Assembly (NCBI GenBank): GCA_040217195.1
Contig: JAVJNR010000005.1
Location: 448,001-512,000, forward strand
Direction of reading: 5' to 3'
DNA from: Leptospiraceae bacterium
GTDB lineage: Bacteria > Spirochaetota > Leptospiria > Leptospirales > Leptonemataceae
DNA length: 64,000 bases
This document shows positions 1-64,000 of this stretch, in pieces (within the stretch, counting starts at the first letter, position 1; the number at the start of each line of letters is the position of its first letter). The translations under genes were made by a program, and so were the position numbers. The notes beneath the pieces are model-generated. The model had not been told where the DNA came from. It worked only from the letters and a program-made list of their open reading frames with translations, and made no database searches.

Positions 1-859
1 GTACCACCCCATCGTTCACCCACTCTATATAGGAATCCTGAATGAATTCCAGGGTTACTCGAATGATTTGTTCATCCCCCTGTCCTACTTCAGAGCCGGA
101 TCCAGATTCAATTTGAACCCTGGCGGTAGTTTCCCCCATGGTTCTGGGTGTAACAATTAATGGTTTGGAAAGACCTGAAAGTGCCTCGGTTCCAGGATCC
201 AGAATCACAGATTCTCCCTGTGCAGCCTCGAAGCTGTAGGGCTCACCACCATCCACGATTATCTGCACACGGGCCACGGTTCGTTCCGGACGAGTGCTAT
301 CGATGGCTTCCAGGCACATCTTAACATTGGCACCGTCCTGGCGAAAGGTAAGTGCATTTTCATTGGTCATGGTTTCCATGCCCGGAGTCACACCTTCTGC
401 CGGTAGAAGTATTTCTTGCAAAGATCGATCGGAACAAGCAACCTCGTCGCCGCCTCCGCCAAACTCTGGCAAAGAAACAGTACCGGTGGCAAACAATGCA
501 ATAACGCCAATGATTACTGCTGCAGCAATTCCGCCCAGAATGTACTGTCTATCTGGCATATTGAACGAAACGGAACTGGTAGAACGAGTGAGCTCCTCCA
601 CAGGGGATTGACTTTGATCGATTTGAATTCCGCGATACAGATTTAAGATATGATCACTATCCAGGTTCAGATACTCTGCATAACTGCGTAGAAATCCTGT
701 GGTGTAGGTTTCGCCTGGAAACTGAGAATAATCCTCTGCCTCCAGGGCTTCAATATACTTGGGAGTCATATTGGTTTCCCGCGCAACATCGCGCACGGAA
801 AGCTTACGACTTTCCCGGGACTCCTTTAGAATGGCTCCCACTCTTTTCGCTAATACCAT
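1..859 (-). CDS. rodZ: RodZ-like cytoskeletal protein (HTH + TM + C-terminal periplasmic domain); 3' end runs off the window
   Basis: Not in the ORF track because it is partial. Manual translation from ATG 859 (GGGAG SD upstream) gives MVLAKRVGAILKESRESRKLSVRDVARETNMTPKYIEALEAEDYSQFPGETYTTGFLRSYAEYLNLD, a typical RodZ HTH. It follows ftsK-lolA. Confidence 0.85.
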   Translation of the reverse strand, partial: MVLAKRVGAILKESRESRKLSVRDVARETNMTPKYIEALEAEDYSQFPGETYTTGFLRSYAEYLNLDSDHILNLYRGIQIDQSQSPVEELTRSTSSVSFNMPDRQYILGGIAAAVIIGVIALFATGTVSLPEFGGGGDEVACSDRSLQEILLPAEGVTPGMETMTNENALTFRQDGANVKMCLEAIDSTRPERTVARVQIIVDGGEPYSFEAAQGESVILDPGTEALSGLSKPLIVTPRTMGETTARVQIESGSGSEVGQGDEQIIRVTLEFIQDSYIEWVNDGVV

Positions 860-904
860 GGTTCTTTTTACTCCCGAAAGGGCTAATTCTATAATAGGCC
901 GTAA

Positions 905-1585
905 TTATTCAACCAGTGGATTGGCCACTATCTGATCGTTATCGTCTGGCTGAAACTGGAACACTTTCCCTTCCAGCTGGATATCTGTGCGGATATTCTT
1001 CAGAGTGATGGTGGTGGTCTCACCGGTGCCGTCTGTGGCTACGGCTTTATAAACCAGAAACTTCTCTGAATCAATATAGAGCAAAATATGTTCGAAGCCG
1101 CCCACCTTTTCCTTCTGTTCCATTTCCAGAACATAGCAGGGCTTACCATCGATTTCTCTGGGCTGATTTTTCTGGTCGAATTTATAATGATACCGATTAA
1201 ACAGACGCTTTAGGCCCGGTCCCGGAGCTACAGAGAAAATATCTCGCTCCCCTTCTTTGGGCTTTAAAGTCAAATCCTGCTTACCTACTGCATTCAATCG
1301 AGCAATCTTGATCCAGAGGGTTCTTCCATCAGAGACGATTCGATTTCCGGCAGGATTATTGAAATCAAAGCTCAAATTGGCCGGCGCTTTATAGTAGGCG
1401 GTGCCGGTCATGGTCTTTCCGCCCTTGCCATTTATGGCAAAACTGGCCTGATAATTCTCAATTTTTTCGTACCGGTCCTGAACCTTTCGGGCCACCTCAG
1501 CATGAGAAAGCCGATCGTAGGGTTCGGCCATAAGAGAAAGGCTCAGAATTAGATACAATCCGGCCAGTTTAGTAAATCGTCTCAC
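905..1585 (-). CDS. lolA: Outer-membrane lipoprotein carrier LolA family
   Basis: Signal peptide; GTAYYKAP...IVSDGRTLW and final FQFQP motifs; directly downstream of ftsK. Confidence 0.85.
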   Translation of the reverse strand: MRRFTKLAGLYLILSLSLMAEPYDRLSHAEVARKVQDRYEKIENYQASFAINGKGGKTMTGTAYYKAPANLSFDFNNPAGNRIVSDGRTLWIKIARLNAVGKQDLTLKPKEGERDIFSVAPGPGLKRLFNRYHYKFDQKNQPREIDGKPCYVLEMEQKEKVGGFEHILLYIDSEKFLVYKAVATDGTGETTTITLKNIRTDIQLEGKVFQFQPDDNDQIVANPLVE

Positions 1586-1627
1586 ACTATCCCGTTCCTC
1601 CAGTTACACCGGAGGGTCAAGGTCTTT

Positions 1628-4600
1628 TCAGTCCCGTTTCAGGATCTCTCTGGGACGATTCCCTATAGCCGGCCCCAGATAGCCCATCTGCTCCAGATTC
1701 TCAATCAGATTGGCTGCCCGGTTGTATCCAATGCGCAGTCGTCTCTGCACGTAGGATGTGGATGTTTTTCCACTTTCCAGGATAATCTTCCAGGCCTCGG
1801 ATAACAGCTCAGAATCCACGTCCTCGGATACACCTTCGGACTCCATGTCTTCTCCAGGCAATTCTACAAAGTTGGGAGATCCATGTTTGCGCGCCTCTCT
1901 CACAATATCTTCAATTTCCTCTTCAGAAACCATGGGAGACTGGATTCGCACGGGGGCTGCTGCTGTGGGGCTTTTATATAGCATATCTCCTCTGCCCAGA
2001 AGACTTTCTGCACCGTTGGAATCCAGAATAACTCTGGAATCTGTTTTCTGAGCCACCTGGAATGCGATTCGCGCAGGACAGTTGGCTTTGATCAGTGCAG
2101 TGATTACATCCACCGAAGGTCTTTGAGTGGCCATGATCAGATGAATGCCCACAGCCCTGGCTTTTTGAGTTAGTCGAATAATGGAATCTTCCACGTCCTT
2201 GGCAGACACCATCATAAGATCAGAAAGCTCATCTATGAGTACTACAACGTACGGCATAGGATCATGTTCGATTCTTCCTTCCTTTACCTTTTCATTGAAG
2301 CTTCGAATATCTCGCACCTTGCGCCTGGAAAGAATTTGGTAGCGTCTTTCCATTTCCTGCACGGCCCATTGCAGAGCCCGACTGGCCTTGCGCACATCTG
2401 TAATTACAGGATATAGTAGATGCGGAATTCCCTCATATAGTTTGAGTTCCACCATTTTGGGATCCACCATCAGGAATCGCACTTCTTCCGGGGAGCGGTT
2501 GTAAAGAATGGAAGCGATGACAGAATTCATGTACACCGATTTACCGGAACCGGTGGCTCCGGCAATCAGCAGATGGGGCAATCGGGCAAGATCCACATAC
2601 AGGTTGGAACCCGCAATGTCCTTGCCCAGAGCAATGCCCAGTTCCCGATGTCGGGCAAAGAAATTCTCATCCTTTCGGGCCAGATCACCCAGAGTTACGT
2701 TTTCCCTTACGCTGTTGGGAAGTTCGATCCCAATGGTACTTTTTCCTGGAATTGGAGCTACAATCCGGACGCTGTGAGCGGCCAGATGCATTCGTATTTC
2801 ATCTTGAATCCTCAGTAGACGATTCACTCGCACTCCGGGCTCAGGTCTCACTTCATACTGAGTAATCATAGGTCCGCGAGTGGCATGAACTACAGAAGCC
2901 TGGATTCCATAATCGCGCATTACTCCTTCCAGGCGCTCCTTTACTCCTTCAATTTCGCGAGCTACATCGTTGCGTTCTGGCCGACGAGAAAACTGTAAAA
3001 TACTGAGAGGCAGTTTATATCCTTTAAGTCCTGTAATTGGCGGAACCAGGGTTTCATTTTCTGGCTCATATACGCTTGTGCTAATTCCTTCAGACTTCTT
3101 GGCCGTAGCCGGCGGACGCGGTATGCCAGCGCTCTTAGACTCTTCAATGTCAGATGTGTGCAAATTGGCCGCTTCATCCTCCGACTGAACGTTTATCTGC
3201 TGCTCTTGCGAATCCTCTAACGGAGCTGAGCCTCGAGAGTCCAGGGACAGAGAGCTTTCGTTTCGGAAATCCGCCGCGGATTGATCCAGATCTTCTGCAT
3301 AGTCCAAATCGTGGGAATCTTCCAGAAGGGATCTGCTTTCAAGATCTGTTTCCAGAACGGCGCTTTCCTCTGAATTTGAATAGGAATCCATTTCTGAATC
3401 TGCATCCGCAGAAGGATCTTCAATGGAAACATACCCTGGTTCGTCCAGCGACACAGCCGAAGATGGCTTTTCCAGATCCAGTACACTTGAGGGAGATACG
3501 TATCGAGCCGTGGAATCTGCTATTCTAGAATCAGCACCAAGTCGAGAAATACCAGATGATCCGGAAGCGTCTGGACTCTTTCTGAGACCAGGCTCAAGCT
3601 CCAGAACTCCCAGAAAACCATCCTCCTGTCTTCTAAAAGGAGTGCTTCTCTTTCTCTGGAAATGGAAAGATCGGCCCGAACGGTCAAAGAAGCCCGGAAT
3701 GGGATTTCTACCTGGGCCGTTATCGCCATCATCCAGCTCTTCTAGAGAGTCCGCAGATTCTAGAAAGTCATCCAGGCTATGAGCCCGCTCCATGGTATTT
3801 TCTTCGCCATTCCAACCGGGATAGCCAGAACCGGGCTCTCCATTGGGACCGAACACTTCCTGCTGATGTTCCATCTCCAGAATGGACTGTTTCATAGGAT
3901 CCATGCCTGAATGGTACCGACCGGAAGCGGAGGGTCGGAAAGCCGCCTGGCGTCGCATGGGTTCTTCCTCTTCTACCACTCGTTTCTCAATCCATGGTTT
4001 CTGGCCATTCTGTTCTTTCTTTTCCCAGAAGGGTTCTTTCATTGTCTCGTCCTGATTCGAATAATCCTGATAGGTCATAGCTGTTTGTGAATTTCTGGCT
4101 GGTTGCACATGGCCGGCCATTTCGCTCCAGTCCTTCAGGGCCGCTTCTCCGGTAGTTGCTACTGGCTGATTGGCCTGTAAATCCTGGTCCTCTGTTTCTT
4201 TCACTGCAGGAGGAGGGAATAAAACATAGAGCAATCTGTGAAAACCGGTCTGACCGCCTCGTTTCATTTGATCAAATCTGCTACGGGTTAGATTAAGAAA
4301 TACCGGAAAGGGCAATCGGAAGGTGTACAGAAATCCTGGAACCAGAATACCCAGAGCCACCAGGAAAGCACCATAGGTCCCGAACAAAAAGCGAAGCAGT
4401 TCTCCTACCCGATGACCCAGAGCGCCGCCGCCACTGATGGGATCTGTGCCCTGCACGTCCGAATAGGTCATGGGAGTATAAAAATGAAAAAAAAGCGAAA
4501 GTGCAGTAACCATAGTTAGAGAGCCAAGCAGCCCTGGAACGTAGTCTTCGCTGCGCGATTGAACCAGACCGCGAAGACCCATGTAGGCCATTATTGGCCC

Positions 4601-4834
4601 CAGAATATAGGAGGCCTTTCCAAACAGAATAAACAGAAGCATGGCACCGTAATGGCCTACGGTACCGGTCCAGTTTTCTACGGTTCCTGGTTTCAGCCCC
4701 ATGGCTGCCTGATTATCATAGGATATCACAGCCAGGCTTAGAAGTAGCCCAATTAAGATAAGCAGTGAACCCAGGATCTCATTGAATCCGGGATTTGCTG
4801 CCTTCGGGGGAAGATTTGTGTCTGGTTCGGCCAT
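1628..4834 (-). CDS. ftsK: DNA translocase FtsK
   Basis: N-terminal 4TM domain, long linker, PHLLIAGATGSGKS Walker A, IDELSDLM, ATQRPSVD, gamma domain STSYVQRRLRIGYNRAA. Confidence 0.97.
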   Translation of the reverse strand: MAEPDTNLPPKAANPGFNEILGSLLILIGLLLSLAVISYDNQAAMGLKPGTVENWTGTVGHYGAMLLFILFGKASYILGPIMAYMGLRGLVQSRSEDYVPGLLGSLTMVTALSLFFHFYTPMTYSDVQGTDPISGGGALGHRVGELLRFLFGTYGAFLVALGILVPGFLYTFRLPFPVFLNLTRSRFDQMKRGGQTGFHRLLYVLFPPPAVKETEDQDLQANQPVATTGEAALKDWSEMAGHVQPARNSQTAMTYQDYSNQDETMKEPFWEKKEQNGQKPWIEKRVVEEEEPMRRQAAFRPSASGRYHSGMDPMKQSILEMEHQQEVFGPNGEPGSGYPGWNGEENTMERAHSLDDFLESADSLEELDDGDNGPGRNPIPGFFDRSGRSFHFQRKRSTPFRRQEDGFLGVLELEPGLRKSPDASGSSGISRLGADSRIADSTARYVSPSSVLDLEKPSSAVSLDEPGYVSIEDPSADADSEMDSYSNSEESAVLETDLESRSLLEDSHDLDYAEDLDQSAADFRNESSLSLDSRGSAPLEDSQEQQINVQSEDEAANLHTSDIEESKSAGIPRPPATAKKSEGISTSVYEPENETLVPPITGLKGYKLPLSILQFSRRPERNDVAREIEGVKERLEGVMRDYGIQASVVHATRGPMITQYEVRPEPGVRVNRLLRIQDEIRMHLAAHSVRIVAPIPGKSTIGIELPNSVRENVTLGDLARKDENFFARHRELGIALGKDIAGSNLYVDLARLPHLLIAGATGSGKSVYMNSVIASILYNRSPEEVRFLMVDPKMVELKLYEGIPHLLYPVITDVRKASRALQWAVQEMERRYQILSRRKVRDIRSFNEKVKEGRIEHDPMPYVVVLIDELSDLMMVSAKDVEDSIIRLTQKARAVGIHLIMATQRPSVDVITALIKANCPARIAFQVAQKTDSRVILDSNGAESLLGRGDMLYKSPTAAAPVRIQSPMVSEEEIEDIVREARKHGSPNFVELPGEDMESEGVSEDVDSELLSEAWKIILESGKTSTSYVQRRLRIGYNRAANLIENLEQMGYLGPAIGNRPREILKRD

Positions 4835-4966
4835 TCAGGGAATGTATCGGCCATTTGAGCGGGATTATGTTTCTAAAAATATGAATCTGATTCGGTTCGG
4901 GAGCCGCACTCCTGCAGAACATTCCAGAGTAAGCGGGCTACAGGATTGAAACCGGGACAACAGGGA

Positions 4967-5422
4967 TCAGGCCAGTCCGGTACTTCCGAATCCACCGCTG
5001 CCACGATCTGTAATGCCCAGCTCCTGGGCTGTGCTGGCAGGTTGCCACTCAACAGAGACCTCTTTTTCAAGAAGCACCTGTGCGATTCGATCCCCGTTTT
5101 CTATAACAAAATCCTGACGGTCATGATTCATTAGTATGATCTTTAGCTCGCCCCGATAGTCCGAATCAATGGTGCCGGGTGCATTCAGACAGGTGACTCC
5201 GTGGTTTAAGGCCAGCCCGCTGCGAGGGCGCACAGAAAGAAGGAAACCCCGGGGAATGGCAAAGTACAATCCGGTGGGCACTGCAAATCTCTGTCCAGGT
5301 CCAATCTTTAGATTCGTATCGGATGGCAGATGAGCGCATACATCGTACGCGGCGGCGCCTTCTGTCTTCTTCTCTGGAGGATGGGCCCCGGGAGCTTTAT
5401 AGTACTTTACCTGTTCTGCCAT
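4967..5422 (-). CDS. dut: dUTP diphosphatase
   Basis: RPRSGLA, GTIDSDYRGE, GDRIAQ, RGSGGFGSTG motifs. Confidence 0.97.
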   Translation of the reverse strand: MAEQVKYYKAPGAHPPEKKTEGAAAYDVCAHLPSDTNLKIGPGQRFAVPTGLYFAIPRGFLLSVRPRSGLALNHGVTCLNAPGTIDSDYRGELKIILMNHDRQDFVIENGDRIAQVLLEKEVSVEWQPASTAQELGITDRGSGGFGSTGLA

Positions 5423-5587
5423 GCATCAGGCTTCCGATTGTTGTTACAGAAGGCAAGGATTTAGCGCAGGAAACTCGAGTGCAAATTTCAGACTTCCAGA
5501 TTAAGGAACAGCCTGCACGAATTGGGCGCATTTCCTACCCTGCTTTTTAGACGTATTTCTCGATGTTTCGAGCCGAATCAGTGGCAT

Positions 5588-5616
5588 AAAAAAGGCCCCG
5601 AATTCCGAGGCCTTTT
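5588..5616 (-). terminator. Intrinsic terminator downstream of pnp
   Basis: Minus strand AAAAGGCCTCGG-AATT-CGGGGCCTTTTTT, about 35 nt after the pnp stop. Confidence 0.8.
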
Positions 5617-5652
5617 CTAGAGAATGTAATTCTCTACGTCTTTATGTAGAAA

Positions 5653-7917
5653 TCAGCGTCTCGGTCCGCGACCGCCGCCGCCTCCGCCACCGGGGCGACC
5701 ACCGGGTCGTCGACCGCCGCCTCCACCGCCAGGGCGTCCACCGCCAGGGCGTCCACCTCCGCGATGGCCACCGCCACCTCCGTTGGAGCCTGCGCCAGAA
5801 GCTGCGAATTCATCCGCCAGTTCTTCTCGAACCAGGTCAACTCTTCCGAATTGATCTACTCCCAGAACACGAACCTTGATGGAATCACCAATATCTACCA
5901 CATCCTTTACGGAATTCACTCGCTCTTTTGAAAGCTTGGAAATATGAAGCAATCCTTCTTTTCCAGGGAATAGCTCAATAAATGCACCGAAATCTACGAT
6001 TCGTTTTACAGTGCCTTCGTAGGACTCCCCAACTTCCACTTCTCTAAAAATATCTTCGATTAGCTTCTGGGCCAGTTCCGCCGCCTGAGTGTTCGTAGCG
6101 GCGATGGTTACTTTTCCATCGTCTTCTACGTTGAGATCGGCACCGGACTTTTCGATAATGCTGCGAATAACCTTTCCGCCTGGACCAATCAGCTCTCCAA
6201 TTCGATCCTGATCGATTTGAATTGTAGTAATCCTTGGAGCATTGGGAGACACATCAGATCTGGCTTCTTGAATGGCACCATCCATCTTTTCCAGAATATG
6301 CATTCTGCCTTTTTCAGCCTGAGCCAGAGCAGCTCTCAGAATCTCAACCGAAAGTCCTTTGACTTTGATATCCAGTTGGAAGGCAGTAATACCTTTTTTG
6401 GTTCCTGCCACCTTGAAGTCCATATCACCGAAATGGTCTTCTATGCCTGCAATATCGCTGAGAATACAATAGTCGTTGTTATCGCCCATGATCAGACCCA
6501 TGGCAATGCCGGAAACGCTTCGTGGAACCGGCACACCGGCTGCCATCATTGCCAGAGATCCGGAACAAACCGATGCCATGGAGGAAGAACCGTTAGATTC
6601 TAAGATCTCCGAAACAACTCGAATTACATAGGGAAATTCGGATTTGTCGGGCACCATTCGCTTTAGTGCTCGTTCTGCCAGGTTTCCATGGCCTACTTCC
6701 CGACGCCCGGGGCCCATCATACGCTTTACTTCGCCGGTAGAATACGGTGGAAAGTTGTAGTGAAGCATGAAGTGCTTCTGCCTTTCGCCGGACAGGGTTT
6801 CGATTTTCTGGTAATCGTCTCCCGTACCCAGAGTCACTACACCCAGAGACTGTGTCTGGCCACGGGTAAACACGGATGATCCATGCACACCCGGCAATAC
6901 ATCCAGCTCAATGGAGATATCTCGAATTTCATCCAGCTTGCGACCATCGGCCCGAATGCCTTTCTCGAAGCAGGATTTTCGCACGACCAGGTATTCCAGC
7001 TCATGCATGTATCCCTTTATATCTCTAAGAACCGTTTCCTGCTCTTTTTCGTCCCGGTCCGCAACCAGTTCAGCCTGCACGTATTCCAGGGCTTCGTTGT
7101 AGACTGCTTTAACAGATTCGGAGCGACCTTCTTTGCCTTTTGCAGAGTTAGCCGCTTCCAGCTTTTCAAAAAATTTCGATTTAACCTTTTCTCGGATTGA
7201 TTCATCCGGTTTACGAAGAGCAACTTCTCGCTTCTCCGGACTAACTTTCTTGATCAGTTCTTCCTGGATTTCGATCTTTTCTTTGATCTTCTGATGTGCG
7301 AAATCCAGAGCTTCGATCATCTCTTCGGAGGAAATCTCTTGAGCTCCCCCTTCAATCATCATTACAGCATCTTTGGAACCAGCTACCAGCAGTTCCAGAT
7401 CCCCTTCCTTGATTTCTTCTTTCGTGGGATCAGCCAGTAGTTTACCATCTTTGCGACCAACCAGTACACCGGCCACAGGCCCGTGAAATGGAATATCTGA
7501 AACACCCAGGGCTGCCGATGCGGCCGCAATTGCATGGCCTTCAATGGAAACAGTGGGATCAGCAGACAGTACCGTAACCAGAAGCTGCACTTCGCAGAAA
7601 TAACCTTCTGGAAACAGCGGGCGGATGGGGCGGTCAATAAGTCGTGAGGTCAGGGTTTCATGTTCCAGCGGACGAGCTTCTCTTTTGAAGTATCCACCGG
7701 GAACCCGGCCTACCGAGTAGATTTTTTCGCGATAATCCACCGTAAGTGGGAAGAACTCCTGTCCTTCTCGCGCTTCCTTTTCAGCGCATACGGTGGCGAG
7801 CATTACCAGATTTCCGTAGCGATAAACTACGGCTCCATGGGCTTGTTTGGCCCAATTACCAGTTTCTATAGACAGACCGGTTCCATTCCAGTCTGCTTCT
7901 GACTTGTGATAGTCCAT
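5653..7917 (-). CDS. pnp: Polyribonucleotide nucleotidyltransferase (PNPase)
   Basis: [45 protein letters not shown] and S1 domains; Gly/Arg-rich C-tail. Confidence 0.98.
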
Positions 7918-7947
7918 TAATTCCTTCCGAACCGAGAGAGGAAAACT

Positions 7948-8214
7948 TTACTTACGGATTCCGAGTTCGCCAATGATCTTCTTGTAGGACTCTACGTTCT
8001 TTCTCTTGAGATAGTCCAGGAGCTTTCGACGTCGGCCCACCAGCTTCAACAGTCCGCGACGGGAGTGGTGGTCGGTCTTGTGGGTTTTGAAGTGCTCGGT
8101 CAGTTCCCGAATGCGTTCTGTGAGCAGGGCGATCTGAATTTCCGAGGATCCGGTATCCTTATCTCCCTTCCCGTATTGCTTCAGGATTTCTCTTTTGCGT
8201 TCGGCTGTGATCAT
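7948..8214 (-). CDS. rpsO: 30S ribosomal protein S15
   Basis: [13 protein letters not shown]...[25 protein letters not shown]. Confidence 0.98.
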
Positions 8215-8311
8215 CTCTCTTCTTTTATTACCTTTTTTAACTTAATCTTCCATATTCCGCTGGAGGCCTGTGCAGAAAAGCAAATTTCCCGACCTTAGTA
8301 GAAAAAGGACG

Positions 8312-9277
8312 TCAGGGCTGCTCCACGAAAACCTTTTTCAGGCTGTAAGCGTTACCCTCACGCCGGGCAATGGCCAGCATTCTTCCATCCGGTCGAAGAA
8401 TCAGAAAATTCTCGCCATCTTTCTCTGGTAGAGGTACCGGAATCTTCTTGCCCTGCTCCAACTGAATAGCTCGATTCACATCCAGGCGAGCCTGGTACCA
8501 TTCAGGAAAGGCCTGAGGCAGAGGAATAATCCGGGGCTCCTCCATCGGTTTCCCATCATCGAACTGCGGTTTCCAGGCATCTTCAATTTTAAAAGGCCCC
8601 ACAGATGTGCGACGCAGGTTTTCCAGATGGAACGGAAATCCCAGATCCCGGGAAAAATCCCGAACAATGGAGCGAATATAGGTTCCAGAGCTTACAGAGA
8701 ATCTGCAATGTACTGTGAATCCTTCATCATCTGGCCGGAATTGCAGCAAAGAGGACTCATAGATATGCACTGGCCTGGGCTTCAGTTCCACACTTTGACC
8801 TTTTCGCACTCGATCCGAGACCCTCTGCCCCTGCTGCTTAAGGGCAGAATAGTCCGGCGGAATCTGCTGGCGGGATCCGATACAATGCGCAATCCAGTCT
8901 TGCATCCTGGACTGATTACTTTCTAGAAAGGCCTTACATTGATCGAAATCCGCTTCATCGGTTACAGTGCCGGATGGATCATGGGTATCGGTGAATTTGC
9001 CCGCCCGAAAGATGGCTTCATAGGTCTTATCATATTTGAGCAGGGTATCTGCCAGCACGGTTGCTCGTCCGACTACAAGGACTAGAAGTCCGCTGGCAAA
9101 TCGATCCAGGGTTCCTGTATGCCCGATCCTTCGAATGCCGGTGGCCCGTCGGGCACGACTGACCATCTCAGCTGAACCAGGACCGGCCGGCTTATCTACA
9201 AGCAGCAAGCCATCAATGGGTCCTGACAACAGAGCCGCAGATCTAGAGGCCTTTTTCGATTTTGTCGAGGATGGCAT
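8312..9277 (-). CDS. truB: tRNA pseudouridine(55) synthase TruB
   Basis: DKPAG, GHTGTLDRFASGLL, PPDYSALK, SSGTYIRS. Start is uncertain; ATG 9277 overlaps the rbfA 3' end. Confidence 0.93.
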   Translation of the reverse strand: MPSSTKSKKASRSAALLSGPIDGLLLVDKPAGPGSAEMVSRARRATGIRRIGHTGTLDRFASGLLVLVVGRATVLADTLLKYDKTYEAIFRAGKFTDTHDPSGTVTDEADFDQCKAFLESNQSRMQDWIAHCIGSRQQIPPDYSALKQQGQRVSDRVRKGQSVELKPRPVHIYESSLLQFRPDDEGFTVHCRFSVSSGTYIRSIVRDFSRDLGFPFHLENLRRTSVGPFKIEDAWKPQFDDGKPMEEPRIIPLPQAFPEWYQARLDVNRAIQLEQGKKIPVPLPEKDGENFLILRPDGRMLAIARREGNAYSLKKVFVEQP

Positions 9278-9584
9278 CGCCCTCTCGGATACTGGTATCC
9301 AGTTCAAAATGGATACGGGGAGTCTGTCTCAGACGAAGGGAGCGACCCATCGCGCTTTGAAAGAATTTTACGGCCGCTGTAAGACCACGCCAGGTATCCG
9401 GATGCTCTTCTTCGGGGCCGAACAGAGAAATAAATACGGTGGCTTCCGAGAGGTCCGGGGCCAGGCTTACACGGGTAACGGAAACGAATCCAATGCGCTC
9501 ATCCTTGATCCTGCGTTTGATGATTAGTTCGGATAACTCGCGAACAATCGCAGATTCCAGACGCTTTTGACGAACCGGGTTCAT
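9243..9584 (-). CDS. rbfA: 30S ribosome-binding factor RbfA
   Basis: IKDERIGFVSVTRVSLAPDLSEATVF, LRQTPRIHFELDTS; between infB and truB. Confidence 0.95.
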   Translation of the reverse strand: MNPVRQKRLESAIVRELSELIIKRRIKDERIGFVSVTRVSLAPDLSEATVFISLFGPEEEHPDTWRGLTAAVKFFQSAMGRSLRLRQTPRIHFELDTSIREGDAILDKIEKGL

Positions 9585-9613
9585 ATACTTTGAAGTCTGG
9601 GAGATGAATCATC

Positions 9614-12070
9614 TCAGAGAGTTCGTGCCACCTCATTTATCACGTAGCCTTCTACTATATCCCCTTCTTTGAGATCATTGAAGTTCTTCAAGGAAAGACC
9701 ACATTCAAACCCTTCTGCAACTTCAGCCGCATCGTCTTTGTGACGCTTCAGGCTATCCAGTTCTCCATTTTCATAAACAACTACATTGTCTCTCAGGATA
9801 CGAATCTTGTTATTTCGGTGAATTTTACCGGAGATCACCATACAACCGGCCACATTACCGACTCTGGAAATACGGAATACCTTGCGAATCTCAGCCTTTC
9901 CTTTCACTTCTTCTACGTAATCCGGTTCCAGCAGACCTTCCATGGCCTTGGTCATATCTTCGATTACGTTGTAGATAATGCTGTAATACCGAATGTCCAC
10001 GCCTTCCCTCTCGGATAGCTCGGTGGCTTGAGGAGTGGCTCGAACATGGAAACCCACGATCATGGCTGCCGAAGCCGATGCCAGACTGACATCCGATTCC
10101 GAAATGGCGCCTGTGGACCCCATAATGACTCTGACTTTCACATCGTCGTGGGATAGTTTCATCAGGCCATCGCGGATCGCTTCCACTGAGCCCTGAACGT
10201 CTGCCTTGACAATGATCTTGAGTTCTTTGTGGACTTGCATCCATTCGGCCAGAGCATCCATACTGGGCTGTGCTCTTTCCGCGGCCCGGGAGATCTGCTC
10301 ATAGTGCTGACGGGTGGAAGCCATTTCCCGAGCATATTTCTCGGATTCAACCACCTGGAATGGATCTCCGGCCTGGGGCACTCCATCCAGACCAATAATC
10401 TCAACTGGAGTGGCTGGAGGCGCTTCGGTGCGACGACGTCCCAGATCATCAAACATGGCCCGAATCTTACCGGAATAGACACCCACAACGAAGGGATCCC
10501 CTTCCCGAAGAGTACCTTTATCAATTAATAGAGTTGCAACAGGTCCTTTACCGGCATCCACCCTGGCTTCAATTACGTGACCCACAGAGCGAACCTCTGG
10601 ATTGGCCTTGAGATTAAGAATCTCAGCCTGGAGTAAAACCATCTCAAGCAGGTGCTCAATACCGATGTTATTCTTTGCAGAGATTCCGCAAACTACAATG
10701 TCTCCACCCCAGGATTCAGGCTGCAGGCCATTGGTAGCCAGTTCCTGCAGAACTTTGTCCATATCCGCAGATGGTAGATCGATCTTGTTTACAGCAACGA
10801 TGATCGGAACGCCCGCCTCTTTAGCATGGGTAATAGCTTCTTTGGTCTGTTCTTTTACTCCATCATCCGCAGCCACTACCAGAATTACAATATCTGTTAC
10901 CGCTGCTCCACGGGAACGCATGGCAGTAAATGCTTCGTGACCGGGAGTATCCAGGAAGGTAATCTTTCCATTGGGTGTTTCTACCTGATAAGCACCAATG
11001 TGCTGAGTAATGGCCCCTGCTTCGGTATCGATTACATTCGATTTTCGGATGGTATCCAGCAGTTTTGTTTTACCATGGTCAACGTGACCCATAATCGTAA
11101 CCACTGGTGGTCGATTCTGACGATCTTCGAGTTTATCTTCTTCTTCAGCAATAACCGTTTCATCGAACAGGCTAACTACATTGACTTTACAGCCAAATTC
11201 CTGAGCTACCAGAGCGGCTGTTTCGGAGTCGATGATTTTGTTGATGGTTACCATCTCACCCATTTTCATCAAACGACCGATTACATCGCCAGGCTTTAAA
11301 TTGAGTTTCTTGGCCAACTCACCAACCTGCACGCTTTCCATAATATCAATGGATGTAGGAACTGTAGTTCCACTGGGCTGTGGCTTGCGTTTTACGGCAC
11401 GCTGAAATCGATTAATGTTTTCATTATCGTGACCGCCACGACGTCCGCCGCCGCGACGTCCACCGCCGCCGGTCTCAGGGCCTCGATCTGGCTCACCTGG
11501 TTTTCCTCCGGCTCGAGGACCCGGTCCTTTACCACCGCCGCGACCCTGGGCCTGATTGGCGCTGGCTGCTTTTCTTGTACTTTCTAGTAATGCATCAAAT
11601 GGGGTTCCAGCACCTGCGAAACTGACGCGGCTGACTCCGCCGCCCTGTCCCGGTCTGGATCCACCTTGCTGGGGTCGACGATCCCCCTGTGGTCTTCCCT
11701 GTCCAGGGCCCTGACCCTGACCCTGTCTTGGTCCGCCGGGGCCGCCCTGGCCGCCTCTTCGGGGATCACCGCCGCTACGGTTTTGCTGTTGAGGTCCACG
11801 CTGCTCTCCACGAGGTGGGCCGCTGGCTGGCCTCTGTTGCGGCCCGGAACTGGCAGGAGTACTCCCTGCAGCAGGCGGAGGGGCTTTTTGAGCGGGCGCA
11901 CTTGTTTTATGAGGTCCTGGTTTGGGTTTCTTGGAAGCATCGAAGTGTTCGGATATATCCTTCTTCTGGTCCACCTTCTTCTTGATGACCAGCTTCTTCT
12001 TACCCTTCGACGCGCCTGAGCCCGATAGCTGCTTCTTAATGCTGCCCTGATTTTCGTTGTTTTCCGCCAT
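9614..12070 (-). CDS. infB: Translation initiation factor IF-2
   Basis: [39 protein letters not shown]; low-complexity G/P/Q/R N-terminus; ATG 12070 preferred. Confidence 0.98.
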
Positions 12071-12118
12071 AAATTTTCCTGCCAGCGTGGCCGGTGCACT
12101 CAAATCCGGTATACCCGG

Positions 12119-13486
12119 TTAGACTTCCTCGAAGGAGACCACATCCTCCAGAATCTTTAGAATTTGAGCCGCTGTTGTCTTTCCTATACCTTCCAGAGCT
12201 TCCAGCTCTTCCGGCTCCAATTCTACCAGATCCTCGACGCTCTTAACTCCGCTTTGCTCCAGAAGGGAAATCACCCGACTGGACATACCGGGTAGCTCTG
12301 TAAGAGGAGTGTAATCCCCTTCTTCGCCTCCACCCTCTTCTGTCTTGGGACTGAACAACTGCTCCAGCTGCGCGCGGGCCTCAGGAGAGGACATTTCTTC
12401 CCCGAATTGCGTCAAAGATTTTACTATCAGTCTAAAGCCGGTTAATCGGGCTGCTAGCTTAACATTTTTATTATCCGGACCCTGAGCCAATCGCAATTGG
12501 TCATCCGGGACCAGTACCAGAGCTTCTTTTGTTCCAGAGTCAGCCCTTACCTCCGCAACTCGTGCCGGAGAAATTGCATTTGCAATCAATTCTGCTGCTT
12601 CCGGAGAATAATTCACAATGTCTATTCTTTCATTTCCCAGCTCTCGAACGATAGACTGGATTCGAACACCTTTGATTCCCACGCAGGCACCCACTGGATC
12701 CACATCGGAACGATTGGAGCGAACCAGCAACTTGCTACGAAAACCAGCATCCCGCACGATATCCATGATTTCGACTACGCCGTCATAGATCTCGGGGATC
12801 TCCTGTTCAAAAAGTCGCCTAACAAATTCAGGGGCCGCTCGAGATAGCAGGATATAAGGACCGGGATCTCTGGACTTCTCTCTGCGCAGCTCTACGGATT
12901 TAACCACTGCTTTGATTCGATCACCGGGATGGAATCTTTCTCTAGGGATCTGTTCCCTTCTGGGCAGTACACCTTCTGCACGGCCAAGATCCACATAAAC
13001 CACTTCTCGATCTCTCCAGCGCAGGAATTGGCCAGTGATTAGCTCCCCTTCCTTATGGCTGAATTCATTATATACAATTTCTCTTTCCTGTTCTTTCAGT
13101 CGCTGAAAGAATATGTGCCTTACGTTGGTGGCACCGATTCGAGAGAAAGCAAATGGCTCCTCTTCAATAATCAGTTCTTCACCAATAGCGGCATCTGCTT
13201 TATGCTCTCTGGCATCTTCTACTGAGATTTCCAGAGACGGATCTTCTACCGTCTCTACGATCTGCTTATGGACGCTAACTCCAATGGCCGGAGCCTCTGA
13301 ATCAAGGGTAACCTCGATGCGCGCATCCGGGCCGTACTTACGCTGATAAGAAGTAATCAAACTTCCGCGAAAGATCTCCATGATCTCATCTTTTCCCAGA
13401 CCTTTCTCCGCGGCCAGGGCATCCATGGAGTCGAAGAAGGCTCTTATATCTGGCCCGGTCTCTTGCTTTTTCTTTGATTTTGCCAT
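12119..13486 (-). CDS. nusA: Transcription termination/antitermination factor NusA
   Basis: S1 + KH domains, LFEQEIPEIYDG, DPVGACVGIKGVRIQ, C-terminal HhH. Confidence 0.97.
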   Translation of the reverse strand: MAKSKKKQETGPDIRAFFDSMDALAAEKGLGKDEIMEIFRGSLITSYQRKYGPDARIEVTLDSEAPAIGVSVHKQIVETVEDPSLEISVEDAREHKADAAIGEELIIEEEPFAFSRIGATNVRHIFFQRLKEQEREIVYNEFSHKEGELITGQFLRWRDREVVYVDLGRAEGVLPRREQIPRERFHPGDRIKAVVKSVELRREKSRDPGPYILLSRAAPEFVRRLFEQEIPEIYDGVVEIMDIVRDAGFRSKLLVRSNRSDVDPVGACVGIKGVRIQSIVRELGNERIDIVNYSPEAAELIANAISPARVAEVRADSGTKEALVLVPDDQLRLAQGPDNKNVKLAARLTGFRLIVKSLTQFGEEMSSPEARAQLEQLFSPKTEEGGGEEGDYTPLTELPGMSSRVISLLEQSGVKSVEDLVELEPEELEALEGIGKTTAAQILKILEDVVSFEEV

Positions 13487-13488
13487 CG

Positions 13489-14019
13489 CTACATATCCAG
13501 ATAGAGATTCGCTTTTCGAATCTGCTGTAGGCTCAGAGCATACTCTTTGATCTTGCTCTTTCCGCTCTTCTTTCTGGACCCTCCTGTTTTATAGGATCGA
13601 AACAATAATAACTCCTGGCCTTCCCGCTCTTCTTTGCCAGTGTATTCCACAGTTTCTGTGTATACGGTTCCCTCCTCTTCAAACTGAAGCTTCATGGGAC
13701 TGGCCCTGAAACGCTCCAGATCACCGGGTAGCCTTAGCTGGCGTTCCGCCCCGGCCGAAGAAACCTCCAGGGAATAATTTTCGGCATTCAAATCGGCGGG
13801 TAGTGACCTACGGTCCGATTCCAGCGCTGCATCCAGTCTCTCAACGAGAGCGCGACTGAAGGTCTCGCACTGCTCCAGATCCACTGAACCGGTGGGGTGG
13901 TTCAGATCGTCCAGTTGGACCTCGATGTGGTAGCCACCCCCTGCATTACGGAGACGAATCGAGTAAATCTCGGTCCCCGGCAGAAGCGCCTCCGCCGCAA
14001 TTTCATCCAGAACTTCCAT
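13489..14019 (-). CDS. rimP: Ribosome maturation factor RimP
   Basis: VDLEQCETFSR, YSLEVSSAGAERQL; first gene of the rimP-nusA-infB operon; ATG 14019. Confidence 0.9.
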   Translation of the reverse strand: MEVLDEIAAEALLPGTEIYSIRLRNAGGGYHIEVQLDDLNHPTGSVDLEQCETFSRALVERLDAALESDRRSLPADLNAENYSLEVSSAGAERQLRLPGDLERFRASPMKLQFEEEGTVYTETVEYTGKEEREGQELLLFRSYKTGGSRKKSGKSKIKEYALSLQQIRKANLYLDM

Positions 14020-14035
14020 TTTGCGGCCATCCGGC

Positions 14036-14061
14036 AAAAAAAAAGCGGGTGCAACCCACTT
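14036..14061 (-). promoter_or_regulatory. rimP leader (terminator-like attenuator hairpin)
   Basis: Minus strand AAGTGGGTTGCACCCGC followed by 9 T, ending about 16 nt before the rimP ATG. It matches the known GGG..CCC rimP-leader architecture. Confidence 0.75.
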
Positions 14062-14170
14062 CTACAACAAGGAATCGTTTTGTCGCTTTACTGTCAATCT
14101 AATTCAATCCAGATGGTTCCCGGTGAACCATCGCAAGACTTTTTTGACCTCCGGAACTCGTAAGCTTACC

Positions 14171-15322
14171 ATGAAATTCCATTCTATTCCAGCACTGCTC
14201 CCAGCGGCCATTCTGATTATACTTACCATGAGCCAGTGTGCACGCTTTAGGATCGATGAGCTGTCCCCTTCGGCGCTTTATTCCATCCCGCTGGAAATGA
14301 ATGTAACCGAACAGCATTTTCCAGATGGTCTGCCCATTCTGCGCACCGAACGTATCTATGGAAATTTCCCGTACATGCCAGCCATCAATGATGACGGAAT
14401 ATTCCTTAGTGACGTTTCTTACCGGGTAATCCGATTCTTCCCGGGAAGTCAGGCACAGCCATCCTGGATTTTGAATGCACGGGGAAAACCTCTGGATCTG
14501 GAAATTGAGTCCACAGACATTCCAGCCGGAATACCCGGTGCCGTGGCCAGCAATGACGATGCGCTCTATATCGAAATCCATGACATCCAGGAAGAAGAGA
14601 AAAGAAACTACTCCCCCATCGATTCCAATCCAGACTTCCCTGCAGAAAACCGACTCCCGGCCATACTTCGTCCAGAATTCTCCACCGCCGCCCCGGCTCG
14701 GATTGTGCGAGTGGATCTGGACGACCGGACTGTAATTACTCTAAAAGGAGAGGAAGCAGGGAATGCCAGGTTCGATAGAGTGGATCGCATGGTCATGGGT
14801 GAAGACGATACACTGTTCGTTTTTCACAGAGTTGCCGGTAGTCCAGCCATAACCATCTATCGGGAAGGAGTGCTCATCCGTACGGAATTGCCCAGAGGTG
14901 TAGAGGCAACAGAGGAGCTAAAGAATCATAGACTGGAAGTAGAGAGCATGTTGCCCTATCCGGGCGGGGATCGATTTTTGATCAGTGCTGTGTTTCGCAA
15001 TCCATCAACCTTTGCACCGGAGATTCGCAAGATCTATCATCAACCCCGAGGCGGCCAGGCCACCGAGATCTATTCCACGGATGAAACCAGGGATGCTCTG
15101 AGCTGGGCTGCACCGGATGGTGGCTTTATTCTGGAAACTCTGGATGATAGCGGAGGAATACTGTTCAAAATCTTCAGCTCCAACGGTGAATACCTGAATA
15201 ACCAGTTACTTCGCTTTCCGGGGGTTCGAGAATCCTGGAGAGAGACTTACCGAAATCTTAATAACCGTATCTTTAGCGTTCGTATAAATGAGGGTAACTA
15301 CCAACTCAATGAATGGCAGTGA
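14171..15322 (+). CDS. Hypothetical spirochaetal lipoprotein (beta-rich, possibly propeller-like)
   Basis: MKFHSIPALLPAAILIILTMSQC lipoprotein-like signal; divergent from rimP; long ORF. Confidence 0.7.
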   Translation: MKFHSIPALLPAAILIILTMSQCARFRIDELSPSALYSIPLEMNVTEQHFPDGLPILRTERIYGNFPYMPAINDDGIFLSDVSYRVIRFFPGSQAQPSWILNARGKPLDLEIESTDIPAGIPGAVASNDDALYIEIHDIQEEEKRNYSPIDSNPDFPAENRLPAILRPEFSTAAPARIVRVDLDDRTVITLKGEEAGNARFDRVDRMVMGEDDTLFVFHRVAGSPAITIYREGVLIRTELPRGVEATEELKNHRLEVESMLPYPGGDRFLISAVFRNPSTFAPEIRKIYHQPRGGQATEIYSTDETRDALSWAAPDGGFILETLDDSGGILFKIFSSNGEYLNNQLLRFPGVRESWRETYRNLNNRIFSVRINEGNYQLNEWQ

Positions 15323-16862
15323 GCCGCTTTTTACCTACCAGCAATCCAGACAGCTGGACGAAATTACAATGGCTCTGGGCTGGACCTCCACCCAGCTTAT
15401 GGGCCAGGCAGCGCTAAGCAGTTTCTATCGGCTCATAGAGCATGAAGAATTTGAGCAATTGATTATCCTGTGCGGTCCCGGAAATAATGGAGGCGATGGA
15501 TTTGCCCTGGCATGGCACATTCTATCCAGTGCAGGCCAGAAACACTGGGGTAGGACTTCCAATATCCGGGTAGTGCGCACAAACAAAGCCCGTTCCGAAG
15601 CATCCGGGTTTTACGAATCCCTGGTGGAAAAACAATTAAGGGTACAGCAAGCCAGTGAATTCTTGCTCTCTCATTCAGAATCACAGTCCCTTCAAAACAA
15701 CTCATCTGTATTAATTGTGGAAGCCCTTCTTGGAAGCGGACAGAACCGACCGCTGGAAGGTATATTTGCAGAACTTGGTCAATGGATCCAGAGGCAAAAT
15801 AGCAAAGGCGCTTATGTACTTAGCCTGGATGTTCCGGCCGGGTTGCTTGAAGACCGGCCCTTTGCAGATACATCACTTTTCTATCCATCGGAGATTCATA
15901 CCTACGGCCCCCTTCGTCTGGCCTGCATGTTCGATGATACATTGCTCAGTAGATCTATATACTCCAATCCCATAGGCTTCTCTACCGATGTAAATTCTAC
16001 TTTCTCACTTGTGCGACGAAATGCAAACCATCTGGATCTATTTCGTCGGCAAGACAGCTCTCATAAATACAGCAATGGCTCAGGATGGCTTCTGGGAGGC
16101 TCATCCGGTATGGAAGGGGCTCTGCTACTTTCGGCTCGATGCTTTTTCGCAAGCGGCGGTGGAATACTACAGTCTATGAGTTCATCGCCTGAACCGCTGG
16201 TAAAATTCGAACCTTCGCTTATGCAGAAGAACTCCCTGCAGCTGGAAAAAGTGAACGCAGTGACTGTGGGGCCTGGTTGTTCCCGGGACGATGCACGCTC
16301 CTATCTTGGCGAAATAGAAAAACAATTCCAGCAATCGGAAACCCGTCCATTTCTCATTCTGGATGCGGCGGCCGCCGTGATAAGCCCGGAATTCCCGGTG
16401 CATGGAAGAAGCACAATACTCACACCCCATCCAGGGGAATGGAAGTCTCTGGGTGGTTCAATAATTCAGGATGTAGCTTCCCTGAAACAGGCCATGGATT
16501 TTGCAAAATCTAAAATTGGCAGCTATGTACTTTATAAAGGCAGCACCAGTATTCTGCTGGACCCATTCGAAGATCGAGCCTACCTTTTTCCATGGCCCAA
16601 TGCTTCGCTGGCAGTGGCCGGTACAGGAGACTGCCTGGCCGGAATACTGATGAGCGCTTTGAGTAAGTCCAATGAAATGATCGAAGCGGTGATATCATCC
16701 CTGGAATTGCTACATGCCTGCACCGAAAACAGGGTGCATCCCAGAAGCTCTCGCTTTCCTGCCCTCATTGAGGGCACTTTGAGACGCAGGCTCCTGGATC
16801 TGCAAGGACAGAAACCCGGTCGGGATGCTACCGGGCCGTTCCCGGGGAGTGGAGTTCATTGA
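15309..16862 (+). CDS. nnr: Bifunctional NAD(P)H-hydrate epimerase/dehydratase (YjeF/Nnr), divergent
   Basis: ILCGPGNNGGDG, SLDVPAG, SHKYSNG, ILTPHPGE, LAVAGTGDCLAG. Confidence 0.88.
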   Translation: MNGSEPLFTYQQSRQLDEITMALGWTSTQLMGQAALSSFYRLIEHEEFEQLIILCGPGNNGGDGFALAWHILSSAGQKHWGRTSNIRVVRTNKARSEASGFYESLVEKQLRVQQASEFLLSHSESQSLQNNSSVLIVEALLGSGQNRPLEGIFAELGQWIQRQNSKGAYVLSLDVPAGLLEDRPFADTSLFYPSEIHTYGPLRLACMFDDTLLSRSIYSNPIGFSTDVNSTFSLVRRNANHLDLFRRQDSSHKYSNGSGWLLGGSSGMEGALLLSARCFFASGGGILQSMSSSPEPLVKFEPSLMQKNSLQLEKVNAVTVGPGCSRDDARSYLGEIEKQFQQSETRPFLILDAAAAVISPEFPVHGRSTILTPHPGEWKSLGGSIIQDVASLKQAMDFAKSKIGSYVLYKGSTSILLDPFEDRAYLFPWPNASLAVAGTGDCLAGILMSALSKSNEMIEAVISSLELLHACTENRVHPRSSRFPALIEGTLRRRLLDLQGQKPGRDATGPFPGSGVH

Positions 16863-17413
16863 AATTTCATTATAAAAACCCTCAGGAAGTTAGAGAAGAG
16901 TATCCCGGCACTCCAACGAAAACTCCCAATCCATTTCGCAATCGCACATTCTGGATGATTCTGGCGGACTGCGCTCTTCTGCTTTTGATATTTGGGATCA
17001 TGTATAAAACCGGCAGTCTGGATTCCTTTTTCCCATCGCCCACGGATCTGACGATTCGAGCCGATGTCATTCAATCAGAAGAAAGAGAAAGTCCGGCTAT
17101 CAAAGTGTTACTACGAAACGATGCAGATCGCACTTTGAATCCGGGGGAGGAGAACAGCTCCTTTCAGTTGCGCTCCGCCGCGTTACGCCCGGGGCCCATT
17201 CACAGCACCGATTACTCCATGACCGATCAGATTGAACTCGAAATACCAGGTAGCCTTCCAGCGATCTGGGAAGTGGGACGGATTGCTGAATTCCAGTTTT
17301 ATGCACCCGAGGGAAAAGAGTTACTATGGAAGAAAGTGCTCAAGTCTGAGGAGGGTGGCATTCTCATGCTTCGATTTAGAAATATCAATCGGGAAGTGGA
17401 GATCGTGCGCTAG
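16859..17413 (+). CDS. Hypothetical single-TM protein
   Basis: TTG start overlaps the nnr stop, with GGAG SD; one hydrophobic segment (FWMILADCALLLLIFGIMY). Confidence 0.6.
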   Translation: MKFHYKNPQEVREEYPGTPTKTPNPFRNRTFWMILADCALLLLIFGIMYKTGSLDSFFPSPTDLTIRADVIQSEERESPAIKVLLRNDADRTLNPGEENSSFQLRSAALRPGPIHSTDYSMTDQIELEIPGSLPAIWEVGRIAEFQFYAPEGKELLWKKVLKSEEGGILMLRFRNINREVEIVR

Positions 17414-17560
17414 ATCTCCACTCTCAAGGGACCACTGTCTGACCCCATTGCCTGTCCATATTCCCCGACCCAATGTAGCCTTCTCGAAATCAGGAATCTT
17501 GCCCCGGATTCGTTGACAGAGGCCTCCGGAACTTTGCGGGAAAACCGACGTCCAATTTAG

Positions 17561-18159
17561 ATGACCTTCCGCTATACTCTAGTTCTGGCTCTGTGCTGGG
17601 CTATGCTTCCGATCGGTACTTCGATTCTGGCGAATCCAGACAACCACGTTTTGGAAGTCCGACAGGAGATTCTAGAGCTATTCAAAGAATTTGAAGAGTA
17701 TCCTCGGGTATGCGATAGCGGCGTAGGAGCAGCAGGCATTACACCTGAATGCTATTCCATTGTGCACACCATCGCAGAACAAGCCACACCGAAAGAACTG
17801 GTCATGCTTACGCGCCATGAAGCCCCGGGAGTGAGGGCCAATGCTTTAATCGCACTCCTCTTTGCAGAACAGGACGAGCTATTCCTGCAAGTTATTCCCG
17901 AGCATTTTCACGACTCTACAAGGCTTACCTGGGAATCATTCAGGAAAGCAGGGATCCGGACTATGTAGAACCAGCGCTGGATTATATCGAGGAGAGTCCA
18001 GAGCAACGGAGCCAGAGGGACCTGGGCATTGTTCTTCTGAAGTTTGGCGATGCAGCTATCAAGGAGCGATTGCTGGAGCTAAGAAATCGTAAAGCGATGT
18101 TGCGCACGAAAGAATTTCAGGAGGCCCTGGATCGGTGGGAACCGAGGACAGCCCCTTAG
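17561..18159 (+). pseudogene. Secreted HEAT-repeat-like protein split by a frameshift or deletion
   Basis: The 135-aa ORF (signal peptide, HEAPGVRANALIAL) stops at 17968. A start-less -1 frame is open 17821-18159 and reads RLYKAYLGIIQESRDPDYVEPALDYIEES...LGIVLLKFGDAAIKERLLEL, which looks protein-like. Confidence 0.5.
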
Positions 18160-18240
18160 AGCTGCATTTCATCGCGATCGGAGCGCAAATACTCCCTGAC
18201 AACCAGGCTCTGGCATCTCGTGGAACAGGAATAGACCGAC

Positions 18241-19146
18241 CTAAATCAATTCAAAGATCCATTCAAGGATTGCTTTTTGGATATGCAGTCGGTTTTCAGC
18301 TTGTTTGAAGATTGTAGGACCATGTTTATCCATTACAGAATCTGTAATCTCTTCCCCGCGATGCGCCGGTAAGCAGTGCATGACCAGTACATCGTTTCTG
18401 GCCTTTTCCATGAGTGCATCATCCAGACGAAAGGGCTTGAATACGGCTCGTCTCTCTTCTGCCTCTTCTTCCTGGCCCATGGAAATCCAGGTATCTGTGT
18501 AGACTACATCTGCATCCTTTACCGCAGCAGCCGGATCCTGGAATACTTCAAGATGCACATTCTTCTTCTGAAGATGATCGCGCATAGCCGGTCGAATAGG
18601 ATATCCTTCCGGTGCTGCCAGATGGATGCGACTGCCTGAATGAACAGCACCCAGGGCCAGAGAATTAAATACATTGTTGGGCTCGCCCACAAATGCCAGA
18701 GTCACATTGCTTAGATCCAGACCGGCTTCCTGAAGAGTCATATAATCCGCCAGACCCTGACAGGGATGATGACGATCGGAAAGTCCATTGATAATAGGTA
18801 ATCGGTCCAGGCCGCTCATTACTTCCAGTTTACGATGGCTATGGGTGCGAACCATAACACAGTCCACATATCGTGCAAGAACCTCGGTTGTGTCCTCAAC
18901 ACTTTCGCCGCGCCCCACCTGGAGCATCTGAGATTCCAGAGCGATTAAATGGCCGCCCATTTCCATAACAGCCACACTGAAAGAAAGCCTGGTTCTGGTA
19001 CTTGTTTTTTCAAAGAGCAAAGTGACGGTTTTATCAGCCAGAGCTTCAGGTGCCAGTTTACGATTCTTCGCATGCTCGATTCCTCGATCAAGTATTCGAA
19101 AGAAATCCTGTTCAGTCAGGTCCAGTATGCTTAGTAGATGTCTCAC
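18241..19146 (-). CDS. argF: Ornithine carbamoyltransferase
   Basis: FEKTSTRTRLSF, HPCQGLAD, DVVYTDTWISMGQE, MHCLPAHRGEE, QAENRLH. Confidence 0.96.
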   Translation of the reverse strand: MRHLLSILDLTEQDFFRILDRGIEHAKNRKLAPEALADKTVTLLFEKTSTRTRLSFSVAVMEMGGHLIALESQMLQVGRGESVEDTTEVLARYVDCVMVRTHSHRKLEVMSGLDRLPIINGLSDRHHPCQGLADYMTLQEAGLDLSNVTLAFVGEPNNVFNSLALGAVHSGSRIHLAAPEGYPIRPAMRDHLQKKNVHLEVFQDPAAAVKDADVVYTDTWISMGQEEEAEERRAVFKPFRLDDALMEKARNDVLVMHCLPAHRGEEITDSVMDKHGPTIFKQAENRLHIQKAILEWIFELI

Positions 19147-20528
19147 TTCGATGCCTTGTTTCCCCGGGCATAATCAAGAAACAGTCGAGCGGCCTCTGTG
19201 GCCGGTCTGCCTTTGCCCAGGCTATGTTTTACATACTCCAGTTCTTTTCGAATCTCTGCCTGAAGTGCAGGATTGTCCAGAATTTCAGTTGCATGCTTGA
19301 ATATAGTATCGGGTCGCACCTCGGTTTGCAAGAGTTCTACAGCCACCTGTCTTCGAGCCAGCAGATTCACCATGCCAATAACTCTGGTACGAATCACCAG
19401 GGAAATAATCAGTAGATTAATCCACCCTACTTTATAGAGAACAACCATGGGAGTTCCGAAAAAAGCGGCCTCCATGGTGGCCGTGCCGGAGGACAAAAGC
19501 AGCAAATCACTGGCTTCCATTACCCTTAAAGAGCGGCCGGGCATGGATTCAATCTTTAGATCCGGGTACGCATCCAGCTGCTCCTGAACATAGGTCTGGG
19601 CCTCTTCATTCACTCCAGGCAGTAAAAATCGGATCTTACCGTACTTTTCCTTCAATCTGGCGGCCGCTTCCAGCATTGGCGGCAAAAGCCTGCGAATCTC
19701 AGAGGTTCGGCTACCGGGCAAGAGACCAACGGTCTTACCTGAATAAGTAGGTATGACATCCTGCTTTTTAAGCTGCTGACCAATTCTATACACCAGCGGA
19801 TGGCCCACGCAACGGGTTTCCACACCCTCATCTTTGTACATCTGTTCTTCAAATGGAAACAGAGGAAGCATTAGGTCCACGTATTTCTTGATGATCTTGA
19901 TTCTGCTATAATGCCAGGCCCATAATTGCGGGCTTACCAGATACGTAATGAAGAAACCGGAATCCTGTTTAAGCATTTCAGCCAGGCGAAGATTGAACCC
20001 AGGATAATCTACCAGGATGGCATGCGTAATTCCATTCTTCCGCGCGAATGCAACGATTCGTCGAGCCAGGGCTTTCAGTCGGCGATAGGCTTTCAAGGCC
20101 TCCACAAAGCCCACAACATTCATGGTTTCAATATTTTCCAGAAGCTCCACTCCAGCAGCTTCCATTTCCTTGCCACCAGTTCCGAAAAGCCTCTTGATTC
20201 CCTGCTTTTTCAATTCCCGGGCCACATCGGCCCCCAGCAAATCTCCGGAATGCTCGCCGGTAATAATCAATACACCGCCAGAAAGATGGGAGCCTGCTTT
20301 TGCAGTGGTTTTTATTGTAGGTCTGGAATCTTTACTGCCCGGCTTCGCAGGTTTCTGTTGTTTAATTCCTGATGATTTCTTTTTTGCTACAGGCTTCGCA
20401 GTTCTGCCTTTAGGTCGGACATCTACTGACTTCTTGCCAGATTCCGTACCTGTGGCAACAGCAGGCTTTCTGGTAGACATAGGTAATTCAGGCTGATCGG
20501 AATTCTGTTTCTTTTTGGATACGCTCAT
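19143..20528 (-). CDS. lpxB: Lipid-A-disaccharide synthase
   Basis: GEHSGDLLGA, VDYPGFNL, VSPQLWAW, VGHPL, LLPGSR, SGTATME; about 80-aa Lys/Pro-rich N-extension. Confidence 0.95.
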   Translation of the reverse strand: MSVSKKKQNSDQPELPMSTRKPAVATGTESGKKSVDVRPKGRTAKPVAKKKSSGIKQQKPAKPGSKDSRPTIKTTAKAGSHLSGGVLIITGEHSGDLLGADVARELKKQGIKRLFGTGGKEMEAAGVELLENIETMNVVGFVEALKAYRRLKALARRIVAFARKNGITHAILVDYPGFNLRLAEMLKQDSGFFITYLVSPQLWAWHYSRIKIIKKYVDLMLPLFPFEEQMYKDEGVETRCVGHPLVYRIGQQLKKQDVIPTYSGKTVGLLPGSRTSEIRRLLPPMLEAAARLKEKYGKIRFLLPGVNEEAQTYVQEQLDAYPDLKIESMPGRSLRVMEASDLLLLSSGTATMEAAFFGTPMVVLYKVGWINLLIISLVIRTRVIGMVNLLARRQVAVELLQTEVRPDTIFKHATEILDNPALQAEIRKELEYVKHSLGKGRPATEAARLFLDYARGNKASK

Positions 20529-21391
20529 TTACTGCTCCGATTGAGTTTGCGAAGCTCTTTTCCGTCGGCAAAGCCATTGCCGGATTCTGCAATCGAAATA
20601 ACCGATATGCCCTTTTTCTTTGCGCTTTTCAAAAACTCCGATTTATTAACTACGATAGTTGCTCCGGCCTCGATAGCCAGGACCTTACATCCGGAATCAT
20701 ACATACTTTGTAACGTACTTTCGCCAGTTACAGGAATATCAAAACGCCGGTCATGGTTTTTCTTGGCCACTTTACATACTACAGCTCCGCCCCTGGAATA
20801 CAGGCCACCGCCTCTGCGAATGCATTGGTCTGTGCCTTCCACACATTCCACTGCAATAACAGAACGCTGACCCACAACCACTGTCTGACCTATGTCCAGG
20901 CGATTCATTTCCCGAGCATACATCATCCCATAGGAAACATCTTCCAGCTCTTTGTCCTTCAGTTTTCGACCATAGCGCCCTGCACCCAGAAAGCAATCAT
21001 CCAGGTAGGTTGTTTGATCGATAACGGTTATTCCAATCTTGTCCAGTTCCCGGGCAATATTCTTAAAGATGGTATAATCGTTCAAGTTTTCCATTCTGGC
21101 AATTAGCAGAAGCGTCCTTGCATCGAACCGGGGGTTCTTATACAGAATGTCTTTGCTGGCCTTTCCGATGGAAATCAGGCGCTTGATTCCCTGTTTCTTT
21201 AATGAGGCAAATACGGAGGCATACATCCTTGTAAGAACTACAGGAATGCAGTATTTCTTTAATTGTTCTGGAATTGGTTCATCTGTGTAGGGAAAGATTC
21301 GCACTTCTTCCCCGGCCCGGATTGCATTTTCAGCTACAATCCAGGGTAATTCGCCTCGTCCGGCCAGTATTCCCAGCTTTCCATCGCTCAA
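20525..21391 (-). CDS. lpxI: UDP-2,3-diacylglucosamine pyrophosphatase LpxI family
   Basis: LGILAGRGELP, LDIGQTVVV, AVECVEGTD, RFDIPVTG; upstream of lpxB. TTG 21391 preferred, because the ORF-track extension overlaps fmdB. Confidence 0.9.
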   Translation of the reverse strand: MSDGKLGILAGRGELPWIVAENAIRAGEEVRIFPYTDEPIPEQLKKYCIPVVLTRMYASVFASLKKQGIKRLISIGKASKDILYKNPRFDARTLLLIARMENLNDYTIFKNIARELDKIGITVIDQTTYLDDCFLGAGRYGRKLKDKELEDVSYGMMYAREMNRLDIGQTVVVGQRSVIAVECVEGTDQCIRRGGGLYSRGGAVVCKVAKKNHDRRFDIPVTGESTLQSMYDSGCKVLAIEAGATIVVNKSEFLKSAKKKGISVISIAESGNGFADGKELRKLNRSSK

Positions 21392-21416
21392 AGCCCCAAC
21401 CTTCCGAATCCTGGAT

Positions 21417-21737
21417 TTAGCTGGCCTGACTTCCGCCAGTTGAACCACCAGAGCTTCCCGAGTTGCCTGAACTACCCGAGCCGCTACCGCCAGAACTGCT
21501 CTTGCCGGAATCGCCGCCACCGGATTTTCCGGAGCCTTCAGAGCCGCCGCCGGAAGATTTTTTGTAATCTGTGACGTAGAAGCCGCTTCCTTTAAAGACG
21601 ATGCCGGCCCCACCACCTATGAGACGCTCAATCTTACCTCCGCATTCCGGACAATCCGTATGTGGATCATCCTTCATGGATTGAAAGGCATCATATTCGT
21701 GGCCACATTTCGTGCATCTGTAGGAATAGGTTGGCAT
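21417..21737 (-). CDS. FmdB-family zinc-ribbon protein with Gly/Ser tail
   Basis: MPTYSYRCTKCGHEYD...CPECGG...FKGSGFYVTDY. Confidence 0.9.
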   Translation of the reverse strand: MPTYSYRCTKCGHEYDAFQSMKDDPHTDCPECGGKIERLIGGGAGIVFKGSGFYVTDYKKSSGGGSEGSGKSGGGDSGKSSSGGSGSGSSGNSGSSGGSTGGSQAS

Positions 21738-21798
21738 GATCCAAGACTGAGCGAGGGCTCCCCTCATTCAATTCAAAATCCCCTGCAAAAATGGGAAG

Positions 21799-22722
21799 TT
21801 ATACCGGATTACCCGTGGGTCCAGGTAGTGGCTCATTGAATAGAATCAGGAATGCACAGAGTCCCAGCCATAATAGAATGGTGACGATCAAGAATGCATC
21901 CGCCAGCAGGATGTCCGAAGGATTGCCATCCTTCACGGATTCCGGGCTTTGCAGCAAGGTATAATACCGGAATACTCCCAGAACCACAAATGGGATGGTC
22001 CAGAATAGATTGGCCCCTGCATGAGTTCCCTGAAGTGTGTAGATGGAATAATTAATTATAGAGATGGATGCAGTGATGTTTATGAAACTTTTCAGAGACT
22101 CGGAATGATACCGACCTCCAATCATGGCTTCTGCAGGAGACATGCGAACCTCGTAATAGCGCTTAAAAAACCCCAGAAAGAGAGATAGAAAAAACGCTGA
22201 ACTAAGAAGCCAGGGACTGGCCTCCACATCAATCGCAAAGGCGCCGGCCAGAACTCGCAGCACAAAACCGGCCGAAATAATAAATACATCCAGAAGAACA
22301 ATTCTCTTGGCCCCTGCACTGTAGATCAGGTTCATCAAGAAATAGGTCAGAAAGGTCATTCCTGTGGCTTCATTTAGATAAAAGCCCAGACCCAGAGCAG
22401 CGGTAAGAAGCACAGCAGCCACCATAAAGGCCAGCCCCGATCCAATACTACCACTGGCCAGAGGCCGATGTTGCTTTCGAGGATCCTCCCGGTCCAGCTT
22501 TCGGTCCTTGAAATCATTTATGACATAGATCGAACTGGCAAGAAAGGAAAAGCCCAGAAATGCGAACACTAACTGAATCAGAATTTCCCTGGACTCCAGA
22601 GAGAAAGGGTGGCCCACAACCTGATGTAGATGAGTCGAAAAAACAAATGGAAGCAATACGAATCCGGACTTGGTCCATTGGTAGACTCGAATGAGCTTAA
22701 TCAGTGCTTTCACTTTCTTCAC
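21799..22722 (-). CDS. UbiA-family prenyltransferase, decaprenyl-phosphate phosphoribosyltransferase-like
   Basis: RVYQWTKS, YVINDFKDRKLDREDPRKQHRPLASG, GFVLRVLAGA; multi-TM. Confidence 0.85.
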   Translation of the reverse strand: MKKVKALIKLIRVYQWTKSGFVLLPFVFSTHLHQVVGHPFSLESREILIQLVFAFLGFSFLASSIYVINDFKDRKLDREDPRKQHRPLASGSIGSGLAFMVAAVLLTAALGLGFYLNEATGMTFLTYFLMNLIYSAGAKRIVLLDVFIISAGFVLRVLAGAFAIDVEASPWLLSSAFFLSLFLGFFKRYYEVRMSPAEAMIGGRYHSESLKSFINITASISIINYSIYTLQGTHAGANLFWTIPFVVLGVFRYYTLLQSPESVKDGNPSDILLADAFLIVTILLWLGLCAFLILFNEPLPGPTGNPV

Positions 22723-22810
22723 GAATGCAAAATGTAGCCTATTATCCAGGGGTCAACCAAGATGACGCAAGGATGAACAAAGAAAAACCTGAAATTTGAA
22801 CCTATATACA

Positions 22811-23746
22811 ATGGCAGACCAGGCTAACATACTTTCGGAAGCTCAAAAAGGCCGACCCCGGGCCCCTGCAGATTCAACTGCCCCGGTTACCGTCATTATA
22901 CCTGTATGCAATCGACCAGAATTGCTAAAAGAATCCCTGAGCTCGGTAATTCAGGGAACGTTATGGCCGGCAGAAATCCTGGTTATCGGAAACGGCCATC
23001 CGGAGGAGATACAAAACGATAAGAACTCCTTCAATCAATGGAAAGCTGAAGTTTCTCTTTCCATCCAGAATCAGCCATCAGCTGCCAGGAAATACTCAGC
23101 AATGAAGATTTCCTTTCTGGTCTGTAAACGTATCGGTCCGGCTGCGGCCCGGAACCTGGGAGCCAGGGAGGCCAGTCAACCCTATGTAGCTTTCCTGGAT
23201 TCAGATGATCTCTGGAAGTCCCATAAACTGGCCAGGCAGATTTCATTCCTGGAAAAAAGACCTCATTTAAAGGCATGCCACAACCTGGAAGACTGGATCA
23301 AGCATGGAAAATCGCTCAACGTTCCACTGCGACTCAGGCCCGTTACCGGTAGACCTTTGCTGGAAAGCATGGAGATTTGTCTGATATCTGCAAGCTCGCT
23401 GCTAATTGAAAGGAGTCATTTCCTGGAAATGGACGGTTTCGATGAACGATTCCTTTCCTGTGAAGACTACGAGTTCTGGATTCGCCATTTTCTCAGCCAC
23501 ACCATGGGCTGCCTGCAGGAACCTCTGGTAATCAAGCGATCCGGATTATGGAAGCAGGTTTCTGGGTCCGGACTTCTGGATTTACAGAGACTCAGGGCAC
23601 TACTGGTCTTGCGAAAACCATTGATCGACCGGGGGCTAAAAGAGGAGCTCTGGAATGTGGCCCGCAAGAAAGCTGGAATACTGCTTCAAAGAAATGATTC
23701 TATAGCCCGGCATGCAGCCAGGCTACTCCGCGCTATTGAAAGTTAA
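22811..23746 (+). CDS. Glycosyltransferase family 2
   Basis: VIIPVCNR, GPAAARNLG, AFLDSDDLW, GFDERFLSCEDYEFW. Confidence 0.9.
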   Translation: MADQANILSEAQKGRPRAPADSTAPVTVIIPVCNRPELLKESLSSVIQGTLWPAEILVIGNGHPEEIQNDKNSFNQWKAEVSLSIQNQPSAARKYSAMKISFLVCKRIGPAAARNLGAREASQPYVAFLDSDDLWKSHKLARQISFLEKRPHLKACHNLEDWIKHGKSLNVPLRLRPVTGRPLLESMEICLISASSLLIERSHFLEMDGFDERFLSCEDYEFWIRHFLSHTMGCLQEPLVIKRSGLWKQVSGSGLLDLQRLRALLVLRKPLIDRGLKEELWNVARKKAGILLQRNDSIARHAARLLRAIES

Positions 23747-23854
23747 TCCAGAGAGTTTAGCCAGGCGCCATATCAGAGTCCCCCAGTGCCGGGTAGCCAG
23801 GCGACTTCCCGCCTGGATTTTTATTAGGTACGGCCCTGTTCCCGGGATGCGAAA

Positions 23855-25585
23855 TCAGGATTCCCGCAGTCTGTCGATTACTTCGTCGATATTGATATCA
23901 TACTTGGTAAATACAGCGTTTCGCGCCAGATCATACCGGATTAGAGAAATGTTATAGTTGATCAAAGCTCGAGTCAATGCCTGGCGGGATTGCACCAGAG
24001 CGTCCAGTGCATTCTTAACTGCATCTGCAGAGAATCGGCCCTGACGATATCGTCGGACCAGACCATAATAGAAAGCCTGGGTATTTGCCAGAGCAACACG
24101 GGCCTCCTGCACTGACTGGTAAGCCACCTTGATTTGATCTCTACTCTGTCGGATATCGTCCGATACCTGACGACTGATCTGTTCTTCCTGAAGACGTAGT
24201 TGTCTTCGATTGATTCGCGCATTTCGAGCTTCCACTCGTGCGCCTTCATCCCAGAGAGGATACTCAATCTTGAATTGCACCGAGTATTCAGGATACTTAC
24301 CCTGAGGGACTGCATCGAAAGCGCTTCCGGAATAGCGGGCCACATCCTTGCTTGCATAGCTGCCGCCCAGAGTCACAGAAGGTAACAGATTGTTCTCAGC
24401 AATATCTTCGGAAAGCCGAGCAATCTCCAGCTGTCTTCGAATTATTCGAATGTCTGGCCTTGTGGCCAGGGCATTTTCAATGTCTCTTTGCATATCCACT
24501 TCAGGAGGAGCTGTTTCAATTAGTTCTGTAGCACCGGACAGTTGAATACCCGGATCCAGGTTCAGGACTCTAAGCAGATTCCTTCTCTGACTATCTCGAT
24601 CTAGCTCCGCCTGTTGTAGACGGGCTCGAGCTTGAGCAACCACTGCATTCCACTGATTGACTTCAAATGGCTCAGCCAGGCCAAGACCGGTTTTTTGAGC
24701 TGTGATGCCCCGGACATAGGCAGCATTCTTCAGTAGATCACGAGAGGTTTCTACTTCCTTCTCAGCAATAGCCAGAGTCCAGTAATCCACCATGGCTCCA
24801 ACGGTAAGTTGAGCCAATTCGAATTCCAGACGCTCCCTTTCAATCAATGCCTGCTTTCTGCGGATATCAGAAAGTCGGCTCTGATTGTAACCAAAGGCAT
24901 TCTTCAGAAGTTCCTGTTGAAGCAGTATTCTCACGGCTCCGGTATGGAGTGGAGGCTGGGCAAGCTGAGAAAGCAGGGAGTTGGATTGCGCTGCACTTCC
25001 CTCACCTGCATTCGTATCCACCCTTGTATCGGAACCTTCCAGGCGAAAATAGGTTCCACTTCGAAACAATTTTTCAATCCCGGCAGTATAGGTATCTTGA
25101 TTGGTTTGTGTCCCCTGAAAGATAGTTGAAGGCGTTTGCTTTTGCTTGTTAACGTAGCTTTCAAAACTAAAATCCACTTTTGGAGTGTACTGGGACTCAT
25201 CCTTCAAAAGCTCTGTGTCGGACTTCAAGATCTCCAGCTGCTGTATCCGAACCGAAGTATTGTTATTGAGCACCAGCTGAATGGTCTGCTTCATGCTCAA
25301 AGGTCGGGGTTTTCCGTTGGGCCCCAGAGGTATTTCAGCATAGTTCGGAGTCGTTTCTGCCTCCGTTGGCTCCGGATCCGTGGCTTCCAGGGCATCCGGC
25401 TCATTTTCTGATTCGTCGCCCATTTCCGCAGACTCATTCGAATCGGACCCAGGATTTTCACTGGAAGAATCGGCCGTGGTGGCAGGATCTGTACTTTCCG
25501 GTGCTACTTCTTTCTGTTCAGCGGACTGACAGCCAGAAAAAAGAATCAGGAATACTAATAGGAGAAAAATAAAAGATCGGTTCAT
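23855..25585 (-). CDS. TolC-family outer-membrane efflux protein, lipoprotein-anchored
   Basis: LFSGC lipobox, acidic linker, duplicated OEP pattern (ALATRPDIR, LPSVTLGGSY, IEYPLWD, RRYRQGR). Confidence 0.85.
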   Translation of the reverse strand: MNRSFIFLLLVFLILFSGCQSAEQKEVAPESTDPATTADSSSENPGSDSNESAEMGDESENEPDALEATDPEPTEAETTPNYAEIPLGPNGKPRPLSMKQTIQLVLNNNTSVRIQQLEILKSDTELLKDESQYTPKVDFSFESYVNKQKQTPSTIFQGTQTNQDTYTAGIEKLFRSGTYFRLEGSDTRVDTNAGEGSAAQSNSLLSQLAQPPLHTGAVRILLQQELLKNAFGYNQSRLSDIRRKQALIERERLEFELAQLTVGAMVDYWTLAIAEKEVETSRDLLKNAAYVRGITAQKTGLGLAEPFEVNQWNAVVAQARARLQQAELDRDSQRRNLLRVLNLDPGIQLSGATELIETAPPEVDMQRDIENALATRPDIRIIRRQLEIARLSEDIAENNLLPSVTLGGSYASKDVARYSGSAFDAVPQGKYPEYSVQFKIEYPLWDEGARVEARNARINRRQLRLQEEQISRQVSDDIRQSRDQIKVAYQSVQEARVALANTQAFYYGLVRRYRQGRFSADAVKNALDALVQSRQALTRALINYNISLIRYDLARNAVFTKYDINIDEVIDRLRES

Positions 25586-25691
25586 GCTATATTACCCGTT
25601 ACACTTACTGGGCTGCCGGTTTCGCCTGCAGTGTCCATTCAAAAAACCCGGACTTTCCGCCCATTGGCTCTTCCTTTTCAAAAAAGTCCCA

Positions 25692-26315
25692 ATGGCCCTT
25701 ATCGTTGCTCTGATTCTGGCCGCCGGCGTCCATCCTTTATCTGCAGATCAAAGCCCGGAGAGCACCATTCTATGGACCACTTTCCCATACCCCTCTGGGG
25801 TATCAACCCAATTCAGAACAAATCGTAACTTATTTCTGGCTCCCGTGATGGACCCGGAAGCTGTGGCCAGAGCAGCACTGCAGGATGAAAAGAGAATCAT
25901 TCAATTTACCGAAAAACAATTCCTTCGCCTGGATGGCCAGATCTGCACCACATTACCTGAGGTTCGCAAATCGGTGCAGGACGGTTTCAATTTGCTCAAC
26001 CGGGCCAATGAAATACTGGAAACGAATGTCAAATCTGTGGTTTCTGAGCACTCCGGAGAACGGCAACTGTACTTTAAACTCCGTAAGGAACGGGATGCAG
26101 CCCTGCAAAATGCCTGGTTTAGATTCCTGGACTGGCAATCCTCCAAATGCACAGATAAACAGTCCTTCTTTGGCGATCCTGTGCAGGATAGAAAGAATGA
26201 AGTGGATGTTGCTCTCGGCGAGATGAATCGAAAGACTCTGGCCATGCGATTGGCCTGGTTTCGATTCTTGAGTCGGCTGGATCTAGAAACAAGACAAAAG
26301 ATTCTACTGCCCTGA
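25692..26315 (+). CDS. Hypothetical secreted helical protein
   Basis: Signal-peptide-like start MALIVALILAAGVHPLSA at 25692; divergent from tolC. Confidence 0.6.
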   Translation: MALIVALILAAGVHPLSADQSPESTILWTTFPYPSGVSTQFRTNRNLFLAPVMDPEAVARAALQDEKRIIQFTEKQFLRLDGQICTTLPEVRKSVQDGFNLLNRANEILETNVKSVVSEHSGERQLYFKLRKERDAALQNAWFRFLDWQSSKCTDKQSFFGDPVQDRKNEVDVALGEMNRKTLAMRLAWFRFLSRLDLETRQKILLP

Positions 26316-26396
26316 TACTCCCGGGCTCGAATTTTCCGGAAAGGTGTCTGTTTTTTACCGGTTCTTCATTTTCTGCGGCAGGCCGATAATCATCTT

Positions 26397-28034
26397 ATGG
26401 TAATCCGGAAAACCTGGAAGGCTCGGAGTGTTCTAGGGGCAACTCTTACTTTCTGTTTAATGACAGCTCCCATGCAGGGCCTGGAACGAAGCCAATTTCA
26501 GGATTGGCAGTTGCGAGGCCTGGAGCTCACAGAACAGCAGGGTCGAACTGTGCTCAGCATTTCCGGAAGCCGATCCGGTCCAGGTCAGGACTTTCTATTT
26601 CTGGGTTTCGATCAGGAGACTCCCAGCTTCTTGAGAGATCTGTCCGGCAATTTCCGAGTCCAGGAATCCGAATATGTGCGAGTTCCGGATTCTAAAGGCG
26701 GTACTGGCTCTGCACTATTTAATCGGCGCAAGAGTGGAGTTACCCTGGAGTCCCCGCCAGAACTGTGGCCTGGTTCCGGGCCCATGGAGTCCTTTCAGGT
26801 TTCTTTTTATTTCAAGGTAGCCCATCTGTACAGGCGTAATCGGTTATTTTCGCGCACCGGATTTCTGGATGGCTACAGACGTGGGCTTGAAGTACTTATT
26901 GAAGATGGATTTGTTCGCATCGAACTTGAAAATATGTTTCAGGATCTGGAACGTCAAACCCATTCCTTTGAGCTGCGATCCACACAACGAATCATTCTCG
27001 ATCGCTGGTATTTACTCCAGTTCAACTACAATGCATCCAATGGCCGGCTTACATTATATTTGAATGGAAAAGAGCAACAGGTAGTATATGCACGTACAGA
27101 AGGTCAGGTACTTAGGGCCGTGAATCCTTCCATGGATAGATCACCCATCAAGATCGCAGGTCAGTATTCTGGCTGGATGGATGAATTGCGCATTTCTCCT
27201 CTGAAGACAGATCCCGACATTATGGCCCCCTACAGGCCGGCCTCTTACGATCCTCTGAGTGGCAGAATCTACCAGGAAAGATCGGAGGCTCTTTCGCAAG
27301 TCCTGGCCTACAATCGGCCTGTCCGGTCCCTGGATCTATCCTTTGCCGGCAAGGAACCCCCTGGAAGTATGCTTTCTGTGGAATACAGAATTCAAAAGGA
27401 ACCGTTTTCTGCCGATGCAAGCGAGCATACACTTCCCTTTCAGAGATTGAAATCCTCCAGTCGAATTCCCTGGAATGGGCCGGCCTATTTACAATGGAGA
27501 GTGCGAATGCAACCTTCTCCCTCCGGCGAAATGACTCCTCAGCTTTCTGCCCTGAATTTGAAGGCCAATGCCGTCCAGGCCCCCTCCAGGCCCACCGGTC
27601 TTCGAGTTGTTCCGGACCTCTCAAATAATACAGAACTTTGCCTGGAATGGAATCGAAACCCTGAATCTGCCATAGAAAAGGAAGGAGGCTATCGAATTCA
27701 CCTGGGAGCACGATCCGGTAAATTTGTTGCATTGCTACAATTCAACCGGGACAAGAAGCCCATCCGAAGCGCCACATTACCTTTCCCACTGACTGAGCGC
27801 GAAAAGCTGGAGCAAAAGGCCCGGCCTCAGGCCATTCGTCGGTTGAAACAACAAAAGGTTCGATTCATGGTGGACAGGGCTCTTGTAGAGCGAAACAGAC
27901 TCTGGCTGGATCGCCGGGAAGCGTACCCATTCCTGGAAAAAGATCGAGCGTACTACCTGGCCGTTTCCGCCTATGTGCATCCGGATGCTCCTTCCACCGT
28001 ATCCTCGGAAATAGTGCATCTACTTCGCAACTAA
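26397..28034 (+). CDS. Secreted LamG/concanavalin-like domain protein with FN3-like C-terminal region
   Basis: Signal peptide; RWYLLQFNY...LTLYLNGKE...YSGWMDELRIS (LamG); PSRPTGLRV..LEWNRN..GYRIH..YYLAVSAY (FN3-like). Confidence 0.7.
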   Translation: MVIRKTWKARSVLGATLTFCLMTAPMQGLERSQFQDWQLRGLELTEQQGRTVLSISGSRSGPGQDFLFLGFDQETPSFLRDLSGNFRVQESEYVRVPDSKGGTGSALFNRRKSGVTLESPPELWPGSGPMESFQVSFYFKVAHLYRRNRLFSRTGFLDGYRRGLEVLIEDGFVRIELENMFQDLERQTHSFELRSTQRIILDRWYLLQFNYNASNGRLTLYLNGKEQQVVYARTEGQVLRAVNPSMDRSPIKIAGQYSGWMDELRISPLKTDPDIMAPYRPASYDPLSGRIYQERSEALSQVLAYNRPVRSLDLSFAGKEPPGSMLSVEYRIQKEPFSADASEHTLPFQRLKSSSRIPWNGPAYLQWRVRMQPSPSGEMTPQLSALNLKANAVQAPSRPTGLRVVPDLSNNTELCLEWNRNPESAIEKEGGYRIHLGARSGKFVALLQFNRDKKPIRSATLPFPLTEREKLEQKARPQAIRRLKQQKVRFMVDRALVERNRLWLDRREAYPFLEKDRAYYLAVSAYVHPDAPSTVSSEIVHLLRN

Positions 28035-28087
28035 AAGCCCCTAAAAAAAGGTTTTACCCGGAAACCTCCGGTTTTCACAATCGAGCT

Positions 28088-31000
28088 ATGTCTTCGCAAT
28101 CAACCGCTCAAGAAAGCTCACCTGCCATTGACCTGGGTGAACCGGTCCGCTTTGTTACGGCTGCCTCTCTATTTGATGGTCATGACGCTTCTATCAATAT
28201 GTTTCGTCGTATGCTCCAATCCGCCGGCGCGGAGGTGATTCATCTGGGGCATAATCGTAGCGTTGAAGATGTAGCCCTGGCTGCCATCCATGAGGATGCT
28301 CAGGGTGTGGCTCTCAGCTCCTATCAGGGCGGCCACATGGAATACTTTCAGTATTTACGCCAGCGGCTAAATGAAATGGGCGGAGATCATATTCGCATTT
28401 TCGGAGGCGGTGGCGGAGTCATCGTTGAGGATGAAATCCAACAATTACATTCCAGCGGTATCACTCGAATTTTTTCTCCAGAGGACGGACGGCGGATGGG
28501 TCTGGAAGGAATCATCGATTTTATGATCGATGAAGCCAGAAATGCACGAGAGAAAAGCCATCCCAATGCATTTCCATTACTTGCTCTGTCCCGGAAGATT
28601 TCCCTTCTGGAAACCGGAGAGGAAAGACCATTAAACATACCGCTAACGGTACCTGTGCTTGGAATCACTGGCCCGGGAGGCAGCGGAAAATCCTCCCTTA
28701 CCGATGAACTTGCACTTCGCTTATTGAATCAAAATCCAGACCTGAAACTGGCTGTTGTGGCTGTAGATCCCACCAGAAAAAAAACCGGTGGTGCCCTCCT
28801 GGGAGACCGAATTCGAATGAACAGTCTAAGTGCTTTTCCCGACCGTCTGTACTTTCGCTCCCTGGCAACCAGAGGGCAGTCCCAGGAATTATTGCAGGAA
28901 AGGTTGCTGGGTGTGGAAAGCCTGATCCAGGAAGCCGGATATGATTTGATGATTCTGGAGACTCCGGGCACGGGCCAGGAAGACAGCTTCATTACCGAAC
29001 TTTGCCAGAAATCACTGTACGTTATGACCTCTGAGTACGGAGCCCCTTCGCAGTTAGAAAAGATAGCCATGCTGGATTTCGCAGATATTGTTGCGCTGAA
29101 TAAAGCAGAAAAGACCGGCGCCGATGATGCCCTGCGATACATACAAAAGCAATTTGCACGAAACCGAAACCTGTTCGATGTAGAACCGGCTGAGCTACCG
29201 GTTTTTGCCACCGTTGCCGGTCGTTTCAATGATGCCGGCGTGCATACGCTTTATAATGCAATTACGGAACTTTTTCCCGAATCCGCATTGCGAACAATGG
29301 AGCTATCCAATGCCAGCGATATATCCGTAAATATTATTCCCCGAGATCGAGCGAACTATCTTTCCGAAATAGCACATACAGTTGAAGCTTACAGGAAGCG
29401 CGCTCAAAAACAGTGGGACCTGGCAGATAAGGTTCAGTCCCTGAGAAAAGCCCAGGAAGCACTGGATGTTCGTTCCGGGGAGTTGGCCGAAGGTCTTGAA
29501 AAGCGATCCCGGGAGCTGAAAGAAGAACTAGATCATCACCTTCTGGAATTTCTGGAAAGGTTTCCTGATATCAAAGAAACCTATGAGGCAGAATACTATA
29601 CCTACAAAGTAAGAAATAAAGAGATTACGCAGAGAATTCAATATACCTCCCTGAGCGGATTGCCAATACCCAGAGTGGCTTTGCCTGCTACAGAAAGCTG
29701 GTCCGAACTTGCCCGTTTCTACTACCTGGAGAACCTTCCGGGTAATTATCCATTTACTGCAGGAGTATTTCCGTTTCGCAAGCAGGATGAAGACCCGACT
29801 CGTATGTTTGCAGGCGAAGGAGGACCGGAAAGAACCAACCAGAGATTTCACTATTTATGTACCAGGGAAGCCACCGATGCATCCCATCCAGTGGCACGGT
29901 TGAGTACAGCTTTTGACTCTGTAACACTGTATGGTGAAGATCCCAACCGCCGACCGGATATCTACGGAAAAATCGGTAATTCCGGAGTAAGTATTCCTAC
30001 TCTGGACGATTGCAAGAGACTTTATTCAGGCTTTGATCTATCCAGCCCGCTGACCAGCGTTAGTATGACCATCAACGGTCCGGCTCCTGCCATCCTGGCC
30101 ATGTTCTTTAATACGGCCATTGATCAAAACATTGAGAAGCATCTTCGCAGCGAAGGCAAACTGAATCAGGCTCTGGAAAAAATTCGCAGCCAATGGGAAG
30201 ATCGCGGAATTGCTGCCCCACTCTACGAAGCCAAACTCCCAACAGGTCATGATGGTACAGGATTGATGCTTGGAATTACCGGAGATCAACTGGTAGAACC
30301 GGAAGTCTATGAACGAATTAAACAGGAAACACTGCAAAGCGTACGTGGAACCGTCCAGGCAGATATTCTAAAAGAGGACCAGGCACAGAATACATGTATA
30401 TTTTCCACCGGTTTTGCTCTAAAGATGATGGGAGACGTACAGGAGTATTTCACTGAAAAAGGAGTTCGAAACTTCTATTCCGTATCTATTTCCGGCTATC
30501 ATATGGCCGAAGCCGGAGCCAATCCAGTAACCCAGTTGGCATTCACTCTGGCAAATGGATTCACATACCTGGAATACTATCTGGCCAGGGGACTGGACAT
30601 TGATGCATTCGCTTCTAATTTCAGCTATTTCTTCTCCAACGGATTGGATCCTGAATACTCGGTTATTGGCCGGGTGGCTAGAAGGATATGGGCCATCGCT
30701 TTAAAGGAAAAGTACGGCGCCTCCGAAAGAGCCCAGAAGCTGAAATACCATATACAGACGTCCGGCCGGTCCCTGCATGCAAGGGAAATCAATTTCAACG
30801 ACATTCGAACCACTCTACAGGCCATGTATGCTCTGTTCGACAACACCAACAGTCTACATACCAACGCCTATGATGAAGCGATCACGACTCCCACAGAAGC
30901 CTCCGTAAGAAGGGCTGTGGCCATTCAGCTAATCATTCAAAAAGAACTGGGACTGAATCAGAACCAGAACCCCTGGCAGGGATCTTACATTATCGAAAAG

Positions 31001-31438
31001 CTGACAGATATGGTAGAAGCAGCTGTTCTGGAGGAATTTCACAGACTATCTGAACGCGGTGGTGTTGTAGGAGCTATGGAAACCATGTATCAACGCTCCA
31101 GGATTCAGGATGAGTCCATGAACTATGAAAGGCAGAAGCATTCCGGGGAAATTCCTGTTGTGGGAGTCAATACATTCACTTCAGATGCAGATCCAGAGAA
31201 CGTCACCGAACTCATTCGATCTTCAGACAATGAAAAGGATGACTGTATCGATAGCCTGGATCGATTTCACAGATTTCACCATAAAGAAGCCCTGGCCTCC
31301 CTTGCCAGACTGAAGGAAAAAGCTACAAGCGGGGCCAACCTGTTTGAGGAACTCCTGGAAAGTGTAAAGGTCTGCTCCCTGGGGCAGATTAGCCAGGCCC
31401 TGTATGAAGCCGGGGGCAGCTATCGCAGAAATATGTGA
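28088..31438 (+). CDS. icmF: Fused isobutyryl-CoA mutase (B12-binding / MeaB GTPase / mutase)
   Basis: FDGHDASIN B12 motif, GITGPGGSGKSS, LLGDRIRMN, PTRMFAGEG, RGTVQADILKEDQAQN; 1116 aa. Confidence 0.95.
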   Translation: MSSQSTAQESSPAIDLGEPVRFVTAASLFDGHDASINMFRRMLQSAGAEVIHLGHNRSVEDVALAAIHEDAQGVALSSYQGGHMEYFQYLRQRLNEMGGDHIRIFGGGGGVIVEDEIQQLHSSGITRIFSPEDGRRMGLEGIIDFMIDEARNAREKSHPNAFPLLALSRKISLLETGEERPLNIPLTVPVLGITGPGGSGKSSLTDELALRLLNQNPDLKLAVVAVDPTRKKTGGALLGDRIRMNSLSAFPDRLYFRSLATRGQSQELLQERLLGVESLIQEAGYDLMILETPGTGQEDSFITELCQKSLYVMTSEYGAPSQLEKIAMLDFADIVALNKAEKTGADDALRYIQKQFARNRNLFDVEPAELPVFATVAGRFNDAGVHTLYNAITELFPESALRTMELSNASDISVNIIPRDRANYLSEIAHTVEAYRKRAQKQWDLADKVQSLRKAQEALDVRSGELAEGLEKRSRELKEELDHHLLEFLERFPDIKETYEAEYYTYKVRNKEITQRIQYTSLSGLPIPRVALPATESWSELARFYYLENLPGNYPFTAGVFPFRKQDEDPTRMFAGEGGPERTNQRFHYLCTREATDASHPVARLSTAFDSVTLYGEDPNRRPDIYGKIGNSGVSIPTLDDCKRLYSGFDLSSPLTSVSMTINGPAPAILAMFFNTAIDQNIEKHLRSEGKLNQALEKIRSQWEDRGIAAPLYEAKLPTGHDGTGLMLGITGDQLVEPEVYERIKQETLQSVRGTVQADILKEDQAQNTCIFSTGFALKMMGDVQEYFTEKGVRNFYSVSISGYHMAEAGANPVTQLAFTLANGFTYLEYYLARGLDIDAFASNFSYFFSNGLDPEYSVIGRVARRIWAIALKEKYGASERAQKLKYHIQTSGRSLHAREINFNDIRTTLQAMYALFDNTNSLHTNAYDEAITTPTEASVRRAVAIQLIIQKELGLNQNQNPWQGSYIIEKLTDMVEAAVLEEFHRLSERGGVVGAMETMYQRSRIQDESMNYERQKHSGEIPVVGVNTFTSDADPENVTELIRSSDNEKDDCIDSLDRFHRFHHKEALASLARLKEKATSGANLFEELLESVKVCSLGQISQALYEAGGSYRRNM

Positions 31439-31454
31439 TCTGGCCGGAAATACA

Positions 31455-32174
31455 ATGAGTCAAATGAGCAACTCCGAGCCTGGTTCGCATAAGGCAGTCT
31501 TTCTTTCAGCCCGGTGGCATCATCTAATCAACCTCACATATCCAGTGGAGCCGGAACTACTAAAGCCTTATCTTCCGGCCGGTCTGGAACTGGATATCTG
31601 GGAAGGCCAGGCCCATGTAAGCCTGGTAGCGTTTGATTTTCTTTCCACTCGAATCCTGGGCATGCCTATTCCTGGATATCGCAACTTCCCGGAAGTAAAT
31701 CTAAGGTTCTATGTTCGCTGGAAGAATAAGCCAGCCGTAGTATTCATTCGGGAGTTTGTTCCCAAAAGGGCCATCTCACTTGCAGCCAATCTGCTCTATA
31801 ATGAACCTTACAAACGAATTCCTATGCAATCCACGGTTAATACTACGCAGACTGTAAACGTCAGGCATACATTTGCGGGCCAATCACTTGAAATGGAAGC
31901 TCTGAACAGTCCTATGATTCCTGAACTGCATACAGCGGAACACCATTTCAAAGAACATGATCTAGGCTTTGGAACAGGACATAGAAAACAGACACTATGC
32001 TACAGAGTTGAGCACCCGGTTTGGCGCATCTTTCCGGTCAATAAAGCAAGGATTGCCGTAGATTTTGAAAAGCTTTACGGCCCTACATGGTCCTTTCTAT
32101 CAAGTAGAACTCCCCGTTACTCGTTATTAGCCGAAGGTTCGGACATCAAGGTTCGCTTCCCTTTTGCAATTTAA
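31455..32174 (+). CDS. DUF2071 (YqjF-like) protein
   Basis: ARWHHL...LPAGLELD..VSLVAF..FPEVNLRFYV, YRVEHPVW. Confidence 0.8.
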   Translation: MSQMSNSEPGSHKAVFLSARWHHLINLTYPVEPELLKPYLPAGLELDIWEGQAHVSLVAFDFLSTRILGMPIPGYRNFPEVNLRFYVRWKNKPAVVFIREFVPKRAISLAANLLYNEPYKRIPMQSTVNTTQTVNVRHTFAGQSLEMEALNSPMIPELHTAEHHFKEHDLGFGTGHRKQTLCYRVEHPVWRIFPVNKARIAVDFEKLYGPTWSFLSSRTPRYSLLAEGSDIKVRFPFAI

Positions 32175-32577
32175 AGCACGGCAGTGATAGTTGATAATCC
32201 CTGGCGAGTATAGTACCCCGGGATATGATAGCCACTTATCTCTAATCCTCAGACAGTCCCTTTCCATTCCTCCTCAGTGCTTAATGAGAGAAAGATTAAA
32301 ACAAAATCTTTCCTACTTACTCTAAATAGTTGAGTCCAATGGAAATGCAACTTTGAACCGTCTAAAAAATAAAGGGGATCAACCGTACCCTGGTAGGGTG
32401 ATTACCATAGAAGAGTGTTAACATAGAAAAAAGACTTTCAAAGTAACGAGGAATATCATCTATTGTCGCAGACTTTTTTGACTATATATAGACTCATATG
32501 GTTCGCATGCATTAGCACGCGAACCCCACACGACTGCATATAAAAAAATACGATTGCAAGCAGTCGAAAGAGGAACG

Positions 32578-32799
32578 ATGCCAAAGGAAACAACAAACGT
32601 TAGAATACCGCGAGAGCTATTCGAAGAGGCGCGAGAAGCCACAGCGGTCATGGAGCAACGATTAGGATTCAGACCTTCCGTAAGTCAGTTTGTTGAGAAG
32701 GCCATTCGGGATTCCATTCGAAGACTTCATGGTGGAGATACAGGTTTTCTAGATTTACTGGAAGCGGAGAAAAAGGAGAATAAATCGCAACGAAAATAG
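32578..32799 (+). CDS. Small ribbon-helix-helix-like DNA-binding protein
   Basis: MPKETTNVRIPRELFEEAR...SVSQFVEKAIRDSI has the beta-alpha-alpha RHH pattern; AGAGGA SD. Confidence 0.6.
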   Translation: MPKETTNVRIPRELFEEAREATAVMEQRLGFRPSVSQFVEKAIRDSIRRLHGGDTGFLDLLEAEKKENKSQRK

Positions 32800-32835
32800 T
32801 TGCTACCGGAACGACCCTGGCCTGGACTCGCTTCC

Positions 32836-34794
32836 ATGCACCGATCCAGAATTGCCCGGCTGAGATATACTTTCGATAATTTCATGAGCAAGGGAGGCAT
32901 GGCTGTATTTCTGGCCCTGCTTACCATGTTTGCAATTTCCTTTGTGGTTCTTTCCGGACTGAGGATTCTGCTTGGCCTTGTTTTACCCGACGATTCCGCT
33001 TCGAATGTTTTTGCTCAGATGTGGAGAGTTTTTCTTCAGATCCTGGACGGAGGCGCCATTGCCGAAGACACGGATGCAAACTGGCTCAGCCGACTTTCCG
33101 GAATAATTACAGTATTTGTAGGACTGATTCTATTTTCCAGCCTGGTTGCTTTTATTACCAGTCAGTTCGAAGCCAAATTAGCGGAGCTGAGGAAAGGAAA
33201 GTCCTCGGTTCTGGAGAGTGACCATGCTGTCATTCTGGGATTCGAAGATCGGATTCTGGATATTCTTCATGAACTGATCATTGCCAATGAAAGCGAATCC
33301 TACGCAGCTGTGGCCATTCTGGCAGATACTGACAAGGAAGAAATGGATGACTTCCTGAACGATCGGTTGCCGGACAGAAAAAGCACTCGTATTGTAACTC
33401 GCAGCGGCTCCACCAGCAGCATTGCATCTTTACGAAAGATGGGTGTAGAACATTGCAATTCCGTTCTTATACTGAATGAAGCTGGTTCTGCAGCCAGTCC
33501 AGAAGAGAGATCCGATGCAGATGCCAGGGTACTGAAATCTATCATCGCTGTGCTGGCAGCCACGGATAAAGAAAATCATCCTCCTGTGGTTGCCGAAATC
33601 CATTCTCCCAGACTGCGCCAGGTCGCTTCCAACCTTTCCGGTGGCAGTATTATTGCAGTGGATCGAGAGTCTCTACTGGCCCGAATGCTTGTTCAAACCT
33701 CCAGAGTGCCAGGGCTGTTTTCAGTATATTCCTCCATGGTGGGCTTCGAAGGGCAGGAAATCTATTTCTATCGTCCGGAAACTGGCTGGCAGAATGAAAG
33801 CTTTGCAGACATTCTATTTCGTTTTTCCGGCTCCGGAGTAATGGGGTTTCGGCATGCCGATGGAGAAATACTGCTGAACCCACCGGCGGATTTTAGACCG
33901 GCGGCCAATGATCAGGCAATCATTCTGGCCGAAGATGATTCCACCATCTACTATCTGGATGAAAAGATCCAGCGACCGGATGTAGAATCGCTACCAGAAC
34001 TTATCATCGAAAAGTCCCAGGAGTCCTATCTGATCTTTGGATGGAACCAGAAAGGACCTGTAATTCTGCGCGAGTATGCGGATTACATTCCATCTGGCTC
34101 TCGCATGAGCATAGTAACCCAGCCAAACGAAGATCATAGAGATACAATTGCTGCCACCATTGAAAGTGTATCCAGAGAGTATCCGTCGCTGACTCTGGAC
34201 TGGCAGGAGCGGGAGTGGAACTCAGGAGGAATCGATCGAGTGGGCCCGGAAAACTATGGAAATGTAATACTGCTGGCCAGGGACGGAACCAATCCGGAGT
34301 CCATTGATGCTGCAAGCATAGCAGGTTTATTGCAGGTCCGCCAGCATCTTGAATCCATTGAAAGGAAAACAGGACATCCGTCTAAGACCAGAGTGATTTC
34401 TGAAATCATGGATTCAGAGAACGTAGATCTGGTTCTGGAAACCGGAGTAAAAGACTTCCTGATATCCAATCAATTTATTTCTAGAATTCTTGCACAGGTT
34501 GCTCTGGAGCCGGATGTGCACTATGTGTATGAGGATCTGTTTTCCCCTGAAGGAAGCGAAATCTATCTGAAACCAATCTCAGCATACTTCCATGATACTT
34601 TGAAGCCCCGTTCCTACGGTGAATGTGTGTCTGCCGCTCTCAAAAGGAAAGAGGTCTGTATTGGAATTCGAATCGCTCGATTTGAAGCCGATCCGGATAG
34701 AAATCATGGCGTGCTGTTAATACCGAAAATGGATGAGCTATTTGAATTCACAGGAAAGGATAATTTGATCGTACTTGCAGAAGATGACAATTGA
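32836..34794 (+). CDS. CASTOR/POLLUX (DMI1)-like cation channel with tandem RCK domains
   Basis: RLRYTFDNFMSKG, TM-pore-TM, LRKGKSSVLESDHAVILG, LFSPEGSEIYLKP. Confidence 0.85.
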   Translation: MHRSRIARLRYTFDNFMSKGGMAVFLALLTMFAISFVVLSGLRILLGLVLPDDSASNVFAQMWRVFLQILDGGAIAEDTDANWLSRLSGIITVFVGLILFSSLVAFITSQFEAKLAELRKGKSSVLESDHAVILGFEDRILDILHELIIANESESYAAVAILADTDKEEMDDFLNDRLPDRKSTRIVTRSGSTSSIASLRKMGVEHCNSVLILNEAGSAASPEERSDADARVLKSIIAVLAATDKENHPPVVAEIHSPRLRQVASNLSGGSIIAVDRESLLARMLVQTSRVPGLFSVYSSMVGFEGQEIYFYRPETGWQNESFADILFRFSGSGVMGFRHADGEILLNPPADFRPAANDQAIILAEDDSTIYYLDEKIQRPDVESLPELIIEKSQESYLIFGWNQKGPVILREYADYIPSGSRMSIVTQPNEDHRDTIAATIESVSREYPSLTLDWQEREWNSGGIDRVGPENYGNVILLARDGTNPESIDAASIAGLLQVRQHLESIERKTGHPSKTRVISEIMDSENVDLVLETGVKDFLISNQFISRILAQVALEPDVHYVYEDLFSPEGSEIYLKPISAYFHDTLKPRSYGECVSAALKRKEVCIGIRIARFEADPDRNHGVLLIPKMDELFEFTGKDNLIVLAEDDN

Positions 34795-34826
34795 TGGAAT
34801 CTGGAATCGTTAATCCGGGAGGCGCT

Positions 34827-35372
34827 CTATTCATTCCTGGCGCTTCGAACAAAATGTCCCAGATGCGCCGGGTCTTCTGCCTTGCTATTGTTCGCAAAAA
34901 AAGCCTGTAAACAGAACTTTACCGAATTAAATGCAATCTCATCCCAGGGAATCTCCTCCTGCGAAAAAAGTCTAGTTTCCAGGGACTCCACTCCAGGTGA
35001 GAATTCCAGATCCTTCAGACGGGCCAGAAAGAACATATAAACCTGGTTAATATGCGGAATACTGTACACCGTATGCACGGACTCAATATCCACTTCTGCA
35101 TTGGCCTCTTCTCTAGTTTCCCGCGCTGCTCCTTCCTCCACCAGCTCTCCATTCTCCATGAATCCGGCCGGGATGGTCCAGAATCCATGCCTTGGTTCTA
35201 TGGCCCTACGACACAACAAAACCTGCTTATCCCAGTAGGGCAGGCAGCCAACAATCAGTCTGGGGTTTTCATAGTGGATGGTTCCGCATTTGTTGCACAG
35301 AAACCTGGGCAAATTGTCCCCATCTGGAACTCTAAAGTCCAGTTCGGCAGCGCAATGAGAGCAGAACTTCAT
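34827..35372 (-). CDS. NUDIX hydrolase with N-terminal zinc ribbon
   Basis: FCSHC...CNKCGTIHYENP; Nudix box GFMENGELVEEGAARETREE. Confidence 0.93.
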   Translation of the reverse strand: MKFCSHCAAELDFRVPDGDNLPRFLCNKCGTIHYENPRLIVGCLPYWDKQVLLCRRAIEPRHGFWTIPAGFMENGELVEEGAARETREEANAEVDIESVHTVYSIPHINQVYMFFLARLKDLEFSPGVESLETRLFSQEEIPWDEIAFNSVKFCLQAFFANNSKAEDPAHLGHFVRSARNE

Positions 35373-35531
35373 GCAGTTCCCCTCCGCTGCCTTTCAGGGC
35401 TAGAATTCATTTTGAATCGTTTTACGAAAGCTCTCATGACTTTATCCAGGGCCACAGCATGGCCGGGTTTTTCTGGAGCACAAATAAAATGGGAAGATTT
35501 CTGCAGATACATTCTGTAGTATGGGGATGCC

Positions 35532-35921
35532 ATGTGGGAGTATTTAGTAAAAAAGATTCGGCCATCCAGGCCTAAAAAAGAAGGCACCGATTTCCATGCC
35601 TCAGCACCAGTGAGACCATCTCATGCAGAAAATCCAGTGGAAATGCATTCTGATTCTGAAATTCCAGGAACTACTTTATCTTCTGCTGGCGCTAACAGAC
35701 CGGAGAAGAAGCGTCATCTCCACTGCCCTGTATGCGATGAAATGATGGATATCAAAAAAATGGGACCTGTAGAAATCGATGTTTGTCCTTCCTGCAAAGG
35801 TGTTTTTCTTGATCGGGGCGAATTGCAGACTCTTACCGGATATGATTTGAAAACAGGACAGCGTCTCCAGGACGATTCCCATTACATTCTGTATACTCCT
35901 AAAGGTCTGGAAGACTTCTAG
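35532..35921 (+). CDS. zf-TFIIB-type zinc-finger domain protein
   Basis: CPVCDEMM...EIDVCPSCKGVFLDRGEL; start uncertain. Confidence 0.7.
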   Translation: MWEYLVKKIRPSRPKKEGTDFHASAPVRPSHAENPVEMHSDSEIPGTTLSSAGANRPEKKRHLHCPVCDEMMDIKKMGPVEIDVCPSCKGVFLDRGELQTLTGYDLKTGQRLQDDSHYILYTPKGLEDF

Positions 35922-36133
35922 AGTTCCCGAATCCTTACATTGTAGCCAGCCTGTTTTAGCATGGTCATTTCCTGAGGGCTGGCCAGCTTAACCGATAGTC
36001 CCTGTTTAATGAATTCCAGAGGAGTGACCATTCCAATTTCGTCTACCACCAACATGGCCTGTCCGCTGTGCTTTTCAAGCCTGCCCTGTAACTCTTTGTA
36101 GCCATATCGAATGGAATGGGATTTGATTATCAT
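35918..36133 (-). CDS. Hypothetical small protein
   Basis: AGGAG SD, protein-like 71 aa, 22 nt downstream of the amidohydrolase. Confidence 0.6.
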   Translation of the reverse strand: MIIKSHSIRYGYKELQGRLEKHSGQAMLVVDEIGMVTPLEFIKQGLSVKLASPQEMTMLKQAGYNVRIREL

Positions 36134-36155
36134 GCAGTTCTCCTGTGAACCCGAT

Positions 36156-37349
36156 TCAACGGGAGGCCGGCCACTCTGAAAAGAAGTTCTCTACCAGCTG
36201 TACCCAATATCGGATTCCAGTCTCCAGGATTTCATCGTTAAAATCGTAAGCTGGATTATGCAGTAAACATCCACCTTCGCCTGGCCCGTTTCCAATCCAG
36301 GCATAGCAGCCAGGAACGCTCTGTAGCATGTATCCGAAATCCTCGGAACCGGTGCTCGGTTGCACTGGATCCACCAAACGATCCTGTCCCACTAATTGGA
36401 TGGCTGTCTTTCGGGCAAGCTCTGTAGAATTTCTTTCATTGATGGTGGCCGGATAACCATCTTTCCAGGCGATATCAGATTCAACGCCGTTTGCCTGAGC
36501 CAGGCCGGCCACCGTGCGTTCAATTTCCTGTATCATGCGATTTCGATGCTCTGGTTCAAAGGTTCTTAAAGTTCCAGATAGCTCTGCAACCGCCGGTAGC
36601 ACATTATAGGCATCCCCGGCATGAAATTTTGTAATCGATAATACGGAAGGCTCAAATGGATGATTGCGACTGGTCAGTTTCTGCAAAGACTGTATAATTT
36701 CGGAAGCTACTAGAATTACGTCGTCTCCAAATTGTGGCATAGCCGCATGACATCCTTCTCCCCGCACAATCAGGTCGAATCGATCATAGGCAGCCATGAT
36801 TGGGCCTTCGCACAATCCAATGCTTCCTGCAGGCATACCGGGCCAATTATGTAATGCGAAAATACGTTCTACAGGGAATTGCCTGAATAATCCCTGATCC
36901 ACCATCTCTTTGCCCCCTCCTTCATTTTCCTCCGCAGGCTGAAAGATAAGAACTACATCGCCAGCAAAGGGACTTTGCTTCCACTGATGCATGAGTATTT
37001 CCGAAGCTCCCAGCAGCATGGATGTATGACCATCGTGTCCACATGCATGCATGGTACCTTTATGAGTTGAGATGTACGGTTTATCTTTTCCTGGAGTGGG
37101 CTTTTCATCTATGGGCAGTGCATCCATATCCGCTCGCAGGCCAATGCCACCTGATTTTCCCTGACCGCGAAGAACTCCTACAACACCTGTTCTGGCCAGA
37201 CCGGTATGCACTTCGTATCCCAGTTCCTCTAAACGACTGGCTACGATTTGTGAGGTTCTATGCTCCTGAAAGGCAAGCTCTGGATGAGCATGAATATCCT
37301 GACGATAGCTTCGAGCCCTGCTCACTGCTTCTTGAACTAATTGCGCCAT
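36156..37349 (-). CDS. M20 family amidohydrolase (hippurate hydrolase-like)
   Basis: HAHPELAFQE, LRADMDALP, MHACGHDGH, FQPAEE, GSEDF, LHNPAYDFN. Confidence 0.93.
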   Translation of the reverse strand: MAQLVQEAVSRARSYRQDIHAHPELAFQEHRTSQIVASRLEELGYEVHTGLARTGVVGVLRGQGKSGGIGLRADMDALPIDEKPTPGKDKPYISTHKGTMHACGHDGHTSMLLGASEILMHQWKQSPFAGDVVLIFQPAEENEGGGKEMVDQGLFRQFPVERIFALHNWPGMPAGSIGLCEGPIMAAYDRFDLIVRGEGCHAAMPQFGDDVILVASEIIQSLQKLTSRNHPFEPSVLSITKFHAGDAYNVLPAVAELSGTLRTFEPEHRNRMIQEIERTVAGLAQANGVESDIAWKDGYPATINERNSTELARKTAIQLVGQDRLVDPVQPSTGSEDFGYMLQSVPGCYAWIGNGPGEGGCLLHNPAYDFNDEILETGIRYWVQLVENFFSEWPASR

Positions 37350-37521
37350 ACTGACAGAAACGATAGAAGCACCTGAATTCGGCCAGTCTCTTTTTGCCTG
37401 AAGAAAGCGCCTATCTGGATTGCACTTATTGGATTTGATACTGAACCAGGATGTCCACCGTCTATCCAGGCAATCCAGTGGTCCGATGGAGTTCCGTGTC
37501 CAGAAGAGAATACGATAGTCT

Positions 37522-38064
37522 TTAAACGGTTGTGCTTGCCTGTTTCGCTCGTCCAGGAGCCACTCCGGCCGGCGTTAGCAATGCGAACTTCTTGGGTGTT
37601 TCTGGTAGATAGAGCACATCCACAGAATCGCCTACAGAAAGCCTATCCTCCTTCATAGCCCCCATGATAGCTGAGCGGCCCAGCCATAGAAGGCCACCTT
37701 GATCTTTGTATTCTACTCGGAGAATTAGAGTGGAAGCCGTTAGATCTGATTTAGTTACCGTCCCGGATGTATGAACCGACTCTATGAGCAGAGCTTCCAA
37801 ATTTCGGGCGATGAAGTGATTGGCCCAGGCAAAGTACAATGGAATGAGAGCCAGCCCCAGAGCCATAAGTAGTCCATAGGGCCAGATAACCATTCCTTCC
37901 CGAAAATATACACGAAGCAACGCAATGCCAAATACAACAACACTGACACCAATTAGAACTCTGGAGTAAGTTCGATTCTTTCCGAAAAAGGGTCTGACCT
38001 GTTCCAGAGCTCGCGGAGGAGGAGTTTTCAGTACGCTGATATCTTTGCTATCCTTTGCATCCAT
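37522..38064 (-). CDS. 2-TM protein with DUF3592-like OB domain
   Basis: Two TM helices followed by GTVT...VGDSVDVLYLPETP; AGGAG SD. Confidence 0.65.
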   Translation of the reverse strand: MDAKDSKDISVLKTPPPRALEQVRPFFGKNRTYSRVLIGVSVVVFGIALLRVYFREGMVIWPYGLLMALGLALIPLYFAWANHFIARNLEALLIESVHTSGTVTKSDLTASTLILRVEYKDQGGLLWLGRSAIMGAMKEDRLSVGDSVDVLYLPETPKKFALLTPAGVAPGRAKQASTTV

Positions 38065-38172
38065 GGCATAACTCCTTCAGATAGGCGCCGGTTTAGATTC
38101 TATGGCACCGGCACTTTCGATCTTTGATCCTTCCCGATGCACACCATCGGAGCCTTCCGGATTCCCGGCGAT

Positions 38173-39006
38173 CTAAATGCGAGCCTGTATGAAACTTGCG
38201 ATATCTTCGTAGACCCGCTCTTTTTTTACTTCGTTCAGGACTTCATGATAATAGCCATCGTATTCTTCGTATTTCTTATCCTGGGAACCGATGTTTTCGA
38301 AGAAGTCCCTTGTGGACGGTACACTTACAATTTGATCTGCTCCGCCCTGCCCCACAAAGATTGGTAGTTTGATTTTAGAGGCATCTTCTACTACATGGGC
38401 TTGATGTTTCACTACTTCCATGAACCATCGTGCTGTTGCACTTGTAAAGACCAGAGGATCATTCTTATAGGCATCTACAATACCTGCATCGTGAGAGAGC
38501 AAAGCTGGATCCAGACCAGCGGGAACTGCGGCCCCTGGAATAATTCCGGAGATAGTTTTGGCAAGAGTCTTCTTCCAGCCTGGAACTGGCACTCCCAGAC
38601 CCAGAAATGGACTGGTCATTACAGCACCATGAATGGGACGGCTGAGCTGACCTCGTTCCAGATATCGGGAGGTAACCAGGCCACCCATGGAATGACTTCC
38701 AAGAAAGAATGGAAGGTCGCCGGCCACATCCCTGGTCCAGTGTAGAAGTGCATCTACATCCAGAAAATAGTCTTCAAACTTTTTTACAAAGCCCCGCTTT
38801 CCGTCGGACTGGCCATGACCTCTCAGATCCAGGGCCACGAAAGAAACATTCTTTTCGGCAATCCATCCGCCAAAGTGGGTATATCGATCTTTGTGCTCGG
38901 CGAATCCGGGTATCCAGACAAGGAAGGCTTCCGGCCTGGCGGCCGGCACATACATGGCTTTCAGATTCTTTTCATCTGCTGTCTTTAGTTCTATATATTG
39001 CGGCAT
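38173..39006 (-). CDS. Lysophospholipase / monoglyceride lipase-like alpha/beta hydrolase
   Basis: DLRGHGQSDGKRG, SHSMGG nucleophile elbow, GYYHEVLNE. Confidence 0.92.
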   Translation of the reverse strand: MPQYIELKTADEKNLKAMYVPAARPEAFLVWIPGFAEHKDRYTHFGGWIAEKNVSFVALDLRGHGQSDGKRGFVKKFEDYFLDVDALLHWTRDVAGDLPFFLGSHSMGGLVTSRYLERGQLSRPIHGAVMTSPFLGLGVPVPGWKKTLAKTISGIIPGAAVPAGLDPALLSHDAGIVDAYKNDPLVFTSATARWFMEVVKHQAHVVEDASKIKLPIFVGQGGADQIVSVPSTRDFFENIGSQDKKYEEYDGYYHEVLNEVKKERVYEDIASFIQARI

Positions 39007-39096
39007 GGTCCTTATTTGTCACAGCCTTCGAAGATGAAAACACAAAATTCGAATGGTTGACCGCTGATCTGCCGAACGGAGCATGAAGCTACTTCC

Positions 39097-40275
39097 ATGA
39101 AAGAAGCACAGAAAACAGCCCTACAGAGCTACAAACGAGTGGCAGTGATCCATGACTGGCTCACAGGAATGCGTGGAGGGGAGGTAGTTCTGGAAGCCAT
39201 TCTGGAGCAATTCCCGGATGCAGAGCTATTTACACTGTTGCATGTTCCCGGAAGCTGCTCCGAACTGATCGAAAAACGCCCCATCCATACTTCCTTTATT
39301 CAGAAATTTCCATTCAAGAAAAAACTATACAGGCATTACCTTCCTTTTTTCCCCACGGCAATCGAAGAATTCGACTTTCATGGATTCGATCTGGTGATTT
39401 CCAGCTCCCATTGTGTGGCAAAGAGTGTAATTGTCCCTCCGGATGTAGCCCATGTATCTTTTGTTCACAGTCCCATGCGATACGTCTGGGATATGTACAG
39501 GCAATACTTTCCAGGCAAGGGCCTGGTTCAGAAGCTTTTGATTCCCTTCTTTGCAAACTATTTACGTACCTGGGATGCAGCCAGTGCTCATCGAGTGGAT
39601 GATTATATGTCCAACAGCGCATTTGTGGCTAACCGCATTCGTAGATTCTATGGACGATCTGCTACCGTGGTGCATCCTCCCTGCCTGGAAATTGCTCCTC
39701 GGGCAAAAGACATACCAGATCCAGAAGGTTCTCAAAGAGAGGATTTCTATCTGGTTCTGAGTGCTCTTGTGCCCTACAAACGAATTGATCTTGCCGTTCA
39801 GGCATTCAATGATTCTGGCAGAAAGCTGGTGATAGCTGGCCGCGGGCCGGAAGAAAAAAAATTACGGGCCATGGCCAGCCCCAACATTCAATTCATGGGC
39901 CACGTTGAGCATTCTGAAATTCGAGAACTCTATTCCAGAGCCCGGGGATTGATCTTTCCGGGAGTGGAAGACTTTGGTATAGTTCCTGTAGAAGCGCAGG
40001 CCGCAGGTTGCCCGATATTGGCCCTGGGGCGTGGCGGAGCCCTGGAGACGGTGGTGAATAACAGGACCGGAGTTTTCTTTTCTGAAGAAACTTCCGCCTC
40101 TCTCAATGAAGCTGTGTCCAGAAGAGAGAGCATCAGGTTCAGGACTGCGGACTTCGCAAACAGCACAGCAAGGTTTACTCTTGCTGCCTTTCAACAGGGC
40201 CTGGCTGCGAGCATTCGCAGAGCTCAGAAAATGGTATCCGGCTCGCAGAACTCTCAGAAGAGGAGAATCAGGTGA
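39097..40275 (+). CDS. Glycosyltransferase family 4 (GT-B)
   Basis: HDWLTGMRGGEVVLE, SSSHCVAK, HSPMRYVWD, EDFGIVPVEAQAAG. Confidence 0.93.
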   Translation: MKEAQKTALQSYKRVAVIHDWLTGMRGGEVVLEAILEQFPDAELFTLLHVPGSCSELIEKRPIHTSFIQKFPFKKKLYRHYLPFFPTAIEEFDFHGFDLVISSSHCVAKSVIVPPDVAHVSFVHSPMRYVWDMYRQYFPGKGLVQKLLIPFFANYLRTWDAASAHRVDDYMSNSAFVANRIRRFYGRSATVVHPPCLEIAPRAKDIPDPEGSQREDFYLVLSALVPYKRIDLAVQAFNDSGRKLVIAGRGPEEKKLRAMASPNIQFMGHVEHSEIRELYSRARGLIFPGVEDFGIVPVEAQAAGCPILALGRGGALETVVNNRTGVFFSEETSASLNEAVSRRESIRFRTADFANSTARFTLAAFQQGLAASIRRAQKMVSGSQNSQKRRIR

Positions 40276-41321
40276 AGATTTTATTTGTTACAGACATCCA
40301 CGATGCATTGAAGGAATTAAGGGTACTTCTTTCCTCCACCGAGGCTGATCTTTACCTGCTCTGCGGCGACATACTGTATCATGCATTTTACGATGAGGAT
40401 AAGATCTATCAATTTGTATGCCTTCAGGAAGAGTTCTATTCAGAGGCCAAGCAGCAGGATAAAAAAATCATGCCCTATGACCTGGCCACGGAAATGCTGA
40501 GGTATCCAACGAAAAAAGGGGCAGATGCTGAAGAGTGGAATCTGAAAGCAGCCGAGTATCGGATGCTCTTTCATAAAGCCGGCAAGACTATGAAAGAAAA
40601 GTATGAGCTCATTGAAGAGCTGGTGGAAAAATACGGCAATGCTTCCTGTCTGATGCTTCCAGGAAATTACGATATTGATCTAAGATACACACGATTGGCA
40701 CATAGAGACCTGCACCATAAAGAGGTGAATCTAAACGGGTTAAAGTTTGCCGGATACGGCGGAGCCCCAATTGCCACTTCCGGTATCCCCGAAAAACTGG
40801 CCATTACCTATCATGAGTCCAGAGAAAATGGAGCTCTATATTCGGAGCCAGAGGAGTTCTTCGACCAGTGCCAGCCAGACGTAATGGTTTTGCACAATCC
40901 CGCTTATGGCTTCTTTGATCGAGTGCCAACCATCGGTCATGTGGGCTCTCCCGGAATTCGCAATTACCTGGATCGTCAATCCGCGTCTCTTGTAGTGTCC
41001 GGTCATGTACACGAAGATTACGGTATTGCGCGAAAAAAAGATGGAACTGTGCTACTGAATCCATCGAACTTCGGAGGCGTGGATTCGCCCTATGGATATC
41101 AGCCCGGTGGTATATTTGCTGAGATAAAAATGGATGGCAGGGACTTTAAAGAGTTAAAGCTTCGCAGGCTGGCCGGAAATGAAGTGCAGGATCTGTTACT
41201 TGTAACCCTGGAAGGTGAAGAGCTAAAGGCCCGGGCTCTAAAGCATCTGGACCAGTCTCACCTGGATCTGAGTGGATTCGTTCGGGATCATGCCGGGCAA
41301 CCTGTGGAACTATTTGGTTAG
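40272..41321 (+). CDS. Calcineurin-like metallophosphoesterase (Icc-related) with a helical insertion
   Basis: TDIH, CGDI, PGNYD, VLHNP, SGHVHE motifs; GTG start overlaps the GT4 stop. Confidence 0.88.
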   Translation: MKILFVTDIHDALKELRVLLSSTEADLYLLCGDILYHAFYDEDKIYQFVCLQEEFYSEAKQQDKKIMPYDLATEMLRYPTKKGADAEEWNLKAAEYRMLFHKAGKTMKEKYELIEELVEKYGNASCLMLPGNYDIDLRYTRLAHRDLHHKEVNLNGLKFAGYGGAPIATSGIPEKLAITYHESRENGALYSEPEEFFDQCQPDVMVLHNPAYGFFDRVPTIGHVGSPGIRNYLDRQSASLVVSGHVHEDYGIARKKDGTVLLNPSNFGGVDSPYGYQPGGIFAEIKMDGRDFKELKLRRLAGNEVQDLLLVTLEGEELKARALKHLDQSHLDLSGFVRDHAGQPVELFG

Positions 41322-41347
41322 AGATAACCTCTTTCGGAGCAATCAAA

Positions 41348-42046
41348 TTGAATCCCTTTGCCCAAAATCCAGTGATCGAGGATTATAACCTCATCAAGCG
41401 CTATTTTCGTGAATACGAAACTTCGCATAGCAAGAATCGCATGCGAGATTTTCGTAAATTCGCAAGGATGATCCAGGAAGCCGGGTACCAGGTGGCCTTC
41501 GATTTTGTGGGATCGGTGAATTTTGGTCAGGCAGATACAAATTCCGACGTAGACTTTGTTCTGTACCTGGCCTGTGAAAAGAATTACACCGGTGAATGCG
41601 ATGATACACATTGCAGAACCAGGCATCAGATTGAAAACCTACTCATTCGCACTCTGATACGAGAATATGTAGTCCGTCCCTATGAAATTCAGGTAGTGGA
41701 TTGTCTGAATCTGAATCTTCTGGATGCGGAGCTGGAACGCGGCGATGCCATGTCCCCTGCCCTTTTTCGATTCGCATTCTATCGTTCCATATGCCGCTGC
41801 GTAAATGCAAGGGTACTGAAACCGTATCTGAATCGATTGATGGCCAATCCAGAGCTATTGAACGGATTACATTCTGAACTTGCTGCGGTATTTGATGGAT
41901 TAAATCGCTGGTCTCCACATAGCATTTCATTCAGCAAGTACAAAAGTCGACTGGAAGATTTTGGCGTGCGAATACCGGACTCCATGCTGGAAAAGATTCG
42001 CTCCCATCTGGACTTTGGCAAGGATCACATGGCTGATGGGATCTAG
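41348..42046 (+). CDS. Putative Pol-beta-superfamily nucleotidyltransferase
   Basis: FVGSVNFGQADTNSDVDFVLY fits hG[GS]x9-13Dh[DE]h; candidate third acidic residue in EIQVVD. Confidence 0.65.
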   Translation: MNPFAQNPVIEDYNLIKRYFREYETSHSKNRMRDFRKFARMIQEAGYQVAFDFVGSVNFGQADTNSDVDFVLYLACEKNYTGECDDTHCRTRHQIENLLIRTLIREYVVRPYEIQVVDCLNLNLLDAELERGDAMSPALFRFAFYRSICRCVNARVLKPYLNRLMANPELLNGLHSELAAVFDGLNRWSPHSISFSKYKSRLEDFGVRIPDSMLEKIRSHLDFGKDHMADGI

Positions 42047-42213
42047 GCAATCTCCATTGTAATGACCCTGTTGCCAGGTTGTGACCACTCGATACTGGTC
42101 CGGCCCCAACGGCATCCATAGATCTAAGATCTAATTTTCCAACAAACCGGCTGGTACAGGGAGCCACGAGAAATCCGCTTTCCTTCCAGGGCTGAAATCG
42201 CTATCTATAGGTC

Positions 42214-42729
42214 ATGAGTGAAACGGCTACTGTAGGCGGAGGATGCTTCTGGTGTCTGGAAGCAGTATTTCAAAGGATTAAAGGAGTGGAGTCCGTAGTA
42301 TCTGGATACTCGGCTGGCAACGTACCCAATCCGGATTATAAATCTGTTTGTTCCGGAAAAACAGGTCATGCTGAAGTGGTACAGATTACCTTTGATCCAG
42401 AGAAAGTGAGTTATGAACAAATATTGGAAGTGTTCTGGGCTTCTCATGATCCTACCACTCTGAATCGACAGGGAAACGATGTGGGGACTCAGTATCGTTC
42501 CATCATCTTAACGCATGGTGAGGATCAGCAGGAGAAGGCCAGAAAATCCATTCAAGCCTGGCAGCCAGAATTCAAGGATCCCATCGTAACCCAGGTAGAA
42601 CCGCTGGAGAAGTTCTATGCTGCGGAAGACTACCACCAGGATTATTTCAATCAGAATAAAGGAAATCCGTACTGTATGTTTGTAATTCATCCCAAGTTAC
42701 AAAAACTCGGAATGTCCGTATCCAGTTAA
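42214..42729 (+). CDS. msrA: Peptide-methionine (S)-S-oxide reductase
   Basis: GGGCFWCLE, GHAEVVQI, RQGNDVGTQYRS, AEDYHQDY. Confidence 0.97.
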   Translation: MSETATVGGGCFWCLEAVFQRIKGVESVVSGYSAGNVPNPDYKSVCSGKTGHAEVVQITFDPEKVSYEQILEVFWASHDPTTLNRQGNDVGTQYRSIILTHGEDQQEKARKSIQAWQPEFKDPIVTQVEPLEKFYAAEDYHQDYFNQNKGNPYCMFVIHPKLQKLGMSVSS

Positions 42730-42850
42730 TACCAAATATATGACGCTGGCAGCCAATAGGGCTGCAGCCGGGTCAGCCGGTGTAGAATTCGAGACCATAG
42801 ATTCCCGGCCCGGAGATTGACTTTTAAGCCCGGGGCATGGTCTATTACTT

Positions 42851-43348
42851 CTATTTTCTTTTCTTCTTCCAGTCCTTTAACTTTTTCTGTCCCCAGCGAT
42901 AGTGACTGATGATGGCGCCCGCCAGATACGTTGTAATCGCATTCTTGCCACACCAGGCAAACTGGGCAGGCTGCAACAATTGCGTCTCGGTGAGGCCCTC
43001 CGCTAACTTTAGAAGCTTCTTATGGGTGGATTTCATTTTCTTTTCTGCTTCCGCTAGAGACATATCCCGGTACTTCTCATAGATGTCATGGTTCAGCCTG
43101 GGAGTTTCGCTCCATTTATATCCGGGCGCCGGCATCTCCACCGAGCCCTTTTGTCCATCACGATGCCAGATCAATACCATGTTGTGCCATTCATGAATAT
43201 GAGCCATCATATCGCGCACATTCCAACCTTCTCCCCAGACAGTGTTATCCATCATTTCTTCGTCGCTTAATTCATCCAGAAGCGTTGAGAAACGATTCCA
43301 TTCCAGTTCCACCGTACTTAAAAAATCTGCTTTATCTTTAAACTTCAT
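42851..43348 (-). CDS. ClbS/DfsB-family (DUF1706, DinB-like) four-helix-bundle protein
   Basis: WNVRDMMAHIHEWH, PAPGYKWSETPRLN..IYEKY, SHYRWG. Confidence 0.8.
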   Translation of the reverse strand: MKFKDKADFLSTVELEWNRFSTLLDELSDEEMMDNTVWGEGWNVRDMMAHIHEWHNMVLIWHRDGQKGSVEMPAPGYKWSETPRLNHDIYEKYRDMSLAEAEKKMKSTHKKLLKLAEGLTETQLLQPAQFAWCGKNAITTYLAGAIISHYRWGQKKLKDWKKKRK

Positions 43349-43493
43349 TACTGCCTCCCTGGAAGATCTGAGTGAGATAGGACATTACAACACGATTATT
43401 AAAATTCTTTTTGCGAACCGCAATTCCTCTCTTGACCCATATTCGCAAAGCGCTTCCAAAAGAATCAATAACAAATCAATGCATGCAGTCCAT

Positions 43494-43634
43494 TTAAGGA
43501 TTTTGTTTCAATAGTCCCTGCTCCTTCAGAAAGTTGCGGGCAACCAGAAAGGCAATGCTTTCTCCTTTCTCCTCCAGCTACCTTCGCACATCCTCCGGAG
43601 AGGCAGTATCTAAAAGAGTGACCCCATTGTCCAT
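43494..43634 (-). pseudogene. Short gene relic with an internal stop; end resembles the C-terminus of an OpuAC-type binding protein
   Basis: Manual translation MDNGVTLLDTASPEDVRR*LEEKGESIAFLVARNFLKEQGLLKQNP*. Confidence 0.25.
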
Positions 43635-43772
43635 ACTGGCGAATTCACTGTTTTTCTTTAGATATAGAATCTGAATCCGACGGTCTTTGCCCGGTAACTC
43701 GGCCACAAAATCGGACTCCGGATTGGAGAGCTATTTCACCAGAGCAGGAGCTGCCATGACCATCAGACCTTT

Positions 43773-44903
43773 TTATCTTTCCAGGGACCGATTCTTTTTG
43801 CGATACTGCCCCGGAGATAAGCCAGTCCGAATACGAAAGGCCTGGTTAAACACAGACTTGGAATTGAAACCTACATCCATGGCAATGCTCAGAATACTGT
43901 CATCGCTTTCTATTAGGCGACGACAGGCTTCCTGCACTCGGTATCCATTTACAAACTGATTGAAGTTTTGCTTCCAGTGGGTATTGATAATTCCGGAAAG
44001 CTTTTCCCGGGAGATGGGTTGCTTCTCAGACAGAGCCTGCGCCATGGAGGCCAGGGTTAAATCCTCCACTAGAAAGAGCCTTTCGCTCTCCATGAGACTC
44101 TGTATTTCTAGAACGAGCGACTGAGAATCCGTGCTGAACTTCCGGGTCCGACTTGCCAGCGGAAATCTCTGCAAATAAAGGAACAGGCCACAGACGGAAA
44201 AGGAAATGATGGCTGCACCCATTCCATGCCAGGGCCCGTCCAATTCCAGTTGATACTGTGCGAACACGCAGAGGGTTGTGCCCACTCCTCCCAGGCCCGC
44301 CAGAAAGGGAATCCAGAACCTGGCCGGACCTGGTGCCAATTCACGATTTCTCCAGGCAATCCAGATTAATTGCATGGCTACCAGTACCGAGGCCAACCGG
44401 GGCAGGTAGGAAACCGTATAGAGCCACCAGTCTCGATGAGGAGAATCTACATGGGACCAGGCCGCGATGGAACGTATGCCAAACAAGTCCGGTGTCATAA
44501 TTTTCAGACGATAGACCAGAAATGCAAGACCGGCCAGCAGGACTCCTACGGTGAGCCAGCGAACCAGCTTTCCAGAACCATCCGGTCGCAATAGCCCATA
44601 ACCAAAGGCCCAGAACTGAACCGGAAAGGCCAGAGCCGCCAGAAACTGCACAGGTCCGGTCCAGACCAGCACCGGATCCGCCACTTCTGAAAGGAGCAAT
44701 CCGGTATGTCCCTGCCAGAGCCCCAGAGATACCATCATTCCTGCACCGGCCCTGTCCCGGGGTGCCTTTTGCGGACGAATGAGAAATCCCAGAAAAAGCA
44801 GAAAGCTCAGCAAAGAGCCCAGAAGTACCGGAATCGCCCACAGGATCACAGCTCGATGGAAGTCCGGAGCAGAAAGCAGGCAATCGAAAAAGTCTCGGAT
44901 CAT
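43773..44903 (-). CDS. Membrane-bound AraC-family transcriptional regulator
   Basis: About 7 TM helices, then LTLASMA...NFNQFVNGYRVQEA...IAMDVGFNSKSVFNQAF..TGLSPGQYR. Confidence 0.9.
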   Translation of the reverse strand: MIRDFFDCLLSAPDFHRAVILWAIPVLLGSLLSFLLFLGFLIRPQKAPRDRAGAGMMVSLGLWQGHTGLLLSEVADPVLVWTGPVQFLAALAFPVQFWAFGYGLLRPDGSGKLVRWLTVGVLLAGLAFLVYRLKIMTPDLFGIRSIAAWSHVDSPHRDWWLYTVSYLPRLASVLVAMQLIWIAWRNRELAPGPARFWIPFLAGLGGVGTTLCVFAQYQLELDGPWHGMGAAIISFSVCGLFLYLQRFPLASRTRKFSTDSQSLVLEIQSLMESERLFLVEDLTLASMAQALSEKQPISREKLSGIINTHWKQNFNQFVNGYRVQEACRRLIESDDSILSIAMDVGFNSKSVFNQAFRIRTGLSPGQYRKKNRSLER

Positions 44904-44945
44904 GAATCCGGTCGATTTCCCTTCGATTTTTCGTAAAATGGAACC

Positions 44946-45911
44946 ATGAAACTATTTCTCACAGGTGGCTCCGGATTCGTAGGCGGGGCCATAGCAAAGA
45001 AACTTTCCAGAAAGCATACAATCCTGGCCATGTCACGATCTGAATCCAGCGATACCAGACTGCGTGCTCCGGGCGTACAACCGGTTCGAGGATCCCTGAA
45101 TTCTCTGGAAAACATAGATCTGACTGGAGTGGACTGTATCATTCATTGTGCGGCCTTCGTTGGCCCCTGGGGGAGTCGCAAAGAATTCATGAAAGGAAAC
45201 GTGGAAGGAACACGAGCCTTGCTCCAGGCGGCCAGCCAGGCAGGTGTGAGTAGATTCATTCATATGGGAACTGAAGCCGCTTTCTTTCGTGGCCAGCACA
45301 TGCGGCAGATTGATGAAACCTATCCCTATCCTACCAGCACTCCCTATCTGTACAGCGAAAGCAAAGGAGAGGCAGAAAGGCTGGTTTTAAACCACGAATC
45401 CAGAATGGATACGATTGTGTTACGTCCTCGTTTCGTCTGGGGACCGGGAGATACATCGGTTCGTAGAGTTCTCAAGCAGATGGTGGAAGAAGGAAAATTC
45501 ATGTGGATCGGAGGCGGAGCAGCCCGTACATCCACAACATACATCGATAACCTGGTCCATGCTGTGGAACTGGCCCTGACAGAGGGCAGCAGTGGGCGGG
45601 CCTATTTTATCACCGATGGAGAAGACACTACGTTCAAAGAATTCCTCACGGAAATGATGGATACCCAGGGAGTGCAGCTACCGGAAAAATCAATCCCTTC
45701 CTGGCTGGCCAGCACCGCGGCTCGACTGGTCGAAGGTAGCTTTCGCCTGGTAGGGGCAAAATCGGAACCTCCTTTAATGCGCTTTCCCACAGATCTTATG
45801 GGCCGGGAATGCACCATCCGAATTGACCGGGCGCGAAAAGAGCTGGGATATGCACCGCTAGTTAGCGTTTCAGATGGAATGCAGGCTCTTCGCTCGGAAA
45901 GGGCGGACTGA
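44946..45911 (+). CDS. Extended SDR, 3-beta-HSD/OleD-like NAD-dependent epimerase/dehydratase
   Basis: TGGSGFVG, HCAA, YSESK (YxxxK), LRPRFVWGPGD. Confidence 0.9.
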   Translation: MKLFLTGGSGFVGGAIAKKLSRKHTILAMSRSESSDTRLRAPGVQPVRGSLNSLENIDLTGVDCIIHCAAFVGPWGSRKEFMKGNVEGTRALLQAASQAGVSRFIHMGTEAAFFRGQHMRQIDETYPYPTSTPYLYSESKGEAERLVLNHESRMDTIVLRPRFVWGPGDTSVRRVLKQMVEEGKFMWIGGGAARTSTTYIDNLVHAVELALTEGSSGRAYFITDGEDTTFKEFLTEMMDTQGVQLPEKSIPSWLASTAARLVEGSFRLVGAKSEPPLMRFPTDLMGRECTIRIDRARKELGYAPLVSVSDGMQALRSERAD

Positions 45912-45982
45912 GCAGTGGAACTAAAACACAGTAAAATGACTTTTAAATTGGCTTGCTGGATGGAAGCTTTCTCTGGAAAGGG

Positions 45983-46306
45983 ATGAGTGATTCTCCGGTA
46001 ATTGATCTGAGATACAGGCCCAGCCTCAATGAAAACCAGGAGCGGATAGAAGCTGTAGGAAAGGATGCCTCCGAATCTGACTTCCTGATACTTACAAATC
46101 ATAGCATCGAACAAAGACTGGTTGATCGGTGCTTTTCTCTGAGCCTGGAATTTTTTCAGCTACCCAATGAGGCAAAACTAGAGTATTCTACCAATCGCTT
46201 TGCCGGCTCCAATCCAATAAATAAGAACGTTGCCATGGTGCATTATGCAGATTTTCTGGAAAAGAAGGTCCAGTCTTTCGGTGAGTATTCCAGGAAAGCC
46301 AGGTGA
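45983..46306 (+). pseudogene. Internally deleted 2OG-Fe(II) (IPNS-like) dioxygenase
   Basis: DIOX_N-like PVIDL...FLILTNHSIEQRLVDRCFSLSLEFFQLPNEAK is joined almost directly to a C-terminal-like HYADFLEKKVQ. The HxD...H catalytic core is absent. Confidence 0.6.
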
Positions 46307-46373
46307 TAAGATGAGATTCGATCACATTGAGAATTTCGACTCTATCTGTTTAATACAATAGAGACACAGCCAC

Positions 46374-47600
46374 TTAACGACGGGACATTCTCAAAAGCAA
46401 ATAATCCAGTCCAAATACCATGCCCACAATAGAACCCAGAATTAGGAAAGTTACGAACGGCTCCCAGATTAGAAATCCGCCCAGGATTCCCAGAAAACAG
46501 CCCAGGTACTGAATGTATTGTAGCTGATCCGAGGTAGAGTTTAGAAGAAGCCTTTCCAGACGAATCTCATCTAGCTTTCGCAGGTTATCTGTTATAATTT
46601 CCTGAACATTGATCTGCTCCACCAGAAACAGTACTCCATTGAGCACAGCTTCTTCCAGCACATCGCCACGCTTCTCCATCATGTCAGGAAGATGATGCAA
46701 ATAGTCCACAAGTTGATCTTCGTAGTGGTCCATTGTAAAAGTCATAGAATCCACCAGCTCTTCCAGCCTTTCGCTTACATCGCGATCGCCGGAAAACATT
46801 CTGTATAGTTTTAGAACGCCGCTTTCCAGGCCTCCCACATCGTCAAAATCTATACCTTTTACAAATTGCTTGATATTCTTCTTGAACTCATCCGAGCGAA
46901 TAAAGCCCTGAATGTAGTGCTCGGCCATGTCGATGACATCGTTCACAAATTCTGGCTGATTGATTACTTCTCGAATGGTGCGAGTCAGATTCTCTCTATG
47001 ATGAGTAATTAATCCGGATTCCCGAATCTGTTCTAAAATTAGTTCAGGATTGATAATTTCCCGGCTAATGGACTCTCCCAGTTTAAGAGCAATTCTTTCT
47101 TTGCGAGACGGGATAAGGCCCTGTCCCAGAAGAGGACGCTTATGCCTGGGATGAAATAGCATCTTGATAGCAACCCAGTTTGTACCAAAGCCAATTAAAC
47201 CGGATACTGTGAGCATACGAAGAAGCCCGTTCAATTCCAGTGTATGATCCCGGAAAGGTAATTCCACGGTTCCGCTGAAATCCCAGAACATGGAAAGAAT
47301 AAATCCGGCCCCCGTCAGCCAGGGAAGTAGCTTCAATGCGAAAAGGGTGAAGGAAAAACCAGAATCGGGAACCGGAGGCACTTCCTCAAAAGGCTTCTGC
47401 TCCGGAAGCACCCTGGTAGCCCATTTCTGCAAAAATCCGCTCAGTCGGGATAGATCCAATCCGGAAAGATCCGGGGCCCCTTTACTTGCAGTACTTCCCG
47501 CATTCTGTGAGCTGGAATCCGGGGACGGACCCGAGGGGCCATTTGCCCTGGCCTGATTCTCCTGCTGGGATTCTTTGCCGGGTTCGTTTTTCTCTTCCAT
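46374..47600 (-). CDS. DUF445 family membrane protein
   Basis: GLIGFGTNWVAIKMLFHP, GLIPSRKERIA, LQYIQYLGCFLGILGG. Confidence 0.85.
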   Translation of the reverse strand: MEEKNEPGKESQQENQARANGPSGPSPDSSSQNAGSTASKGAPDLSGLDLSRLSGFLQKWATRVLPEQKPFEEVPPVPDSGFSFTLFALKLLPWLTGAGFILSMFWDFSGTVELPFRDHTLELNGLLRMLTVSGLIGFGTNWVAIKMLFHPRHKRPLLGQGLIPSRKERIALKLGESISREIINPELILEQIRESGLITHHRENLTRTIREVINQPEFVNDVIDMAEHYIQGFIRSDEFKKNIKQFVKGIDFDDVGGLESGVLKLYRMFSGDRDVSERLEELVDSMTFTMDHYEDQLVDYLHHLPDMMEKRGDVLEEAVLNGVLFLVEQINVQEIITDNLRKLDEIRLERLLLNSTSDQLQYIQYLGCFLGILGGFLIWEPFVTFLILGSIVGMVFGLDYLLLRMSRR

Positions 47601-47633
47601 GATCTTGATAACCGATTCTGAACCTGATCTCTA

Positions 47634-49172
47634 TTAGAGGATATACTGACTCAGATCTCGATTCTCCACAATGGACTGAAGTCTATCCTGCACAAAGGCT
47701 CGATCCACAACCACCTTTTTGTTTTCAATCTCCGGCGCCTGAAAAGAAACCTCTTCTAGCAGATGCTCCATAATTGTATGTAACCTTCTGGCACCGATGT
47801 TTTCCGTCTGATCATTGACTCGAAAGGCGACAGAGGCGATTTCTTCCAGTCCATCGTTGGTAAATGTGAGTTCCACATCTTCTGTGGCCAGCAGGGCCTG
47901 GGCCTGCCTGGTCAGCGAATTTTCCGGGCCTGTCAGTATTTGCAGAAAATCCTTTTCCGTGAGCTTTTCCAGCTCTACACGAATCGGAAATCGCCCCTGT
48001 AATTCTGGAATTAGATCCGATGGCCTTGTCGCATGAAACGCTCCAGCGGCCACAAACAGTATATGATCCGTCTTCACCGGTCCATTTCGGGTATTAACAG
48101 TGGCCCCCTCTACAATCGGAAGCAGATCTCTTTGCACTCCTTCGCGGCTTACATCCGGGCTGCCGCCAGTGCTTTTTCCACAGACCTTATCTATTTCATC
48201 GATAAATACAATCCCTAACTGCTCGGTTCGTCGGATGGCTTCGGACTGCACCTTTTCAGGATCTACCAGCTTTTCCAGCTCTTCATGGAATAGAATCTTC
48301 TTAGCATCTTCTACTGAGACCTTGCGACGTCTGGTCTTTCTGGGCATCATATCTCCCAGCATATTCTGAAGCTGCATATCCATTTCTTCCATATTTGGAC
48401 CGGACAGCACTTGAACCATAGGTGAAGACTGGCTGGATACTTCGATTTCGATTTCCTTATCATCAAATTCGCCGGCCTGAAGTTTTTGCCGCATTAGCTC
48501 TCGCACCCGGGCTTTCTTCTGAGCATCCTCTGCGTTGGCAGCGCTGGAATCAGACGAGGAAGTTTCGCTGCTGGTTGCCGGCTCGGATGCTGGAGCGCTG
48601 GAAGCAGGCTGCGAATTTCCCTGCCCTGTCATTTGTTCAAAGGAACGCTGGAGGTTACGGGCAAAATCGCTTAGATCGCCAATGCCCCCGGTGGGTGCAT
48701 TACTCGACTGCGCCGAGGATCCAGACCCGGGAAGTAAAGCATCCAGAACTCTCTCTTCTGTGTTCTTACGAGCCTGCTGCTCCACGGTGGCCTGAAATTC
48801 CTTCTTCACCAGGTTAATGGCTCCGGAAAGCAAGTCACGAATCATGGACTCCACATCCCGGCCAACGTATCCCACTTCCGTATACTTGGTAGCTTCAACC
48901 TTTACAAAAGGTGCTCCACTCAGTCGCGCCAGTCTACGTGCGATTTCCGTTTTGCCACATCCGGTGGGCCCAATCATTACAATGTTCTTTGGATAGATCT
49001 CTTCTTGAAGAAATGCATCCTCCACCTTCTGGCGACGAACACGATTTCGAATTGCAATGGCAACTGCCTTCTTGGCATCCTTTTGCCCCACAATGTACTT
49101 ATCAAGTTCCGCTACTATCTGCGTTGGAGTCATTGTCTCCACGCTAATTCTTTCTTCTAAATGATCTGACAT
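47634..49172 (-). CDS. hslU: ATP-dependent protease ATPase subunit HslU
   Basis: GPTGCGKTEIARR, EVGYVG, FIDEIDK, VQRDLLP, ENIGARRL, C-terminal LSQYIL. Confidence 0.97.
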   Translation of the reverse strand: MSDHLEERISVETMTPTQIVAELDKYIVGQKDAKKAVAIAIRNRVRRQKVEDAFLQEEIYPKNIVMIGPTGCGKTEIARRLARLSGAPFVKVEATKYTEVGYVGRDVESMIRDLLSGAINLVKKEFQATVEQQARKNTEERVLDALLPGSGSSAQSSNAPTGGIGDLSDFARNLQRSFEQMTGQGNSQPASSAPASEPATSSETSSSDSSAANAEDAQKKARVRELMRQKLQAGEFDDKEIEIEVSSQSSPMVQVLSGPNMEEMDMQLQNMLGDMMPRKTRRRKVSVEDAKKILFHEELEKLVDPEKVQSEAIRRTEQLGIVFIDEIDKVCGKSTGGSPDVSREGVQRDLLPIVEGATVNTRNGPVKTDHILFVAAGAFHATRPSDLIPELQGRFPIRVELEKLTEKDFLQILTGPENSLTRQAQALLATEDVELTFTNDGLEEIASVAFRVNDQTENIGARRLHTIMEHLLEEVSFQAPEIENKKVVVDRAFVQDRLQSIVENRDLSQYIL

Positions 49173-49190
49173 GAATTCCTCTGGCCGGAT

Positions 49191-49733
49191 TCAGGACTGC
49201 TCCAGCACCTCAATACTAATGTTGGTATTGGTAAATACGCAAATCTCACCTGCTAGATGCATAGATTTTTCAACTATGTCTCTGGCGCTCATATCGGTAT
49301 TCTCCAGCAAGGCCCTGGCTGCTGCCAGAGCATAGTTTCCACCAGAACCGATGGCCAGCACTCCATCATCCGAACTGATCACATCGCCAGTCCCGGATAT
49401 TAGAAATGATTCCGATGCATCTGCCACAATTAAGAGCGCTTCCAGGCGTCTGAGCATTCGATCCGTGCGCCATTCCCTGGCAAGTTCCACCGCAGCCCTG
49501 CTTAACTGGCTACGGTATTGCTCCACTTTCTTTTCGAATAATTCAAATAGAGTAAAAGCATCCGCAGCAGAGCCGGCAAAGCCTGCCAGGATATCTTTTC
49601 CTTCCAGTCGGCGGATCTTGCGAGCTCCACCTTTCATTACTGTATTGCCCATACTAACCTGACCATCGCCACCGATGGCTGTTTGGCCGTTACGTCGGAC
49701 ACAGAGAATGGTAGTTGAACGAATGCGAGCCAT
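49191..49733 (-). CDS. hslV: ATP-dependent protease peptidase subunit HslV
   Basis: [32 protein letters not shown]. Confidence 0.97.
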
Positions 49734-49808
49734 TGAGGCCAGATTTGGCCTATTAGCAGGCACGTAAAACCGTTTTTGGCTACGAATCCGGCGATGGAAG
49801 GCTCCGGG

Positions 49809-49836
49809 AAAAAGAAAAAGGCCCCTTGCGGGGCCC
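49809..49836 (-). terminator. Intrinsic terminator after the 49897-50643 gene
   Basis: Minus strand GGCCCC-GCAA-GGGGCC followed by TTTTTCTTTTT. Confidence 0.8.
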
Positions 49837-49896
49837 GAGCGGGAGAAGTGTTCAGTTAATACGTGAAGCCTCTGGCTTCATTTTATTTAGACGAGT

Positions 49897-50643
49897 TTAG
49901 AGATCGATTTGCCACTCATTTCTTTTATTTCTGCGGTCATAATAAGCAGCAATCATCATGTCCATGGAATACAGAGCTGTGCGCAGATTAGAAAACACCA
50001 GCCGGAATGCTTGCAACTGCACTTCAGGGGACATTTTTTCCAGGGTTTCTGGATCCGGGTTGTAGTGCTGCTTTCTGGTTACCAGCTCCATGGTCTGAAT
50101 GTATGGATAATACATCTTCAAGACCTTGCGGGTCCACAAGCTTGTATTGTAAACTCCCCTTTCCATGGAGTCCAGAACCAGACATTTCAGTTCACCATCC
50201 GGGCCATAATGCATTGCCAGGACTTTCTTCGAGTTAACAAAAATACCGTTTCGCCAGGAACCAGGATTATCCTCCAGGACAATCTCCTGGTAGTTGATCA
50301 ATCCACTGAATCGGTCCAGCCGAATCAATTCCTTGTGTTTGGCCTCGATGTCCTCTACGGCCTTGCCAACATTTTCGATTTCCAGCTTGAGCAAACGGGT
50401 GACTTCCGATCGGTACTGGGATTCCTGAGGGTTGTTTCCCCAGGTTTGTTCCCCCAGAATCAATCCTTCTTCCTTTTGCACATTGTTCAATGCATCCTGC
50501 TTGGCGCGATCGCCACATGTGCGCATCGGATCCACCTCGGCCGGCTTCTCCTCCTCGGCCGAATCTTCGGCAAAGGTAGGTACGATCAAAGCGCTTGCAA
50601 AAAGCAGCGCCAGACTAATTGAATATAACAGGGTCCTTTTCAT
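49897..50643 (-). CDS. Hypothetical secreted protein
   Basis: Signal peptide ending TFA; GGGAG SD; own terminator; no family recognised. Confidence 0.75.
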   Translation of the reverse strand: MKRTLLYSISLALLFASALIVPTFAEDSAEEEKPAEVDPMRTCGDRAKQDALNNVQKEEGLILGEQTWGNNPQESQYRSEVTRLLKLEIENVGKAVEDIEAKHKELIRLDRFSGLINYQEIVLEDNPGSWRNGIFVNSKKVLAMHYGPDGELKCLVLDSMERGVYNTSLWTRKVLKMYYPYIQTMELVTRKQHYNPDPETLEKMSPEVQLQAFRLVFSNLRTALYSMDMMIAAYYDRRNKRNEWQIDL

Positions 50644-50898
50644 TCGAGTTCTCCCAATGGAAGGTTCGGCTCTACAGGGGTGAGAATAAATGTACGATAA
50701 GAAGAAATCCAGAAAAAATGTTCAATTATTGGAAAAAAGAGCCGATTCTATTGCCTCTCATGGCCAGGTGGATGCAATAATGGACAATCCGGACAGATCA
50801 CCCGATCAGAGAGGCCGATTTGCCAGATTAGAAACAGTTAAGGTGGAAATCTGAACCAACGGTGAATCGGCCTGCGGGAAAATCCGCTGTATTTAAGA

Positions 50899-51279
50899 TC
50901 AGGTAGCCGGCCCGGGATTGCAGGTCCGAACAATTGCCTCATAGAATCCGGCCGATATATTGGAGTTGGTGGTGGCCGGACAGGGAGTGGCCACCAAAAG
51001 TACGAAACACTGATCTACTTTACTCTTATAATAGTGAGTACGACTCAGAATATCCTGAAACTCTCCGTTCAGGCTGTACTGGGCGGCCGTTTCCATCAAT
51101 GGACAGCCCTGGGAGTGCACAATCACACCCAGCTTCAGTTGGTCCAGGGCATCGGTGCGAGAAATCACCTGTTCCCCTTCCAGGAAGGTCAGTGGTTCTT
51201 CGCCCATCCAACCACAGTTGAACAGGAACGGCCCGAACCCAAACAGACCTAATATGAGAGCTTTCCGCAATCCGTTCAT
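50899..51279 (-). CDS. Small Cys-containing spirochaetal lipoprotein
   Basis: MNGLRKALILGLFGFGPFLFNC lipobox; YYKSKVDQC...TPC...C pattern recalls small Leptospira lipoprotein families. Confidence 0.6.
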   Translation of the reverse strand: MNGLRKALILGLFGFGPFLFNCGWMGEEPLTFLEGEQVISRTDALDQLKLGVIVHSQGCPLMETAAQYSLNGEFQDILSRTHYYKSKVDQCFVLLVATPCPATTNSNISAGFYEAIVRTCNPGPAT

Positions 51280-51381
51280 GGAGTCGATGGTCAAATTGGA
51301 ACCAGGAGTCAGCACGTCATGCAAAACAATAGCCATCCGATTGGATTGACTGGAAAAAGCAGTCCAAAGCACCGTCCTGTT

Positions 51382-54231
51382 ATGGATTGGACGCCTGCCA
51401 GACTGCGCCGCGAATGGTATAAATTCTTTGAAGGCAAGAAGCACTTGAAGCTTCCTTCTGCCAGCCTGCTACCGGCCGGGGACCCGACTTTATTGTTTAC
51501 CTCGGCGGGAATGGTTCCGTTCAAGCCCTATTTTGAAGGCTCTGAGGATCCCCCATCCGGCCGGGTGGTCACCATTCAAAAATGCCTCAGAACCACGGAT
51601 CTGGAAAGCGTAGGTAAAACGGCCCGACACCTGACCTTTTTTGAGATGCTGGGTAACTTTAGCTTTGGCGATTACTTCAAGAAAGAAGCGGTGGCCATGG
51701 CCTATGAATTCTCCACCGAAGTTCTGAAGCTGGATCCTGACAGGATTCATATAACCATATATACCGATGACGATGAAACGAAAGATCTGTGGATGGACAT
51801 CGGTGTTCCAGAGGATCGAATCACAAGACTGGGCAAAGAAGATAACTGGTGGGGACCTGCCGGCGATTCCGGCCCCTGCGGACCATGTACAGAGCTGTAT
51901 CTGGACCGTGGACCTGAGAAATGCTCCGCCGAAGGCGGATGTGGGAATCCAGATACATGTGCTCCAGGAAATGAATGCGATCGATACATGGAGTACTGGA
52001 ACCTGGTATTCAATCAGTACAATCAGGACCGGGAAGGTAATCTAACTCCGCTTCGCTCAAAAGGAATCGATACCGGCGCCGGCCTGGAGCGAATTGTTGC
52101 CATCCTGAATGGCACTGAAAGCGTCTATGAAACATCGGAACTAATTCAACTTAGAGAAAAGACCAAAGAAGCGATTGAATCCCTGGGACTGAGCGCCCCG
52201 GCCGAAGATTCCCATCATATTCTGTCTGCCTATCGAGTGATCGCAGATCATGCAAGATCGGCCAGCTTTGCCATAGGCGATGGAATTCTGCCGGATAACC
52301 ATGGCCGCGGATATGTGATTCGACGAATGCTTCGTCGGGCCTGCTTATTTGCCAGAGAACTGGGAGTTACCACACCACTATTGTATAACCTGGTCCCTAC
52401 TATCGTAGAAATCTACAATGAATTCTATCCTGAACTCAAAGATTCTGCGGAGAAAATTCAGAAAACCCTGGAAGATGAAGAGAAGCGATTCCTGCGAACT
52501 CTGGATACAGGAATGAAAATCTGGGAGCAATATCTTCAGGAGCACAAGGATAAAAAGGCCAGCAACTTTTCAGGATCCCAGGCCTTTCGTCTGTATGATA
52601 CGTACGGTTTTCCTCTGGAGATGACCATAGAGCTTGCAGAAAAAGCAGGCATGCAGGTGGACCTCAAGGAATTCGAAAAAGAAATGGAGCATCAAAGGGA
52701 GATGGCTCAGTCCGCTTCCAGGTGGGCCGATGTACAGTTGCCTTCGGATCTAAAGCTTCCTACGGGTCATCGCACAGAGTTTGAAGGCTATCATGAATTT
52801 CAGCGAAGTAGCACAGTAGAAGCCCTGGCTGAAGGCGATCACACCGAAGAGGCTTTGAAAGCTCCTAGCAATGAACGAAGCATGATCATCACCAGAGAAA
52901 CCTGCTTCTATCCAGAAGGAGGCGGTCAGCTAGGCGATACCGGTTGGATTCGATCCGATTCCGGAGTATTTCGCGTAGAAGATACAAAGAAAAAAGGCGA
53001 TTTAATTCTACACCTGGGTCGTATGGAAACCGGCGAAATCTCAGAAGGCCAGCCTGTGGAAATGGAAATCGATGAAGATCGAAGACTGGCTCTCATGCGA
53101 CATCATAGCGCCACGCATTTACTCAACAAGAGTCTACGCGATGTGCTGGGAGATCATATTCTGCAAACAGGCTCTCTGGTCGCCGATAACTATCTGAGAT
53201 TCGACTTTTCTCATCCAGATAAGATCTCAGGCGCAGACCTGGAAAAGATTGAAGAACAGGTAAACAAAGCCATAACCAGTGATGCAGAAGTAAGCACAAA
53301 CGTTCTACCTATTGAAGAGGCGAAGAAATCCGGTGCTCTGGCCACATTTGGTGAGAAGTATGGAGAAGAAGTACGAGTTGTGTCCATGGGCAACGGTGAT
53401 CTCAGCATTGAGTTTTGCGGTGGGTGTCATGTGGATCGGACCGGTCAGATTCAGTATTTTCATATTCTAAAGGAAAGCAGTCCTGGCGCGGGTAATCGTC
53501 GTATTGAAGCTGTGGCCGGTCCCGGCGTGGAGGATTACTTCAGCAGAGAATTCCATCGTCTTCAACTGGAACGTTCTAACCTGGAAGGCTCTTTACAGGG
53601 ATTGAGTAATCAGCTAAAGGAGAGTGCATCCGAAGATGCACCAGAACTGCAGAAAGAACTGGATCAATTAAAGCCGGTGCAGGAAATTCCTGAAGCCTAC
53701 AGTGTTCGGTCCACCCTGGAAAGCGCCGCCGGTGTTCTGAAACTGCAAAATCAATTGGTTTGCGTAGATGAGGAACTCCGAGAAAAGCAAAAACTAAGAC
53801 AGAAGCTGGAAAAGAAGATCAACAGTCAATCTGTGGACCTGGATTCCATTGTAGAAAAGGCTCGCTCCAGCGAACAAAAAAGAGGCAGCATACGTGTGTT
53901 TTCCTTGCAGGAAGATGGCCTGGATGCTCAGATTCTACGTCAGGCAGGAGATAGGCTCAAAGAAAGCGAGCGTGATTGCGTGGTGTTGATTGGTGCAAAA
54001 ACTGACAAAGGTGCCATGCTCGTCTTTATGGCCACAAAGTCTGCAGTTGATTCGGGCATTGACTGTGGCGCACTGATTCGCAATGCGGCGCCAGTAATAG
54101 GCGGTAAGGGCGGCGGCAAGAAGGACATGGCTCAAGCGGGCGGTCCCGATGCATCGTCCCTTTCCCGGGCATTAAAAAAGGCAGATTCTGAAATAGAATC
54201 CATGCTGGCAGCCGGCAAGAAAACCAGTTAG
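51382..54231 (+). CDS. alaS: Alanine--tRNA ligase
   Basis: DPTLLFTSAGM, RHLTFFEMLGNFSFGDYFK, IDTGAGLER, HSATHLL, CGGCH editing motif, GGKGGGK..AQAGG. Confidence 0.98.
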   Translation: MDWTPARLRREWYKFFEGKKHLKLPSASLLPAGDPTLLFTSAGMVPFKPYFEGSEDPPSGRVVTIQKCLRTTDLESVGKTARHLTFFEMLGNFSFGDYFKKEAVAMAYEFSTEVLKLDPDRIHITIYTDDDETKDLWMDIGVPEDRITRLGKEDNWWGPAGDSGPCGPCTELYLDRGPEKCSAEGGCGNPDTCAPGNECDRYMEYWNLVFNQYNQDREGNLTPLRSKGIDTGAGLERIVAILNGTESVYETSELIQLREKTKEAIESLGLSAPAEDSHHILSAYRVIADHARSASFAIGDGILPDNHGRGYVIRRMLRRACLFARELGVTTPLLYNLVPTIVEIYNEFYPELKDSAEKIQKTLEDEEKRFLRTLDTGMKIWEQYLQEHKDKKASNFSGSQAFRLYDTYGFPLEMTIELAEKAGMQVDLKEFEKEMEHQREMAQSASRWADVQLPSDLKLPTGHRTEFEGYHEFQRSSTVEALAEGDHTEEALKAPSNERSMIITRETCFYPEGGGQLGDTGWIRSDSGVFRVEDTKKKGDLILHLGRMETGEISEGQPVEMEIDEDRRLALMRHHSATHLLNKSLRDVLGDHILQTGSLVADNYLRFDFSHPDKISGADLEKIEEQVNKAITSDAEVSTNVLPIEEAKKSGALATFGEKYGEEVRVVSMGNGDLSIEFCGGCHVDRTGQIQYFHILKESSPGAGNRRIEAVAGPGVEDYFSREFHRLQLERSNLEGSLQGLSNQLKESASEDAPELQKELDQLKPVQEIPEAYSVRSTLESAAGVLKLQNQLVCVDEELREKQKLRQKLEKKINSQSVDLDSIVEKARSSEQKRGSIRVFSLQEDGLDAQILRQAGDRLKESERDCVVLIGAKTDKGAMLVFMATKSAVDSGIDCGALIRNAAPVIGGKGGGKKDMAQAGGPDASSLSRALKKADSEIESMLAAGKKTS

Positions 54232-54416
54232 CAGGTCTGAAATCAGAATTCTAGACTCATAGAATTGAGTATTAACACTGGTTTGAGAAAGCCAGTCGGT
54301 GCCCATCGGCACCTGGAAATTTTCGAAGATACGAATATGTGCAGAGTATCCAAAAAAGCACGGCACTTACGAAACCTATTATAGATACCCGGTAGATCCG
54401 GGCGAAGGGAGATACA

Positions 54417-54905
54417 ATGGCAGAAAGTTCATTTGATGTAGCATGTAAGGTAGATGAGCAAGAGCTGGCAAATGCCATAGACCAGACTCTAAAAGAAGTG
54501 AGTAATCGCTTTGATTTTAAGGGTGTAGACCTGAGCATAAAGAAAGAAAAGGACACTCTGGCCATGGACTGCTCGGATGAGCTCCATATGAAACAGCTCA
54601 TCGATGTTCTGCAGAGTAAGCTTGTGAAACGGGACTTGAATCTGAAAGCTTTCAAATTCGGGGAGTTGGATACAAACGTTTCCGGTCAGGTTAAATGCAA
54701 GGTAGAAGTGCAGAACGGCTTGACCCAGGAACAATGCAAGCAGGTGAATAAACTGATCAAAGATACCAAACTAAAGGTTCAAAGCCGGGTTCAGGGTGAT
54801 GCTGTAAGGGTTTCTGGAAAAAGCAAAGATGACCTTCAATCAGTAATGAAGGCCCTCCGGGAATCCGATCTTCCCTACGCGGTAACTTTCGACAACTATC
54901 GTTAG
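54417..54905 (+). CDS. yajQ: YajQ-family nucleotide (c-di-GMP)-binding protein
   Basis: SFDV..VD.QE..NA, RFDFKG, VQGDAVRVSGKSKDDLQ, final FDNYR. Confidence 0.93.
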   Translation: MAESSFDVACKVDEQELANAIDQTLKEVSNRFDFKGVDLSIKKEKDTLAMDCSDELHMKQLIDVLQSKLVKRDLNLKAFKFGELDTNVSGQVKCKVEVQNGLTQEQCKQVNKLIKDTKLKVQSRVQGDAVRVSGKSKDDLQSVMKALRESDLPYAVTFDNYR

Positions 54906-54911
54906 TAATGC

Positions 54912-55865
54912 ATGGCCTCCTTCGAAGAAGCACTTTTCAGCCTGCAGGCCGCTCACTTTGAAGAGGCCAAAACAGCATTCGGCACTCTACTGGAGATTGA
55001 TCCGGACAATACAGAATATATGGCTGGTTTCTATGCTTCCGGCTACTGGGCCAATCGCAAGGATCAGCTAACCACTCTGGAGCCAGTAAGACCGGGCACA
55101 GGCCTGATGGAAGCCTGGGACAACTTCCAGGACCTGGCAGAAGATAAAGGTTTTGCCAGCACGAAAAGTATACGGGCCGTAATGAAGGCAGTGCTGGGAA
55201 GAGCGGCCGAACAGTACCGGCAGAAATTCCAGAAAGAAGGTATGGCTCATCCGGATTTTTCGGATCTGGAAGAGCTGGGTAAATGTCTGATTCGCATCCA
55301 TGAATTTGGAAATGCCAGGGAAATCCTGCAATATGCGAAACGAATTCAGCCGGGAAGATCTGGTATCCATTTTCTTCTGGCCGAATCCTATTTGAACGAT
55401 GGTGAATCCGACGCTGCAGAGCGAGGACTTGGTTTTTATAGAGATGGTTTCATTATTCAGCCTGCACAGTTCGACGCAGGATATGCTTACTCATCGGTAG
55501 TGCAGGATACATTACAACAGCTGGGTGAAGAAAAGGATAACGATCTGGATAGAATTCTGCTCTGGTTGCCTGCCTATTTAATGGCCAGGTCCCAGTACTC
55601 TGGTCTTCGTCGATTGAACCGAGATGAAGTAAGTCAATTGCAACGGGAAACTCATAGACTGGAAAAGGACCTGGATACCGTCATGGACCACTTCAGGGAA
55701 AAAGTCCAGGCCCGTCTGGCTTTCTATTATCTGGTTCTGCATCAGGCTGCCATTTTTGTGTATGATGATCTGGATTATGCGAAAGAGCTTCTGAATGATC
55801 TAAAGACTTTGCATCCTGGTCTGGCTCAGTTGGTGAAGGAAGCTCTGCAGAAAAAACAGAAGTGA
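54912..55865 (+). CDS. TPR-like helical repeat protein
   Basis: EEAKTAFGTLLEIDPDN and LGKCLIRIHEFGNAREILQYAKRIQP are TPR-like repeats. Confidence 0.7.
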   Translation: MASFEEALFSLQAAHFEEAKTAFGTLLEIDPDNTEYMAGFYASGYWANRKDQLTTLEPVRPGTGLMEAWDNFQDLAEDKGFASTKSIRAVMKAVLGRAAEQYRQKFQKEGMAHPDFSDLEELGKCLIRIHEFGNAREILQYAKRIQPGRSGIHFLLAESYLNDGESDAAERGLGFYRDGFIIQPAQFDAGYAYSSVVQDTLQQLGEEKDNDLDRILLWLPAYLMARSQYSGLRRLNRDEVSQLQRETHRLEKDLDTVMDHFREKVQARLAFYYLVLHQAAIFVYDDLDYAKELLNDLKTLHPGLAQLVKEALQKKQK

Positions 55866-56120
55866 TGCGAATCTCTCCAAATAAAATTTCATTATAAGCG
55901 AATTTCTGAAAGAGAAACAGAAATTAAGAAATGATTCCTGGCAAACACCGTTGCAATCTCTTCGGCGACTGGCAATAGTGCCATTGGACAGTCCCGGTAT
56001 GCAAGACTCCAGAATTAGCTACTTCGGTTGATATCTCCCCTAATCCACTGGTAACAATGCCTGGCCATCACCGTATTGCAATTCAGTGGACTCACCTGAA
56101 ATTATTGATTAGTTTGAACA

Positions 56121-57188
56121 ATGCATTCTGGACTCCCTCTGGTCCAATTCATATCCCTGGAAAATAATCGATTCTTCTTTGGGCTCATTAGTATTGCGCT
56201 AATACTTCTGGGACTAAGGTATGCTATTCGGTATACAGGAGTTCTGATGCTGGATCGAACCAGGAATCGAATGCTCTGGGAACTCCTGGTAAAGAACTCC
56301 GGCACATTGTCCCTGTTTCTCACTGTGATCGCCGGTAACATTCTATTCAGCTACGGGCCCATGCCAGAGAATGTCAGCCCGGCTTACAACCAGGTACTTT
56401 TCCTGGCGGGCATCGCACTGGCTGCATTGCTGGTCATTCGCATGATGCTGGGATTCTCCAGGCTCTACCTTCGCCGATTTAACATGCATACCAGCGATAA
56501 CCTGGCTGCCCGCAAAGTACATACACAGGTTCGGATAATTGAGAGGATTGCCATTGTATTTATTCTATTTGTGACCCTTCTAACAGGAGCCCTATCGTTC
56601 GAAGAAGTCCGGGAATTCGGGGTCAGTATTCTGGCATCTGCCGGAGTTCTGGGTATCATACTTGGATTCGCGGCCCAGAAAAGCATCGCTTTGATCTTTG
56701 CTGGAATTCAAATAGCAATTACGCAGCCCATTCGCATAGAAGATGCCGTAATTGTTGAAAATGAATGGGGCTGGATAGAGGAGATTACGCTGACTTACGT
56801 GGTTATCAGGCTCTGGGATCGCCGTAGACTGATTGTACCTATCAATTATTTTACCGAGAAGCCGTTTCAGAATTGGACCAGACAATCCGCAGATCTACTG
56901 GGAACCGTATATGTCTATCTGGACTATCGCATGCCCGTGGAAGAAATTCGCGGAGTGGCCAGAAAGATTGTGGAGAGCACCCCTCTCTGGAATGGAGAGG
57001 TATGCGTTGTACAGGTTACAGAATTCATGAAAGACCATATGCAGCTTCGAATTCTGGCCACAGCCAACAGCAGTCCGGAGACCTATGATCTAAGATGCTT
57101 TATTCGAGAAAAACTTCTGGAATATCTGCTGGCCAACTATCCGGAAGCTTTACCGCGTATCCGGTTAGAAAAATCGGACCAGGGTTAG
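56121..57188 (+). CDS. MscS-family mechanosensitive channel
   Basis: LASAGVLGIILGFAAQKSI, QPIRIED, GWIEEITLTYVVIRLWDRRRLIVP, FQNWT. Confidence 0.92.
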   Translation: MHSGLPLVQFISLENNRFFFGLISIALILLGLRYAIRYTGVLMLDRTRNRMLWELLVKNSGTLSLFLTVIAGNILFSYGPMPENVSPAYNQVLFLAGIALAALLVIRMMLGFSRLYLRRFNMHTSDNLAARKVHTQVRIIERIAIVFILFVTLLTGALSFEEVREFGVSILASAGVLGIILGFAAQKSIALIFAGIQIAITQPIRIEDAVIVENEWGWIEEITLTYVVIRLWDRRRLIVPINYFTEKPFQNWTRQSADLLGTVYVYLDYRMPVEEIRGVARKIVESTPLWNGEVCVVQVTEFMKDHMQLRILATANSSPETYDLRCFIREKLLEYLLANYPEALPRIRLEKSDQG

Positions 57189-57447
57189 TGCCAGAAAGAT
57201 TCCTAGAATGGACAGTGGTCTGGCCCGATATTCAATAGTTAGTCCTACGATTCAGGCATGGTGGGCCGACCATCGGATCCCAGTGCGAAACCACATTTCA
57301 CTCCAGTACAATCTCGAACTTACGGTTCCGGTCTGTGGATTACTGTAATTGTTAATCTCCTAATTGCCTAACCTCCTATTCGCCGAAAAACCAGGAAAGG
57401 ATCAACTGGTATTGCATGATTCTAAAATTCCATCAGTCAATGCCAGC

Positions 57448-57482
57448 CCACAGGTGCCCCGTAGTAGCCCGGGGACCTGTGG
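57448..57482 (-). other. GC-rich stem-loop just after the stop of the beta-barrel gene (mRNA stabiliser or atypical terminator)
   Basis: CCACAGGT-g-CCCCG / 8-nt loop / CGGGG-ACCTGTGG; no U tract. Confidence 0.5.
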
Positions 57483-57498
57483 CAATCTGATTGCTAAC

Positions 57499-58545
57499 TC
57501 AAAAAGTAGCCGTAAAGACGGGCCCAATAATCCAGCTTCGATTAAAGGTAAGGGTCACTTCTGGCTCTGCGTACAAATAAGAGGTTTGAATTCCTACGTT
57601 TGGATGAAAGAAAAGCAATGCCGTGGTGGTTACATTCCAGGCGCCTTTATTCCAGTTCCTTCGCGCATTGATATTCAGGCTAAGAAACTTATTGTAGTCC
57701 ATGAAAAGGATCAATCCCCCACTTCTATCTTCCCTGGGAATCTGCGACATGGAACCTGCATTAATAGCACTTCCCACTCCATCGTAGGTCCAGGCCTGAA
57801 CAATAGCATTAGCATCTGTGGGAATCAGGTTTTCCTGACCAATAGAACGCCCAATCGTGGGACGAGTATTGATATGGTAACGATTGGCAGCATACTGAAC
57901 ATACGGAGTAATGCTCCAGCTCTGAATCGGCAATTTGAATCGAATTCCCAGTTTTCCCACATTAGAATGTGATCCATCATCTGCATCGATAACGGGAAAG
58001 GATTGATACACATTGGTTCCAATGGTCTTGAACAATGCATTGGTAACCTTATAATGTGCAGTGAAGCCCGTATGGGTGTACCCCACCATGGGCGCGATTG
58101 AGTCCGTTATATTCCAGTAATACTCTATGGACCCTGTGTAGACGTTTCCGTTGGCGCCTCCCCCTGCATTCTCTATAGGAAGAGTGGAGTCTCGCAGTGG
58201 AGTAAAGTTCACCTCGGCCCTTGTGTAAGCTGCAGAGATGACAAGGGAGTCGCTACGCAACATCATCTGAACCCCCTTTTGAGGCCCGACGCCTTCCACT
58301 GCCAGATCAAGCGTTCCTGACTGTGTCAGACCTGTAATTCTTCCTATGGCAGGCGAAACCGAAGCTCCGGTACTGGGATCCGTATAATTGAATGGCAGCG
58401 CAGATCGAAGCTGCAAATTCATCTGGCCCGCAAAGGGACTGATGATAAATCTCCAATCGGACCCATCTTCTTCAGCCAGCAGCAGGTTGGTTTGTCCTAG
58501 CAGGACCACAAGCAGCGTACCGACCAGTTTTCTTTTTAATCGCAT
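57499..58545 (-). CDS. Orphan outer-membrane beta-barrel protein
   Basis: Signal peptide, amphipathic aromatic-rich beta strands, C-terminal beta-signal GPVFTATF; GGAGG SD. Confidence 0.75.
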   Translation of the reverse strand: MRLKRKLVGTLLVVLLGQTNLLLAEEDGSDWRFIISPFAGQMNLQLRSALPFNYTDPSTGASVSPAIGRITGLTQSGTLDLAVEGVGPQKGVQMMLRSDSLVISAAYTRAEVNFTPLRDSTLPIENAGGGANGNVYTGSIEYYWNITDSIAPMVGYTHTGFTAHYKVTNALFKTIGTNVYQSFPVIDADDGSHSNVGKLGIRFKLPIQSWSITPYVQYAANRYHINTRPTIGRSIGQENLIPTDANAIVQAWTYDGVGSAINAGSMSQIPREDRSGGLILFMDYNKFLSLNINARRNWNKGAWNVTTTALLFFHPNVGIQTSYLYAEPEVTLTFNRSWIIGPVFTATF

Positions 58546-58597
58546 TGAATTCCTCCAGATTCCGGCACTACTGTTTTCGCACCGATAGGCCTACTAT

Positions 58598-58613
58598 AGC
58601 AGGAAATGTGCCA
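58598..58613 (-). promoter_or_regulatory. Sigma54 (RpoN) -24/-12 promoter of the beta-barrel gene
   Basis: Minus strand TGGCACATTTCCTGCT (TGGCAC-N5-CTGC, GG-N10-GC), 52 nt upstream of the ATG. Confidence 0.75.
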
Positions 58614-58660
58614 GCACTATTGAGGCCAATCCTGCCTTGCTGAGTCCCCTGAAGGGGCCA

Positions 58661-58761
58661 TTGATTGAAATCAAGCAGAACGATTCTCAGCAGTTGATTG
58701 ATTTCAAACAGAGTTGCTCCGATTTCCTTTAGCTCAGGGATTTCAATTAGCTATCAATCAA
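58661..58761. promoter_or_regulatory. Putative bEBP upstream activating sequences
   Basis: TTGATTGAAATCAA (58661-58674), TTGATTGATTTCAA (58694-58707) and inverted TCAATCAA (58754-58761), all between two sigma54 promoters. Confidence 0.55.
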
Positions 58762-58853
58762 TCTAGAAACAGTGCAGAATCCATCCAGGAGGGCCTCCGC
58801 GTTAGATCTCCCCAGCAGCAGTAAGAATGAGAACACTGCACTAAATTCTACCC

Positions 58854-58869
58854 TGGCATGATTCCTGCT
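58854..58869 (+). promoter_or_regulatory. Sigma54 (RpoN) -24/-12 promoter of the PP2C-BASS operon
   Basis: TGGCATGATTCCTGCT (GG-N10-GC), 23 nt upstream of ATG 58893. Confidence 0.7.
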
Positions 58870-58892
58870 TTAGTAATTGCAGGGTTGAGTTC

Positions 58893-61184
58893 ATGCTACA
58901 AATAACATTCTTCACATTTGGTACATCCATTGTGGCCATCTTCATGTTTGTGATGGCCTTGCTTTTGTTGCGAATCAAGAAAAGAGCCTATTCTACCAAT
59001 TTTCTGGCCGCAACATATCTATTGATCGGATTCCATGCACTGGCTTTCGTCATGGCTTCGTCGGTAACGCACCCGGCGGGTGCCTATCATCGCTGGATGG
59101 TTTTGCTAGTAGTGCCGGCTCTTTCGTGCATGACGCACTTCTTTTTTCATTATCCGCATCCCAGGTCAACTCAATGGGGAAGCAGGATATTCACTCTCCA
59201 GATATTGGCCTGGCTACTTTTCTGCGGATACTATATATGGAAAACTCTATCTGTCCAGCCCAGCTTCGATTCTGCAGAACATAGCTGGGTATTTCCCGTA
59301 CCAAACGCCAACAAAGCACTCGGAATCATGCTTATGGTCTATATGTTAGGCGTTGTAATCGCCGGCATCTGGAGAGCTTCTAGAAAAGAGCCCGGAGCGC
59401 GAACTGCCTGGATGTTTCTGACTCTCTTTTTGCTCTTAATCGTTCCTCCTGTGGTGGCCAACGGATTAAGTCGAGCAGGCATCATCAGCCGGGCGACCTT
59501 TCTAAGTATCTATATCTTCTTCATGGTACCTGGTGCCTTTTCTCTCTTGATACTTTACATCAATACTACCAATGACCGCACCAGATTTATTGGAAGAATC
59601 GTAGCCGTTTGCCTGGGCTCCTTTCTGCTCCTATTCTACTGGGCCGCACTGATTCAATTGCCCATCCTGGAAAAGAATTACGATCAGATTCATCTGCAGA
59701 AATCCTTTCAGGCAGTGTATGAGGATTCCGCGCAATCCGGGTTCTCGGTCCAGGCGATAGATCATGCGAAGTATGAGTTTCTGGAAACCGGGGCCGTCAC
59801 AGAGCGAAAATCTGCGCAGAAGGTGCACAGCGAGCCCATAAATCTATCAGATTCTCAGCTCAGGAGCTCCGGTCTGCTGGCCAGAAACTTTCGGCTAGTC
59901 AAACTGAACTCAAATGGTGCTCCAGCAACCATATCCTATCTCATTGAAGACACATCCTCCAGCACTCTGTACGAAATAGACTTTCAGTATTTAGACTATC
60001 GCGCCTATCTTCATGATGCTATGGGAAGGTACGTCCTGGTGCTTTTCCTTGCATTGTTTGTAGTCCTGGCAGGATTCCGGTTTTTCTTTAAAGGGGCGAT
60101 CTGGAATCCGCTACAATCCTTGCTCACAGGTATTCGCAAGGTTAATGAAGGCGATTTAAGCATTAGAATTCCTTTCAGGGTAAAAGATGAAATAGGTTTT
60201 CTTACAGAAACTTTCAATCAGATGGTAGAATCCATTCAGGATGCCAGGCATGCATTGGCCAACCATGCAGAAACTCTGGAAATCGAAGTAGATCGAAGAA
60301 CCATGGAGCTGCAGGAACTTCTGGAGCAGCAACGCGGGGATTATTACCTAACGTCCCTTCTATTAAAGCCATTCGGACGAAGCAGGATGCTCAATTCATC
60401 CGTGGGCATCGAATTCTTAACTCATCAAAAGAAGCAATTCTCCTTCAAGAATCAAGAATATGAAATTGGAGGAGATCTTTCCATGGCAGATCGAATCACC
60501 ATCGAGAACCGACCGTTTACAGCCTTCGTAAACGCGGATGCAATGGGAAAATCCATCCAGGGGGCTGGAGGCGCCATCGTCATGGGCTCCGTCTTTGGTG
60601 CAATTCTACAGAGAGGACAAACTCCAGAAACGGCCAGACTCTACAATACGCCGGAAAGATGGCTCGTGGCTGCCTATCGCGAGCTAAGTCGTGTTTTTGA
60701 GATGTTCGACGGGAACATGCTAATTACAGCCATCATTGGCCTGGTGGATGAAGAAAGCGGCACCGTCTATCTGGTCAATGCAGATCATCCGTTTCCAGCT
60801 GTTCTGCGAAAAGGCCGTGCTAGCTTTCTTCGCATGCGAGATGTTCAGGGGCGCCTGGGCATGCCTCCGGAAACAGGCAATAAATTTGTAGTACATACCT
60901 TCAAGCTCCAGGCCGGCGATGCCATGTTTCTTGGCTCGGATGGAAAGGATGATCTGGAGCTGGAACCTGCTAGCGATGGAACCAGATCCATAAACGATGA
61001 TGATCGAGTATTTCTCAAACAGATCGAAAAGCACAGTGGCGATCTGCAGTCCATCTATAAAGGCTTGCGAGAGGTAGGTTCCATAACCGACGACCTCTCT
61101 CTGGTTAAGATAGAGTTTTTTCCTGTGCGCACCAACGGGCAGATGCCTTCAGCACCACCTTCGGCATCCGTTCAGACTATCTAA
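58893..61184 (+). CDS. Multi-TM sensor-HAMP-SpoIIE/PP2C serine phosphatase
   Basis: About 7-8 N-terminal TMs, HAMP (DEIGFLTETFNQM), PP2C motifs IGGDL, NADAMGKSIQGAGGA, GSDG, TDDLSL. Confidence 0.9.
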   Translation: MLQITFFTFGTSIVAIFMFVMALLLLRIKKRAYSTNFLAATYLLIGFHALAFVMASSVTHPAGAYHRWMVLLVVPALSCMTHFFFHYPHPRSTQWGSRIFTLQILAWLLFCGYYIWKTLSVQPSFDSAEHSWVFPVPNANKALGIMLMVYMLGVVIAGIWRASRKEPGARTAWMFLTLFLLLIVPPVVANGLSRAGIISRATFLSIYIFFMVPGAFSLLILYINTTNDRTRFIGRIVAVCLGSFLLLFYWAALIQLPILEKNYDQIHLQKSFQAVYEDSAQSGFSVQAIDHAKYEFLETGAVTERKSAQKVHSEPINLSDSQLRSSGLLARNFRLVKLNSNGAPATISYLIEDTSSSTLYEIDFQYLDYRAYLHDAMGRYVLVLFLALFVVLAGFRFFFKGAIWNPLQSLLTGIRKVNEGDLSIRIPFRVKDEIGFLTETFNQMVESIQDARHALANHAETLEIEVDRRTMELQELLEQQRGDYYLTSLLLKPFGRSRMLNSSVGIEFLTHQKKQFSFKNQEYEIGGDLSMADRITIENRPFTAFVNADAMGKSIQGAGGAIVMGSVFGAILQRGQTPETARLYNTPERWLVAAYRELSRVFEMFDGNMLITAIIGLVDEESGTVYLVNADHPFPAVLRKGRASFLRMRDVQGRLGMPPETGNKFVVHTFKLQAGDAMFLGSDGKDDLELEPASDGTRSINDDDRVFLKQIEKHSGDLQSIYKGLREVGSITDDLSLVKIEFFPVRTNGQMPSAPPSASVQTI

Positions 61185-61203
61185 CTTAAAATAGGAGAGT
61201 TAA

Positions 61204-62139
61204 ATGCAAAGTTCGCTTCTTCTGGAGTTGGTTTTACCAATTTCATTGTTTATCATTATGTTCGGTATGGGTTTGTCCCTGAGCATTCCGGATTTCACCC
61301 GAATTGCACGGTACCCCAGGGCTGTGGCCGTCGGACTCACCGCGCAGATATTTCTGTTACCTGTCATAGGGCTGGGAGTTGCAGAAGCATTTTCCCTGGA
61401 GCCATTGCTGGCCACAGGGCTGATGATTCTGGCTTTTTGCCCCTCTGGCGCAACATCCAATATGTATAGCTACATCTTCAAGGGCGATGTAGCACTTTCG
61501 CTGACCATGACAGCACTGATCAGTATTATCAAGCCATTCACTCTACCCTTTCTGGCTTACTATGCGATGCTTCATTTCCTGGGAGAGGGTATGATCATAG
61601 ACCTCCCCATTGGGAAAACCATCGCGCAACTTTTTATCATCACAGTACTTCCAGTTCTGATCGGTATGGTGGTAAGATACTATGCACATCGATGGGCCAC
61701 AAAGTTTGAAAAATACGTAAAGGTTTTCTCCGTGGTTATTCTGTTTGCAATCATCGGAGGGTTGATACGGCAGAATTGGGATCAAATGGTCGGCTTTTTT
61801 GCCCAGGCAGGGGCAGCCGCCATGACTCTAAACATTGTATCCATTACAGTGGGATTCTTGCTGGCACTGCTCATTCGCCTGGACAGAAAACAATCCATCA
61901 CAATAGCTTTTGAACTGGGTATCCAGAATGGAACCACAGCTTTGCTGGTAACTGGAACGATCCTGAAAGAACCGGCCATGACTGTGGTACCTGTGACCTA
62001 CAGTCTATTAATGTTTATTACCGCTCTGGTCTTTGGACTATCCATGCGATACTTATTTCGCGATCCTCGCAAGGAAAGCGATGTAGAATCTTCCAACACT
62101 CCCGACGCCATGGTAGCTTCTTTGCGAAATCGACCATGA
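61204..62139 (+). CDS. Bile acid:sodium symporter (BASS/SBF) family transporter
   Basis: IMFGMGLSL, CPSGATSN, KGDVALSL, ELGIQNGT. Confidence 0.92.
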   Translation: MQSSLLLELVLPISLFIIMFGMGLSLSIPDFTRIARYPRAVAVGLTAQIFLLPVIGLGVAEAFSLEPLLATGLMILAFCPSGATSNMYSYIFKGDVALSLTMTALISIIKPFTLPFLAYYAMLHFLGEGMIIDLPIGKTIAQLFIITVLPVLIGMVVRYYAHRWATKFEKYVKVFSVVILFAIIGGLIRQNWDQMVGFFAQAGAAAMTLNIVSITVGFLLALLIRLDRKQSITIAFELGIQNGTTALLVTGTILKEPAMTVVPVTYSLLMFITALVFGLSMRYLFRDPRKESDVESSNTPDAMVASLRNRP

Positions 62140-62149
62140 ACTCACCCTT

Positions 62150-62178
62150 GCGGAGGCTACGGCCTCCGCCCTTTTTTT
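62150..62178 (+). terminator. Intrinsic terminator after the BASS gene
   Basis: GCGGAGGC-TACG-GCCTCCGC then CCTTTTTTT, 10 nt after the stop. Confidence 0.85.
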
Positions 62179-62476
62179 ATCCCATTGATTCATTGTATTA
62201 ATCCGTTCTCCTGGCAAAATCAAGACATCACATTCTTTGATCCATTTGTTAATACATTCTATTGCTCTATTGATATTGCCTTTATCCTGACAAACCACAC
62301 TCGGATGGATATAAAGCTATCAAGACTCGCTGGAAACTGTTCTGATTGTTCCAGGTAGGCTCCCGCCATTTCAGTATTCTGTTTTTCATCAAGCCAGGCA
62401 AATAACTGAATATTCAGCCCTTGCCATTTGGAATGGCTGGTCTGCTTTTTGCGAACAACATCCTTCAAGGGATGAC

Positions 62477-64000
62477 TTACTCCATTCCCAGATGCCGCAT
62501 CTGGTACTGTAATTTTCCTCTGGAAATATGCAGGTATCGCGCTGCTTCGGACTTGTTTCCATCGCAATGATTTAGCGCTGCTTCTATCATTCTTCGGGAG
62601 TAAATGGCTATCTGCTCTTCAAATCCAGCTGCGGCCACAGACTCATTTCCATTGGCTCTAGGGGCTGCCGGAACCGAGATAGTTCGATTGGAAACTCGCA
62701 TGGACTCCGGCACATCACCGGCTTCAATGCGGTCTGAGTCCAGATTGGCCATAATTCGAATAATGCAATTTTCCAGCTCTCGAATGTTTCCAGGCCATTC
62801 ATATTCAACCATCATAGCCATGGCTTCATCGCTAAGCTCCGGACATTCCAGATCCATTTGATCAGAATATCGATTCAAGAAACCCTGAATCAGATGCGGA
62901 ATATCCGATCGGCGCTCTCTTAATGGAGGGATGCGTACTTCAAAAACATTGATTCTATAATATAGATCTTCGCGAAATGTACCATCTGCAACCATGGACT
63001 TCAAATCCCGGTGTGTAGCAAATATGATTCGACAGGTAGCCAGTAGCTCATCCCGGCCCCCCAGACGCTTGTATTTGCCTTCCTGCAGCAGACGCAGTAT
63101 CTTGGGCTGAATCTCCAGGGGCATTTCGCCAACTTCATCAAAGAACAGTGTTCCTCCATTCGCTTCTGCGACATGGCCGGCGTAGTCTGAACGTGCGTCC
63201 GTGAAGGCCCCCCGTACATGCCCAAATATCTGACTTTCCCAGAGGGTAATGGGCACCGCAGCACAGTTTATTGGAACGAACGGCCCGCCTTCTGGATGAC
63301 CTTCATGGTGCAAAAGGGCTGCGATGAGCTCCTTACCCGTTCCTGTCTCTCCGTTAATTAATACAGGTTGCCGACGCTGGGCAATTCGCTTCACTCGTTC
63401 CACTGCAGCATGCATGCTTCGGCTGGCATATATTAAACTCTTGTCGCCCAGCTTTCGCTCCTCTGGCGCTGCATCAAAAATAGAGTCCGACTCCAGAATG
63501 GTTCTTTCCAGGCTGGTGGTGTACTGCCTCAACTCGTCCCGGGCATCTCGAATGGATTTAACCATGGAATTGAATGCCTTTCCCAGTTGGCCCAGCTCAT
63601 CGCTTCCTTCTGCTCTTAGCTGAACACCCAGTTCCCCGCCCTGCACCTGATCCACGGCAGAAAGCAACGAATCCAGAGGCTTAAGCAAAGCCATTCGCAT
63701 AAAATACAAAAGACCGGCTGTCAAAATCAGGAATGATAATAACATGAGGCCCACCCATCCCAGTAGATAATCATGTATCAAAGACCGATAGGACAGATAG
63801 GGAAGTGCTATCTCAGTGTTTCTTTCCTGATTCCAGAACAATACCTCGGGATGCAAACCGGGAGGGCTATAGAAGCCCCAGTAAAGGGTCGCACTGTTTT
63901 GATTCGTGCGAAGATACTCATTGTTCCGTTCCCGGATTTCCCCGGCGTACAGCGCCTCATCAGGTGCAGACTGGCCCTGGTATTCAGCCAACAGGCGAAA
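62477..64000 (-). CDS. Membrane-anchored HAMP-containing sigma54 enhancer-binding protein (AAA+, Fis HTH); 5' end lies outside the window
   Basis: TM + HAMP (DELGQLGKAFNSM), GETGTGKE, INCAA, GAFTDA, FFDEVGE, FREDLYYRI, WPGNIRELEN, GNKSEAARYLHISR; frame is open to the window edge. Confidence 0.93.
   Translation of the reverse strand, partial: FRLLAEYQGQSAPDEALYAGEIRERNNEYLRTNQNSATLYWGFYSPPGLHPEVLFWNQERNTEIALPYLSYRSLIHDYLLGWVGLMLLSFLILTAGLLYFMRMALLKPLDSLLSAVDQVQGGELGVQLRAEGSDELGQLGKAFNSMVKSIRDARDELRQYTTSLERTILESDSIFDAAPEERKLGDKSLIYASRSMHAAVERVKRIAQRRQPVLINGETGTGKELIAALLHHEGHPEGGPFVPINCAAVPITLWESQIFGHVRGAFTDARSDYAGHVAEANGGTLFFDEVGEMPLEIQPKILRLLQEGKYKRLGGRDELLATCRIIFATHRDLKSMVADGTFREDLYYRINVFEVRIPPLRERRSDIPHLIQGFLNRYSDQMDLECPELSDEAMAMMVEYEWPGNIRELENCIIRIMANLDSDRIEAGDVPESMRVSNRTISVPAAPRANGNESVAAAGFEEQIAIYSRRMIEAALNHCDGNKSEAARYLHISRGKLQYQMRHLGME

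Follow-up and report, generated by a model that had tools for sequence, protein, structure and literature searches.

What do an outer-membrane barrel, a sensor phosphatase, a symporter and a sigma54 activator, encoded side by side at the end of the 64,000-nucleotide stretch of Leptospiraceae DNA analysed here (the window), sense and take up? The barrel gene (57499-58545, minus strand; 348 aa with signal peptide) diverges from an operon in which a membrane sensor-HAMP-SpoIIE-type PP2C (58893-61184, plus strand; 763 aa; Pfam SpoIIE and HAMP) is followed, 19 nt after its stop codon, by a BASS-family symporter (61204-62139, plus strand; 311 aa) and a terminator-like stem-loop with a GC stem and a T run (62150-62179, plus strand). 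The gene for a one-component membrane activator (bEBP; 62477-64000, minus strand) converges on this operon; the window holds only its 3' part, and the full gene of 775 codons (G000:C4:510477-512804) extends 804 bases past the window end. Checks of ORFs, promoters and terminator agreed with the initial annotation on the open reading frames, on the two -24/-12 sites, on the gap of 19 nt and on the terminator. However, its claim of a module self-contained at four genes did not hold, as these genes are part of a seven-gene unit. The three genes past the window end, given in contig coordinates (C4), encode a DUF3089 lipoprotein esterase (C4 512998-514026, minus strand; PF11288), a predicted extracellular depolymerase of medium-chain polyhydroxyalkanoate (mcl-PHA) (phaZ, C4 514533-515366, plus strand; NF050057) and a 211-aa membrane-anchored protein (C4 515965-516600, plus strand). 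We found no published description of this cluster in the literature. We propose that it is a conserved cluster built around an mcl-PHA depolymerase homologue and, with reasonable though by no means full confidence, that it forms a sigma54 regulon for scavenging the mcl-PHA of other bacteria.

The close form of the barrel, the orthologous activator and the depolymerase occur in an identical set of 19 of 156 Leptospirales genomes and are always clustered there, as seen when synteny was checked beyond the source genome (markers: PhaZ over its cut-off; barrel E≤3e-160; activator sensor E≤7e-55, with the next best at 9e-30). The barrel is thus not the orphan it was first taken for, its wider family having matches in 46/156 genomes. 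The cluster genomes come from four genus groups in two spirochete families, and their genes are arranged in at least three different orders; 14 of the 19 belong to one genus group, so that the count overstates independence, and Leptonemataceae contribute three. With a GC content of 45-52%, similar to that of the genome, the cluster gives no sign of recent arrival. For the seventh gene, the 211-aa ORF is homologous to the Leptospira gene at that position, whereas a 180-aa ORF directly after phaZ is not and was rejected; a role as lipase foldase found neither family nor structural support.

Gene content and synteny can be read from the DNA itself, and the same holds for two pairs of tandem palindromes and the four sigma54-type sites that surround them. 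The barrel has a -24/-12 site at 58598-58613 (minus strand; predicted start ~58587) and the PP2C-BASS operon one at 58854-58869 (plus strand; predicted start ~58880), in agreement with the starts that had been expected near 58587 and 58880. In a slightly looser pattern both are kept in 19/19 cluster loci, and the strict pattern has 55 matches in 4.6 Mb (0.012 per kb). Beyond the window, a sigma54-like site precedes the DUF3089 esterase gene (C4 514075-514090, minus strand) and a sigma54 site precedes phaZ (C4 514466-514481, plus strand). A sigma70 scan returned 9 sites against 9.8 expected by chance. Two 16-bp palindromes, conserved as a pair and separated by 31-33 bp, lie in each of the two divergent promoter regions. 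In the window, candidate activator site 1 (58662-58677; consensus YGATTGAWWTCAATCR) lies 33 bp from site 2 (58695-58710), a spacing found in 19/19 loci; the second pair lies at C4 514160-514207. The source genome has only these two strong pairs, which rank first (41.8 and 39.9 bits) with a weight matrix built on Leptospiraceae sites only. We use an order-wide exact pattern for nothing more than the observation that additional sites did not emerge, since it was derived from the same sites and missed the three Leptonemataceae cluster genomes: all 29 matches in cluster genomes are cluster promoter regions or lie upstream of a relocated barrel, and 6 of 137 non-cluster genomes have one match each (reversed control, 4 genomes). 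The pair is retained by two relocated barrel-DUF3089 operons and occurs at 0/11 distant-barrel loci. Control by sigma54 through a dedicated membrane activator encoded next to its targets, as first suggested, is supported by the promoters, the cluster-specific palindromes, the presence of rpoN in the genome and the co-occurrence of the genes, from which we infer that the bEBP binds the palindromes.

In this activator Pfam recognises Sigma54_activat, HAMP and HTH_8, and the model has nine membrane helices arranged as a seven-helix bundle followed by TM, small periplasmic domain, TM and HAMP, ahead of the AAA+ domain and the Fis HTH. The initial description as TM-HAMP-AAA+-Fis thus falls short for the membrane part. 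Walker A is present in 19/19 copies, and Walker B and REDLYYR, with the arginine finger, in all 18 copies uncut by a contig end. In the same 18 copies the loop reads GAFTDA rather than GAFTGA, a variant listed as functional in one source (PMC4641369) and whose function is left open in another (PMC10714721). The sensor region matched no Pfam family beyond HAMP in 38/38 rows, and in the Atlas it gave Cache-family leads only, all below 0.8; the module is widespread, occurring on phosphatases, kinases, cyclases and chemoreceptors. One-component bEBPs of the DmpR/XylR and PrpR types control small-molecule-induced sigma54 catabolic operons from paired palindromic upstream sites. The cluster bEBP would resemble them in this layout, but they sense their ligand in the cytoplasm whereas it is integral to the membrane. 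EbpA and EbpB of Leptospira likewise combine AAA+ and HTH domains and act at -24/-12 promoters (PMC12655853), but carry a GAF and a receiver domain, respectively, whereas the cluster bEBP has a nine-helix membrane sensor with HAMP and a compact local regulon. As reviews of the leptospiral group describe two soluble activators, the cluster bEBP would be a third, membrane-embedded type.

The substrate assignment comes from PhaZ, which by its sequence is an extracellular mcl-PHA depolymerase homologue with intact catalytic motifs. It scores 383.7 bits against the NCBIfam equivalog NF050057 (e_dPHAmcl; cut-off 270), and all 19 copies exceed the cut-off. S171, D227 and H259 are invariant in 24 aligned rows, and the lipase box reads GISSG in 16/19 and GVSSG in 3/19 copies, with the hydrophobic x1 given as typical of PHA depolymerases (PMC2666664). 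PhaZ had no match in plasmids or solved structures. It is like the e_dPHAmcl enzymes of Pseudomonas fluorescens GK13, P. luteola and Bdellovibrio in family score, signal peptide, GISSG box and Ser-Asp-His, and unlike them in being embedded in a proposed sigma54-controlled sensing and uptake cluster. PhaC_N had no match in 6/6 cluster genomes tested, so that the polymer is probably foreign, although PHA synthases of class III may escape PF07167. Alternatively, the same regulon could serve another natural substrate, with the two esterases attacking different esters of hydroxy fatty acids (rhamnolipid-type hydroxyalkanoyloxy-alkanoates, acyloxyacyl lipids or plant polyesters) and PHA activity being incidental. 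The spirochete proteins group on a branch of their own, separate from the named enzymes of gammaproteobacteria (support 99), fatty-acid genes adjoin the cluster in several genomes, and none of 76 PhaZ loci outside Leptospirales, many of them on short contigs, has a barrel, DUF3089, BASS or PP2C gene beside it, so that PHA use does not generally involve these partners. We nevertheless regard this alternative as unlikely, given the score far over the equivalog cut-off, the 60% identity to P. luteola PhaZ and the conservation of the whole catalytic domain.

For entry through the outer membrane, the barrel is a candidate oligomer channel. It has no Pfam family match; its AF2 model (pLDDT 79) has 12 long strands and no plug, the first strand beginning right after a low-confidence N-terminal leader, with the barrel starting at residue 32. 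A FadL-type long-chain fatty acid channel (14 strands, N-terminal hatch) does not fit this model (FadL reaches Z 9.1, the best match 17.9), nor does a classical autotransporter with a fused passenger, as the protein is only 348 aa long; the family search covered members of 191-609 aa. In structure, the barrel of EstA matches best (Z 17.9, rmsd 3.8, 248 aligned; Foldseek E 1.9e-8), and in three loci (L066, L069 and L018) the barrel and DUF3089 esterase genes are adjacent, in the same orientation, and move together. The barrel might accordingly anchor or export the esterase at the cell surface as a split EstA, leaving the rest of the circuit intact. This appears improbable to us: the oligomer porins NanC (Z 17.1, rmsd 3.5, 185 aligned) and KdgM (Z 16.7, rmsd 3.1, 169 aligned) score within about 1 Z of EstA, most cluster loci have the two genes in different operons, and the esterase carries a lipobox-like Cys of its own. 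In pectin use, secreted lyases act together with the KdgM porin and an inner-membrane transporter. The cluster proposed here would share the logic of a secreted depolymerase, a 12-stranded channel for acidic oligomers, a second hydrolase, an importer and induction by the product, but differs in polymer (polyester versus polysaccharide) and regulator (activator versus repressor), without a sequence relationship (KdgM and NanC are only 9-10% identical to the barrel in structural alignment, KdgM at 9%).

The remaining steps to the cytoplasm are assigned with more reservation. With PF11288 and a GHSQG motif, the esterase belongs to Family XV. DUF3089 occurs in 66/156 genomes, mostly without PhaZ, and Est10, the characterised enzyme with this domain, works best on C4 esters, is weak on C10 and inactive on C12; both observations count against mcl-PHA use. 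The symporter (Pfam SBF, PF01758, 126 bits; orthologues in clusters 65-69% identical) aligns with ASBT-NM and PanS in the cross-over motifs and the E-x-G-x-Q-N Na+ site, but stays under the cut-offs of TIGR00841 (190 vs 326) and PanS (96 vs 400). According to PMC10645422, BASS proteins transport hydroxy and keto acids of small size, and ASBT-NM favours a 2-hydroxy acid; the cargo proposed here would instead be a 3-hydroxy acid. The hydrophobic anion suggested by the initial annotation comes close to 3-hydroxyalkanoates; its steroid or bile acid variant is not supported, the co-regulated catabolic genes being those for an mcl-PHA depolymerase and an esterase. Medium-chain acids may also simply diffuse in, which weakens the mcl-PHA reading: a 2026 genetic screen reportedly identified no gene for taking up the breakdown products of mcl-PHA, and its authors propose passive diffusion (PMC13101487).

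Based on these data, we propose the following hypothetical scheme for mcl-PHA scavenging, in which substrate, ligand and every transport step are inferred: (i) PhaZ, once secreted, would degrade the polyester for the most part to dimers of 3-hydroxyalkanoates, the main products of the related GK13 and Bdellovibrio enzymes (PMC11893044); (ii) the barrel would let dimers or monomers through the outer membrane; (iii) the DUF3089 lipoprotein esterase would split the dimers; (iv) the BASS protein would bring in monomers with Na+; (v) the bEBP would sense a breakdown product, signal via HAMP to its AAA+ domain and, bound to the palindromes, fire all four promoters including its own, giving positive feedback; (vi) the PP2C, induced along with the rest, would pass a related cue on to a partner whose gene lies elsewhere. 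The GK13 enzyme is induced by 3-hydroxyalkanoates according to a review whose available text names no sensor (PMC11893044). That the cluster is the first complete sense-degrade-import mcl-PHA regulon, with a novel channel for oligomers in the outer membrane, a hydrolase for the dimers, a symporter of 3-hydroxyalkanoates with Na+ and a one-component sigma54 activator of a new kind that reads a polyester product through its nine-helix sensor, is a more tentative proposition, which we hold slightly more doubtful than probable. If true, marine Leptonemataceae and intermediate-clade Leptospira would be PHA degraders that have so far escaped notice, and they might feed (R)-3-hydroxy acids to the neighbouring fatty-acid synthase. 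The cluster may supply the missing uptake route for mcl-PHA breakdown products and offers testable candidates for the channel, dimer hydrolase, importer, sensor and the sensor's DNA site; it further predicts what environmental leptospires may use as a carbon source and yields a first ligand hypothesis for a widespread membrane sensor module lacking a name. The activator and its palindromes could act as a biosensor of PHA degradation.

The PP2C had originally been assigned the main output, in a four-gene module for fatty- or steroid-acid sensing and uptake that passes the same signal into an Rsb-like anti-sigma cascade. BASS family membership, an intact PP2C and 20 STAS matches in the genome are compatible with this view, but it takes no account of two co-regulated enzymes that share the palindromes, the depolymerase and the esterase, and no steroid-degradation gene was found among the annotated cluster neighbours; we consider it very improbable. 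All 20 STAS matches lie elsewhere than in or near the cluster, which speaks against a locally encoded Rsb partner-switching module. The PP2C bears a sensor module homologous to that of the activator, but in a quick tree the two fall in separate clades and are not sisters, so that reading of the same signal by both is unsupported. A remote partner for the PP2C is possible. The phosphatase domain itself scores over the PF07228 cut-off, its orthologues in Leptospiraceae clusters are 44-47% identical, and the GGD, DAMGKS and DGKDD motifs are present in 19/19 copies, with the final DDLS motif fitting the strict pattern in just 5/19.

The cluster is real, conserved and larger than the initial annotation described. 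The four genes that it had listed, for an outer-membrane barrel, a membrane sensor-HAMP-SpoIIE phosphatase (PP2C), a BASS symporter and a membrane bEBP (activator), were all found, and so were the 19-nt spacing between the PP2C and BASS genes, the operon's terminator and the two -24/-12 sites; they lie on contig C4 of a 4.6-Mb, 48.6% GC genome (G000). The module is not restricted to these four genes: beyond the end of the window, where the gene of the 775-aa activator also ends, the activator is adjoined by genes for a DUF3089 lipoprotein hydrolase (C4:512998-514026, minus strand), a divergently encoded 277-aa secreted esterase (phaZ, C4:514533-515366) and a 211-aa membrane-anchored protein (C4:515965-516600). 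From its ORFs, we take window 47634-57188 to be housekeeping context, with hslU, hslV, alanyl-tRNA synthetase and YajQ-like genes, then a TPR protein and an MscS-family gene (56121-57188). The seven sequencing runs containing at least a fifth of the window come from five marine metagenome studies, and two barrel loci 92% identical to the window barrel are both from MAGs.

The expectation that the genes would co-occur in synteny elsewhere was borne out, with barrel, activator and PhaZ marking the same 19 of 156 Leptospirales genomes in clustered form. The barrel profile, built partly from sequences among its own matches, found 46 genomes, with a close group (E<=3e-160) in these 19; the N-terminal 370 residues of the activator have full-length orthologues (E<=7e-55; next match 9e-30) in the same 19, and PhaZ exceeds its cut-off in them. 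These genomes are kin rather than independent and may represent four or five lineages; another two activator/PhaZ pairs hint at two more clusters elsewhere. Named homologues are from L. wolffii, L. selangorensis, L. inadai, L. fainei, L. broomii and L. neocaledonica. Gene content, counted on all 19 loci, comprises barrel, PP2C, activator, phaZ and the 211-aa gene in every locus, BASS in 18 (in the exception, L065, the contig ends there) and DUF3089 in 18 (the G117 copy lies on another contig with a second barrel). Gene order follows at least three arrangements (G000/G035/G036, 14 genomes of genus-level group g34, and G049), across which the divergence of the barrel from PP2C-BASS is constant. 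The G049 cluster is extended by a second BASS, fabD, SDR, fabA and a fabG-like gene (L066:12132-17817), and g34 flanks (L058:404-4227, L061, L068) carry one or two thiolase genes and a thioesterase-like gene, in some loci also a TetR-like ORF.

PhaZ scores 383.7 bits against the NCBIfam extracellular mcl-PHA depolymerase model e_dPHAmcl (cut-off 270), shares 60% identity with P. luteola PhaZ and keeps the catalytic residues Ser171, Asp227 and His259 in the alignment. Leptospira depolymerases already carry individual names at NCBI, so the phaZ gene itself is already annotated; what seems to be undescribed is the circuit around it. We found no published description of the cluster in the partly accessible literature on Leptospira EBPs, Leptospira and PHA, uptake or the cluster, membrane bEBPs and DUF3089, which included few subscription papers. 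The study in PMC13101487 found no uptake gene for mcl-PHA products.

On balance, we favour the view that the cluster is an mcl-PHA scavenging system. PhaC_N had no match in the six cluster genomes tested, and scavenging of foreign polymer is the simplest reading, each step of which we infer: (i) the polymer would be cut outside the cell; (ii) the products would cross via the barrel; (iii) dimers would then be split; (iv) BASS would import the products; (v) the membrane activator would sense the product; and (vi) the activator's own promoter would provide positive feedback, making the cluster a product-induced sigma54 polymer-use regulon. The related depolymerases of GK13 and Bdellovibrio yield dimers for the most part, and the GK13 enzyme is inducible by 3-hydroxyalkanoates (PMC11893044). 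The following observations count against the mcl-PHA reading. Of 79 metagenomic PhaZ loci examined, three are near-identical relatives with cluster genes, and the remaining 76, many on short contigs, include none with a barrel, DUF3089, BASS or PP2C neighbour and one with a distant bEBP beside PhaZ. The bacterial BASS transporter ASBT-NM favours a 2-hydroxy acid (PMC10645422), and the characterised DUF3089 enzyme Est10 prefers C4 esters (PMC4431682). The cluster DUF3089 protein carries GHSQG and, early in its sequence, an invariant Cys, BASS keeps its cross-over motifs, and PP2C, one of 18 such phosphatases in G000, keeps its metal-binding motifs. As modelled (pLDDT 79), the barrel is 12-stranded and lacks a plug; it is about equally similar to the EstA barrel (Z 17.9), NanC (17.1) and KdgM (16.7), and far less so to FadL (9.1). 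The closest solved BASS structures, of a 300-aa transporter (PDB 28sv/28sw/28sx/28sz; E 9e-35), are nearer than ASBT-NM and a possible template.

Monomers may be channelled into lipid synthesis in addition to beta-oxidation, as suggested by the type I fatty-acid synthase lying no more than about 20 kb from the cluster in seven genomes and by the carboxylase, fabD, fabA and SDR genes surrounding that of G049. Of 156 Leptospirales genomes, 37 carry the synthase domain, among them 18 of the 19 with the cluster; the link is weakened by the presence of the synthase in every one of the 24 g34 genomes. The G000 cluster is adjoined (C4:516791-532952) by genes for an acyl-CoA carboxylase (1941 aa), an ACP-synthase-like ORF (133 aa) and a type I fatty-acid synthase (about 3300 aa).

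All 19 loci retain the two sigma54 sites that lie between barrel and PP2C, and with a loosened pattern sites turn up in the DUF3089/phaZ region in 17/19 and 12/19 (PMC5243855 gives the leptospiral motif); rpoN is present. Between the barrel and PP2C promoters lie two 16-bp palindromes, 33 bp apart in all 19 loci with at most four mismatches per pair, and a second pair, 31-32 bp apart, precedes phaZ in 18, replaced in L066 by two strong single sites. A matrix derived solely from 29 Leptospiraceae sites, run over G000 at spacings of 20-45, yielded 21 pairs in which each half exceeded 5 bits; the two cluster pairs ranked first, their weaker halves scoring 20.4 and 15.2 bits against 8.5 for the next pair. 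Relocated barrel-DUF3089 operons (L069, L018) each retain a palindrome pair and a sigma54 site; none of 11 distant barrel paralogue loci has the pair. Distant paralogues (30-32%) in 15 genomes of group g33 form a second barrel subfamily, and the two g33 loci checked (L075, L076) have no pair. Order-wide, the exact pattern gave 29 matches, spread over 16 of the 19 genomes with the cluster and confined to cluster or relocated barrel-DUF3089 promoters, and single matches in 6 of 137 other genomes (reversed control, four genomes), so the sigma54 regulon looks local. Because G000 encodes seven other bEBPs, the cluster activator is assigned to the palindromes via co-occurrence, as the candidate protein acting there.

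The modelled activator sensor (pLDDT 84) begins with seven helices; an eighth runs into a small alpha/beta domain in the periplasm, followed by a ninth and by HAMP, the only domain that Pfam named in this region in all 38 aligned rows. The module has a wide distribution (323 representatives at E<=1e-30); among the best 150 of these, 83 match a PP2C domain and three an AAA+ domain, indicating that the sensor-AAA+ fusion is rare, and among the other 64 the 35 that were scanned gave SpoIIE, kinase, cyclase and chemoreceptor outputs. Covered by no Pfam family, it has matches in 145 of 156 Leptospirales genomes and occurs with a GAYHRW-like motif on five more G000 PP2Cs (e.g. C1:988881-991676, C10:678298-681369). 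In a quick tree, the sensors of the activator and of the cluster PP2C fall into two supported groups that branch similarly and are not sisters, which points to co-inheritance and does not imply a common ligand. The activator's AAA+ motifs are intact, save GAFTDA in place of GAFTGA, on whose competence the literature is divided (functional in PMC4641369; left open in PMC10714721). In the accessible parts of PMC4758666 and PMC12655853, EbpA and EbpB are the only leptospiral sigma54 activators described. A second G000 bEBP (C3:147480-150002, 840 aa), whose N-terminus is hydrophobic and which also has GAFTDA, adjoins a PP2C (C3:141944-144691) and is possibly, with it, another membrane activator module.
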